A DNA stretch of 64,000 nucleotides from Ginglymostoma cirratum (lineage: Eukaryota), in NCBI GenBank assembly GCA_024137785.1, contig JAHRHZ010000021.1, positions 28,382,985 to 28,446,984 on the forward strand, read 5' to 3'. Made by a program: the position numbers and the translations under genes. The notes beneath the pieces were generated by a model, which had not been told where the DNA came from, did no database searches, and saw only the letters and a program-made list of their open reading frames with translations. Of the stretch, positions 1 through 64,000 are shown piece by piece. Positions within the stretch are counted from its first letter, which is position 1; every line of letters begins with the position of its first letter.

Positions 1-119
1 GGGTCTAGGCCCGAAGCGTCAGCCTTCCTGCTCCTACGATGCTGCTTGGCCTGCTGTGTCCATCCAGCTCTACACCTTGTTAGCTCGGATTCTCCAGCAT
101 CTGCAGTTCCTATTATCTC
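1..119 (+). mobile_element. Penelope-like element remnant, family A (cut by window edge)
   Basis: gggtctaggcccgaagcgtcagcc...tctccagcatctgcagttcctattatctc; nearly the same as copies at 18080 and 38549. Confidence 0.7.
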
Positions 120-300
120 ATCACATTTTGCGATGTCATCTAGCTGTCTTAAACGGATGATGACTTTCTGTGCTATCTGTGCGATAATGCAACTAAAATA
201 TTCGCTTTCCTACTAATAGTTCACCTTCTGCAATTCTGTAGATTCACACTCTTATTTTTACAAGTAAGACATAATGACCTCTTATCTACTCCATTAGCAA

Positions 301-650
301 AGAATCATTGAATCCCAACAGTGCAGAAAGAGGCCATTCAGCCCATTGAGTCTGCACCAACTCTCCAAAGAGCATTCCACCCAATCCCAGCACTCACCAA
401 TCTATCCCTTTTAACCCCTCATTTACCATGGCTATTCCACCTAACCCCCACATCCTGGTCACTACATTGCAATTTAGCATGGCCAGTCCACCGACCCTGC
501 ACATCTTCGGACTACAGGAGGAGACCAGAGAACCTGGCAGAAACACATGCAGAAACCTGGAGAATATGCAGATTTCTGATAGTCACCCGAGGCTTGAAAT
601 GATCCAGGGTCCCTTGCGCTGTGTGGCAATCATACTAACTGCTGAATTAC
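301..650 (-). mobile_element. tRNA-derived V-SINE (shark HE1-like)
   Basis: Core ...ctgcacatcttcggactacaggaggagaccagagaacc... and a CR1-like tail; homologous to 16597, 42716 and 55303. Confidence 0.8.
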
Positions 651-1089
651 ATTATCTTTTTCATTGTTCTTACACTCAGACATCAATATATCATTGCACA
701 TAACATATAATTAATTATTTTGGTTTAACTGTTCTAGTTTTCAAAAATGTAAAATACGTTATGGCTTATAGCCTGCGATGAATCATATCATGTTGATATG
801 TGAGTCCATTCCATCTATGGAACTTCCTGTTTCTAATGTGTGAGGCTGCAAATAACCCACACACATGCATATTGTAGCTTTGACAAATTGACAGTTTTCA
901 GTGAAGCTAATTTTCATGCTTTATAATCCAATGTTGACATTATGATTTCTTAAGAAGAATACTGCCGAATTATTATTGAAGACAGCACTGTAAAATCTAC
1001 TAAATATTGCAACTAGGACATTTATACTCTTGTATAATGAAATGTTGAACATTAAATAATGTTAAGATGGTCAAACCTATTACAGATCG

Positions 1090-1590
1090 AATGAAGAATT
1101 TTGTCCTGACTGGCAAGTTTGGCATTTATTGTCCATCTCGAGTTGCCTTGAGAAGGCAGTGTTGGACCCTTGAATTGCAGTTGAACTGGTGAAAGTGCAT
1201 ATCCACAGTGCTATTTAATGGGATGTTCTGTGATTTTTGTTGAGCTATGGTAAAGGAATGATGATATATATGAAAACAATGAGAATTTGTAACCTGAGGG
1301 TGAAGGAGGTGATGTTTGTGTGTCCTTGCTAATGTTATCATTTTTGATATTGGAGACTATGGATCTGGGAGTTACTGATGAAGAAGACTTGGCAATTTGT
1401 TTTTGTGTATTCAGTGCCAGAACACACTGCAGACATGATGTGCCACTTTTCACAGAATAATAGTAACCACAGCAATTACATGGCTGTCCCAATTGAGTTT
1501 TTCATCAATGGTGAGCACCCCCTCCAATAGTGCTGCAATTGAATCTCAAAGGTAAGTTGGTAGATTTCCTGTTTTGTAAGATGGACATTG
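1090..1590 (-). mobile_element. Decayed 3' fragment of CR1-group LINE, family 2
   Basis: Similar to 30195-31690 and 39360-40620 (ggcatttattgtccatct...gccttgagaagg...; tttgtaagatggacattgc). Confidence 0.55.
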
Positions 1591-1634
1591 CATGAGAGCA
1601 AAAGAGAAGAAAAAGAAGCAAAAAAGAGAGAAAA

Positions 1635-1935
1635 CATTTTCACATAGCAAATATTTAGAGTCTAGAATTCACCACCAAAGTGTAGTTAAAGCTGATTCAA
1701 TCAAGGCATTCAAAATATTTTAATTTTTTTTCTCACAGCAATTAGTTAGGATATGGAATGTGCTGCCTTGAAATATGGTAGAGGCAGGTTAAATTATTGC
1801 ATTCAAGAAGGCTTTGGTAATTATTGGGACAGAGGGAGAACAGAGGAGGTTAGCACTAGGTAATAAAACTGATGCAGGCCCGATAGGCTGAATGCCTATT
1901 CCTGTACCATTAAAGTTCTCTGATTCTGTATTCTA
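1635..1935 (+). mobile_element. CR1 LINE 3' end remnants
   Basis: ggatatggaatgtgctgcc...gtagaggcagg...ggctgaatgcctattcctgt...gattct tail. Confidence 0.55.
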
Positions 1936-2599
1936 TTGTTACTAGTAGGGGTGCTCAACTGGGACATTTATGGCCTTTTATCATTTTTGTGTTCTGCAAG
2001 TCAGCTGATTCTTTGTGGCGCATTGACTGAACCGAATTAGCTGAAGACCTTACATCTGTGATGGCTCATGATGATTGCATATGCTTTAGCCTTGTCCTTT
2101 GTTGTTCATGAGCTTGAAGCTGGAGGTATTTCTTGATCCTTCTCCTTCATAATTAAAATTGGCAGTAATGCAGATCTTTAGTTGCAGGAATACATGGCTC
2201 TTTATGTATCGCAAGGCCTCCACTGCCTTTCACCGTCCATGCACATATACTTTGTATCCAGCATGGATATTGGGGACCTCAGGATCCGTACCGAAATGGG
2301 ATAAAATAAAGTTTTAGATATATATAGATGGAAATCTGATATATTTATAACAAAAACACACTCATGAAACCTCATTCAGTGCATGTAAATCCCCTCAAGT
2401 ACTTAACCTCATATAAAAACATTTATGTTCATAATGCCACTTCAAAGAAAAAGGGTTCAAATGTCCCTGTCTCGGTTCCTCGATTTGTGAGTCATATCCT
2501 GTCACTGTTCTCAAATTGTCAAAGATCCAACTTGTAAATAGGGGCAGAATTTTCATACCTGGATTCTCAGCTCTGTTATGAGTACACTGTGGAGTCTCG

Positions 2600-3360
2600 A
2601 TGACTGCACAATATTGTGGCTCAAGGTTGTAGACTGGCTTAATCTCAGACTGTTGCCAGGGAAATAGAGCTGGTAGCTACAGAACTGAGTTTGGAGTAGT
2701 CACTGAAAACAATGGCTTTAGTCTTTCAAATATTTAATTGAAGGGTGTATCCACCCTTCCAATTCTGCATGTCATTTAAATAGTCTGATAACTGAATAAT
2801 ATTGGAGGAACTGAGTGAAGTGATGGTGAGGTGGAGTTAGGTATATTCACTCTATCTGTGAAAACTAATAGTGTGCCTTCTGATTATGTCACTAAGGGCA
2901 TCATGTAAATGAGCAGTAGGAAGGGCCCAAAGGTGGATCCTTGGAGGACTCCAGAGGTAATGATGTTGGGACAGGAAGAAATGTCATATTGGCTGATACA
3001 ATATTTCTGATTCAATGAATAAGAATGGAACCAGATGAGCCCAGCCCCATCCAGCTGGACAGCCGATGTCAGAGGAGGATGCGGTAAAACATATCAAACG
3101 CTGCCAAAAGCTCAAGGAGGATGAGGAGGGAAGATTTACTTTTGTTTAATCCATAATTAACATTGTTTGTAATTTTGATAGGAGCCTTTTCAATAGCAAG
3201 ACAGGGCATAAATCTGATTGGAGGATCCAAGCATGGAGTTCGATGAAACCTGAATTGCATTTTGGAGGTGACATGATCTTCAAGGGTTTCAGCGAGGAAA
3301 GGCAGTTTGGAGATGGGACAGTATTTTCAAAGATGGAGGGTCAAGGGTTTTTGTTTGAGT
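2600..3360 (-). mobile_element. L2-clade LINE reverse-transcriptase fragment (decayed)
   Basis: EKAPIKITNN...KSSLLILLELLAAFD resembles the L2 RT segment TETAL.KV.ND...LLILLDLSAAFD; GVLQGS-like motif at about 2935-2955. Confidence 0.7.
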
Positions 3361-4779
3361 AAACAGAGTTGCAATACAAGTGGCAATAATAACTCCTGTG
3401 ACTATGACTTTAATTAGATGTTTAAATATTTCTAGGTCGTGCATTATGCAGTTGAAAATTAAATAAGCATAGCTGTGATCTCATAAGATATGTTTCTTTT
3501 GTTAAGAGGAGTGAGGCTTATTACTGGGAAAATTGTGGCCTGTGGGTTGTTAAATATAGCATGATACTGTTAATCATTATCAGAATTTATATTATTACTT
3601 TATGGATTATTTATACATTACTCCTTACTTTCAGTTTGCATAATTGCCTTAAAGCAAGTTATGGAAATTATTGAGGGGAGTGGATGAACAAGTAGAGTAC
3701 TAATTGCCTATATTAAGATGCATCGTGGTATTTGCACTGTGCAACACAAATGATTCCTCAATCCAAAAATGACCATATGCTAGGAGAAATATTGTCTTCA
3801 CTCTGTAAATACAACTCGTCTGTTTTCTGAATTTCTGTCATGATCTTTACTCATTCAATCAGAAGATAAATAGAGTTTGAAACCAACAGTGGAATGGGCG
3901 CAGCTGTGATTATAGAAGGTGAACATCCACAATAAAATCGACAAATTTTATGGCTGTGCTGTGTGAATGCTTATTTGTGTGGAACAAGCATCCATGGTTT
4001 TGTCGGCTTGAATGCTTATTATGCACAAGGGTATTAATCATTAAACCATTATAACGTTAACCTGGATGAACTTCTACATTGTTACTATCCACATTCTTGT
4101 GGTTAATCTACAAAATATTTAGATCACATTCATTGTCCTTTGTAACAATAATCAGTATTTTTATAGATCAAATGCAGTGAATATTGTTTTATTGTATTTT
4201 GAAACAAAAGCATTAGTCAAGTTCTATAAATATTGACTATTTAACTGAATTTCAGATAATTCAAATCAGAATGATTACATTCATGCACCAAATAACTAGT
4301 TTGAAGAAATTGTCCGAAATTAATACATTCCTTTATCAGAGAATGACCTTGATACAGAAAATGAGCAACTGCGGTAAGAAATCTATTCATATCCTAGATA
4401 GGAAACAGATATCAATTTACAGATGAAGTGTGAAAGGAAGTGTAATGATACTGCTTCCTTGACATACCATTTTAATAGCAGTTTATCTCCCGTGATTGCA
4501 CTTTGAAGGATGTGGATGATTTCTTTGGAGATTCTTCTGATAACCTGCCATTACATAAGCAGAAGAGTTGTGGAAACCAGCCGAAAAAAGCTGAACCACA
4601 GAAACCCAAGAAGACCCCCATGGAGACTCATCCTCTAAAGTTTTATGATGGAGTTGATCTGTGACAATTTACTATATAAGACTGACTTGTTTTGAGGGGT
4701 TTTAACAAAGCAGTAGTGGGAAAAAAAAAGACAGTGAGTGCAAGGTATTGGCGAAATGGTGACACTTGGTTGGTGCAGT

Positions 4780-5005
4780 GGAGAAGGCCAGTGACTTTCT
4801 TCCTATGTTGCTGTGCGTTCCTCTGGATGATTGAGGCTGCATTGACCCAGGTAGGAACCTAGTATTAGCCTGGCCTGGTCTGGTGAAGTGGCCTCCATTG
4901 CTGGTCCTGGGAGAGGATGAAGTCCTGCATTTGCACTAGCCCATGCAACAGGACTTCCAGGACCGTGCCCGCAAAATGGGGCACCAATTTAACCTTATCT
5001 GCCAT
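4780..5005 (-). mobile_element. Decayed Myb/SANT-like DNA-binding ORF, probably from a PIF/Harbinger transposon
   Basis: Reads MADKVKLVPHFAGTVLEVLLHGLVQMQDFILSQDQQWRPLHQTRPG*Y*VPTWVNAASIIQRNAQQHRKKVTGLL, fitting PxF..LEVL..W..VN..R..Q.RKK..DL; two in-frame stops. Confidence 0.55.
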
Positions 5006-7379
5006 GTCTGGAACAAATGTCAGCAGCAGTACAGGGTAGGCCAGACAGTGCTTGACCAGGTGCACAACAGGCTTTTAAAGATGGCATGGGCACAAAGAGT
5101 GCTGGTGAATTTCGTGATATCTGGTGTGTAGTGAGTTGTTCCAAGAATGGCATGTGATGAGTAAGGCAGAAAATGGGTGTGAACATGCCATTGGAGCATG
5201 ATAAATGAGTTGAGTTTGGCAAGATATGGCGAGAAAAATCACGAAACCTTGTGGTGACAAACATTCCGAAAATCTCTCTCAATTCAATCCCAGAAAAATG
5301 TAGGATTCAGCGCCGCATCTTCGAGAGAATCCTGCAAGTATTTTGTCTGACTCTGGATATTTAATTCACCTAACATTTCAGGAGCAAAAACCCCTTCGTC
5401 CTCCAGTCTGCAAAATGTACTACTCCTTCTTCGCCCAGTCTGCAAAACGTATTTTTCACAATGAGGCAATTATGTGAACTATAAACTCTTCTGTTATTTT
5501 GAAGCTCGTAAAAATACCTGTACTGGTATTTTCCTTGAGTGTGTGTAGGTGACTGTGAACGAATGAGTGGTGTAGCTTTAGATTTTTAGAATGCATATGT
5601 GAAGAAATAATTTCTTTATTTAAACCCATTAAGAGCTTGTAGCTGGTTCCTAACTTGCTTACACACTAAGGTCTTAAGAAATACACTTTTCTGTTTTAAA
5701 TAAAAAGACTTTGGTTATGGACAATAACGGAAGGAAACAGTCACTTTAGTAGTTCCCTCTCCTTCTGACAATAACATAAAGTTCTAGTTCGAATAGTTAA
5801 AGGACATTTCCATGATAGCTGTCACCTGAAAATTAATAGTTCTATGCTAGTCTACATTACCAGACTACAGTTCTTTGAGTAACTGAACTAGCAGCAAATT
5901 TCAAATTTTATTTGTGTAAATGTTTTAAATTGCATCTTGTAGAAATTAATGTTTCCCAGCTGGACTTAGATGTTTGTGGTACTACATTGCCTTATTTTGA
6001 TGATCAATATCCTTGACTTAATTTACTTTTAATTTGTGGAGCTTTTTAATTTTTCTTAAATTACCTATCAATGTTTATTGAGTGGATGCAGGCAGACTAA
6101 TGTTGCTTTAATCTAATTTAATGGAATGGTCTCTTCTGGATAATGATTCATTGAAACCAAGCACTGTAATTTGGGAAACCATTATTGCAGCTTTAAGAAA
6201 AAGGGTTGTTTGCCCGAATCAATATTGTATGTGCTATTATGCCAACCACTACCAGCTCATGGTTGGCTAGTTATCATTGCTATTTTCTATCCTTGACTGG
6301 GTCTAATGGTCTACTTAGTTTACAGTGATGGAGAGCCTCTTGTCTGAAACAACATATAGTTTATTGTGTGACAGAAATTAGGTAAAAGGTACGTTAGTAA
6401 ATTAGGCATTGTTATGAAGACCTGTGGATATAGGTCTTTAACCTACAAGATCCTAAAATAATCTGCCTTTTCCCACCCAAGTCCTTGTGGTACCATCACA
6501 TTGGATGAACTTAGTATGGTCTCCAACATTAACACTTTCGGAACCATTACTTTATACAATATTAACAACACCCCAAAAATTAAACATAATAACCACTAAG
6601 AGACAGATTATGCATTTTCAGCAAATTGTATGAACTACCCTGGCCAATCACATCTTAAAGCATGATTGCATGAAGTATCACTGCATGAAACACCTTTTAT
6701 GATATAATTTTCTTCCCACTTAGATTGTAAAAGTAACTTTTTTTTAACCTTGCTATATTTTATTTCCCCTTTGACTTTGTTAGCTTTTCTGATGAGGTCT
6801 CATCGAATATTAGATCATGAAAGATATTGATTTGCTCATGTCTTTAAACGTTACCAATGAATAACATCTCACAGTGTTCATAAGACCAATTGCAAAGTTT
6901 TAAGCTATTCTGCTGAAACACAGGAAAGAGCATTTTTTTTTGTGAATTGTGATTTTGATTATGACTGGAGACATCCATTTTAAAGTTTCCAGTGCTAATA
7001 AATTTTTGATAGTGTAATAAATGAATCAATCAATAATATACCCTTTCTATGACACAGTAGTTTTAAGAATGTCCTATGGTGGAGGACATTTACATTTTTG
7101 GAAAGCATTTTTTCAGTCATGTTGCTGTGCTGCATAATTTTCAGAGCTAGAATTTACTAATGGGAAAAAAAAACATAATACAATATTCTGTTACATAATT
7201 GACCATGTTTCGGATAATTTCTTTTTTATGCATTTCAGAAATGCATTTTGTGGTTTCACTAATGCAGAAATCTGTTATTCTGATATGAATATTTCTTACA
7301 AATTTTCTCCATTATCACCTTTTTAACATACAATGATCAGAGTGTCCTTTTTAAAAAGAAACACATATTCTAGAATTAT

Positions 7380-7500
7380 GAAGGAACAAATTACTGCAGA
7401 TGCTGGAATCTATACTGTAGACAAAAAATGCTGGAAATCACAGCAGGTCAGTCAGCATGTAGCCTAACCTGCTGGGATTTCCAGTGTTTTTTGTTTTCAA
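7380..7500. mobile_element. Fold-back Penelope-derived mini-insertion with 11-bp TSD
   Basis: Inverted arms aaaatgctggaaatcacagcaggt / acctgctgggatttccagtgtttt; TCTAGAATTAT at 7369-7379 and 7501-7511. Confidence 0.7.
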
Positions 7501-9194
7501 TCTAGAATTATATGGTGTTGTGACAATGCAGCATAGATTCTTTTGTGAAAACTTTTGTATAAGGTCATAGAAACATGAAGCATCGTGTGAACACTCTTAA
7601 TGAATTGATTTTATTGTACTTTAATTGAGCGTATTATTGTGCTGAAGTTCACTTTTACTTCTAAAAATAGTTGAAAAGATCTACACAACATCCAGGTCAA
7701 TGGAATGTGATTCAGTTCAGTATAATTTTGGATTAATCATGCCTTTTTTTCCCTCGGTGTTGAATCTTACAATATTTTAGCAAAGTGTGATTTTCATTGA
7801 GTTTCACAGAGGGTTTTTCCTCGCAAGGCCGAGTGAGATTTCTCACACTATCTTCCCAAACTCACCTCATTAACTACCTACCAGACGCTGTTACACTACT
7901 TTCGTCCAATGCTAGCCTGATTCTCCCCACTCACTCGAGCTGGAAATATCCACCACTGCTGGGATATCCTTGCCTCCTTTTAAAAGGCCATTTTGCTCCT
8001 GATTAAGTGTTAGTGGTCAGGATCTTGAGATTGAAGGGAGACAAGATTGGGGAGAAGGTGCAAAGTATTTATGCTTTAGAATAAAACCAGCAGCCTGTGC
8101 ATTAGCATTGGATGAGCTGTCAATGGCCAAAGTCCCAGAACAATGTTGAGAATTTTGGGTTGTAAACTTTTATTGTTTAAACAGTCTATTTACTTCCAAG
8201 ATCAAAGAGAGTTAGGCTCTCATGGATAAGTAATCAGCATCGCTAGCTGAATACAAGGCCCATGTGATATACATTGTCATTGAAATGTACTTTTAGCATG
8301 AAAGAATGAAAGAGCTTCTTAGATATCTCTGAAAACTCTCAGATGTAGTTGGTCTGCCAGACTCTGTGAGAGAGAGCAGCTAGAAGGTGAAAGACTGTTG
8401 TTGTTTGCGATGGAACATATGTAGGAGCATATGCTTGGATTGAAAAGACCAAATTCCTGAGGAATTAAAACAAAGCTGGATGATTTTCTTATCTTCAGTT
8501 AGAGGGCAAAGTTTTCAGAAAAATCCTGCATTTTGAAAGACAGTTCTGGAGTTATTATTTTCAAACTGTGAAACAAAAAGAACAGAAGTAAGCCCTTGGA
8601 AACGAAGAATAATGTTGAACTGATTCTGGGAGAATTAAATGTTTACTTAAAGGACTGAGTAATGTAAACCTGCGGGTTTTTTTAAGTTATACTAAAAATA
8701 AGAAGGGAATTGTTCCGATCCAAGGTTTAGCATATACCGTGCCCTCAAATATAGTCTTTAGTCAATATGCTCTTATTCTGTTGTTAGGGTAAATTTATTA
8801 AAACATGAAATCTTGTTATCATTCTTCAGTTGCTCGAATTGCTTTTTTAAATTTTTAAAAGTCTCTATGGAGATCATATTGGTAATCAATAAGGAAGAAT
8901 TATAATTTGCACATGACAATGTGGCAATCTGCTAGGATTATTGATGGCAAAATAAAAATCAAAGTCTTAGGAATAAGAGGTTACGTACTCAGATATATTT
9001 TGTACAAATATTTGAAAGCAAGCGAGAATGTTTCAGGTTAGTTTGTAGTTTAGTGCAGGAAATAAAATACATTTTTCTGAAAGAAAGGAAATGACCTGTT
9101 TTGATACGTGATGTAATGTTCAGTCTGGGTTTACATTCTTATAATTTTCTGTGACAGGAATAGAATTTAAAGAAGCTTTGGGATGATTAACAGC

Positions 9195-9625
9195 ATATAA
9201 CTTAACATCACATAAGGACCAGACAATGATCATCTCCAGTAAGAGAGAGAAATTAATCATCTCCTCTTGACATTTAATACCACGATTGTTGCAAAATCAT
9301 CTACCATCAATATTCTGGGAGTTACCACTGACCAAAATGGAATGGGAACAGTCATTGTAAATACTGGTGTCTGCAAGATTAAGACAGCAGCTGGGAATTC
9401 ATACTGGGGGACTCACATCCCTGATTCTTCAGTACTTGTCCACCATTTACAAAACACAAGCAAAAACTGTGATGAACTTCCTGGAAGTCAGCAGCTGTAA
9501 CAACATTCAAGAAAATCAACATCATTCAGGGCAAGGCAGATTGACATGCCATCCATTGCCTTTGACATTCAGTCTCACAACACTAATGCACATTGGCAAA
9601 AGTGTGTACCATCTTCAACAGCTTG
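9195..9625 (+). mobile_element. CR1-group LINE family 2 fragment
   Basis: Encodes ..TFNTTIVAKSSTINILGVTTDQ..; homologous to 34895-35420 and 43840-44690. Confidence 0.7.
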
Positions 9626-9972
9626 TCGAACAGATGGGATCCTGTTTGGTGCTCTTCCCGTGTTACAAATTTGAGTGGAAGCTTCTGTGAGGAGATGCTC
9701 ATCCAATCAGCTGCCACTTCTCATTCACATTTGCTGTTGATAGCTTTTCAGCAACAAATGCAGGAGAGGAATGGCCTCAGATTAGAAGAGCCACAAACAT
9801 GTATAGCTTCAGTCACCCTGAAGCCTGCATTCTGGCAGTGACAACATTGCTGGTAGTGAGTCTACTTAGTGCGTAGGGGAGGCACTGCACGGATATAATG
9901 CTTGCAGAGAGCAGGTGAAGCTGAAAGAGGCTTTGAATTGCTGGAGAGAGCCTGTGAACCAGAGCAGGAGAA

Positions 9973-10857
9973 TGAAGAATCGTACAGTGTGGAAACAGGC
10001 CCTTCAGCCCGCCAAGACTGCACAGACACTTGATGCCTTTCTAAACTAAAAGCTGTTTGCTTCTACACTGTCCATATCCCACTATTCCCTGCCCATTAAT
10101 TATTCTGTCAAGGTGACTCTTAAACGTTGCTACTGTATTCACTTCCACCACTTCCTCAGGTAATGCATTCCAGTCACTTACCACTCTCAATGTAAATCAC
10201 TCGCCTCTCACATCTCCTTTAAACTTAGCCCCTTTTACTTTAAACTTATGTCCTCTAGTAACAGGCATTTCTAAACTGTGAAAAAGACTCTGACTATCCA
10301 TTCTCTCCGTGCTGCTCACAAATTTGTAAATTTCTGTCAGGTTGCCCCTCAGCCTCTGATGTTCAAGTGAAAATAAATCAAGTTTTTTCCAATCTTTCCT
10401 CATGGCTAAGACTCTCCAAATCAGGCAACATCTTGGTGCACCATTTCTGTACCCTCTCCAAAGCCCCCACATCCTTCTGGTAGTGTGGTGACCAGTACTG
10501 TACACAATATTCTAAATGTGGCCTAACTAAAGTTCTATACAGCTGCAACATGACTTGTTAATTTTTATACTCTATGTTCTTACTGATGAAGACAAGCATG
10601 CTAAATTTTTTTTTGACCACCTTATCCACTTGTTGCCACATGCAGGGAATGGTGGACTTGTATGCCTAGGCCCCTCTGTATGTTGATGCTACTAAGGGTT
10701 TTGCTATTTACTGTTGACTTCCCTCCTGTATCACATCTTCCAAAATGCATCACTTCACATTTTTCCGTATTAAACTCCATCTGCCATTTCTCCACCCAAG
10801 CTTCGAACCTATCTATATGCTGCTGTATCCTCTGATAATCATCTTCATGATCTGCAG
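9973..10857 (-). mobile_element. CR1 LINE (HER1-like), 3' ~0.9 kb, frameshifted
   Basis: EDDYQRIQQHIDRFEAWVEKWQMEFNTEKCEVMHFG and LFSLEHQRLRGNLTEIYKF..TRGHKFKV: CR1 ORF2 C-terminus followed by 3'UTR. Confidence 0.9.
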
Positions 10858-11214
10858 TGCTCTCCTTTCTGCACAGATACCATGCCCTGAAGGAGTCCGA
10901 AAAGATGCAATTTGGGTCTGTCAAAAATTTCCTTGAGAAAAACCTATCTTCTTCTATAAACACATTTGGTATTGAACACCTTTTCACTTCTATAATTGGT
11001 TAGCCTTACAGTGACCCTAGTGGCCATTAGGGATTCCAGGAAAGGGCTCAAAATTGCCTCATCCCAAACTCAAAGGCTCTGATAAAAAGGAAACTGGAAA
11101 CTTCAATGAGAAATGTTAAGAGTCGAGTAATAAACTGGTGGCAGTGGAAATGTTTGGAGGGCAGAGCTCCATAGATTATTTTTCTTGCAGCTTAAGGGGC
11201 CAGGGAGAGTCTGA

Positions 11215-11460
11215 ATGGGAGAATGGTAACAGAGTACTAAAGGGCTAAGAAAGAGACAGAAACAAGGGATAAGAGCAAGAGAGAAAGGAATGTGGGGAAT
11301 GGAGATGGAAAGGGGTGAGAGCAAAAGGGAAACTAGAGAAAGAAAAGTAGTATTGGAAGTAAGGAAAGGAAATGTATATGAACGATGAGCGTAGAATGAG
11401 TAAGATAGGGATTGACAATGAGTGCATGAGGTATGAAGAGATGGCGTGAGAGGGGGCATT
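11215..11460. repeat. Purine-rich (GA) low-complexity tract
   Basis: Strong A/G strand bias (gagagaaaggaatgtggggaatggagatggaaagggg...). Confidence 0.6.
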
Positions 11461-11904
11461 TAAACCCTGAGACTGAGAGTGAGCCAGATACATAGCATTC
11501 ATCCTCTTTTCTCTCTTCCTACCTGTCCACACAGGAGGTTCAGAAAGTCAGAAAACCCAGGCTGAAAGGCTGATCCACTTCTGATCCACACATTCATGAT
11601 TTCCTTGAGCCCAACTTGCTGTGTGTACTACCAAAGTCAGGGTTGATTGAACTCAACCCCATAACTTTGTCCCAGTCCTGTCCTACCATTCTCTGGTGAT
11701 CAGCACCCACAGCCCAGACTCCCCCTTTACCTTTGCTTCTTAAATTAAAACAAAATGTTTTTATTAATTTGTCATTTATTTAAATTATTGATTTTTTTCT
11801 GATTATCATATTTACTATTGCGGCAAACCTTATCTTTTTGAAATTTTCCCATAGGCCTCATGAGAGTGAGAGAGAAACTGAAGTGTATCTCTCCCTCCTG
11901 TTTC

Positions 11905-12262
11905 AGCATGCAAAAGGATTGGACAATTCTAATCTACAAAATGTAATGCAGCAGCTGATCAAGATTCCTTTAAAAGTGCCTTCCAAACCTGCAATCTCTG
12001 TCAAAGGCAGCTGCTGCATGGGAATGATAGCACTTGCAAGTTTCCCGCCAAGACTCATACTATTCTGACTTGGAAATGTTTTACTGTTCCTTTTACTCTT
12101 GCTGGGCCAAGAATTTGCAACTCTCCACAACAGCATTGAGTATACCTACAGCACATGTACTGTAGTGCTTCACGAAGGCCACTTTCCCCAGTGCACTTAG
12201 GAATGAAAAACAAGCCCTGGCCATGGTAGTGAAACCCAAAACCCATAAACAAAAAGGAAAAT
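11905..12262 (+). mobile_element. CR1-group LINE family 2, 3' end
   Basis: ccttccaaacctgcaatctct...ctgacttggaaatg...cttaggaatg..ccctggcc..acccataaac followed by an A-rich tail. Confidence 0.6.
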
Positions 12263-12333
12263 GAAAACAATTTTTTTTTTTACAAACTACTGAAGTTAAC
12301 TAATTTTACATGATTCTGTTATTTTACTTATCA

Positions 12334-12755
12334 GTGACTTGCTTCATTTGAGAAGAATCTTTACCATTAGAATAGAAAACAAAATAAAACCCATTTGCAC
12401 TGCTAGCAGGATTGCTAATGCTCATTGCTAAGCCTCTCACATGAGAATCTTCCTAAGCTTTTTAACTGAATGAGTGAACAGTTTTCCATGAATCAAGTTC
12501 ATGGAACTAAGTACCAGTAAATCCTCTGCACACATTTGTATGTGGCAGTGGCTTGTTTCATTTGAAAATTACTATTGCCATTAGTATAGAAATGCACCAT
12601 TTGCACTCCTGGAAGGATTAGTCATGCACCCTGCTAAGTCTCTCCTATGAGAGTATTGCTAAGATTTTTCGTAAAAAGTGAAAACAAACAGCTTTCCTTG
12701 AACGAAGTTCATGGACCAAGTACTCCTAAATCCTGTACACATTGTGTGGTGACTC
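12334..12755. repeat. Diverged tandem duplication, two units of about 210 bp
   Basis: Colinear blocks ttcatttga..ccattagWataga..ccatttgcact..ggatt..tgctaag..atgaga..aagttcatgga..taaatcct..cacatt in 12334-12547 and 12548-12755. Confidence 0.8.
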
Positions 12756-15700
12756 AAATACATTTTAGTAACATGCCCACATTTTAACTGGATAGGTTGA
12801 ATATTAGTACACAGGGATAATATTGGATCAGAAATTTTCCTATCCTGGGTGTATATGTGACAACTTAAAATAAGGAGAATGTAGCACCTTTCCATAAAAA
12901 TGTTTCTTACTCCCTAAAACATTAACAAACCAATTTTTATTTTTTTTTTAGCTGACTAAGTTCCTTAACAAAGTGTGGGTATGTAGTTCAGAGCATGTCG
13001 AAATGTACTTTTTAATGTACTTCTTACAAACCCTTTTTGCCGCTGAAAGTACACTGGGAATATTGTTAATGTAAAAGCTCCATTATTAATTTTGCAGTGA
13101 CATCATTTGAAATGGTAGGACGTGGGTTTAGGCATTTAGTCTTTACATATTGATCAAGAACACGTTTTTTGTGAAATATAGGAAGCGCAGACCACGTCTT
13201 CCCCTCAGGAAAGTAGTAGAATTTCAAAGATGATTTAGCTTGAGCCATTTTCACATGTTGCCTTGCTGTTGACTTCAGAATGTTATTAATGTGGGCACAT
13301 TGCCCACCCATGACTGTGTTGTGGGCAACAATGCTGGCGGAGCCATAGAATAAGTAAAAATATTTTTCAATTTCAGGTGGAACTATAGTGTATTTATGTT
13401 TTATAACATCCAACATTTTTGCTAACGATCACAATTCACTACTCCTGCTTCTATCCCCAGTGACTTCTTGGCCTCTCACTGCCAGATGTCAATAGCAGGT
13501 ACCACCCATTTGCTTGAATGCTCGATATGTTACAAACATTGAAACTGAGGTTTCCAAGAATCCATTGGCAAGAGATTTCTGTTTCGATCTCTGAATGTTG
13601 TATTTTGAAAATAAATTGTTTGTGTTTCTAGAAAAGCTGAAATTTGCATGAAAGGCAGTGTAGCTTTGAAACTAATTAATTGACTAATCCCTGTAATCTG
13701 AAATTCAAGCAGCAATGGGCACTGATCATCCTATCAGTCTTTTTAAACGACTGTTACTTTGTCAGAAACTTTGTAATAAGATATTATATCCGTTCTTCCC
13801 AGCTCTTGATTATCTTCAAAAGCTGTCGGAGTCACTTACAAATTATCTGTGAACTATCTATATTCTAATTTGGATTTCTTGATCAGAATTTTGGAATTAT
13901 ATTTCCCTATGATTTTTCCAGAGCAAGTTCAAGTTATATAAAGCTTTGTTTATATCTAGATGTTATATTTCTATCAAAAATATATTAGCTTGGTCTCACA
14001 ATCTAAACTGGAAACATTTAACAAATATCTGAATACATCAAAGTTCACCTAATTGAGATTAATTCTGATTTGCATTACATTCAGAAAGTCGTCTTTTAAT
14101 GAGGTTAAGTTAGATGCTGTCTGGTAGTTTGTTCATATTTGTTCCATTTAACTGTAAGGAACTCCTGTTTAATTATTGATAAAATACATGAATTTGAACT
14201 TCAAGTTCATGTAGCATCTCCCAGACCCTTTCATATACCCATGTCAAGTGTATGGTTTTGCTATCATGAACCTGAAGTATACTGCCTTCACATTATCAGA
14301 TGTTAAATGTCCTGACTTTGAAATATGGAAAAGTAAACCAAAATGGTATCAATTACTACCTTTTTAAAATTATGTCTGGTAAAAGATGCCATTAAATTTT
14401 ATGAAGTGTTAATTTCAGTGTATGAAAGTAATTTTTAATCTCATCACACTTTCTTTCAGTACTCTCATGCTTTTTTATCTGAACGTTTGAGGGAAGCACC
14501 AGCCATCTATCTCATGACGGCTTCATTGAGGTTTAGATTACAGATCATAGGTAGTTGTGTGCTAGCTATATACTTGTATGGCTTTACTGTGATATACCAG
14601 CATACTCTATCTTCAGGCTGTCCTCTACATTTCTTTGAAAATTCAGTTTGTGGAGGCTTGCTAATTTTATGTTGCAGTACGTTTTAGTGTTTTGCTTTTG
14701 ATTAACTGAATGTTGAATGTGTGTGAAACCTATCTCCTCTTTTGAGTCTCCAAATCAAATCTATACTCACCTGTAGGGTATTAGTTTTTGTCAGAACATA
14801 TTTAAATTACCCCAGTCCAGGGAGCTTGAATTGGTAAATTTGATGTGAAGGATCTTCTGTGTGCTTGGGAGTACCTCTGAAGTTCAACACTGATTAAGTA
14901 TTTTGTACTCTAGCTTTGTGCTGGTGGGTTTCAGTGGTAGGTACTTTGGTGTGAAAGAACAAAATAATAGCAAGAAGAAAAAATGTGAGGATGTCAGAGC
15001 ATCATGGTTGTGTTGTTCAGGGTGCAAGAACCACTTGGTAACTAGGATTATGAGAAAAGCAAAATGTAGCTTGAAGGAATATGTATTTTATATATATTTA
15101 TAAGATTTTGGGGTCCACTTTAACAGTAAAACCTAAATTAATCACAACTATAAACAAAGTTTGAGAGAGTGAATCAAAATGTTTACTGGTTCTGATTATT
15201 TTCAAGATCTATTCCAGGTACAAATGTTTGCATAAGTTTTACAGAATTTATTAACTTTATCACAACAAGTACAAAATAAATAGTACTGAATAAGAACAGT
15301 CATTTTTCAGTGGATCCACTTTGGGTTGCCAGTTCACAACATTGATTGACCAGTCTCAAATCTCCTGTTCTGTTCATGGACGTTCTCTTTCTGTTTTTGG
15401 TCCTCATTTCTTATTCACTGAACTGTGATGAACTACACTTACTAACCTTTGCTAGCCAAGATCCCCTGTGCATGACCAGAGACGTCCTGAACTCTAATTG
15501 TATTTTGGTACATTAATAGTTCATGGTCTCTCTTGGATTGGCTAGATAGTGTCTGCTGAATTCCCGATTAATCATATTAATGACATCACTTCTTACTGTT
15601 TTCTTCATCCCTTCTGCAACAGCTTCCAACTCTGTATATCTTAATCAAGAAGCGATGGTACCAATGAGGCCATTTATGTGTCTACTTGGAGCATCTAGTG

Positions 15701-16596
15701 TCAATCTCTAGTGTTTTACTATTATTTGAAATGTCCAGCTAACATATCTAAAGTAGTTGAAACAATTACAAGGCTACCGAATTCATGACAGAACCAAATT
15801 TCAAGGTAACATATCTTACCTATGCACATGCCATATAAGAATGTGTATATATATATGTGTGTGTCCATGTATAGACCTGCAATTCCTGTCCACACTAAGT
15901 TACAAAACTAAACTAAACAACTTAAAATATAGCCGTGTCCTTAAGTCAAATCCTTTTCCCTGAAAGCATTTGCACGTGTTAGTCGAACTCTACATTAACC
16001 TGAGCCATAACACAATAAAACTGTAAACCCATGACCATACTTTGACCTGTGTCATATGTTTTTTTTGCCTTACAGAAACTGTTTACAACTAACTACAAAC
16101 AAATATAATGTGATTCCTCACTTGTTTAATCAAGTCAAAATGATTAATTATTGAAAAATAATTCATCCTACAACTTGGCCTGTGTACATAAATACCATCA
16201 GGTGGGGAGAAAATGTCAAAATGGTATATTTCTAAATCATTTCTTGCTGTAATAGTCATGCAAATATACAATATAGCAGCTCACGAAATGGTTATAGTCC
16301 AGCAAGTTTAAATGCTTGCAGTGGAATTTTCTACAGTCATTTGAGCTAAGGAACTTTAGTTCCTTAAAAATATGTAGATCACATTTTTACTATTGTGTAC
16401 AATTTAGCGTATATTTAACCTGTCCATCTTCCACATGTAACTTTGTGTGGTCAATGTAAAGTACAGATTTGAAAATTCATGAATGCAGAGCAACAATTGT
16501 GTGAGGGATATGTGCAGGGAAACAATTGATGAGTTCATGGTGTCAGTGAATTAGCTGGAAATGTCATTAATACACATTTTTCAGCTACTCAGCAAT

Positions 16597-16907
16597 TCAT
16601 AGAATCCCTCCAGTGTGGAAGCAGGCCATTCGGCCTGCTGCATCCCACCTAGACCCACTCCCCTACCCTAACGCTGTAACCCTGTATTTCCCATGGCTAA
16701 TCCACCTAGCCTGCACATCCCTATATATTATGGTCAATTTAGCATGGCTAGTCCACCTAACCTGCACATCTTTGGACTGTGGCAGGAAACTGGAGACATG
16801 GGGAGAATATGCAAACTCCACACAGACAGTCACCTGAGGCTGGAAATAGAACCCGGGTCGCAGGTGATGTAAGGTAACAATGCTAACCACTTAGCCATGT
16901 GCCACCC
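16597..16907 (-). mobile_element. tRNA-derived V-SINE (HE1-like), near full length
   Basis: Minus strand: gggtggcacatggctaagtggttagcattg (A box)...cccgggttctatttcc (B box)...V-domain core...CR1-like tail. Confidence 0.88.
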
Positions 16908-17554
16908 TAAATAGAAGGTAAAATTGATTTACTCAATATAGGAGTGCCAAATTAGATTAAAGCCTGGTTCTTTCAGTGTTATAACAAGTTAGCTTTCTGT
17001 ACACTTCCTTTGTGATCATTTTTATTGGGATAGGGTGGAATGGGTGCATGTGCCCTTCTGGTAACAAGCAGACTGCCCATCTTAAAGAAGTGGTCTGAAG
17101 TCTGTCTCATTTTCATAACTAGTGTTCATATCATTCTGTTTGCTCATTTTGGAGAATGTTACCTATTGGATGAAGTAGTTGAGAAATCTGGCAAAACGTC
17201 AAATCAAAATAATGCTTGACTAGTGGCCAAATAGGTCAGTAAGCACGGGGGTCATAGGGAATGGGAGTTGCTGAAAATTAAGACACGGGCAGCAAGGTTT
17301 TTCAGGATCTAAGGTTAACAGAGAATTGAATGCATGTGACATGCCAAGATTGATTTGGAAATCTCAAGCCTAATGATAATGCAGACATGAGTAGCCTGAG
17401 ACAAAACAAAGATGGGTGATGTTACATTAGTGAAAATAGGTGGATTTTCAAATGGCATGAAATGAGATCTGAAGTTCAATTGTCATGAGTTGCATCAAGT
17501 GCCGAAATGCCATTTACATGGTAGTTACTCCTAAGATTAGGGGATAAAAGACTT

Positions 17555-18190
17555 CACTTGGAGTACTGTGAGCAGACCCAGGCACTACACTTTAGGATGG
17601 ATATATTGTCCTTGAAGGGATAAAAAAAAAGTAGGTTTACAAGAATGATAGCTGGACTCCAGGAGTTAAGTTATGAGAAATTATACAAATTAGGCCTATT
17701 TTCTCTAGAATTTAGAAGTTTAACAGGTGACCTCGTCAGAATCTTCAAGATATTAACAGGAAAGGACAGCGTAGATAATTATGTTGGAGATTATAGAACT
17801 AGGGGGCATAGCCTAACAATTAGCATCAGACCATTCAGGAGAGATATTATGAAGCACTTCTACACACACAGGGTGGTAGATGTTTGGAACTCTCTTTCAT
17901 AATTGATGCTAGATCAGTTGTTAATTTTCAATCTGCGATAGAGAAATTTTTGTTCAGCAAAGGAATTAAGGGACATAGGCCAAAAGCTGGTATGTGGAGT
18001 TAGGCCAAAAATCAGCCATGATCTCATTGAATGGCGGAACAGCATTAGAGGCTAACAGCATTAGAGGCTAAATGACTGTCTGAAGAAGGGTCTAGACCCG
18101 AAACGTCAGCTTTCCTGCTCCTCTGATGCTGCTTGGCCTGCTGTGTTTGTCCAGCTGTACACCTTGTTATCTGTACTCCTGTTCTTGTAT
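17555..18190 (+). mobile_element. CR1 LINE 3' fragment, interrupted at its tail by a Penelope-derived insert
   Basis: MIAGLQELSYEKLYKLGLFSLEFRSLTGDLVRIFKIL..TRGHSL..FYTHRVVDVWNSL. Confidence 0.9.
18080..18172 (+). mobile_element. Penelope-like family A fragment with minimal hammerhead core
   Basis: CTGAAGA-A-GGGTC-TA-GACCC-GAAA-C-GTC at 18080-18107, followed by the family A body. Confidence 0.75.
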
Positions 18191-19867
18191 TTAACCCTTT
18201 TGGATGAGTCATGTGGTAACCAGAGAATTAATAAAACATTTGACTGAATTTTTATTTTTCACATCTTGCACCTGTTCGCCAATATTATTCTCTCAATAAA
18301 TCAGTAAAATACTATAGAATTATACCTTTGAATCACAGAAACCAATTTTCAGATATCGCTTAGGGTAGCTTGTATCATGCCTGTGATGTCATTTGTTTTC
18401 CTCTGAGTGTTTTGGTACTTATTTGTCATGGAAAAGAGACTTTTAAACTGTGTTGGGCTGGTCTCATACACCTCTAAGTCAGTATTTGTGAAGAGGTGTA
18501 TGAGACAGGGTAAATTGCCCCTCCTTTCAAATGGACATAATAAATTCAGGGAGGAGAAGAATGAAAGAAAATGTGATATATGCTGCTTATAAATATAAAT
18601 TTATACTACATTGCAAGTATGAGAGTATAGAATTCATTTACATTGGGATGTAACTTGCTCAATAATATATATTCTTTGAAGATATTCTTTTAAAAGAGTT
18701 CAGAAAATGCGAACATGTGAATTAAATTTTTTTTTAAAAAGTTGTTTTCTTAATAATTAATCAACATAAAGAAGAATTTTCCATTTTACAATGTTTTCCA
18801 CTCACATCTGAAATGTAGATTATGGCTTTTAGTGAACAGTCACCGAGAATTTTTCATCATTGCTATCTGTGGGAAAGCACCCTGCTTTTACTATGTGACT
18901 TCCTTCAGTGACTTAGTGAAGTTTAAGAGTTCAGTAGAAATGAATCACCAGTGTAACTAGACATCGTACTATTTTGCAGTGCAACGTATTATTAGTAAGT
19001 TTCTCTGCTGGGCAACCATGCTGACTTCACAAATTGCAATTTTTCACAGGTTGAGACATTTACAGAAATGCTGTTTTACATATTTTAGCTGCCAAGAGGT
19101 AAGCAGAATATTCACTCCGTTGCAGTATAAACAGAAGTTGCATTGCTGTATTTAGTTTCCAAAATCAGTTTATTTGAGTGGCAGAAAGAAGTGAAAAGGT
19201 CTTTGTTACAAACATCTGTTACTTGAGATATTACTAGATGATAGGGCATAGCACTTGAGTATTACGGAGCAGAACTTAACAACAGTAAGTATAACTGTAA
19301 CTTCTCAAATTGAAGAATTTGAGTTCTTCAAACTCATGGAAGAGCAATTATTGTAGATTGCATTGTATAAATTGACCTTTGAATTTTTGAAAAATCATTC
19401 TGAAAGAGGGGGCCAGTTTGTATGTAAAATATAAAATGTGAACCATTGCTGTCAGTACAGGAAGATCTGTTTCTGCTTGTTGGTTTCCATTTGCATTGTG
19501 GTGTGTGGTCTTGTCTTACACTCCCACGCATCTTCTTGTCACTATGGCCTGTATTGCTGACTTGATCCCATGCACCGTATGTATAACCATATGTATAGGC
19601 ATGTATAACCCTAAACGTGTATCTCTGAGCCAAAGTAATTAGGACAGTTTCCTAATACAAATATAGAAAATACATCCATAAACTGAAAAATATAGGGAGC
19701 TGGGCGTATTTAGATCTAGGTCTAAACAAGTATTTTGGCGCTGAAGAAACTGAATAATCTTTAATGAATGTGGTCAATTTAAACAGCTTCAGGAATTGAT
19801 TGTTGACACTTATTTCTTCAATCTTTTCATTCACAACTTGCATTGCTATTAATAAACGGATATTAAA

Positions 19868-20376
19868 GTCATAGAGCGTAGAGATATACAGCACTGAAAC
19901 AGACCGTTTGGTCCAACTCGTTCATGCCAACCAAATTTCCTAAATAACTCTAGTCCCATTTGCCAGCATTTGGCCCATATCGCTCTAAACCCTTTCCATT
20001 AATATACTCATCCAGATAGCTTTTAAATGTTGTACTAGCCTCCACCACTTCTTCTGGCAGCTCATTCCATGCATACACCACCCTCTGCATGAAAAGGTTG
20101 CCCCTTAGATCCCTTTTAAATCTTCCCCTTTCACCTTAATACTATGTCCTCTAGTTTTGGACTCCCCCACCACAGGGAAAAGACCTTGTCTATTACCCTA
20201 TCCATGTCCCTCATGATTTTATAAACCTCTGTAAGGTCGCCCCTCAGCCTCTGATGCTCCAGGTAAAATAGCCCCAGTCTATTCAGCCTCTCCCTATAGC
20301 TCAAACCCTCCAAACCCTGGCCAAATCCTTGTAAATCTTTTCTGAATCCTTTCAAGTTTTACAACATCCTTCCTAT
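19868..20376 (-). mobile_element. CR1 LINE 3' fragment
   Basis: GLEGLSYRERLNRLGLFYLEHQRLRGDLTEVYKIMR followed by the CR1 3'UTR. Confidence 0.9.
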
Positions 20377-21000
20377 TGATTTCTATAATTTTAACTGCAA
20401 GATAATTACTAAAACAATAACAAAGTTACTAAGTAAAATGTAATGTGGAGCTTGTGACTCTAGTGCTATTCACATAATTTTGTTAACTAGTGAATTAGTC
20501 AACACTTGACAAACATGATTGCTGGTCACATTCGTAAGCAAACTATTTCCATATTCCTCCAGCTGCTGCTTCAAAGTGACTTTATAACATCATTCACTTG
20601 TTTTCAATGGTTACATATATTGTCTCCCATGTTTCAAAGAAAGGAAACCAGACTCTTGGAAATCCACATTTAAAACTTACATATGATTTCTTTTAAAAAT
20701 TATGCTTTCCTTGCAAAATTACATTTTGGTTGATTCATATAATCGACTGAACCTCAGAAAGGAGCTTGTCCTAATTAATTATTCACACCACTTATTTATG
20801 TAAGTAAACTTAATTTTGGGAGGGCACATAGACTGCATGACTGAACCGTATTATTGATTTTACATGAATCAGTTATCACATTTTATACTTTTTAGTGTTT
20901 TATGTATTATATATATACGTAATTATGCCTTGCATAATCTCGGTTTAGATCATGCAAAATCCTTCAAGCAAAACCTATTATACACATTAGCACCCAAATC

Positions 21001-21031
21001 AAATTTCCGAATAAATTTCCGAATAAATTTC
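21001..21031. repeat. 12-bp tandem repeat (AAATTTCCGAAT, about 2.6 copies)
   Basis: aaatttccgaat aaatttccgaat aaatttc. Confidence 0.85.
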
Positions 21032-21387
21032 TGATCTGATGCTAAAATATGTTGGCCTTCAATGAACGAGGGTTTGCCTAATCATCAAAACTTAGAGATC
21101 TTTGTTCATCTTTTCCTGAGTTTTTCCTCTAAGGAGTTAACTCTTGCCGGATTATAATTTCCCAATTACCATTGGTGTCTAGAGTGAGTTAAAAACAGTT
21201 GAGTTGATAATAAGTTTATCAGTCTGTGCTGTCTTGACATTTGAACACAGTCATTTTTATGTATTTGTTGCTCCTCTGTCCACTTTTCCATGGACAAAAA
21301 TAAACATAAATCTTTTTCTACTTGTGCTCCTCCCTTATTATCTTTGTTTGTCTGTGCCTTTGTGTAAATTTTTAGCTCAGTTAGTTT

Positions 21388-21930
21388 TCACATTTATGCT
21401 GACAACTACCAGCTTTACCTCAGCACCAACTCTCTTGACACCTACACTGTTGCTAAGTTATCAGGCTGCTTGTGCAACATCCAGTACCAAATGAACAGAA
21501 ATTTCCTCCAATTAAATATTGCGTAGGCTAACATTGTTTTCCAAACAATGGTGTTTTCCCCATTCCAAACACTATTCTCTAGCAACTGACTCTATCTCTC
21601 TCATGGTAATAGTCTGAGGTTAAGTCAATGCGTTCATAGTTTTGGCGTCACTCTTGATCCGAATATGAGCTTTTAATCTTTTATTTACACCATCTCTATG
21701 ACTACCTTTATAACTTCCATACAATTGGCTGACTTCACCCCTGCTTCTGCTTATTTGCTGCTGAAATCCTGATCCATTGTTTCCTCCAGATTTGACTATT
21801 CCAAAACCATCCTGGCCAGCCTCCCAAATTCTACCATCTGTAAATTTGAAGTCATTTAAAAACTATTGCCTGTGTCTTCACTTATCGGAAGTCCCATTCC
21901 TCCATGATGCCTCACTTTGCTGGCTCACAT
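21388..21930 (+). mobile_element. L2-clade LINE RT fragment
   Basis: HIYADNYQLYLST (YADD-like motif) and SRFDYSKTILASLP, both typical of L2 ORF2. Confidence 0.75.
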
Positions 21931-22895
21931 TTATAAATGTAACTTGCATGAGCTTTGCTCGTGTCTATCTTATAAAACAATAAAATTTTGTGAAATTTAT
22001 TTTGTGTAAATATAAATCTTTGGTAATTTTAAGTGATTGTCATGGAATGTTTTTACTGCAGTATCCTGCTTTACTCATAAAAGTGATGTGTCAAACAGAT
22101 GTCATTTTGTAGCTTTTGAACTCCACTATTAATGGCGACTAAATACAAGAGAGAATTAGAGAAGGATGTTAGATACATGAGCAGGTTCCTGCTGATCTGT
22201 TCAATACCTGCATTGTAATGGGTTGTACTCTCGCCTTTGACAAATCGCCTAGCTCTGGAAGCTTTTTCCAAGATGCTGAAATCTGTGGTGATGCATGACC
22301 AAGTCTACCTGATAAATTCACGTGTCATGTTGTGTGTGATGGTGATTTATCAATTTTCTGATTTTTTTTCTTGTGGAAAAGACATTAGCATTGTAAAGAT
22401 ACAAATCAGCAGTATTACCAGACATTTTTGAAGCTGCTTCTCCATATTGCTTCAGTTTTCATTTCTCCAATAATGTAACAGCACCCTGAATGTGAAGAAA
22501 ACCAACTTGACTACAAAATAATTAGACAAAAATTCAGTGTTAGATGCTGAAATGATATGTATGAAAACTTGTGCTTTTGTAAAATTGCTGATTAAGAAAG
22601 GCATGTTTCTGCTGTTTGAGTTCATGAGCAATAAAAATGAATAAAACCAAAAATTAGTTTAAAATGTGGATGAAGTTGAGTAAATGAAAAAAAAATGCCT
22701 CATTTCACCCGAGGAACAAAAACATGCACAAATCAGACACTCGTGCAGAAATATCTGCCAATTAGGTGAAACTAAAATTCCTGTTTATCTCTTTGCATCA
22801 AAAAAGGACTTCTTGTAATTATTGACAGCACACTTCCATTTCAGAAAAATATTTATAACACTTGAATTTACAAGGAAACCAGACATAATTGTAAG

Positions 22896-22901
22896 TTTAT
22901 T
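22896..22901 (-). terminator. LRRN3: Candidate polyadenylation signal of LRRN3
   Basis: First AATAAA I found on the minus strand downstream of the stop (about 600 nt), followed by GU/U-rich sequence (TGTCTGGTTTCCTTGT). Confidence 0.5.
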
Positions 22902-23507
22902 CAAAAATGTTAATTTTGTTCCAAAAAAATCAATTTCACATACTGATTTTACTCACTGTGTGATCTACTCTAACGGATTGTATCCATTCACTAACACCAC
23001 ATGTGGCATTCTATTTTAAACTGCCCACCTTCTAAACAACTGCCAGCTAAAGTATTGTGTAAAACAGGACAGGAGGTATTGCTTGGAGACCACTATTACA
23101 GTCCACTACTTTACACATTACATAGTTAAATACAGGAAAAATACTTTTAACCTTTACCTAGCATCACTGTGCCATCGTACCATATCTTTTGACTGTGGTG
23201 AGCAGTTTAACATTAACAGAAAATAAGTTAGGCTGTTACAACTTATGTTGGCTGGTGATGATTGTTTCTTTTGAAAGTTGCCATTCTCAAAAGGACACTC
23301 ACACCAATCCACATCTTTGCCTTGTCTTTGTTAGTTTGGTGTATGTCTGTCCATCGTACAGCATGCACAGTATAGGAGAGGGGTCTCCTCCCATTTCCTG
23401 CAAGTATCATGAGCAGGGCCTGTGCTTTTTTTCTTTTTCTTTTGTATCCAACGTTTAAAAGCAGTCCAGTTGTAACCAACTTTCATGAACATCACCTTCT
23501 AAAAAAT

Positions 23508-25637
23508 TTACGAACAGGTTGCTGATACATCTATTACCGTGGCTTTAACTTCCAGTGGTCCTTTCTTCTCTTTTGCTGTGTCCCAAATATTGATAATTGG
23601 AGCATAGAAGTTGTTTGATGGAAATATTGCTTTACTCGGCATGTACTTTTCTGAACAGCTGTGGCTGGAATTATACTTCATCCTCCAAGTCGCATAAGAG
23701 CAGACACACGTCATGCTAATGACACCAAAGATTACACCAAGGACAGCCACAAGTGCTGAGGTTGTACTTTGTCCGTTTGATTTTACAGCCAACTCCAATC
23801 CATTTGTTGTGACGTTGACACATTTCTTTTCAGTTTGTTGATGAATGTTGGTTACGTCAATACATACCTCATACTTAGTTGATGGGTTCAAATGCGTTAG
23901 ATTATATGTACGTATATCTACTGGAACTCTGGCTGTATAGGTAAGTTGATGGCTGTCAGAATTCATTTTGGCAGACCATTGAATATTTGTTGATATACAG
24001 TTTGAAACAGGCTTCCAAGACACCAAGATAGAATGCGATGCCACATTTTTTATTTTGATATTCAGAGATTCATTCATGGACTGTGCAAATGAGCCATTCA
24101 CTGTTATAAGAACTGTTTTCAAATCTGCTCCAACCAGATTGTGGGCCACACATGTATACAAGCCTGTTTCATTGTTGCTTACATTAAATAAATCCAGTGT
24201 TCCTTCAAGTTGCATGTTGTATTTATTGGTTGAAGTATTAGGCAGAAGTTTATCACCAGATGGTGTGATCCAGTAGATTTCAGGCTCTGGTAGTCCTGTA
24301 GCTCGACAGTGCAGAGAGACTGAGCTCCCACTGCTTAAATTTACAGCAGAAGGGAAGCTTTCAGATGCTATTAATGGAAGGCACATATCTGTCATTTCTC
24401 GGAAGGGAATCTGTCGGACATGCTGACCTTTAAATTCAGGTGGGTCAACACAAAACAAAGACTGTAGTTCCATGAATCGAATGTGTGTTTTGTTCATGTT
24501 AATCCAGCGAATGACACAATCGCATCTGATTGGATTGCTATGAATGCTGACTTCCTGCAGTTTAGGTAAAGATTCCACTGTGCCTCTATAGAGAGCACTA
24601 AGTGCATTACTGTTAAGCATTAATGTTTCAAGTTGGGGAGCTCTGTAGAATGCATTTGGATGGATATATGATAGCTTTGGGTTGTTTGTTGCTTCAATTT
24701 TTGTTAGTTCAGGCAAATTGTCAAGAGCAAGACAATCAATAGAAACCAGTTCTGCCATATTATTAATGCCCAGCTCTTTCAAGTGCAACATATTTCTGAA
24801 ATCCCCTTGCCGTATTCTCTGAATGGGATTTTTATTCAAATCCAAGAATTTGAGATTGGGAACTTTTTGAAGAGCTGCATGGGGCACCGTAATAAGTCTG
24901 TTGTCATAAAAAGAGATGCTTTCTAAATTGTTTAGGCCAACTAATGTATTGTCCCCCAGTTCTGAAAGCTTAATTCCAGCGAGGACCAAACTCCGCAGAT
25001 TGATGAGGGGTTTAAAGCTCATGGCTTGAATTTTAGTGATGGGATTTTCTCCTATTGTTAGAATCTCCAAGCTTGGGATAACATCAAACCAGCTGCTTTT
25101 AATCGTTGTTAATTGGTTAGAATTAAGATGCAATCTGAGAAGATTATTTAGACCTACAAATGCTCCCATTGCAATGCTGGAAATCTGATTATGATTAACA
25201 TAAAGTTCCTGTAGATTGCTGAGTCCAAGCAAACAGCTGTCAGGCAACTCTTTGAGTTTGTTTTCCTCCAGGTGCAGTGACATTAGCTGGAGCATTTTTC
25301 CCAGGTTGATGTCACAGATCGCTGAAAAATTGTTTTGAGATAAGTCGATTTCTGTAAGATTAACCAAATAGTCTATTTTGATCTCGATTTTTGAAATATT
25401 GTTACTCTGCAGTAGTAAAACTTGTGTCTCAGCTGGTATTCTTGGAGGAAGTGAAGCCAGGTTTAAATTGTTGCACTCTGTTGTAGGCGCTTCCATATAA
25501 ATAGATCTTGGCGTGAACCATGGTCTGATTTCACAAATACAGGACTTTGGACAGTCCATATTTCTTTCCACCGTTTGTACTATTGCAGTGACTGCAAGCC
25601 CAATAAAAACACAGGCATTGAATGATGTGTCCTTCAT
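23508..25637 (-). CDS. LRRN3: Leucine-rich repeat neuronal protein 3 (NLRR-3), single coding exon, 709 aa
   Basis: Intact ORF. The first in-frame ATG is at 25637 (MKDTSFNACVFIGLAVTAIVQT, signal-peptide-like). Then LRRNT CPKSCICEIRPWFTPRSIYMEA, tandem LRRs, LRRCT NPIRCDCVIRW, Ig domain (LHCRATG..PEIYWITP..YTCVAHNLVGAD), FN3 (YNLTHLNPSTKYEVC), TM helix LVAVLGVIFGVISMTCV and tail YAPIINIW..KEK..LEVKATVI. The MKD start and VKATVI end match LRRN3 as I recall it, not LRRN1/2. Confidence 0.96.
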   Translation of the reverse strand: MKDTSFNACVFIGLAVTAIVQTVERNMDCPKSCICEIRPWFTPRSIYMEAPTTECNNLNLASLPPRIPAETQVLLLQSNNISKIEIKIDYLVNLTEIDLSQNNFSAICDINLGKMLQLMSLHLEENKLKELPDSCLLGLSNLQELYVNHNQISSIAMGAFVGLNNLLRLHLNSNQLTTIKSSWFDVIPSLEILTIGENPITKIQAMSFKPLINLRSLVLAGIKLSELGDNTLVGLNNLESISFYDNRLITVPHAALQKVPNLKFLDLNKNPIQRIRQGDFRNMLHLKELGINNMAELVSIDCLALDNLPELTKIEATNNPKLSYIHPNAFYRAPQLETLMLNSNALSALYRGTVESLPKLQEVSIHSNPIRCDCVIRWINMNKTHIRFMELQSLFCVDPPEFKGQHVRQIPFREMTDMCLPLIASESFPSAVNLSSGSSVSLHCRATGLPEPEIYWITPSGDKLLPNTSTNKYNMQLEGTLDLFNVSNNETGLYTCVAHNLVGADLKTVLITVNGSFAQSMNESLNIKIKNVASHSILVSWKPVSNCISTNIQWSAKMNSDSHQLTYTARVPVDIRTYNLTHLNPSTKYEVCIDVTNIHQQTEKKCVNVTTNGLELAVKSNGQSTTSALVAVLGVIFGVISMTCVCSYATWRMKYNSSHSCSEKYMPSKAIFPSNNFYAPIINIWDTAKEKKGPLEVKATVIDVSATCS

Positions 25638-25988
25638 CCTGGAATGGTTTCTTCTGCCTAATAATAGGTGTTTAAGAATTCTGCAATTACTGCTGTTAAG
25701 CTTAATCACCAGATCATTTGTTACCAAGCGCTGAACATTTGCTGTCTTATATATTTCATGTGAGTGGCAGATTTCTATCCTTGAAAGGAAGGAGTAAACT
25801 TTCAATTACCCTGTCCAAAGATGCCATGCATGTAAGGCTGTTCAATCCTGACACTGTGAAAGTGATAAACTGGGATAATCTCACAGAAAATTCTGCAAAT
25901 ATATTATGCACTTCATTTATTCTTCTATAGTCTGCCTGTTTTTCCCGAGCATCTTTTTTAGAGAGGCATTAAAATAACATCGGATCAC

Positions 25989-26020
25989 CTACAATAAACA
26001 AAACAAAAATCTTGATTAGG
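25989..26020 (-). promoter_or_regulatory. LRRN3: 3' splice site of the LRRN3 coding exon (exon starts at 25988; 351 nt of 5'UTR before the ATG)
   Basis: Minus strand reads CCTAATCAAG-ATTTTTGTTTTGTTTATTGTAG|GTGATCCG: branch-point-like CTAAT, U-rich tract and terminal AG. Confidence 0.75.
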
Positions 26021-28104
26021 CAATGTAAAGTTGTTTATCCATACATTTACAAAGGCTTTAGCTTTGTATATAAACATTTGCATGGTTAATTTGTACTGAG
26101 TAAACATATGTAAATATATTTATGCTGTAGGTATTCAAATAGGGCCAGAGTACAAACTTCCAGAATAGTAAACAAAAGCATATTTGAATGAGTAGCAAAC
26201 TATGTTTGATTAACTTGTACTGTTAACAATATTAATTGAGTCAATAACCTTCAATGTTAAAAAAATGCTTTCAAATGTCCAACATTGTATTTTCCACAAT
26301 AATATAGTGTATAAAACCTGCATTAGCTTTTACAGGATTTTATTACCTGTAAGGAGTCCATTGTTGATTTATTTTTGTAGTACACTCTGGGAAGTCTGAT
26401 AATATTACTTTCATCAGAATTCTGAATTACAAAATAAGTGTTTGCAAAACCAAAGGTTTATCACACAGACAACAAATGGACTACAATAATTCCAGCTTTT
26501 TCAAATGAATTTAAGAAGTGTGATATTACTTTCTCTACTGCACTCAACTATACATCAGAGCATTTGACAGATGATTTTGTGTTTCTCAAAACCATTGACT
26601 TTTCACAAAACAGAGTTCACCTTTTTAAAGTGATTTCATTTAAATGCAGGGACTTAAGTCTGAAGTGTTTTAGGACAGGCACTTCAGTTATGCTTGTACA
26701 ATTTCATGTAGAAAACACAAATGCAAAATGTACAACGGTCTCAGCATCTGTCAGGAGAAAAGGTGGATTAATAATTCCAATGTAAACTCTTCATCACAAC
26801 TGCAAACCGAAAGATAAGCAAGCATTTTGCTGGTGTTTGGAGGAAAATGAGCACAGAGGCATTTTGATGAAATTGCCTGAAAAAAAACTGTTAGGTGCTA
26901 TGAAGGGTGTTTTTTTTAAGAGTGCTTTATCTCCTAATGGAGCAGACATTTTCACCATCTATGTGCACAATACTTTTTTCTCATCTAATGGAAAATGAAA
27001 TTCAGGCAAGTTTTAAATCAGGCTGATGATCTTCCTCTTGGTCTATTACCTGAGTAGGTGGGGGAAAAATAATGACCAGTGTGTTCAGTTAAATATAATA
27101 CTCCTTCCCTTATAAAATACGTTAAATCTAACTTATCCTGAGCAGTGATTTTCTATTAATATGTTAAAAGATAATGCATCAGCATACACATACACATAAC
27201 ATAAAAATGCATACCAAATGTACTTGGTTTTTGAAGCAAAGACAACATTTCAATTTATAAATTTACTAGCCAATAAATAATTGGGACCAAATTTTCCGAA
27301 CCAGTATTAGGACTGAAAAGAGGTATGATTTCAATAAAATAGTACTGGTAGCTTGTGTTCCATTCTGCCATCTCTGCTCCCATCTTTCCTAAGGTGTATG
27401 AAGGACATGCAGAAAATGAAGTTGACTGCCTCATTAATTGAATGGATTGAGATCATTATAGAGCTCATTAAGAGTGATCTTCTGAGAGTTTCATGTGTGT
27501 TGGTGTCTGTTAGGAGTTCTCTGAAGCAGTTGCAACCTGGCTGGAACAGGGGTGGCAGCACTGAAACAATTTTATTCATTTGAAAACAAAATGAAGTTTG
27601 CACAAAACTTGCTTAGCAGCCATGAAATTTTAATTTCCTACTTTATCCTTGGTCCCAGCTCTCAGCATGTTGTGACCACTTTAAAGGTAAAGATTATCTC
27701 ATTCTTTTAAGACCATGCATAAGCAGCAGTCACAGCAATAACTGCTATTTCAATTCTCTGATGTCCTGCTGCTATTCCTGCCGAATAATTGGTGGCAGAC
27801 CCATTTCTAGGATTGTGAATGCTCTAATCCTGTGAAAAGCCAATGCTTCACTACAAGCTTAAATTGATGGTGGCTTTACAAATTGAATACACTTCCCAAC
27901 TCCTGCCTTTGACACAAAAATCTGACCCTTCAGTTCTGAATGATGCAAAAGTTTTGTACATTAATTAGTAATTTTCATATAGCGTAATTATTAAATAGTG
28001 AATGCCTAAGTCATTGCTTGCTTAGAACTAAGACTTTGTAGGTTTCCATTAAGCTCAGTCAAAACTCTGGAGTCTAAATCACAGTATCCTAACATCCTCT
28101 TCAT

Positions 28105-28434
28105 GGGAAGGCAGTGACACACTGGGAATGTCACTGGTCTAGTCATCCAGAGCCCCTGGCTAATTTTATGAGGGCGTGGGTTCAATTCCTGCCATGGCAG
28201 ATGGAGAAATTTGAATTCAATAAAAAACCTGGAATAAAACAATAAAGTCATCTAGTGAAAGCTATGTAGCCATTGTCTGGTTCACTAATGTGTTTTAGGA
28301 AAGAAATTCTCTTCTTATCTGGCCTCACCTTCAAGTGATTCCAGACCCATGTCAATGTGGTTGGCCTTTAACTGTCCTCTGGCCAATTAGGCTATGGGCC
28401 TATTGTTCACATCCCATGAACAAATAAAGAAAAA
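28105..28434 (+). mobile_element. tRNA-derived SINE whose tail matches LINE family 2
   Basis: tRNA-like head with B box GGTTCAATTCC (28179-28189); body shared with 53330-53501 and 55100-55300; tail ...cacatcccatgaacaaataaagaaaaa. Confidence 0.75.
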
Positions 28435-28785
28435 TCCTCTGTACTTGCTTCTGTTCCTGGAGCACCTCCACAGTAAAATTCTTAACTTAATGTTCAAATC
28501 CCTTAATGATTTAGACCTGCTCTGCTTTGTAATCTTCTTAAAAATTCTTCCATCTTTCATAGCCGTGTTCCATATTCCCACAATTATTACCCAAAAGGAT
28601 GTGCCTATCATTTACTTCTCCTCTTTAAGACAGTCATTAAATCCTACCTCTCCTGACCAAACCTTTGGCCATCTGTCCTATGTCTCATTCTTTGACCCAA
28701 TGTCAACTTTTGTCTCATAATGCTCATCTGAGATGCCTTTGGATGATATGCTACATTAAAATTGCTATATAAATGCAATTTGTTA
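28435..28785 (+). mobile_element. L2 LINE 3' end (decayed)
   Basis: ctctcctgaccaaacctttggccatctgtcct...ataatgctc..gctatataaatgcaatttgtt, an L2-type terminus. Confidence 0.55.
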
Positions 28786-29411
28786 ATTTATATGAACAGA
28801 GCTGTACATACCAAGTATTATTGATGTTGTGGAATGACAGCACCTTTCTGTGAAGGATAGAGATTCATTTAAGAAATAGAGAGTAAGTGGGATGAGCTAA
28901 AGGAGTCACGAAGCAATTATATTTATTTTCTGAGAATCTATTTACATATCCATTGCTCTGAGGAGAAAATAACTCTTTCTCTTGGGAATTGTTTCTTGAA
29001 AATCCTCAACGAAATTTAACAACAGGAACTTGTTCTGATACTGCACTTGTTAACTGCAATATTTCTCAAGGTGCTTTATAGAGGAATAACAAGAGGAAAG
29101 ATGCACTGATCCAGGAGATGGTGAGAGAATGTTACGCAACACAATGAACTTTGAGGAGGCAGGAAGAAGTTGCAGAGGTAGGAAGAGGCTGTGGTGACTT
29201 TGAAGCCAAGGATAAGGATGTCAAAGTAAATGGTTTAGGGAAACAAGAACTTTGTGCAGACCAGTGAATATGCAGGCAATAGACAAATCTAATTTAGTAT
29301 GAACAAGTTCTGCTTTGCTTTAGATAGGTTTGTGTTTATGGAGGGTAGCTGACACAAGGCCTGCAAAAAGTGAAATAGAATATGGAAGTGACAAGGGCAG
29401 AGATGGGGAAT

Positions 29412-29550
29412 AGAGATAACACAGTGTGGAGCTGGAGGAACTCAGCAGGCCAGGCAGCATCAGAACAGCAAGAAAGTTGATGTGTTCCTGTGTTCCTCCA
29501 TCTCCACACTATGTTATCTCTGACTCCATCATCTGCAGTTCTTACTATCT
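29412..29550. mobile_element. Fold-back Penelope-like family A insertion with degenerate 14-bp TSD
   Basis: Arms gagataacacagtgtggagctggaggaac / gttcctccatctccacactatgttatctc; flanks CAGAGATGGGGAAT (29398-29411) and CAGAGATAGGAAAT (29551-29564). Confidence 0.7.
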
Positions 29551-30194
29551 CAGAGATAGGAAATGTTGCGGAAATAGCAGAAAGTCTGTTTCTTGACATT
29601 CAAGTTAAAATATCATAGAGAATCATTGAATCATACATCTTACTCTTAATTTGACAATCTAACTATCTGTAAAACTTACTGTTGCTGAATTTGAGACACA
29701 GGATGGCCTATTAAAAGTTATTTCATTTAAAGCAAGTTTAATAACTTAGATATTGCAAATCCAGTAATAAACATTTTGACCACTTATTCTCCCCAGGTAA
29801 GAGCCTAATTATATGTTGTTTCATAGGTTGAGCAATCACACAGCATGATCACTACTTCTCAGTGCACATTATTAGCACCTTGTTGTGGTTGCTATGCAAC
29901 AATCAGGCAACCTGTGGCAGTGTCTTCACTGGTGCTAATAATATGAAATGGTGTTACTTTGCAGTGTCTGTCAAGGGAGTCAGATGCACAGTATACCAGC
30001 TAAAGATATGTAAGGTATCTAGACAGGTGCCAGTAAGATCAAAATGTGACTTGTTAATGCTGCCTGCCATAGGAGTCAGTGCCCAAGCATTGTCGTTTGA
30101 GATTATAACAGCAAAAATTAAAACAGGTTTTAATCTGAGAATGTAAGTATCTTCACAAATCCATGTACAAGTAATGATGTTGTGATTTTTAAAC

Positions 30195-31690
30195 ATTTTA
30201 CTGACAGAATGTGAACATCGCTGACAAGGCCAGCATTTATTTGCCATTCCTAATTGCCTTTGAGAGGATAGTGGTGAACCATGTTGAACCTCTGCAGCAT
30301 TGGTGGTGTATGTACACCTACAGTGCTGTTACAGAGGAACTTCCCAGGATTTTGACTTCGTGTTGTGATTTCCCCATTTCTCAAATAGGTCTGAAGCAGG
30401 GGGGAAGCTGATGGTCAACTGGTGTACACAGAAAGAAAAACCAGTAAAACTTGCAAATGGTACATACCAGTCCACTCCAACTCTACATGAAGAGTTGCTA
30501 TATTCTTCAAAATATAGCTCCTTTATTTCATTTCCAAGTATGAATGTGTATTTTCTCTATGGTAAGAAATCCATCAGATCTTCTAGTGATCAGGCAGCTG
30601 ATAGGCTCCTTGCAGGTATTAGTACTCCAGACCAGGAGATCCTGCCCACCTGGAGCTGCAGCTAGTTAAAGGCAGCTTAACAGCTGAGTTGTGGTTGCTG
30701 TAAGGACAGCCCCAGCCCCACCCTGCTTCCCAGGATGGAGGATCACTGTCAGGAAAGGGAAGTTTTGTTAAGGGAAGGGTAGTGATGTTTCTGGGGTTGT
30801 GGTGGTTCGCAGGGAGAGGGGTTAGAATCAAGGGAAATCCTGGGTCCAGCCTGTTGGTCTTGCATTAATCAGTGCAGATTAAGAGACACACTACCCTCTC
30901 CCCACAAAGTGACAGCCTATTTGTACTAGGTTACCAGTCAGGTAGGCCAACTCCTTCTCTTCCCATCTGGAGTTAAGTCATTAATTGACCACTTCACAGC
31001 CTCAACTGAAGGCATAATAACAAGGTGGAACTTAGACCTTCTCAAACAGAATTTCATTAAAGCATGGTTGGGTAGACCCAAGTTGAGTTCTGGTCTGCCA
31101 TCAACCCATCTAATTAAGTTGACTTCTCACCTTTTAGGCCTGGGAGATTATACCCCACAAAAGGGAAGGTACAGCAATGCATTTCCACGTCAGGATGGTG
31201 TGTGCTTGGAGGGAAATGTACGGGTGGTATTGTTCTCATGCACCTGCTGCATGTGTCCTCCAAGGAGGAGAGACCTTGAGTTTGGAAAGTGCTGTTAAAA
31301 GAACCTTGGTGAATTTTTTGAATGTACTGGTGGTGGAGGGACTGTAAGTTGGTGGATGGGCTGCCAATTGGGTCGGCTGCTTTTACCTGTAAGATGTCGG
31401 GTTTCTTGGGTATTGGAGCTACATTCATTCAGGCAAATGGAGAAAATGCCGTCACACTCCTAATCTGTGCCTCAAAGATGGTTGATGTTCTTTGGGAAGT
31501 CGGTATGTGAGTTACTTGCTGCAGAACCCCTAGCCTCTGACCTGTTCTTACAACCACTCTTGTGGTTGGTCCAAATTGGTCTCTGGTCAATAGTAACTAC
31601 TAGGATATGGGGCATTTAGTGATAGTAATGCCAAATGGATGGTTAGATTCTCTCTTATTGGAGATGGTCATTGTCTGGCACTTGAGTGAT
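30195..31690 (-). mobile_element. CR1-group LINE family 2, 3' part, split by an ~800-bp insertion (about 30358-31155)
   Basis: LINE homology (compared with 39360-40620) stops at ccaggattttgac and resumes at ..aagggaaggtacagcaatgcatttccacgtcaggatgg. Confidence 0.7.
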
Positions 31691-32297
31691 GCTGGTGTTG
31701 TATAGGTTAGTTTTGTTTTCTGATTAAAGTAGATACAAGACCAGCAACAAAACATCATAGTTATGAAATCACTGACAAATTCTTCACCAATTTATCTAGG
31801 AATGTACTATTACAAGGCTGACTTACAAATCTACAATTAATCTAACTATGAGAGCATAGCATCAGAAAGAGAAATGAAAAACATGTAGAATAATAAGCAA
31901 AAAAGCATAATAAATAGCATTTGGAATTTTCCTTTCAAAATTATATGTTTTAAAATTGAATGAAAGATAAAATAAAAACAAATGTATAAATACATTTTGA
32001 AAACTAAAATATGTGTATAACAATGGATTGGATTCTAGTCCAACTAAACTATGTTATGACAAACTCTGTCACGTGCCCTGTTTAATCACATAGTCATTTG
32101 TTTCCACAGACTTATCTGTTATGTTTCCATTCTGATTTGCCACACAAGTAGAAGTGGTATATTTAGAGGAAAAGACCATCAGAAATGATACCTACTTCAC
32201 CTTATACTTGGATAAATCTAAAAAAAACTTGCCATTTAAACATGTTAATTTGTAGCTGTCCCATTGGTTTTTGTGCATAAACAAATCATATGATTTG

Positions 32298-32400
32298 AAA
32301 CAAAGACAGATGTTGCTAGAGAAACTTGGCAGGTCTAGCAGTAAATATGGGAAGAAAGCACAGTTAACGTTTCAAGTCTTGTGACTCTTCACAGAACTGG
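32298..32400 (-). mobile_element. Penelope-like remnant with decayed hammerhead motif
   Basis: Minus strand: cagtt-CTGTGA-a-gagtc-acaa-gactt-GAAA-c-GTT-aactg. Stems I and II pair; one core A is missing. Confidence 0.6.
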
Positions 32401-34894
32401 TGCTTTGCTTTGATAGTGAGCCATATGGGCAGGGAAAATCCCAGGGTCTGTTTGTGATTTCTGCTGAGATACCAGGATAGCCTAAGGGGCTGAACAGTTG
32501 CCTCAAGTGTTCTGAGATGTTACAAAGGAAAATAAAAAGATGGTTAAAAAGATCAATGTTGCTCCAGCTGACTGCAGTCTGCCTTCAAATATGTGTGCTG
32601 CTGCATGTTAGATACTGAAGTTAAAAAAAAGCACAACCAGCAGATTAACAAAGAAAAATAAACATTAAAATTTTCTCATCGAGAGATTTTGTAGTATTTT
32701 TGGACAACCATGTATCTTGTGGAGCTTTATATTGCGATGATCTTAGCTGATTGTTATTCCTGGACAAGTCAGATTCCTGAATAAAATCTGGTTTGATAGA
32801 TAAAAAAAAGTTAGTTAACATGGTGGTCAGCCACTGAGACATATTCACATGAGACTGCAGACTTCCTATAACAACGGAATGGAATTTTATTATTTTTATA
32901 TAACAATAGTAATTTATACTGACAGTGTCTTTGCTGTGGACTGTGGAGACTATGCGATGAGTTTTTTTTCCCCAAATCTGCCAACATGAACTCATTCACA
33001 GTGGTGAGAGACTAAACTTTCTCAGCTTTAGTAACCGCAGATTTCTAACCAAATGCTCCCGGTTTCGAAGTTTCACAAAATAAATTTTTCCAGTGAGGTG
33101 ATTGTGTTTTCCCTGAACTGTTCTATCCTCCTTTAAGAAGAGAAAACTTGCTTCTGACCCCAGCCAGGTCTCTGCCAAACTGTCCCAAAAAAATTCAGTC
33201 TCTGGATTTTATAAACTAAAGTCAGTCGTTGATTATTCTGAACTGAAAACAAGCTAATGCTCTTCACTGTTTGCCCTACCTGTCATAAACTCCACCATAC
33301 AAGCATCTGATTCCATTAATACTCCAGAGATTCACTGTCATCTGCTCTGCAACATATCTGGATTAGGTCACTGTTCCAGAAAGACTGTCTAACCATGTTT
33401 TTTTTAAAAAGACTATCCTATTTGTATTTAGAAACAGAATTTCTTTCTATCAAAGAAAAAAGAATGTGCTCATCATGGAAATCCTTCATATACTAACAAA
33501 AAGTATATTCCTTGCCAATTCACAAATCAGATACCTGAACTTGGTATCATTTCACTGGGTATTTGAAAGACACAACCTAACACAACAAACTCAGATAGTA
33601 AAATCAACAGCACAATAGCTTTACATACAGTTGCCATACAAATTTCAAAATGGTGTGATTCTACACTGTTTACTTTTTTCAGTTAATTAATTTAAATTTT
33701 CAGTTAAACCAAGTGACTTCAATGTTTTTGTTTGGCTTATTACAAAACCTATTTCCTCCGCAGTACTAGGCATTCATCTGTTGATATCATTTTTTAAAAT
33801 AAATTGGGCAGTGTTCTGGGTGTAAAGGGCCATGTTGTACAGAAGCTACACTGTGACTGTATGAGGCTGGTTTGATGGTTTCTCACTCCCTTGTTTTAAC
33901 ATGATCTTTCTTATTGGCACAAATTTAGATCTGTATGTTTTGGCTTCGGTGGCATCACTTGCCCTGAGGATTTTACTTTTGTGGGAATGACTCAAACTGC
34001 CCTTTGGGTCCTTGAACAATAAGATTACCCAAGGTCTAGTAATCATTCCAGCTTTGACCTCAACTAAATATCTGTTTTCATAAAATTTTCTTTAATTTCT
34101 GCAATGGAAAACCAGAGAACCACCTGTTAAGACAAAGCTTGATACAAAACATTTTATTGATCTGAAGTCAAAATGTGTTTGATAATGCTCCTGTGAAGCA
34201 CCTTGTATGTTTTACTACACTAAGATGCTGTGTTGTTTTAAAATCCGATTATTCTGCCACAAAATCCCCTTTATGGTGGCGTCCCTGTCTATCTTGTTCA
34301 GAGACATTCAGAGGTCAAAGAACTTTACAAATCAATGCATACAAGCAATTTTGTAACTACTTTAATAAGCTGACATTGCTTAAATTTGAGAAAAAAAAGA
34401 TTTAACGTAGCATTAGCGTTTAAAATGTTAATCACATTCCACCTTTTTAAAACTCACAAGACCAGGCTTTAATTTTAAAAAAACAAACTATTTAACATAG
34501 AAAATAATCAAAAATGATCTGAACCATGACAGTAGGCTTCCTAGAAATTATGGACTGAAATGAGGGCTTTTAACTGTACATTGTAAAACTTGATAATGTT
34601 CTCTTGGAACATTTCTTTGTATTTATTATTAATTAAAGGTTAGTGAGTTACAAACCTTGATCATAGATAATAAATAAATGTAATGGTTCCCTCCAACTTA
34701 CTGTTTTCTTAAACTGCTCCCCACTTCCAAGTTGAACAAGAAACTTTTACTTTCCTCCAACTTCATTTGCTGGAGAAGAAAATAATTCCACAGTTTACAT
34801 CACCCATATACTTAATCATATTCTAAAGTATGCAACGTACTAATTTCCTCTAATGCTAAAGCTATTGAACACACAACTTTGTAGTTAAATGGAT

Positions 34895-35420
34895 AGCAGA
34901 CAGTGTCCAAGGTCAAACCATCATCGACTGCTTCGTCAATGATCTTCGTCTAACATAAGGTCAGAAGGAGGACATTCGCTGATGATTGCACAATGATCAG
35001 CACCATACAGAAATGCCTAAATAAAATCCAGCTTGCGCTGATAGATCGCAAGTAACATTTGAGCCACACAGGTGCCAGGCAATGACCATCTCCAACAAGA
35101 GAGAATCTAACCATCACTCCTTGCCATTCAATGTCATAATCATTGCTGAATATCACTGACCGGAAACTGAGTTGACCTAGCCACTTAAGTAATGTGGTTT
35201 CAAGAGCAGATCAGAGGCTTGGAATCCTGCAGCTAGTAACTCACGTCCTGACTCCCAAAGCCAATTCTCCACGTACAAGCCATAATTCAGGAGCATGATG
35301 GAATACACCCCATTTGTCTGGGTGAATGCAGCTCCAACAACATTCAAGAAGCTTGATACCATCCAGGACAACACAACCCCCTTGACTTGCACTAGATCCA
35401 CAGACATTCACTTCCCTACC
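34895..35420 (+). mobile_element. CR1-group LINE family 2 RT fragment
   Basis: ttcgctgatgattgcacaatg (FADDCTM) ... gcaatgaccatctccaacaagagagaatctaacc. Confidence 0.75.
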
Positions 35421-35984
35421 TCTTGTCTCATCAATGAATTATAAACAAACTGTCCATTGCAATACCCTAGTGAAGGGTGAGCCCAAGGTTCACTTGACAG
35501 TCAATGATCACGTCCAGAGTTTCATTCAATGATGTGCTCATTTGAACTTATTCAGAAAAATCACTCATTCAAAAAGCACTTCTCACAGAATTTGGCAGCT
35601 TCTCAAATTCTTGCCTTGGCTCAACTCTTTGGTTATTTGTTGCTCTCCCCTTTACATAAGCTTCCTCTTGAATTTTACTCTGATCTACTCCTTTAGTCCA
35701 CAAAATTCAGAAAGAAGAATGATCTCCTTCCAGTAACATGTTTTTTGAAATTTATTGATGGTGTGTTGTTTTGCAACAATCCTCACATACACACAATATG
35801 CATTTGTGGTTCAAAAGTACGATTTGGTGTTGCCAATTTTGTGCTAAGTAGTTTCTCACGATCGGTGCCACTGGTCACAAACAAAAAAGAACTGCAGTCC
35901 TCTGTAGCCCGGGGTGCACCTTTTTTTCTGGTGAGTATCTTCTCAAACACAGTTTGTGACTCAGGAATCATATGGTTTGTGGAC

Positions 35985-36815
35985 ACTGAATGTTGCCGCA
36001 AAATTTGGCAAAGTGCCAGCTCATGGCCGATGCCATCTGTTGCCTGAAAATGGTAGTGCTCAGACCTGACATCCTGTCCGCTCATACCCCTGCTCAGACA
36101 GAATTTCACATTGGCCTCTGTCAGGAGCCCATGCCCTTCAACCTGAGCCACCCGTTAGCTATGTGTAGTGTGTTTTTGCATCATGCAAAGAGGCATTTGT
36201 TTTGTACATGCTGCTGCTGAATACCATCCACCTTGACTCATACGTTTGCTGCCCAGAAATGCCTGGTGTGCTTATTTGCTGTTGGGTGGTGGGGATCCCC
36301 GGTGGAGGACGCTGTATTTGGGAGTCCTCCCATTTTCCATCGGGGACCTGGGGTGGAGGGTATTGCATGCAGCAGCCCCACGTAACCGCAGATTGTGCAA
36401 TTCACAAACTCCAAGCCAATTGTTTATTTTGTAGCACTGTGGAGTCCATGGACCATGTATATATTGGCTATGGGTGTTTGCACCCCCATTTTTTGTTATT
36501 TGAAAAATATTTTGCTGTGTTTTTGGCTGCACTTCAGTTCCATGCTCCTGCTCTTTGGACATTCGGTGCAGAGGGATGTGGGCTGATCGCACGAACTCTT
36601 TGTGGGCCGACTCCTAGGCCTGGCTATAAGTAGGTCCAGGGAGCAGGCTCTGGAGGGGGTCATCTCTGCTGACTGTCTGCCTCTCTTCTGCAGTTATGTT
36701 TGTGCCCAGGCATCCTTGGAGAAGGAGCTCTCATTGTACTCTCGATGGCTTTAGAGAGAGGTGGGCATTGCAGGGGATAGTGCTTTATCTCTCCCTCCAA
36801 CCCCATTTTGATTTA
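35985..36815 (+). mobile_element. Tx1-like (L1 clade) LINE, ORF2 C-terminus, frameshifted
   Basis: Fragments join to LYMLLLNTIHL..GGGDPRWRTLYLGVLPFSIGDLGWRVLHAA..ANCLFCSTVESMDHVYI..YLKNILLCFWLHFSSMLLLFGH: the DLxWRVLH and CxxC..H zinc-knuckle region of Tx1/L1 ORF2. Confidence 0.8.
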
Positions 36816-38060
36816 GTCCTTTCCTGGTCACCTTTCTGTTCTGTGCTAATTCTGCTATTGTTTTTAAAATAATTCCCTGTTCATTTAAAATCTTTCTTTG
36901 ACACAAGTTCTGCATCTTTTCCATTCTTGATGTTGGGCCAATGACCTGCTTCTGCTAAAGCACCTAAACCACTTAGGATGGAAGTTTTCACTCAAGATTG
37001 AAATGAGTGGCTTGAGATGGTGATCATATTCCTTCAACTCTTTTTGCTCCCTCTACAAAGAAGGAAGCTGGATCAGAGACCTTTAAAAATAACAGAAAAC
37101 ATCACTTGCTGATAGTGTTTAATTCAGTAAGATGCAGACCTCACAAACGTAACTCTTCCCTGACCATTTCCTGAGACAACATTTTGAGTCTGAGCATAAA
37201 AGCTGTCTTTATTAACTTTGCTGTATGGAAAACAGGCAGGTATCAAGCTGGATTCAAAGCATGATTATGAGCTTCACTTCATCGTGTATTGATATCTGGA
37301 TAATGGAACGAGTGTAAATTTTAAGGTAGTTTTTCAAATGTTGAAGCTGTGCTGCCTTTAGAATCACATTTTTTTGCCTAATTTCATATGCTCCTTCAGA
37401 ATTAAAATACTTATTACTGGTGTTAGAGCACAATAGTGAATTTAGCTATAACCTGTGCCCTGGGCGAAGATGAGACAGGTTACTGAGCTAGTGGACATAT
37501 ATTTGAATCCCAAAAACAAGCCAAAGCTGAACACCTGCTTTAAAATAAGCTGACAGGTGAAACACAGCTGACAATAAAGCTCCTGATACAAGGTGTAGCT
37601 GCATTTGACTCTTCTTGCAAGGATGAGGTCCACTCATAAATGAATAACGTTTCTTTTATAAGTTACTGACTGGAGATAGGATTGCTGAAAACCTAAGATT
37701 TAGTTTCTAAGGAGGTCTGGGTGTATCTGTATAGAATTTTGATTTTTGATATGTTTGGTACATTTTTGAACTTAATGTTTTTGAATTCAATTTCAGCTTT
37801 AGGGGTTGCCTTAAATAGTTTGCAGGATCCATTTACTTTCACTGGAAATCTAACCATTGAATTAACAAACATGCAACGCACTGCAGGTTTGAAAGATAAT
37901 ACTAGTTTACTGCTCTCTTTTTTTTCTTATCCTGTATTTGATGGCAGGCCAGAGCTAGATAGGAAGTTATCTGACTAAATTTTTTAAAATTTACTTAACT
38001 TTGGGAGGAATCAGACATAGTTGAAACCAGTTAAACTAAACATGCAAATCAACTGATACA

Positions 38061-38622
38061 GAGATAAAAGGTACTGCAGATGCTGGAGAATCCGAGATAA
38101 CAAGCATGGGGCTGGATGAACACAGCAGGTCAAGCAGCATCATAGGAGNNNNNNNNNNNNNNNNNNNNNNNNNNNNNNNNNNNNNNNNNNNNNNNNNNNN
38201 NNNNNNNNNNNNNNNNNNNNNNNNNNNNNNNNNNNNNNNNNNNNNNNNNNNNNNNNNNNNNNNNNNNNNNNNNNNNNNNNNNNNNNNNNNNNNNNNNNNN
38301 NNNNNNNNNNNNNNNNNNNNNNNNNNNNNNNNNNNNNNNNNNNNNNNNNNNNNNNNNNNNNNNNNNNNNNNNNNNNNNNNNNNNNNNNNNNNNNNNNNNN
38401 NNNNNNNNNNNNNNNNNNNNNNNNNNNNNNNNNNNNNNNNNNNNNNNNNNNNNNNNNNNNNNNNNNNNNNNNNNNNNNNNNNNNNNNNNNNNNNNNNNNN
38501 NNNNNNNNNNNNNNNNNNNNNNNNNNNNNNNNNNNNNNNNNNNNNNNNCCCGAAACGTCAAGTTTTCCTGCTCCTATGATGCTGCTTGACCTGCTGTGTT
38601 CATCCAGCCCCATGCTTGTTAT
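38061..38622. mobile_element. Young inverted-repeat Penelope-like family A insertion spanning the assembly gap
   Basis: 38097-38148 is the exact reverse complement of 38571-38622; cccGAAAcGTC hammerhead 3' half at 38549-38559. Confidence 0.75.
38149..38548. other. Assembly gap (400 N)
   Basis: Run of N. Confidence 1.
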
Positions 38623-39359
38623 GCGAATCAACTTCTGATTGAGCTAAACATGTGAATCAACTTCTGATTAAGAGTCACAGTAAAAATTAACATTTTGTCT
38701 TCCTATTTTATATGTTGACTAATCTGAAGTGTATGAATTGACTGCTATTTAAACAGAAACAGCAACCTATTTAAAACAAGCAACTGACCTGACCACTACT
38801 GACAGCTTGTATTAGACTTGCTGTTCAATTTATGTGATGGTTGACACCACCAATCCCAAATTAGAAACGATATTTTTTGTGAAATGCTGACAAGCTTGCA
38901 CGTAGATTACAGTGCTGACTCTGATCATTGGCATATACGATAACAATTGTAAGCAGCTAATACTGTAACCATGGCAACATTGTGGACATGCAGTAAGTAC
39001 CTCCTATTTCAGATTACTAAATTATAGCAAGCCATGAAGACTAGTAAACTGAAAAAAATCAATTTCTTGTGATAAACTGTGGCTCATCAACTCTGATTAA
39101 CATTGAAAAGAAGAGAAAGGTTGAAACAAAATACCATCCATCATGGATAAGCATGCCTGTTATCATATCACATCAGTGCTTAGCCAGAACATTATATGAA
39201 ATAGAGCACAACGACAAAACATATTCCCTTGAGATGATGGGTGAACAGGGTGTAACCAGCATTTGACATTTAGCACACCACAAAAATGCATTGCTTCTGT
39301 TAGCCAATGTTTACATTCCACTGATGCTTCCTTATGACAAAACATGAGATGTGGTCTTC

Positions 39360-40620
39360 ACCAACCAGGCCTATATATAGTGCCCATCCCTAACTTCCCA
39401 TGAAAAGATGATGGTGAGCTGCTTCTTGAATCAATGCAGTCCATAGGTGGGGCATGTGGTTAGGTAAACCCCCCCACACACAGTTCTGTTGTGGTGTTGT
39501 TCAAGGATTTTGACCCAACAGTGAAGGGACAATGATATTGTTCCAAATAAGAATGGTATATAGCTTTGAGGGGAACTTGCAGGTGGAAGTGTTCCTATGC
39601 ACAGGCTACTCTTGCTGTTCTAACTGACAGACATTGCAGGTTTGGAAGGTACTACTGAAGCAGTCTTAATGAGTTGCTGTAATACGTCTTGCATATAGCA
39701 CATAGTGTTCTCCTGTGTGTCGGTGATGGAGGGAGTGAATGGTGAAGGTGGTGTGACGCTTAAATAGGCTGCTTTGTCACTTCTTGAGTGTTATCAGAGC
39801 TGTAACCATCCAGAAAAGTGGAAGGTATTCTGTCACATTCCCAACTTGTACTGTATTGATGGTAGATAGGCTTTTGGAAAGAAAGGAGATGAGTAACATG
39901 CTGCAAGATTCCTAACCTCTAAACTGCTTTTGTAGCCACAGTTTATATACATGGCTGGTCCAGTTCAGCTTCTAATCAACGATAACCCCAAGGTTGTTGT
40001 TAGTGGAGGATTCAGCAATGGTAATGCAAATTAATATCATGAGGTGATGGTTAGAATTTCTTTTGCTGGAGATGGCAGCGCCTGGTACTTGTGTGTGTAA
40101 TGAATGTTGCTTGTTATTTGCTAGCCCAAGCCTGAATGTTATCCAGGTCTTGCTGCGTATGGCCAAAGATTGCTTCATTATCTGAGGAATTGCAAAAAGT
40201 GCTAAGCATTGTACAGTCATCAATAAATATCACCACTTGTCACCTCATGATAGTCATTGATGAAAGAACTGAAGAGCTGGGACATGATCCTGACGTGCTT
40301 CTTCAGTGATGTCCCAAACTGAGATGATTGATCTGCAATAATCACAAACATCTTTCTGAGTATTAGGTATGGCTGTAGTCAGTAGAGAGTTTTCCTTCAA
40401 TGCACAGTGATGCCAATTTTGCTCAGGCTCCTTGATGCCATATTTGGTCAAATGCTGCCTTGATGTCACTCTCAACTCATATCTGATCTTCAGCTTTTTT
40501 TGACTTGTGTTTAGACCAAGACTGGAATGAGATTAGGAGCTGAGTAGCCCTGGTGAAGCCCAAATGAGCAGTGGTAAGCAGGTTATTGCTGAGAAACTGG
40601 CACTTGTCAATGACCCCATT
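39360..40620 (-). mobile_element. CR1-group LINE family 2, ~1.25 kb 3' fragment
   Basis: ..AAISSKRNSNHHLMILICITIAESSTNNNLGVIVD; RT-upstream motifs near 40430-40600; family tail near 39370-39420. Confidence 0.8.
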
Positions 40621-42715
40621 CATGTCTGGTTTAAATAGGAAATAATGCAGAAATTTCAATGAGATATCTGTGATCAAAATAAACAATTTTAATAAAAATG
40701 TTCTTTTAAAATGTGCGTGGCATGTAAGGATGCCAAGTTTGTTTTATGAATGAGGTGTGACTTAGCAGGTAAAATGAATTAATTATTTGCTCTCAAAGAG
40801 AATATCAGTATCATTTGTGCTTGTTTGCTTTTAACCTGGTTTGTTGATATTTCAATTGGACTTTCTACTTCAACGGCACGTTGCAAGTCTGCTGATGAAG
40901 GACCTGAGTAAAAGACCATAATCTTTCCTTCTCTCCTTTCCCACATAAATCACACTTGTATGTTTCCTGCTTTAAGGAACTGCACCAGGAGTAGTCATTG
41001 CAGTCCATGGTTGATCTCTGCTCTCCTCATTTTTGAGTTAGTTGTACATTGGCAGAAGGAAACCAGAAGAAATAGAACCAGTGAGAAGAAAATTTTTGTG
41101 ATTTGATACAAACCATTATTCACGTTGTCAAGATACAGTAGTTTGCTAAATCACAATGTATTACTGTTTGAATTACCTAATCTTTGAACGTCAACAATCT
41201 ACTTCCTGGCACATCATTAGAAATGTCATTTTATATTTTATGATTTAAAAATAATGACTTTCTCCTCATGTAATTTGAGAATGTACATGAGAAAGGTCTA
41301 TTACATTCTAACTGGAGGATTTGAAATGCATGGTTGAAAACTCTCACCCAATGCTGTTCAGCAGGTATGATATATAAATGTAATAGTTTCGTTTAAGATG
41401 AACAATATACCAAAAAGATGGTGACTGGTTTAAGGTCTCCTCAGGTAATCTGATCAAATTATATTAAACCATGGGGATTGCAACATTTCTCAATATAATG
41501 AAGGGAACGTTAGGCAGGAGAACTGTTCTAAATGATACTTCCAAGCAGCCAGGTGCAAGGGCAGTTGGGGAGCAGGCTGTAAAGAGTTTAACCAGGTGGA
41601 AGAAAAAGTATCGCATGATGATATTGTAGTGGAAGTACCTTATCCAAAAATACACCCTCATGGATAGAAAATGAACAATGAGATTATAAGGTGCTTACTC
41701 CATTTTCCATATACTACAGAATTGGCATATTGAGACCATATGTGAACTGAACAACATGGATTGCAGAGCGTCAAGAACATAGCTCTCGTCCACCTCCCAA
41801 GGTCTATTATAGGAACATAAGGAATGTTGCCTAGCCTGTGAAACCCACATTCCATTAATGAATTAAAAATATATAATTTTCAAGAAGTCAAAAATTCCTA
41901 TGACAGAATAATAAAGCTTCTGCACATAATCCAATAAGAATATTTTTCTTAAAATCCCAGGACAATTTTCAAAAATCCTGATACAAAAAAGATTACTGCA
42001 AACTGCCAGGTATAAGTTTTTGTCAAAGACTCGGCTTCCTGTGTTTTTATGACCTGCATCATGTGTTGTTGGTTTCTCAATGATTACAACACAAAATTAG
42101 CATGGCTATTGCAATAAATTTGCAACTTAAATTACTTGTCTTATCGACTACATTTAAAAACAGAACGGTGGTTTCTCACAAAATATATTCCATTATAGTT
42201 TGAGAATTTACCTTTAATTTGAAAAGGCCCCTTTATAATAACTAATGCAACTCTGGACAGATTAATTGCAGTATCATGGTGATTGGAATCTCATAATTAG
42301 ATTTGTTTCACATGCTGTCAGTCTGTATATTATATGCTCCACTTCACAAGGAGAGGCTACATTGTTCCTGATGGAAAGGCGTTCTCAGCTAGGATAAGCC
42401 AAGCGTTGTTGTTCATCACCAAAGCAACAGAGAAGTGTAGCAAGACAAGCAAGAAGGGAGAGTAAAAAAGAGTGGTGCGTCTTGGCACTTGTTCTGTTTC
42501 CAGTTCAACAGTTAGAGAGACGGTAATTAAGAAAAAGTAAAAATGCAGCAGTTACACAGTATCATGCCCTGCAGCCAATAGGCGAGCAACTCAAGTTTAT
42601 CGCACCATTTTATAGGCTGTGAGCATTTTCAAAGCACAGCTGTTGCACCTTAATAGCCTTTCTTCAAGCACAATGAATTAAAGATCTGCTTTGCTATCTC
42701 TGCCTTTGTAGCCAT

Positions 42716-43067
42716 TCACAGAATACCTACAGTGCAGTAAGAGGCCATTTGGCCCATTAAGTCCACACCGATTCTCTGAAGAGCATCTCATCCAGATCCC
42801 CACCCTATCCCCATAATCCCACATTTACCATGGCTAACCCACTTATCCTGCACATCGCTGGATACTATGAATAATTTAGCATGGCTAATCTACCTAACCT
42901 GCATATCTTTGGACTGTGGGAGGAAACTGGAACACCTGGAGGAAATCCATGCAGACATGGGGAGAACATGCAAACTCCACATAGACAGTCACCTGAGAGT
43001 GGAATCAAACCTGGGTCACTGGTACTATGAGGCAGCAGTGCTAAGCACTGAGCCACTGTGCCGCCCC
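42716..43067 (-). mobile_element. tRNA-derived V-SINE (HE1-like), full length
   Basis: Minus strand starts ggggcggcacagtggctcagtgcttagcactgctgcctcatagtaccagtgacccaggtttgattcc; then V core and CR1-like tail. Confidence 0.9.
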
Positions 43068-43839
43068 ATTTTAAGTCTCACTTCTACTGCCTTGTAAACC
43101 CACCTACAGAAAGGGAGAAGAAAGCATGACTTAATACCGTGTTGGCTTTCTGAATTGTAGTTAGCTGAGAAATTTGACCATGTAATGCACTTAGCAAATC
43201 TAGACAGCTCTTTTTAAAAATGAAATACATAGACTGTAGCTTGATGGGGACAGCATGGCATTAGTGCTAAACAGCAGAACAAGGAATTATATGCATCCAT
43301 ATTAAAGATTCAATATTGTTTCCAAATAATGCACTTATGATTTTTGTTATTAGAAAAGACTGAAATGGATATTTATGGTATTGTGTTATTTAATTTTAAT
43401 ACCAGTCCTATGGTCTCCTTGTGGTGGACAGCGGGTGAGCTGATAGGGAATGTGTAAAGATGAGTAGGGGAAGTGAGTTAGCATTAATTTAACATAGAGG
43501 GTATGACGGGTCCTGGAAGTAAGTGGGGACATGATTTTGCATATATGGCACTGTGAGGGGTGAGGTATGAGGGCCTAATATTCAACAAAACAACTGGGGC
43601 AAATTTCCAGACAACCAAGATGGACCTTTTAAACAGCCTGCCTCAATATTTAGTAGTCCCTGTGGTTACCTTGAATCTGTGTCAAGGGACAGCAGTCCTG
43701 ACTGCATGCAACACCAAACCACTGCTCACAGCAGATTTTCTGTTATTTTGGGAGTTTCTGTCATGATATTGTGCCAGACCTGAGAAATCTTCCAACTTGA
43801 GCAGTCTAACCCAGGACCACAAACTGGACTGCAAACTGA

Positions 43840-44690
43840 TTTGCCACGTCATAAGATCAGAAGTGGGGATGTTCACTGATGGTCACTAAATGTTCAGCAT
43901 TATTCACGACACCTCAGATACTGAAGCACCTGTGGCCATATCCAGCAAGATCTCTGCAACATCCAGGCTTGGACTGAGAAACGGTAAGTAACATTCACAT
44001 TACACTAGTGCCAGACAATGACCATCTCCAGGAAGACAGAGTCTAACCATCTCCCCTAGATGATCAATGGCATTACCGCTGCTCTCCCACTATCAACATT
44101 TGAGGGTGATCAACAAGCAGAAACTGAAATGGATGAGCTGTATAAATACTCTATCCACAAGAGCAGTCACAGGCCAGGAATTCACTTCCTGTTTCCATGC
44201 ACCTTGTAAACGATCTACACAGCACAAGTTAGGAGTGCAATTGAATAATCTCCACTTGTCCGGATGGATGCAGTTTCAACAACACTCAATAAGTTTGGCA
44301 GAATCCAAGACATGTTAGCCCACTTAATTGGCACCTCACTCACCACCTTCAACATTCACTCTTTTCACCACCAATGCACAGATGCTACAAGATGCACTGC
44401 AGTAGGACTCATCCAACAGCATCTTCCAAACCCATGATCTTTATCATCTAGAAAGACAAGGGCAGATGATGTATGGAAACACCACACATTGTCCTGAGCT
44501 GTAACTATGTCATTTTTTTTTCATTGTCACTGCGTCAAGATCCTGGAGCTTCCAAATTGCACTGTGTGGTTCCCTACACTCCAAAGAATGCAGCAGTTCT
44601 AGAAGATAGTTCATCCCAACCTTGGATGATAGGCAATAATGATGGCTTAGCCAGTAACCCTATTTCCCATGAACAAGTAAACAATAAGGA
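43840..44690 (+). mobile_element. CR1-group LINE family 2, RT to 3' end
   Basis: ggggatgttcactgatgg..caacatccaggcttggactgagaaacggtaagtaacattc..caatgaccatctcc; tail cccatgaacaagtaaac. Confidence 0.8.
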
Positions 44691-46569
44691 GAACTAAGAG
44701 TGCATTGTTACCCTAAGTACATTTATTTTTAAGATAAAAATGACAAAGAACGTTAGATAATTCCATTGCTCTGGAACAACATACTGCATTGCATCTATTA
44801 CATCAATTTGCTGCTTAAAATAAATCTTAAATCACTGATAGCATTCCTTAGAAGACTGATATTGTTAAATAATTCTTCAGGATTATTTTTATGGTACAAT
44901 ATGATCTGTTCCTGACAAGGATAATTTGTGAAAAATGCTGTCAAAGAAAATGGAAATCATGCACAATGAAACTCTAAAAGTAGCTTTTAGTTGTAACTGA
45001 CAAATGAACAGCTCATTGATGGGTTAACAACCTTGTTTATTCAAACTCCCAGTTTCTACGTTCCAGCTTATCTCCAAGAAATGTTGCAGTGATTGGGAGG
45101 TCTGTGGACCTATGGTGGTGAAGAATATGTAGCTTGGCTATTGTGAATCATCCTTATGACTTCCCAAATGTTTAGTTTCCTTTAAAGCATTTTATTAAAT
45201 TATTCAAGCTGGAAAATAAAATTGAAAGGAAAACAAGTGCGTAGATGAGAAATGAAAACAGTACAGGATAAACTCAACACGTCTGGTAATATTTGTGGCA
45301 TCAGAAACAGAGTTGATGTTTTGAATCCAATAAGACTGTTCTTTGGAACTGAAGAATTCAGATCTCCAGCATCCAGTACTTGGCTTTTATTTTAAGTTAT
45401 GAGATGCGCCCACTTTGTCCATTGTCTTCTCTTTCGTCACTGTCAACTTCTCCTTCTAATAGAACCCGTAATATTACATACTCAGGCAGGGACATTCATT
45501 ACCCTATTACAGTCTCTTCAAGAGAATGATACTGTTGTAAAGATTTATGAAAGTAGCAATGTTCTATTCTGTTAGATTATTATTCCACTTCATTATAATG
45601 CTGGTTTGCAATATTCTTTGGAACAAAATTATTTTACAGAATTCTGAAATAAGGCAAATTAAACCAGTTCACTGACATGTCACAGGAAGTCAATAATTCA
45701 AGGTTATTTTCTCTTTAAATGACAATGAAATGTTCTATCAAATGCAATATGATCTCATTTTATAACATGGAAATACTGGCTTGTATTGTCAAATGATGGT
45801 CCTTTTATAGCCAGTAATGGCTGGTTTCAGGAATTCCTGTCTAAAGATCTTCATGCATTATCAAAATAGATATGTTTTGTGCAGCAATGGGTTTATTGTC
45901 AAATTAAGCTGTAATTTAGAGTGACTGATGTGTGAACTGAACTGCTGATTAGCTAACTGGGACCTTGATGTGCATTAACTGCACATCTTGAAAATCTAAT
46001 AGCTCTAATATTCCCTTCCAACGTCATTGACGTTAACATGAAAGAGAAATGGAACTTCCTTTTACTTTCATAATTCAACTTTGTATTGTACAGCATAAAT
46101 GTGCTCTGGGGACATGGTCAGTTGGTTTGCGTTAAGTATATTTAACTTGGTTAGAACTGTATCAAATTGGTTTGGGCTTTAGTTACATGATGAATATCAC
46201 TTCCTGCAGCTCATAATAGTTAATCTGCAGTGCTTCACAACTGGTTCATGATTATGTTTTTCTGGAACTCAGCTACAGAAACTATCCTGCTTTATGATTT
46301 CAGCAGCGTTAGTCACAAAGATATTTGTTTTTTGCACACTTCAGAAATGTGCAGGTTATAGATTTTTGCACAATCTTAATCTCTGCTCATTACATTTGGT
46401 TTTACAGCATATAATCTTGGTTTACATCCAGCACAATGAAAGGTAAAACAAACATGAACTAGTAGAAAAAGAGCCATCTGGAAATGTTTAATAGTGAAGG
46501 GAAGATAAAAATCTATTACAAGTAGGGAAGATTCAAGGAAAATTATGGTGTCTGCCTTGTAGCTTTCAA

Positions 46570-46771
46570 AGTTAAAAGTCACACAACACCATGTCATAGT
46601 CCAACAGATATATTAAAAATTACAAGCTTTCAGATTGTTGTTCCTTTGTCAGGTGAAGAGCAGCGCTCCGAAAGCTTATGTTTTTTTAAATAAATCTGTT
46701 GGACTATAACCTGGTGTCGTGTAACTTTTGATTTTGTCCGCCACAGTCCAACACCAGCACCTCCACATCAG
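46570..46771. mobile_element. Fold-back Penelope-like family B insertion with perfect 12-bp TSD
   Basis: Arms acacaacacc..atagtccaacagat..aagctttc / gaaagctt..atctgttggactat..ggtgtcgtgt; TGTAGCTTTCAA at 46558-46569 and 46772-46783; hammerhead-like cores on both strands. Confidence 0.75.
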
Positions 46772-47230
46772 TGTAGCTTTCAATTCATAGTGGAACTTCA
46801 GCCTTAAAAAATATTATTTCAACATAATCAAGTCAATAACAAAACACTGAATCACAAACCAAGTTCAATTCTTGACATGTAATTTATTGCACCATTACTT
46901 TGGGGTTTCCAGTTGTGTAGACAATTTTTTTTTGTTTGTTAGATGTGAAACTTTTTTCTAAAAGGCTTGCATTTATGTACTAGCAGTGGCTTTCATGGTT
47001 CAGGACATCCAAAAGCACTTACCACTAATGAAGCATTTTCAATTTAATTATGCAGGAAATGTTATATTTCAACATTCTGTGTTCCCTGCATCGAAATCTC
47101 TGGTATGATAATGTCAAGCAAAACCAGTATAATTTAGAAGAGCATAATACCAGATTGGTTGCTGTAACAATGATGAGGAAAGGGCTACCAATATTTGAAA
47201 TGCTACAACTCTTCTCGTGTGTAATATAAT

Positions 47231-47624
47231 TCTCCAGTGGTTGCAATCTTGCCTTTCAAGTCAAAAGGTCATGGGATCAAGCCCACGTCAAGAAATGAGG
47301 CAAACAATTTAGGCTGTCACTTCAGTGCATTACTGAGGTACTGCACAACTGGACTGTCTTTCAGGTGAGATATCGAACAAAGGCTCTGTGCAGCTATTCT
47401 GCTTGTACTATTTGAAGAAAGCAAGATATTGTCTGTGACCTGAGCAACATTTTTTCCTCTCACCCAAATGTCATGAAAGCAGCTTGTGGCTATTAATTTC
47501 AATACAGGCTCTTACTGTCTTGCAAATTTGCCAACATGATAATAATAGCCATTTCAAAAATAATTAATTGTTTCTTAGAAGTTTTATGCAACATGATATC
47601 ATGAGAAGTATAAGATTTGTTCTT
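47231..47624 (+). mobile_element. DeuSINE-like element (SacSINE1/AmnSINE-related), old
   Basis: tRNA-like head, then aggctgtcacttcagtgcattactgagg..ctgcac..gtctttcaggtgagat..ctatttgaagaaagca, resembling the DeuSINE body as I recall it. An inverted tail fragment lies at about 46965-47033. Confidence 0.6.
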
Positions 47625-49647
47625 AATGCCCATGTAAAGCAGCAATGGCAGGAATTTAAATTTTTCAATGGAAAGTTGCCAGATCAGTAACTGCACTTCT
47701 ATTAAAAGATCTGTTATTAGTTCAGGTCTGTTCTTTGGTGTTTCTTGACTTCAGTTGTGTCAGGTGCTCTTGCAAACAGAATTATCATTATGAAAGTTAA
47801 TTCATATTTTTCTATATCTACTTGTAATTTAACAGGACCTGGGTGTCCACTTGGTGAACTGATGTTAATATCTGTGGCCTTTGTAAATATATGTCTTCAA
47901 TATTCCTGACAACAGACCAAGTTGATAATAGATATGGAGATGCTTCTCATATTATTTTGATCCATAGCAAAGTGTACATGCAGCATTATAGTTAAGATCA
48001 GATTTGCTGAGATTTTAATAGGTCTAGCTTGTCCCTGTGCATTAACATGAGAAAGTAATGAAAATATTATCTGTCCTTCTTTTATGGGCTATGTTTCTTG
48101 AATTAAACATGTGCGTTTTTCTTTAATTTGACATTTTTTCCTTTATTGCCTGTTATTTCTTCCTCATAACAGTAAAACAAACCTATTTTTAATGTGTTTA
48201 GTTTTCTGCTCTATTCCTGACTTTTCACAATCAGAAGGAAATACAAAACATTCCTACATAATGGATGTGACATAGGTAGCAGAGGACTTTGTTATGACAT
48301 AACACTACAGGAGTGTCAGCATGAGTCAGTGTTTTCTTTTGTCATTTTTATTATAATTTAAATCTGAGTGATAATTTAATCTTCATAGAGACTGCATGGA
48401 CCACTTATGTTCAGGGTTCCTGCTCCTGTATTGGGAAGGATAGTAGTAATGGCTAGTCTCCGCATTGACTGAATACGAAACTCTGCAACGCCAGATATAG
48501 ATTGCATATAGACTGGGAATTCAGTGCCTGACTCCTTCATCATAGGTAAACAACCAACCCAGATTCATTGAGGAAAGTGATGCTAGACATACATAAAGAT
48601 AAATTGGCAACCTGTTGAAGCTATACAACAGAGTGCTGAACAATCAAGCCAGTGTCATATAGACCAAGCAACGCAATCACACAAATGACAAATCATGTCA
48701 AAACACTGCCACATGTAGTTGTAAATATTGGTGATATTGGAACATTAAACAATGAAAAGGAGATGACAAGTTTTCCTCTTTACCCTACCTTCTGATTTCT
48801 AGAAAAATAACAAGTGAAACTCTATGTATATTTCTTTTTCCACAGATGTTACCTAACCTGCTGACTGTTTTCAGCATTGTCTGTTGTTATATAAAATTGT
48901 CTAGATATGTTGTTTGGACAAAAAGCAGTGCAACTGCTGCCTTGTCAATTCACTTGCAATCATATGCAGCGTGATGGAAGGAGTAGTCAGCAGCTTCTTC
49001 AAGCGGCACTTACTCATCAGTGCCCTGCTCAGTGATGCCTAGTTTCAGATGCTGTAAGATTTCTTGGCTTCAATATCATTGCTCCCAAAACTTGGAACTG
49101 CCTACCAGTCGTGTGCATGCACCTTATCCACATGGTCTGCAGTGGTTAAAGAAGGAGGCCCAACATCACTTTCTGACAGCATCCAGGGATGGGAAGAAAA
49201 TGACATTTTTTCCAGCAATGTCAACAACTCAAAAATGAATAGCAAACAATCTGGAGTCAAGTTAATACATGTCACTTGGTCACAGTTTTCCTAACCTGTG
49301 ATACAATGAGAGAAAAATCTACACTAGATTTCCAGATACCTTACAGTTAATAACTTCTAGTTACCATTTCAATGTACCCCTTAAAAGCTTAAAAAAATTA
49401 AATTTATAAATTAATGATAAAGATAATTTATTCTTCCTCTGTTAGAAGGAAATTTTGGTGCAAAAAATGATTATTAACTAAAAATTGCTTGTATATTTGA
49501 TGTTTTATTCTGCATAAAAATGAAGGTACAACTTCTTTTTTTTTAAACATTATTACCAACATGAAAGGAACTGGTCCATTGTGGACCAGAACCTTCAAAT
49601 AATGTTGATCAGGGTATTTCTTTGGAAAACAACTACTCATTTTTGTA

Positions 49648-49774
49648 AAAACCAAAAGAACTGTGGATGCCGTAAATCAAGAACAAAAACAAAGTTGCTG
49701 GAAAAGCTCAGCATGTCTGGCAGCATCTGTGAAGGAGAAAACAGAGTGAACATTTTGGGTCCGGTGACCCTTCC
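49648..49774 (-). mobile_element. Penelope-like remnant
   Basis: gttgctggaaaagctcagcatgtctggcagcatctgtg...tttgggtccggtgacccttc; 7-bp flanking repeat TTTTGTA (49641-49647, 49775-49781). Confidence 0.6.
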
Positions 49775-51932
49775 TTTTGTATTTTATATACTGCAAACCT
49801 TCAACTTGAACCTGCACTATCAAATGAAAATTATCAGTCCAGAACATAACTGACAGCATTTAATTTAAAAATGAGTTTTTGTCAGTTGATTTATTTGAAT
49901 TCTACATGTGTCATTGATAGGGTCTTGTCATTAGATCTAAGATATAATTTACTGTGTGTGCTTTGGTTTCATGTATCTAGACCCGTGGCGCTTTAAAATG
50001 TTGTGTGAAAGTATAGTCTTGGCATGTGCTAACATTATCAGCTGATACAAGCTAAAATACAGTAATTTTTGTTGCATTTGCTGATACACTAGCTTCAAAA
50101 TGCTAAAGTTATTCACGTGTTCGTTCAAGCATGTGGGGCAAAAATTAATATTTCTGTAATCCGATTGTAGAGCTAACCATGTGTAAAATGAACTGGGGTA
50201 AAATGAGGTTCTCTTTTGTGAGAATGGAAGCTGCCTAGCAGATTGGAAACAAATAGTGCTGTCCATTGGATTCTTGGATTTTTAACAATTTAACTTTGAA
50301 TGCAGTTTTGCCTTTGTTCCTTTTGCCGAAAATCATTTTCTGAGGATATAAGTTGTGTGTACTCAAGCTTATGTTGATTTAAAATGATCTCTTTCTCATT
50401 GATATCCTTGGCTGAAAAAGACGTTAGAAAAAACAGTAGTATTTTAACCAATCTTTTCTTCGAGTGAAATAACTAAGTGATCCAAAAGTAGTATCAGAGA
50501 CTAAACGTAGTCTAAAAGATCCATTTAAGGAAGTAACATATTTAAGAAAATGCAAATATATGCCAAGAGTGACCTCCCTGTGTTGAAAAACCCATGACTA
50601 TGCTGTAGAGATACAGGTAATGATTTTACTAACAATGGTAGATTCCTATCCAGTGATTCCAACCCCAATAACTCACTCTCCTCGACCTTCCATACCGAAA
50701 AACACAGAATCTTATTTTTCCCCACCTCTCTCCCAATGCATGTGGCCACGCTTGTCGAATAGCTTCTAATGACTACAACTCCTCTTGTATTATTTATGAG
50801 TAGCAGACCATCCTCTCCCACTATCATTTATACAACTAAATATAGGCACCTACCTCCACACTTACTTCCCACTTTAAATAAATATCAGCATATGTAAAAA
50901 AATGTATAATTAAGGCCTAAATTACATCTTATTTTAACAGGAGAACAGAATTGAAGAACCTAATAACAAAAAATACCTGAGTAAAAATGCAATGAAAGGC
51001 ACTTACTCCTTCACAGCCAGATTAAGCTAAATGAGACTATCTATAATCAATATCTTGTTTGACATTCAACTGAGCTGTAAATTTTTTTAATCAACTGATC
51101 TGTAGATCTTTTATTCAGTCAGTCATCAAATGTACATACCTCAATTTTAGAAGTATCCCCTGCACCAAACCCTATCCTTAGCTCTGGAATTCATAGTACT
51201 GTTTTTGGTATCCACTGAGCCTTTCCATTTTGTTCCTTTTCAAAGAATGTGTAAAGACATATACTCAATAAGTAAATAATACATATGTATATTTTCCAAT
51301 ATTAAGCTAAAGGAGCCTATATTGGTAGTCAAATGTCAAAGAAATATGATGAAAAAATTGTAAACAAATGACTTTAATTATGCATTTCCTTGTCATCTCT
51401 GGAATAGTACTCTAACGCTGCACATGCTGGTCTTTCATATGCGATCTACCATAAAGTCCCATAACCTCTGTTATGGGCATCTGCCCTGCTTCAGTTCCTG
51501 TTCATTTGCTGTTCATTTCTTTACTGATCTGGATTGGCTCACAAACCCCAGTGCATCACACACACATTATTTTCCCTCATCAGTAATGTCGACCATGACC
51601 TTGTCATACTCTGTCTCTACATTTCTTCCAGCCTTGAATCTACTTTCTAATGCTTTGTGCCTCTGACTCCAATCATCTGTGAACAGTTAATCTCTTCAGT
51701 AAACATATACCATCACCTAACGACATATTCAGAGGAGATCTATTGGTGTTATCTTAATTTAGTTTTGGGAAAGATTTTGTCCTAAAAGTTTAAAATTCAA
51801 ACTTGGCATTTGAATTCTTTTATATGACTATATATACAATACAACTTTTGTTTCCTTTCAGTATTTATTGAATGCAGGAGGCCTTTTCTTGTGTCCAGAA
51901 GTTATTTTTTGTACCTTGCACTTCTGGACAAT

Positions 51933-52474
51933 CTTAGGAATATGGAGCAAGAGCAGACCATTCAACCCCTTTAAACTTGGTTCACCAATCCATAAAAGCA
52001 TGGCTGATTCTCATCTAGGACTCAACTTGTTACCTGCATGTTCCCCATAAACACTGATATAAATTAAAGAATTTATATATCTCAGCTGCAAATGTATTCA
52101 ATGACTTAGCCACCATAGCTCTCCAGAGCATAGAATTCAAAGGATTCTCTCAGATGAGAGAAAATTGCCTCCGTATCTTCATCTTAAATAAACCATCCAT
52201 TTTTCTGAACCTGTGTTCCTGATCTAGGTGAAATCATCCTCTCAGCTTTTACCTATTAAGCCTACTCAGAAACTTACATGTTTCAATAAGATCATATCTC
52301 GTTTTTCTAAACTCCAGGGCGTGTCAGCCCAAACAGCACAACTTCTCCTCATGAGACAGCCCTTCATCCCAGGAATCAACCAAGTTACACTTGCTTAAAC
52401 TGCTTCCAATCCAAGAGTAACCTTTCTTTTAAAAGGAGACCAAAACTGTACACAATATTCTAAATGTGATCTCA
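51933..52474 (-). mobile_element. CR1 LINE 3' fragment (old)
   Basis: ggagaccaaaactgtacacaatattc (reverse complement = EYCVQFWSP) through a CR1 3'UTR. Confidence 0.75.
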
Positions 52475-53329
52475 TGATAACTTTTTTAAAAAAACATTCA
52501 AACTTCAAGTTAAAGCTGAATGGATGATGTAACAAGCTTTTTTACTTTAAGACTTTTACCGTAAGAAAATGCTAAAAACATTAGTAACTAAACTCCAACT
52601 TTGTAGGCAACGTATACTTTTAAACCACAAAACAGAACATTTGCTTTTGAACAATAGAAAATACACTTTCGAGATATATTTTACTCTGCCCTTTAAGTAG
52701 ACATTTAATTCTCCCAGATCATTCCAAAGTGATTCTTAGCTCTCGAGTGTTTTCTTGTTCTTTTCCTTCCTCAACCTAAGCATTTTTAAATTCAGAATTG
52801 TCTTCTACAGTGAGATTTTCTTCCTGGAGATTCTAGCTATGTGAATCTCCCAGCTTTTTCTTGAGCTTTCACATTCTTCTGGTGCCTGGAAGATGGCGAA
52901 AAATTTCAGGAAGTATGACGAGAATGGTTAAAAAGCAGATTATCAATGTTGAGAAAATAATGCCCAATGTTTTCTTTTAAGGTTTCAACAGCTATATGAG
53001 AATCTGCCTATGAATGACATGACCCTATTTCCATGCATTTGCAGCTCATTATTATCTAATCCTCCCCCATTTATATGCTGTTTGTGATCATCCTAGATAT
53101 GGTGAGAAACGTTACAGTGCCATTTGACAGTGTGGGCAGTTACATGCAGCTTGCTGATGGCTTTTTCAGGCCTCCATGTTAACCATCATACTCAAAACAT
53201 TATGGCATTGTCCACAGGCAGCAGCTGCCTCCAGTCTTTATCCATTGAAGGCAGAATCGGCAAATAAATAGCCTCACCGCATCATCGTGGCCGATCTTGG
53301 ACTAACAACTTACAAAGCACTTAAACGTC

Positions 53330-53501
53330 CAGGTTCACTAATATCTTTTAGGGAAGGAAATTTGCCACCTTTACCTAGTCTAGCCTATATGTGACTCCAG
53401 AACCACAGCAATGACTTTCAAAAGCCCTCTGGGCAACGAGGAATGGGAACTAAATGCTGGCCGAGCTAGTGATGCCCACATCCCATAAATGAATTAAAAA
53501 A
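53330..53501 (+). mobile_element. 3' half of the tRNA-SINE family seen at 28105
   Basis: ggttcactaatatcttttagggaaggaaatttgcc..gtgactccag..aaatgctggcc..gatgcccacatcccataaatgaattaaaaaa. Confidence 0.75.
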
Positions 53502-55099
53502 TCGTCACTTCACCACTGAACTTTGGAGCTCATAGATACCTCAGGTTCTAATGGTGCTGTCAGTTTGTTCTTTGTGCAGAGCCACATACCCGTCTCAGGT
53601 GTTGTAGCTTGCTATCATCGTATTCGTTCTCTTCGCAGTTAGTTAGAATTAACATCACTGCTTTGCTATTTAGCACAGACAGAAACCCAGCTTTATCATG
53701 GTTGCCAGCACTGAACAGTCAAGAGAATGGCCATGTTGCTGTTTGGCACCATGCTGCATTAATGTCAGAGCTACAGGACGTACCAGTTGCTTACGTAGCA
53801 AACACACTGCATGTGCTTCAATCAAATAACTACATCTGAAAGTCTAAAGGGAGTAATCCTTAGTCAAAGCAAAAGAGATAATGCCGAGACCAGGGTCATC
53901 ATGTTCAGTTAAGGGCATCGTTTGATCTCGGTTCAGAGGGTTAGCTATGGTCAGAATCACTGCTGTTATAATGCAGAAGGAAGCCATTCAGCCCATTGTG
54001 TCTGCGCCACATCTCGAAATAAGCATCATTTCTATGATGCAGTCCTGCAGGTCATATCCAACTGAAGATTACAGGCAGTCAGTCAGAGTGCTGGGAAGAC
54101 ACCAATCCAAGGGGCAGTGGGACAGTTCTTCCTGCAATGGGACAAAGGGAGTGATCAAGTATGTTGGAAGTGAATATAAATGCAGATCTTTCTTTAAACA
54201 TCTTTAGGTTTTCACAGATGATTCGTCTTTCGCAGAGAGTTTCTTTCAAAGGAAAGTAAGCTTTGGAGAACTAATAAATGAAGGATTGTTAAGAAATTTC
54301 ATTCTTTATGTGGAAAAGTTTAATGTTCTCATCAGCACTGCCGCTACATAACAAACTTCTGATCAAGCGTTGATTTCAGACTGAATCATTTCCCTAGGTC
54401 ACAAATCTACATTGACATTAATGTTCAGCCTTGAGCTCAGAGACTTTACCAGAAAATCACATCCTCAAATCTCAGGCAACATTGAAACTGATTACACAGT
54501 TATGCAACCAGTCTTAAAGCTTGTAATTAGCAGAATTTGTAACTGACTGCATAAGAAAAAGACTCTAGATAGCCTCTAATAATTGAGTGAAAACTACCAA
54601 AATGAACATTTCTGATTCAATAAGCTTTCAGGCTTCCATTTACTGAGCACAAAGATTGGTACACCTTCCAAAAATGTGTTTGGAAATGCATTTTCCATTG
54701 ACAGGAGTTTCAGATGTATTTAATTAGCCAGGGTACTGTTTAACTGGAAGGTAGGCCTGGGTTCAAGATCCAATTAGTCCAGAGTTTTGTAATAACATCT
54801 TCAAACAGGCTGAAAATATCCTTAACTGGAAGGGACTCTGCAGGTCTGTGTCGACTTACATTCTGTTAATCTTGTGCATTACTAGATGGACAAAAAAATG
54901 TAATGAGAACCCTGCAAGTCCCAACACGAAAGATATCATTAATTTTTATTGAGAATGTCATGCAGACAGCCAGGCTCCAAATTGATGGATGCTGTCATGC
55001 ATTCAATATAGACATGAGATCTGCAGTTGAAACCAAGATAGTGTGTAAGTTTTACCCACTTCAAATCATACAGTTTCATTTTGATTTGACAGTACAATA

Positions 55100-55300
55100 G
55101 GGAGGCAATGGCCTAGAAGTATTATCGTTAGACTATTAATTCGATAAACTCAGCTAATGTTCTGGGGATCCATGCCATGGCAGATGGTTCGATTTGAATT
55201 CAATAAAAATATATCTGCAATTAAGAATCTTCTGATAACCATAAAACCATTGCCGCTTGTCAGGAAAAACCCATATGGCTCACTCATATCCTTTAGGGAT
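55100..55300 (+). mobile_element. 5' half of the tRNA-SINE family seen at 28105
   Basis: gggaggcaatggcctagaagtattatcgttagactattaat..gccatggcagatgg..tttgaattcaataaaa. Confidence 0.7.
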
Positions 55301-55302
55301 AT

Positions 55303-55468
55303 TCACCTAACCTGCATATCTTTGGACTGTGGGAGATAACTGGAGCTTCTGGTGGAAACAAATGCGGACATCTTGAGGAAAATTCCACATAGTCACCCAA
55401 GGCTAGAATCAAACCCTGATTCCTGGCGCTGTGAGGCAGCAACGCTAACCACTGACCCACCATGCTGC
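55303..55468 (-). mobile_element. 5' half of an HE1-like V-SINE
   Basis: cacctaacctgcatatctttggactgtgggag..cctggcgctgtgaggcagcaacgctaaccactga. Confidence 0.8.
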
Positions 55469-55471
55469 TTA

Positions 55472-56069
55472 TATGATAGACCAACTGGCTTGACCCTAGC
55501 CATTGGTAAGATTTTAGAATCCATTATTAAGGATGAAAATGCAGAGTACTTGGAAGTGCATGGTTAAATAAGGTTGAATCATCATAGTTTCATCAAGAGG
55601 TCTTTTTCAGGATGGTAGCTGGTGACTAGTGAAGTTCCACAGGGCTCTGTATTGGGACCACAGCTACTCACATTATACATTAACAATCTGGATGAAGGCA
55701 ACTGAAGATGTTGTTGCCACGTTTGCAGATGACAACAGATGGAGGGACAGGTTGTGTTGAGGAACCAGGGCGGCTGCAGAAGGACTTGGACAGGCTAGGA
55801 CAGTGGGCAAAGAAGTGGCAGATGGAATACAATGTGGGCAAGTGTTAGGCTGTGCATTTTGGTAGAAAGAATACAGGCAATGAGCAAAGGCTTTGGAAAT
55901 CTGAAGCATAAAGAGAGTTAGGAGTCCAAGTTCAGTTTTCTCTTAAGGTTAACCTGCAAGTTCAGTTGGCAGTTAGGAAGGCAAATGCAGAGTTAGCATT
56001 CATTTCAAGAGGGCTGGAATACAAGAGCAGAAATGTCTGGCTGAGGTTGTATAATGCTCTAGTCAGACT
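55472..56069 (+). mobile_element. Internal CR1 RT fragment with internal deletions
   Basis: DRPTGLTLAIGKILESIIKDENAEYLE; VTSEVPQGSVLGP; FADD (tttgcagatgac); LQKDLDRLGQWAKKWQMEYNVGKC. Confidence 0.88.
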
Positions 56070-57606
56070 GTAGAGGTGATTCGTGACACTATCAAATGTG
56101 CTTCAAGCTTTAATATTGCCATACCATGTATTTTAGCTTAGAACTATGACAAGTAAAAAGTAGATATTACATTCAGTTCAATATATGTGCATTCAGGTAG
56201 AAGTCACATTGTTTTATGATTTCAGATAATTTTAGTTAACAGTGCAATTAATCACTCTAGTAATTATATCTAGTGAGTGTCCTGAAATCAAATACGATAT
56301 TTGCAAGCACAGTACCTCCTTATTTTGTTGGTGAAACAACTTTGCTTGACTGCTGTTGCTTCGTCTTTCTGTGATTAGTAAAGCTGTCAAATGAAAGTTG
56401 AGCTGTATGCCTTTTGTTTTAAGAATACTTTGCTCAATACTATATATTGCACTTATTGGATTTAGTGATCGGTGTACTCTTGGGTGTAAAATGTTGATTT
56501 AGTATTATAACACATCAGTTCTGATTTCCCTCTCACACAATGTTACAAGGAGCTTTTTGCACTGCTGCACAAGCTTAGATGGCAGTGCACAGTCCAGAAG
56601 AATGTCCGTGATTTTACAACAGTAGTCAATGGTGGTCATGTTGGAATAATTTTGAGTGTTTGGTGCAGTCAATACCAGTACAGCACAAGACTTTCAAGCC
56701 ACAGTTTTCTTTTCTCAGATGATAGAAATGGTATCTAAAAGGCTAAGAAAATTACATAAAGGAACTATTGAACATTCTCAGTATAAAGACGACAATCACA
56801 TTTTTAAATTGTGAATATTTTTGTCTATCAAGGTAAGAGTTCAACAGAATACCTTATTTTCAACCTGCTTATTCTGTTGTTATAAACAGGTGGTGTTTCA
56901 GACTTTTTTTATATAGGGCACTGTGCTTCAGGTTTTTCCTAAAAGTTATAAGCCATGATCTCTAGAGTCAGCATAGTGGTTCTCCTCCTACATGAAACAG
57001 ACATCAGCAAATAATTATGAAACATACATTGCTGAGTTTTCTCCACATCCAGTAATTCAAACAATTGTATAAAAGTTTGGTGAACCAAACTGTAGAAAGT
57101 GAAAATTAGATTAAATGTCTTGCTAACTACAAAATGGCAGCTGTATTCACTGAAGCAAGCCTTATGTAGTCCTAAAACTACTCAAATCAAATATATTAAT
57201 TCTGATTGAAAGAAGTATCTGAGAAAAAATACCAAAGTGTTTCCATCTCTAACGGAATGTGGCATTCCTTAAAGTCTTCCAATGCCACTTTTAATGATGA
57301 TCACCAGGGAATGTTTGAGAATGGAACAGATAGAATTATTAGCTAAGTCAATCTCTCTTTCCCTCTCTCTGGGAAAGTTTCTTTCTCCATCCAGCTGGCT
57401 GAGGTCAGGAATTCTCAAAATATCACCTTACTGTAAACCAAAGGAGTAGTATACATCTCACTGTTTGCTAGCACAGTGCATTAGTCCAGCTTTACAGCAC
57501 ACCACAAACCACATGTTAGTCATCAAGTCCGAACATTTCATTAGCAGTTTCTTTACAATTTGTTTTGTGACAAATCTACAATGATTTTCTGAAATTATTC
57601 TTATCC

Positions 57607-57808
57607 TGTTGAGGTTGTTGAGATTGGTTGGCTCGCCGAGCTGGTTTCTTGTTTCGCAGACGTTTCGTTACCATGCTTGGAGGCTGCACTGAGGATGTTA
57701 TCAAGCATGGTAATGAAATGTCTACGAAACAAGAAACCAGCTCGGCGAGCCAACCAACCTCAACAACCTCAACACCCACAACCCGAGCTAAAAATCTATT
57801 CCAAAACC
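57607..57808. mobile_element. Fold-back Penelope-like family C insertion: 73-bp inverted repeat, hammerhead core and 14-bp TSD
   Basis: 57607-57679 pairs with 57702-57774 (4 differences). CTGAGGA at 57689-57695, GAAA at 57715-57718, GTC at 57720-57722. Flanks TTATTCTTATCCTG (57595-57608) and TTATTCTAATCCTG (57809-57822). Confidence 0.8.
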
Positions 57809-58029
57809 TTATTCTAATCCTGGTTGGTGATTTGTTTTGGTGTGGAATCTATGTTAGTTAGTCAGTCAGTGCCAACACTGATTATATGTGTACTTATGCT
57901 AGTAATAGCTCAATATAAAGTATGACAGACTATTTATCAGACTAAAAGGCTACAACTTCGATTTCAGCATATCAACACAGTTTACAATACCTCCTTGGCT
58001 TGGGCTATTTATCTGTGCCTGTATTCTAG

Positions 58030-58912
58030 ATGGGTTATGTTTCTGTACGTGTTAAAGTATCATTTATTTTAGAGTTTGGACTTTGGACTAGTGGGTTGTA
58101 GGTTTACTCTGTGTGTATGAGGAAGTAGAATGTTAACCTGTCAGTATTTTTGGAGCTAGGACTTTTTAAAGCTAGTATGACAGAGGGGGTCCCTGGGGTA
58201 TTGATGGGAATTTGTTCGCACTGGAAGAGTTTTACAATTGAACAGAATAAACATTGAGGAGCATTAGGTTGTTTTCAGTTTAGACAGATCAGGGTTTTTT
58301 TGGGAAAACCCATAGCTTGAAAAGTTTTTGTTTTTTTGGTTCATATGGGTCTCAGTGGAAGTTAGATGTATGAAAAAAGTTTCTCCTGAAGAAAGAAAAT
58401 AATTCAGAACCCTCAAAAAAGTTTTCCTCAGTGTCAGGATTTAATTTGAAATTTCCAGACCAGAAGTGTTTGGTTAGAACCCCGAGGGGTTAATCAACGT
58501 TGAGAAAGTCTAAGCTCAGTTGTATAACCAATCAAAGAAGTGGCTCCTAAACTCTCAAGAATGAAAATCAAAAGAAACAATTAGGTTAGACCTATAAATA
58601 TGATAGAGAAATGAAGGGTCTTTACTTTTTGAACAATGCAATGAGATGGTGGTGGGATAGATGGGATTGTTTCTTTACTATGCTATTTTGAAATCTTTGA
58701 AACTGTGTTATATGTTAATAGCTTAGTTTATTCTATTTTATCTTTAGTTTTGTGTAACTAGCTTCTGTTTTATTGTTAAAATTGAATCTGCAGCACTGTG
58801 TGCTTGGGTTTCAGTGAAAGATTACTTCATTAAATTTAAAAAACATATATAGCAAACCAGAGTTCAATCTGCAATCTGACCTGTCCAGTAAAAACATCGT
58901 GGGATCATAAAA
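58030..58912 (+). mobile_element. Possible solo LTR (Gypsy-like), decayed
   Basis: LTR-like composition ending ..ctgacctgtccagtaaaaacatcgtgggatcataa; a similar ending gagatcata occurs near 8870. No TSD confirmed. Confidence 0.3.
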
Positions 58913-61900
58913 CTGACATATTAGACCTTATATTAGGTAGATCATCAATGATTACCAGCAATAAATGTTTTTACTTACGGCATAATGAAGCTGGAATTTG
59001 AAGCTTTCAGATTTTGTTCTCGTTTTATTAAAAAAAGACCTACTGGCCAGCAGAGGAAAAAGGGTCACACTTAAAGTGAATAAGGACATTGAGAGAATGT
59101 GCTCCTTCAAACCCCAGTACCAACCATACTCACAGGACTTGAAAATTGAATTACATTATGCATAATCAAGAAGTGTATTCCAGTGCCTTTACCAGCTTCT
59201 GCCAAAGTAGCTACATCAGGCAAACACTTACAGAAGCGATAAAGTGGCCTGGGATATTTCATCAAAAAATCTTTCCCTCATTACAAAAAAGCATACAGCT
59301 TTCACATCGTCCATACTGAAATGCTTGGTGAAAGGTGAAAATTAGGAGTTTACTGTTTTGAGATTCATTGGTTCAATTTGGTTACACAGAAAATATTAAG
59401 TAAAGTCACTTTATAATAGAGGTTCATAAAAAATTGTTTCCAGGGACCTTGGAAAAAGAAAGATTTTGCAAAATTATAGTTTCTGTTTTTTGTGTGCCAT
59501 TTTATTAATTGTCGTAATTTGTTTCTACTGTATTTTGTTCATGGTAGTGAGAAAACTGTTATTTCTTAGGCCTCCTGGGTTGCCATACCAGTTCTGCATT
59601 TGCTAAGAACTATGAATACATTAAGCTACCATTATATATTTTTGTATTGTCTTAGCAAGGAGCTGTTATGAAAACCCGTATGACCTGATTAAATAATAAA
59701 TGTCCCTCTGACCACAACAAGGATGAGAACAAATAACTGAAGAGCATGAGGAAATAACCACACCAGAGTTTATTCCTCAAATAGAAAACAGATTAGGGAC
59801 AAACTCATTACAGTTAAGCATACAGATGATAATTGTGAGCACAGGTGACTTACATTATGGTAATTTTTTTGTTTTTAAAGAGCTAATTATATCATTGTTT
59901 GCATTATTATAGCTTCATTGACTCTGAGACACATATCTAATAACTGAGAAATCATATGTTGGGATTTCTTTAACTAATTAATAAAAACTGGTTTTGGTTG
60001 TTTACTTAGCCAAAGAAAGTAATACATTCTTTGAAACAAGAGAATTCAAGATGGCTGTCCTTAAAGCCATTAAGTTTCACATTTCAATTTAAATATCACC
60101 TTCACTGGTTAAATGGTACTAATAATCTTTACTATTGATAAGATGTTGCAACTGATTATTATATACAGCTAAACACACAACATCACCTTATTATCTCTTG
60201 ATTGGCTTCATGTGGTGCTGCGGTCTTAATTAAGGCAATGGGTTTGCAAATAGGAAAAATTTCCAAATTGTATTTTGATGAATTAAAGGCTTCTTGTCTG
60301 GCACTTCTCTAAATTTTCTGTTGAAATACTGTAGTTATTATCCTTCATAATTATGAAATCTTACTGCACCCTGCACAATCAAGTATGTGCTTGTGCACAA
60401 CTTGTACTTCTAATGCAATCTAAAGAACTCTACAAAAAGATTATGGGTTCCATCATGTATTGGGAAAGTTAAAGTTTTCAAGTGAAAGGTTGTTTAAGAT
60501 AATTTGCCTGAATGTTGCTATTTTGTAATATTTTTAGAAAAATTAAAGATTTCTATATGTACTAAATACAGGCCTTATGGTTCTTGGACATTGTGGACCT
60601 ACCAGAAATCAAAGTTGAGACTTCAGAATCTAAGGATTGTTATCTCAATAAATGCAGCTCTAAAACCCAGTTATGTGCATGGTTAATTAGAAAAGGTAGA
60701 CAGACATGTAACTAAAAGTATTTGCCAAATATTCATGTTGTAAATTTCTGAACAACAGGCTCCATAGAGATAAACTAAGATTTTTAACGATCACTATTCA
60801 TTTCCCAATGGAACAACAGTACAGTGGTACTTTATAGAAGTGGAATCACTGTGTTTCTGGAAATAAATTGTTCAAATGCTTTCTTCACGAAACATTGCTA
60901 CTCAACAAGAGACTGCTACAAAGTGTATAGGTACAGTTAATTCATAATTTATAATTACAAAGGAAGAGTGTTACAAAAATCATGATTACACTGGTGACAG
61001 TAATCCTTTTGGAACACAGCCATCAACAGCAAATGGCATGACATAGAGAGCAATGTTGTCTTTCTCACTGTCAAAAGTTTTCGTCTATAAACATTCAAGA
61101 TAATACTGTATGTGTCTATATTAATGGGATCCTTTCCCCTCAGGTACTGCAGATAAATGTTATTTTTCCACAAAGCACCTACTCCATTGCATTTTTGTAA
61201 ACAGTGAAAAAAGATAATCAAATCTCAATACTTTAGTGTTTAGTTAATTCCATGAAGTAGGTACGACTGTTCAAGAAAATTACCCTCAGTGGTAGAAAGA
61301 TTTGGGGCACATGGGTCTAAAGACATCTGTTGAAAATGGTGTCTGTTAACGCTGTTGTGGGATTAGTGTCTTAGGATATTTCTAATTGCATTAAATGTAT
61401 TTTATAATTATGAATTGCTGATGCCCCTCCAAGGAGTGTTTACAAGCTGCTTTTGCAAGTTCTTTCTCTCTTGTAGTTGTGGTTAAACTTATAGCTGCTA
61501 CCAATCCTGTCTCCCAAATATAGATTCTGTTTCCTGTTTTTTCCTATTATGTGTTCCTCTTTGGCTTTACCATAGTATATTGTTGTTCCTGAATTCCAAT
61601 ATGATAATATAATTTCTTGTTGCATATTTCCCTTTGTCCACTCATATAAAAACTGGGAAATAAGAACATGTTGTAGCATCTCATTATTTCTTCTATTGAG
61701 CCATTGACCTGAGGGTTGCATTTATTACAAGTGATGGTTGCAAGTTGTGTCCGAGCATGACGTGCAACTGCAGCATGAGGAATTTGCATGCAACGTTGAA
61801 TGGAATTTTTGTATTTCAAACTTTCAAAACTGACATTGCCATTCCCTTAAAAAAACATCTGAATGTGGACAACCTCAGTGTCTTATTTGATGATACTTCA

Positions 61901-63345
61901 AAATCTATTGTTGAATGCTTACTCCCACACCTACAATACTGGCCACCTCTTGACTGATCTCACCCTCATCTGTGCTAAGTCATGGTTTCTTAACAGTGTC
62001 TTTGCCAATGTCTTCAGCTCCATCTCAAACCAATTCCAAAACTTTGTCACCAGAAACCTTTAGGGGCATTAAGTTCTATTTTCCCTCCTGTGGCTTGCTG
62101 CTTCCTCAAGATACTAAATTCCTTGTCCTTGTTATAAATCCCTTTATGTTTGCACTCTCTATCCTCATGTCTGCCAAATCTTTGGTGAGCACAACTATAT
62201 ACAATCTATACTTCAGTTCTTAATTCTTGGTCTCCTGTGTATCACCCTCTATGTATTCTGCCATTTTCTGAAAATACCTCCCTAAAGTCATCTCTTTTCC
62301 TGCATGATTTTGAACTAGGCTTTTTATTACCTCTCCAAAATTTTATTACTTTGCATTCGTTCATCCCATGTGAAGAATCTGGAGTGGTTATTCTGTTCAG
62401 AGCTCTAAATAAATATAAAGTCTTCTTGTATCACATGGGCTTAGGTACTTCAGATCACCAAATGCCAAAAATAAAGATTCATAGCATATTTTCTAAGGCA
62501 CAGAATTAAAATTAAGCAATGATAAACACTACTGCTGATGACATAAGTACTATTTCATTTATATTGCTACTTTGACAGTGACTTTGGCACTACAGAAAAT
62601 TGGCTATACAAATGTGCTGTATATGCTAAACAACTAGTGCTAAACATCCTGAAATCTGTAGTTGTAAAATGGCAGAATACAAATCTCCTTTTCTGTTCTT
62701 GTAACTTGGATGGAAAGTTTAAATGGCAGCAATGGATGAATGAGCCACTTACAAAAGCTGAGGTATGTTACTGTAGGTCTAACACTTCTAACTGATGGGA
62801 AAAACACATTAATTATAGCAACTATTAGCTCTGCTGTTCAGCCTAAAGGTTAATGCTTCAAGTATGAGGGCTGTAAATTTAAAAAAATAATCGAAGATTT
62901 ATGCGTTTCATTGTACAGAGGCGACAGTAATTGAATCTTCAGGCAAATTGGTGAATACAGTGCACTGATATCAAGGTCAGATATTAGATCTGCTCTGTAT
63001 TACAATGTTGTCTGCTTTTATGCTTTTATTTCAGATTGACAGCATTTGCAGTATTCTTTAATTTAGGTTGTTGTTCCATTCACCCTTCCTACCTGCAATA
63101 CTCATTAAACGTTCCCTCCTCTCCTCAAAACACCCCTCCAACCACCATTACCCCCACAACCCTGACTCCAGCCAGGTATTTTTGTCTAAGCTTCCCTTTA
63201 TATTTTCTTGTGGGTGTATGGTTAAAAGCACAGCAGGAAAACAGAAGTATGTTCCCACAAAAATGTCATTCTGACTTTATGTGGATGATGGAATACCTAT
63301 TGATGCAAATTTCAAAATACAAAAGCATGGATGTTTTAACTGCAG

Positions 63346-63866
63346 CTGTAGAAGATTTTGCTCAGGTCGCATTTCGAGTACTGTGTACAGTTTTGGTCCC
63401 TTATTTGAAAAAAAAATGACATGTTGCATTAGATACAATGCAGAGGTGATTTGCCTGACTCATTCCTGGAATGAAAAACCTGTCACTATGAGATAAGCCC
63501 AAATGCCTTATAGCCATTGAAGTCGAGAAGAATGTGAGTTGATCTCATTGAAAAACATATGCCAGGAGAATGTTTCCTTTTGTGGGGAAGACTAAAACTA
63601 GAGGACACAATTTAAGATGAAAGAGGTCTTTTTAAGATGGAGATTTTGAAATTTTATTATTCTCAGAGGATCTTCAGTGGGAGAAATGATCTTTCCCAGA
63701 AAGTGGAGTCTGTGCTATTGAATTTGTTCATGGCAGAATTTTGATAGAAAACCAAGGGTTATGGAGGAATGATAGGAAAGTGAAGTTAAATCTTTTTGAA
63801 TGGTGGAGCAAGTTAAAGGGATCAAATGGCCTACGCTTGCCCCTAAATCTATGTTCCTAAGTTCTT
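63346..63866 (+). mobile_element. CR1 LINE 3' fragment (old)
   Basis: ttcgagtactgtgtacagttttggtccc (FEYCVQFWS); actagaggacac (TRGH); tail tgaatggtggagca..aaatggcctac..ctatgttcc. Confidence 0.8.
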
Positions 63867-64000
63867 CGTGGGTCACTCCAAGTCTTGTTATTTCTTCAGA
63901 CTAACATTGTGCAGATGTAGTTCCTGCCTCTTCCACAATTCTCTTAAACTATATATAATGATGTGATCTAATGTGTCCCTCCTTCTTATCCAATCTCATG

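Follow-up and report, generated by a model that had tools for sequence, protein, structure and literature searches.

The hairpin insertion analysed here is a decayed stub of about 200 bases that consists of two end pieces of a Penelope-like retrotransposon joined head to head, and it is a singleton. Both of its arms are the terminal repeat of the element, a 14-bp duplication surrounds it, a 37-nt tail is present on one side only, and it was not copied as a unit. We put a probability of about 0.9 on the reading that two very short Poseidon-type end pieces were inserted here once, long ago, likely in one aborted integration, that the locus has likely been inert since then, and that its hammerhead motif is a passenger. 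The locus is real, well explained and ordinary, and it is not a new mobile RNA.

Layout of the insertion and its genomic setting

In the window, that is, the whole 64-kb stretch of DNA analysed, two fold-back arms of 73 nt each (57607-57679 and 57702-57774) are separated by a 22-nt spacer and differ from each other at four places, namely 57714, 57719, 57724 and 57758/57623. The hairpin is bounded by a 14-bp direct repeat with one mismatch (57595-57608 and 57809-57822), and both the fold-back and this target-site duplication confirm what a previous reading of the sequence alone (the sequence-only reading) had described. The first three letters of the direct repeat are the same as the last three letters of the element, which means that the actual duplication may fall a few bases short of 14 bp. 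No other copy of the element family and no head-to-tail repeat is found in the window. The features are listed below, with signed numbers counted from the start of the open reading frame (ORF) of the parent element.

57595..57608, plus strand: target-site duplication, left copy; its single mismatch, at 57602, arose after the insertion (57602 is A, as in the right copy, in four of four runs of related organisms B and C, which come from one study and at most three samples)
57607..57680, minus strand: inverted, 5'-truncated terminal piece of the Penelope-like element, +7 to +80, with neither tail nor CUGANGA core
57679..57680, no strand: head-to-head junction; 2-nt microhomology in which GG fits both arms; unique genome-wide
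57679..57811, plus strand: direct, 5'-truncated terminal piece (pLTR and tail), ending at +117
57685..57726, plus strand: minimal type I hammerhead motif, decayed; substitutions at 57701, 57714, 57719 and 57724 against the family majority; predicted cleavage after 57722
57690..57692, plus strand: TGA within the ribozyme core, the stop of the parent RT/GIY-YIG ORF; the ORFs of loci L036, L040 and L046 terminate there
57695..57697, plus strand: ATG that opens the parent ORF in full-length copies; in frame with the ORF in 8 of the 14 printed copies that retain the upstream hammerhead (25 copies examined)
57775..57811, plus strand: one-sided tail of 37 nt, in the sense in which PMC8557442 and PMC11167929 describe such tails
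57809..57822, plus strand: target-site duplication, right copy, from the direct-repeat comparison

The insertion is older than two lineage splits. Contigs of organisms B and C enter it from both flanks at the same site, which indicates that it predates the splits from both, and because 57602 is A in all four of their runs the duplication was originally perfect. No empty site was seen in these two organisms, in which no contig spans the full insertion. The flanks differ from organism B by 11-12 letters per approximately 430 and from organism C by 22-25. On the minus strand of the window, 23508-25805 holds a 765-aa open frame in a single coding exon with leucine-rich repeats, Ig and FN3 domains, which we take to be an LRRN3-like gene. 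Two exons that resemble a signal peptidase gene and have clean splice sites are located on the plus strand of the same contig (C21, 28521750-28521824 and 28566135-28566221), 75 and 119 kb beyond the window; their matches are weak (E=1.2 and 7.7), and they presumably belong to an IMMP2L-like gene. LRRN3 is stated to be nested in intron 3 of IMMP2L (PMC3565204). The stub thus probably sits in sense orientation in this long intron of the IMMP2L-like gene, a placement drawn from exons on its downstream side. Elsewhere in the window, the segment at about 58050-58117 has a high contig depth in all four related-organism runs and is another dispersed repeat fragment, and a run of N several hundred bases long occupies about 38050-38600.

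The parent element and its hammerhead

The sequence-only reading had proposed a search for a parent encoding both reverse transcriptase (RT) and GIY-YIG, and such a parent was found. In the genome (4.36 Gb) there are at least 3507 first-look candidates for the hairpin unit, and a query from the RT region gave 2926 candidates. Copies with a single arm run upstream into a coding frame, where open stretches of up to 356 aa show a YVDD RT core and then a GIY-YIG-type region; at locus L040 one 356-aa open stretch holds both, the motifs being read by eye. The Pfam model RVT_1 scored over its cut-off at locus L033 (E=1.1e-7), while GIY-YIG stayed under its cut-off (E=0.0086 and 0.06) and gave no match in three other fragments. 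A near-full-length copy (L051, contig C218, minus strand) consists of an inverted stub, a pLTR, an ORF region of about 2.5 kb and a second pLTR, and the window stub matches these pLTRs at 90-94% identity. The ORF of this copy is frameshifted, and no intact parent copy is present among the loci read. The layout of the parent is accordingly pLTR-ORF(RT, GIY-YIG)-pLTR, with the stop and the start codon of the ORF both inside the hammerhead and the predicted cut site at +28. The family has pseudo-LTRs formed by a partial tandem with the hammerhead inside the pLTR. The suggestion that the locus combines a minimal hammerhead of Penelope type with a partial, inverted terminal repeat is borne out, both arms being the parent's terminal repeat.

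By eye, no zinc-finger-like cysteine motif is visible in the RT-EN linker, from thumb to GIY, of loci L036, L040 and L046. Such a motif is described as separating Neptune and Nematis from Penelope and Poseidon (PMC8557442), and because none is visible here we class the parent with Penelope/Poseidon rather than with Neptune. Judged by its layout and by motifs read by eye, the parent is an abundant Poseidon-type EN+ Penelope-like retrotransposon. A PDB sequence search with the parent protein returned no match, and the family may already be named in Repbase or Dfam. Two length subfamilies of the terminal repeat differ by a 9-nt in-frame duplication (window 57757-57774), and the inverted arms end at +69-72 or at +78-81 according to the length subfamily.

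The type I hammerhead order that had been read on the plus strand is confirmed at 57685-57726. It comprises the 5' strand of stem I (57685-57688), CUGAGGA (57689-57695), an extra U (57696), stem II (57697-57703 with 57708-57714), GAAA (57715-57718), GUC (57720-57722) and the 3' strand of stem I (57723-57726). Searched with a minimal-hammerhead descriptor, the 64-kb window yields this site alone, and only with one stem I mismatch permitted; 60 simulated 64-kb sequences of equal dinucleotide make-up yield none. The core elements CUGANGA, GAAA and NUH are intact in this copy. Its four differences from the majority of 152 family segments, one of which (57701) falls between the arms and outside the arm-to-arm differences, weaken stem II, turn G10.1-C11.1 into G-U and break stem I. 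Stem I thus has a C-A at its second pair and three of its four pairs left, and stem II contains two G-U wobbles, one of them at the conserved 10.1-11.1 pair. The substitutions also spoil the 15.2-16.2 palindrome (here U-G) that would form stem III in a dimer. The family majority has G10.1-C11.1, a palindromic 15.2-16.2 and a helix I of 4-5 bp, whereas this copy lacks all three. The left arm, which reaches only as far as +7 from the start codon, does not contain the CUGANGA core.

At the level of the family the motif is in better condition. Among the 152 segments the core is intact in 101 and the motif is fully canonical in 19, and each CpG letter in the ribozyme is changed in 15-32% of the segments; on this comparison the family hammerhead is genuine and decays after insertion. 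A sister subfamily has a CUGAUGA core and a C-G pair that replaces U-A in stem II, and its pattern has 705 exact matches genome-wide against 0 for the reversed control. In a hand count of the first 100 of the 705 listed matches, the third stem II pair is C-G in 48, U-G in 31, U-A in 16 and unpaired in 5. A helix II pair thus covaries between the sister subfamilies, probably through few events and at a site that is also coding. The doubt voiced in the sequence-only reading, that the family might prove to lack the core or stem II covariation, is answered by these counts. The motif is the one that the Penelope-like class normally carries, and it came to this locus as a passenger from the parent pLTR.

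A check with covariance models had also been suggested; an Rfam scan around the site gave no hammerhead family at E<=10, and nothing in the whole window reached the gathering score. The Rfam microRNA matches at the hairpin come from generic long-hairpin models and, at 73.9 bits where the cut-off is 297, were discarded. In the modelled fold the long hairpin has a free energy of -133.8 kcal/mol, the stem II pair probability within it is 0.000, and forcing stem II costs 20.1 kcal/mol. The hairpin is thus predicted to out-compete the ribozyme fold and the motif to be switched off in this copy. Any transcription across the site would produce the left arm before the ribozyme, whose 3' half would then base-pair with that arm; the ribozyme is therefore predicted neither to fold nor to cleave. 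Single minimal hammerheads are reported not to cleave alone (PMC4209133), and that of the Anolis carolinensis Poseidon element (PAc) is described as requiring its protein (PMC11167929). Given this published behaviour and the computed cost of stem II, a switch between hairpin and ribozyme at this locus is unlikely, and the competing folds that the sequence-only reading had envisaged do not amount to one, the ribozyme fold having a probability near zero against the hairpin.

Origin of the hairpin

Two samples of loci bear on how such hairpins arise. One was drawn by likeness to the window copy and comprised 36 loci, or 35 after a complex insertion of 534 bp (L124) was dropped. These 35 hairpins measure about 170-245 bp, and 28 of them have target duplications of 11-18 bp (median 14), compared with 3 of 1190 mismatched flank pairs in the control; the other seven have no duplication by the scoring rule used. 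The other sample was chosen by the +29..+117 part alone, without regard to the 5' end, and consists of 30 of 40 scored loci. All 30 copies end at +113..+117, their 5' ends range from +3 to -985, and none starts at the cleavage site. An inverted piece lies upstream in 21 of the 30, with its outer end at +69..+81 in 15 of 19 visible cases, so that inverted 5'-truncated copies with a one-sided tail of 30-40 nt, as in the window, are a feature of the family. Tiny hairpins make up 3 of the 30, the window's included, and the hairpins thus form the lower size end of a continuous range of inverted insertions. The two arms of one hairpin share subfamily letters (19/20, 19/20 and 13/16; shuffles 38, 1 and 201 of 10,000) and so come from the same subfamily. 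In the dropped locus L124 (contig C217, 7416194 region) one arm starts at +29, directly after the predicted cleavage site; this single case among 36 loci is compatible with chance.

We propose that the GIY-YIG endonuclease of the element would nick both target strands about 11-18 nt apart, and that the two free 3' ends would serve as primers for reverse transcription of element RNA that has not been cleaved, with the start at the tail end (+113 to +117) for one and at an inner site (+69 to +81) for the other. Both cDNAs would stop early and be joined via microhomology, and gap filling would create the target duplication. From the end positions and the concordance of the arms we infer the two-strand priming step. 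The geometry also fits, since an antisense copy is attached to the 3' end of each flank, and PAc is reported to cleave and extend both strands in vitro. On the other side, matching arms are likewise expected if self-priming took place on an antisense template or if gene conversion acted later, and the recurrence of one join at several loci suggests that some junctions are shared. A bolder form of the proposal, which we hold only tentatively and at less than even odds, is that the hairpins are the full genomic footprints of a double-primed Penelope insertion, with both nicked strands priming on one uncleaved RNA at two fixed sites, and that the pile-up of inner ends at -11 marks the hammerhead region as a place where reverse transcription halts or meets a boundary, and not as a cutter. 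If this is true, thousands of such junctions would let the undefined integration pathway of Penelope-like elements (PLEs) be read from the genome.

The inverted arm could also come from the same parent if one cDNA, or an antisense RNA, snapped back at a palindrome and primed itself, a route proposed for PLE inverted junctions (PMC3846280). Shared subfamily letters are expected from it as well, and the 5' edge of stem I (-11/-10), where about 23 of 70 arms terminate, has a TGCA palindrome that may explain the pile-up (BLAST ends counted by hand, in a sample in which short hairpins are over-represented). Since AG precedes -11, a splice acceptor there was considered for these ends and rejected, as the arms ending there join an inverted copy and not an upstream exon. 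Snap-back predicts a clean symmetric apex, but most apexes are asymmetric and some contain extra letters, and by itself it leaves the stop of the left arm at +69..+81 unexplained, where a second RT start site is described for PAc. We consider this route unlikely, though worth keeping in mind beside two-strand priming.

The sequence-only reading also took the unit for a mobile, non-coding RNA akin to a retrozyme. In the general form of this claim, the Penelope protein would mobilise a retrozyme-like or MITE-like hairpin RNA in one piece, and the long hairpin would regulate the ribozyme. The many hairpins of similar size with duplications might suggest this, as might the description of animal retrozymes as derived from PLE pLTRs (10.64898/2026.07.22.740005) and the recurrence of one join, in which both arms end at -11 in the TGCA palindrome and which the genome contains at 7 loci. 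Those seven loci, however, include both orientations to the tail and both length subfamilies, as fits repeated microhomology joining. The central junction of the window has a single match in 4.36 Gb at up to one mismatch, and the 32 apex strings extractable from the 35 hairpins all differ, four of them sharing the TGCA join. Hairpins with different junctions were thus formed anew and did not propagate as such. A retrozyme would consist of head-to-tail, hammerhead-bounded units with a canonical ribozyme, and here there is one core in a head-to-head arrangement without tandem, in a hairpin favoured over the ribozyme fold by 20 kcal/mol; the position of the hairpins within the continuum of inverted insertions argues in the same direction. 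Nor do the variable 11-18-bp duplications and the one-sided tail resemble the short fixed duplications and symmetric terminal inverted repeats of a MITE or cut-and-paste transposon, the origin that had been named as fatal to the sequence-only reading. The right arm is the first 117 nt of the parent coding frame. For this copy the mobile-unit reading is largely refuted, and we regard it as very improbable. Scarcely credible is the idea that the host kept the insertion as a functional intronic hairpin or ribozyme. Its presence at the same site in organisms B and C and its probable sense position in an intron, given the plus-strand IMMP2L-like exons beyond the window and the minus-strand LRRN3-like gene inside it, would suit such a role, but the arms differ at 4 of 73 positions (5.5%), which resembles the flank divergence to organism C (25/418 and 22/437) as neutral decay predicts, and the changes strike stem I, the 10.1-11.1 pair and the stem III palindrome.

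Comparison with known systems

The reading of the locus as an aborted Penelope-like integration places it among insertions that are already published for this class, namely inverted, tailed and truncated insertions with minimal hammerheads (PMC8557442, PMC2377424, PMC4209133). Literature searches on PLE inverted insertions, palindromes and twin priming found no paper devoted to PLE mini-hairpins, judged by title or the start of the abstract. The locus itself matters little, since fragments of this known retrotransposon class number in the thousands and it is just one decayed stub. Taken together, such stubs have fixed outer ends that match the two positions at which the Anolis Poseidon protein was measured to start RT in vitro, which would fit priming from both cut strands, and the lack of starts at the ribozyme cut site among the 30 sampled copies agrees with uncleaved RNA as the template. 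The inverted-insertion step of PLEs is described as undefined in the literature, and a genome-wide census of stubs could probe how it is made.

The closest likeness is to PAc, for which the ORF is reported to begin at hammerhead stem II with the cut site 26 nt in, RT to start at +111-118 on both strands with a tail of 30-40 nt between two start sites, and the template to be uncleaved RNA (PMC11167929, Frangieh et al. 2024). The parent described here shares the ORF start at stem II, a cut 26-28 nt into the ORF, an insertion end at about +111-118 and the tail of 30-40 nt. The likeness is drawn from layout, and unlike PAc the window copy is a dead genomic stub with no coding capacity. With the inverted, 5'-truncated, one-side-tailed insertions described for EN+ PLEs (PMC8557442, PMC3846280, PMC2377424) it shares the head-to-head inverted terminal piece, the tail at one end and a target duplication of 8-10 bp or longer. 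Those insertions flank long or full-length bodies, whereas the window stub is a limiting case with only about 130 and 75 nt. Minimal type I hammerheads of metazoan PLEs are described with a 7-bp helix II, a 4-bp helix I, an extra base before helix II and no loop 3, and pairs of them occur about 100-700 bp apart on opposite strands (PMC4209133, Cervera and De la Pena 2014). The window motif has the same helices, extra base and missing loop 3, but in this copy G10.1-C11.1 is gone, as are the 15.2-16.2 palindrome and one pair of helix I. The non-LTR retrozymes of animals, reported as head-to-tail repeats with canonical hammerheads that are expressed as circles (PMC7229834; 10.64898/2026.07.22.740005), resemble the window insertion in being non-coding, hammerhead-bearing, related to PLE pLTRs and flanked by long target duplications. 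They differ from it in organization, since the window insertion is a head-to-head singleton with one minimal, damaged motif.
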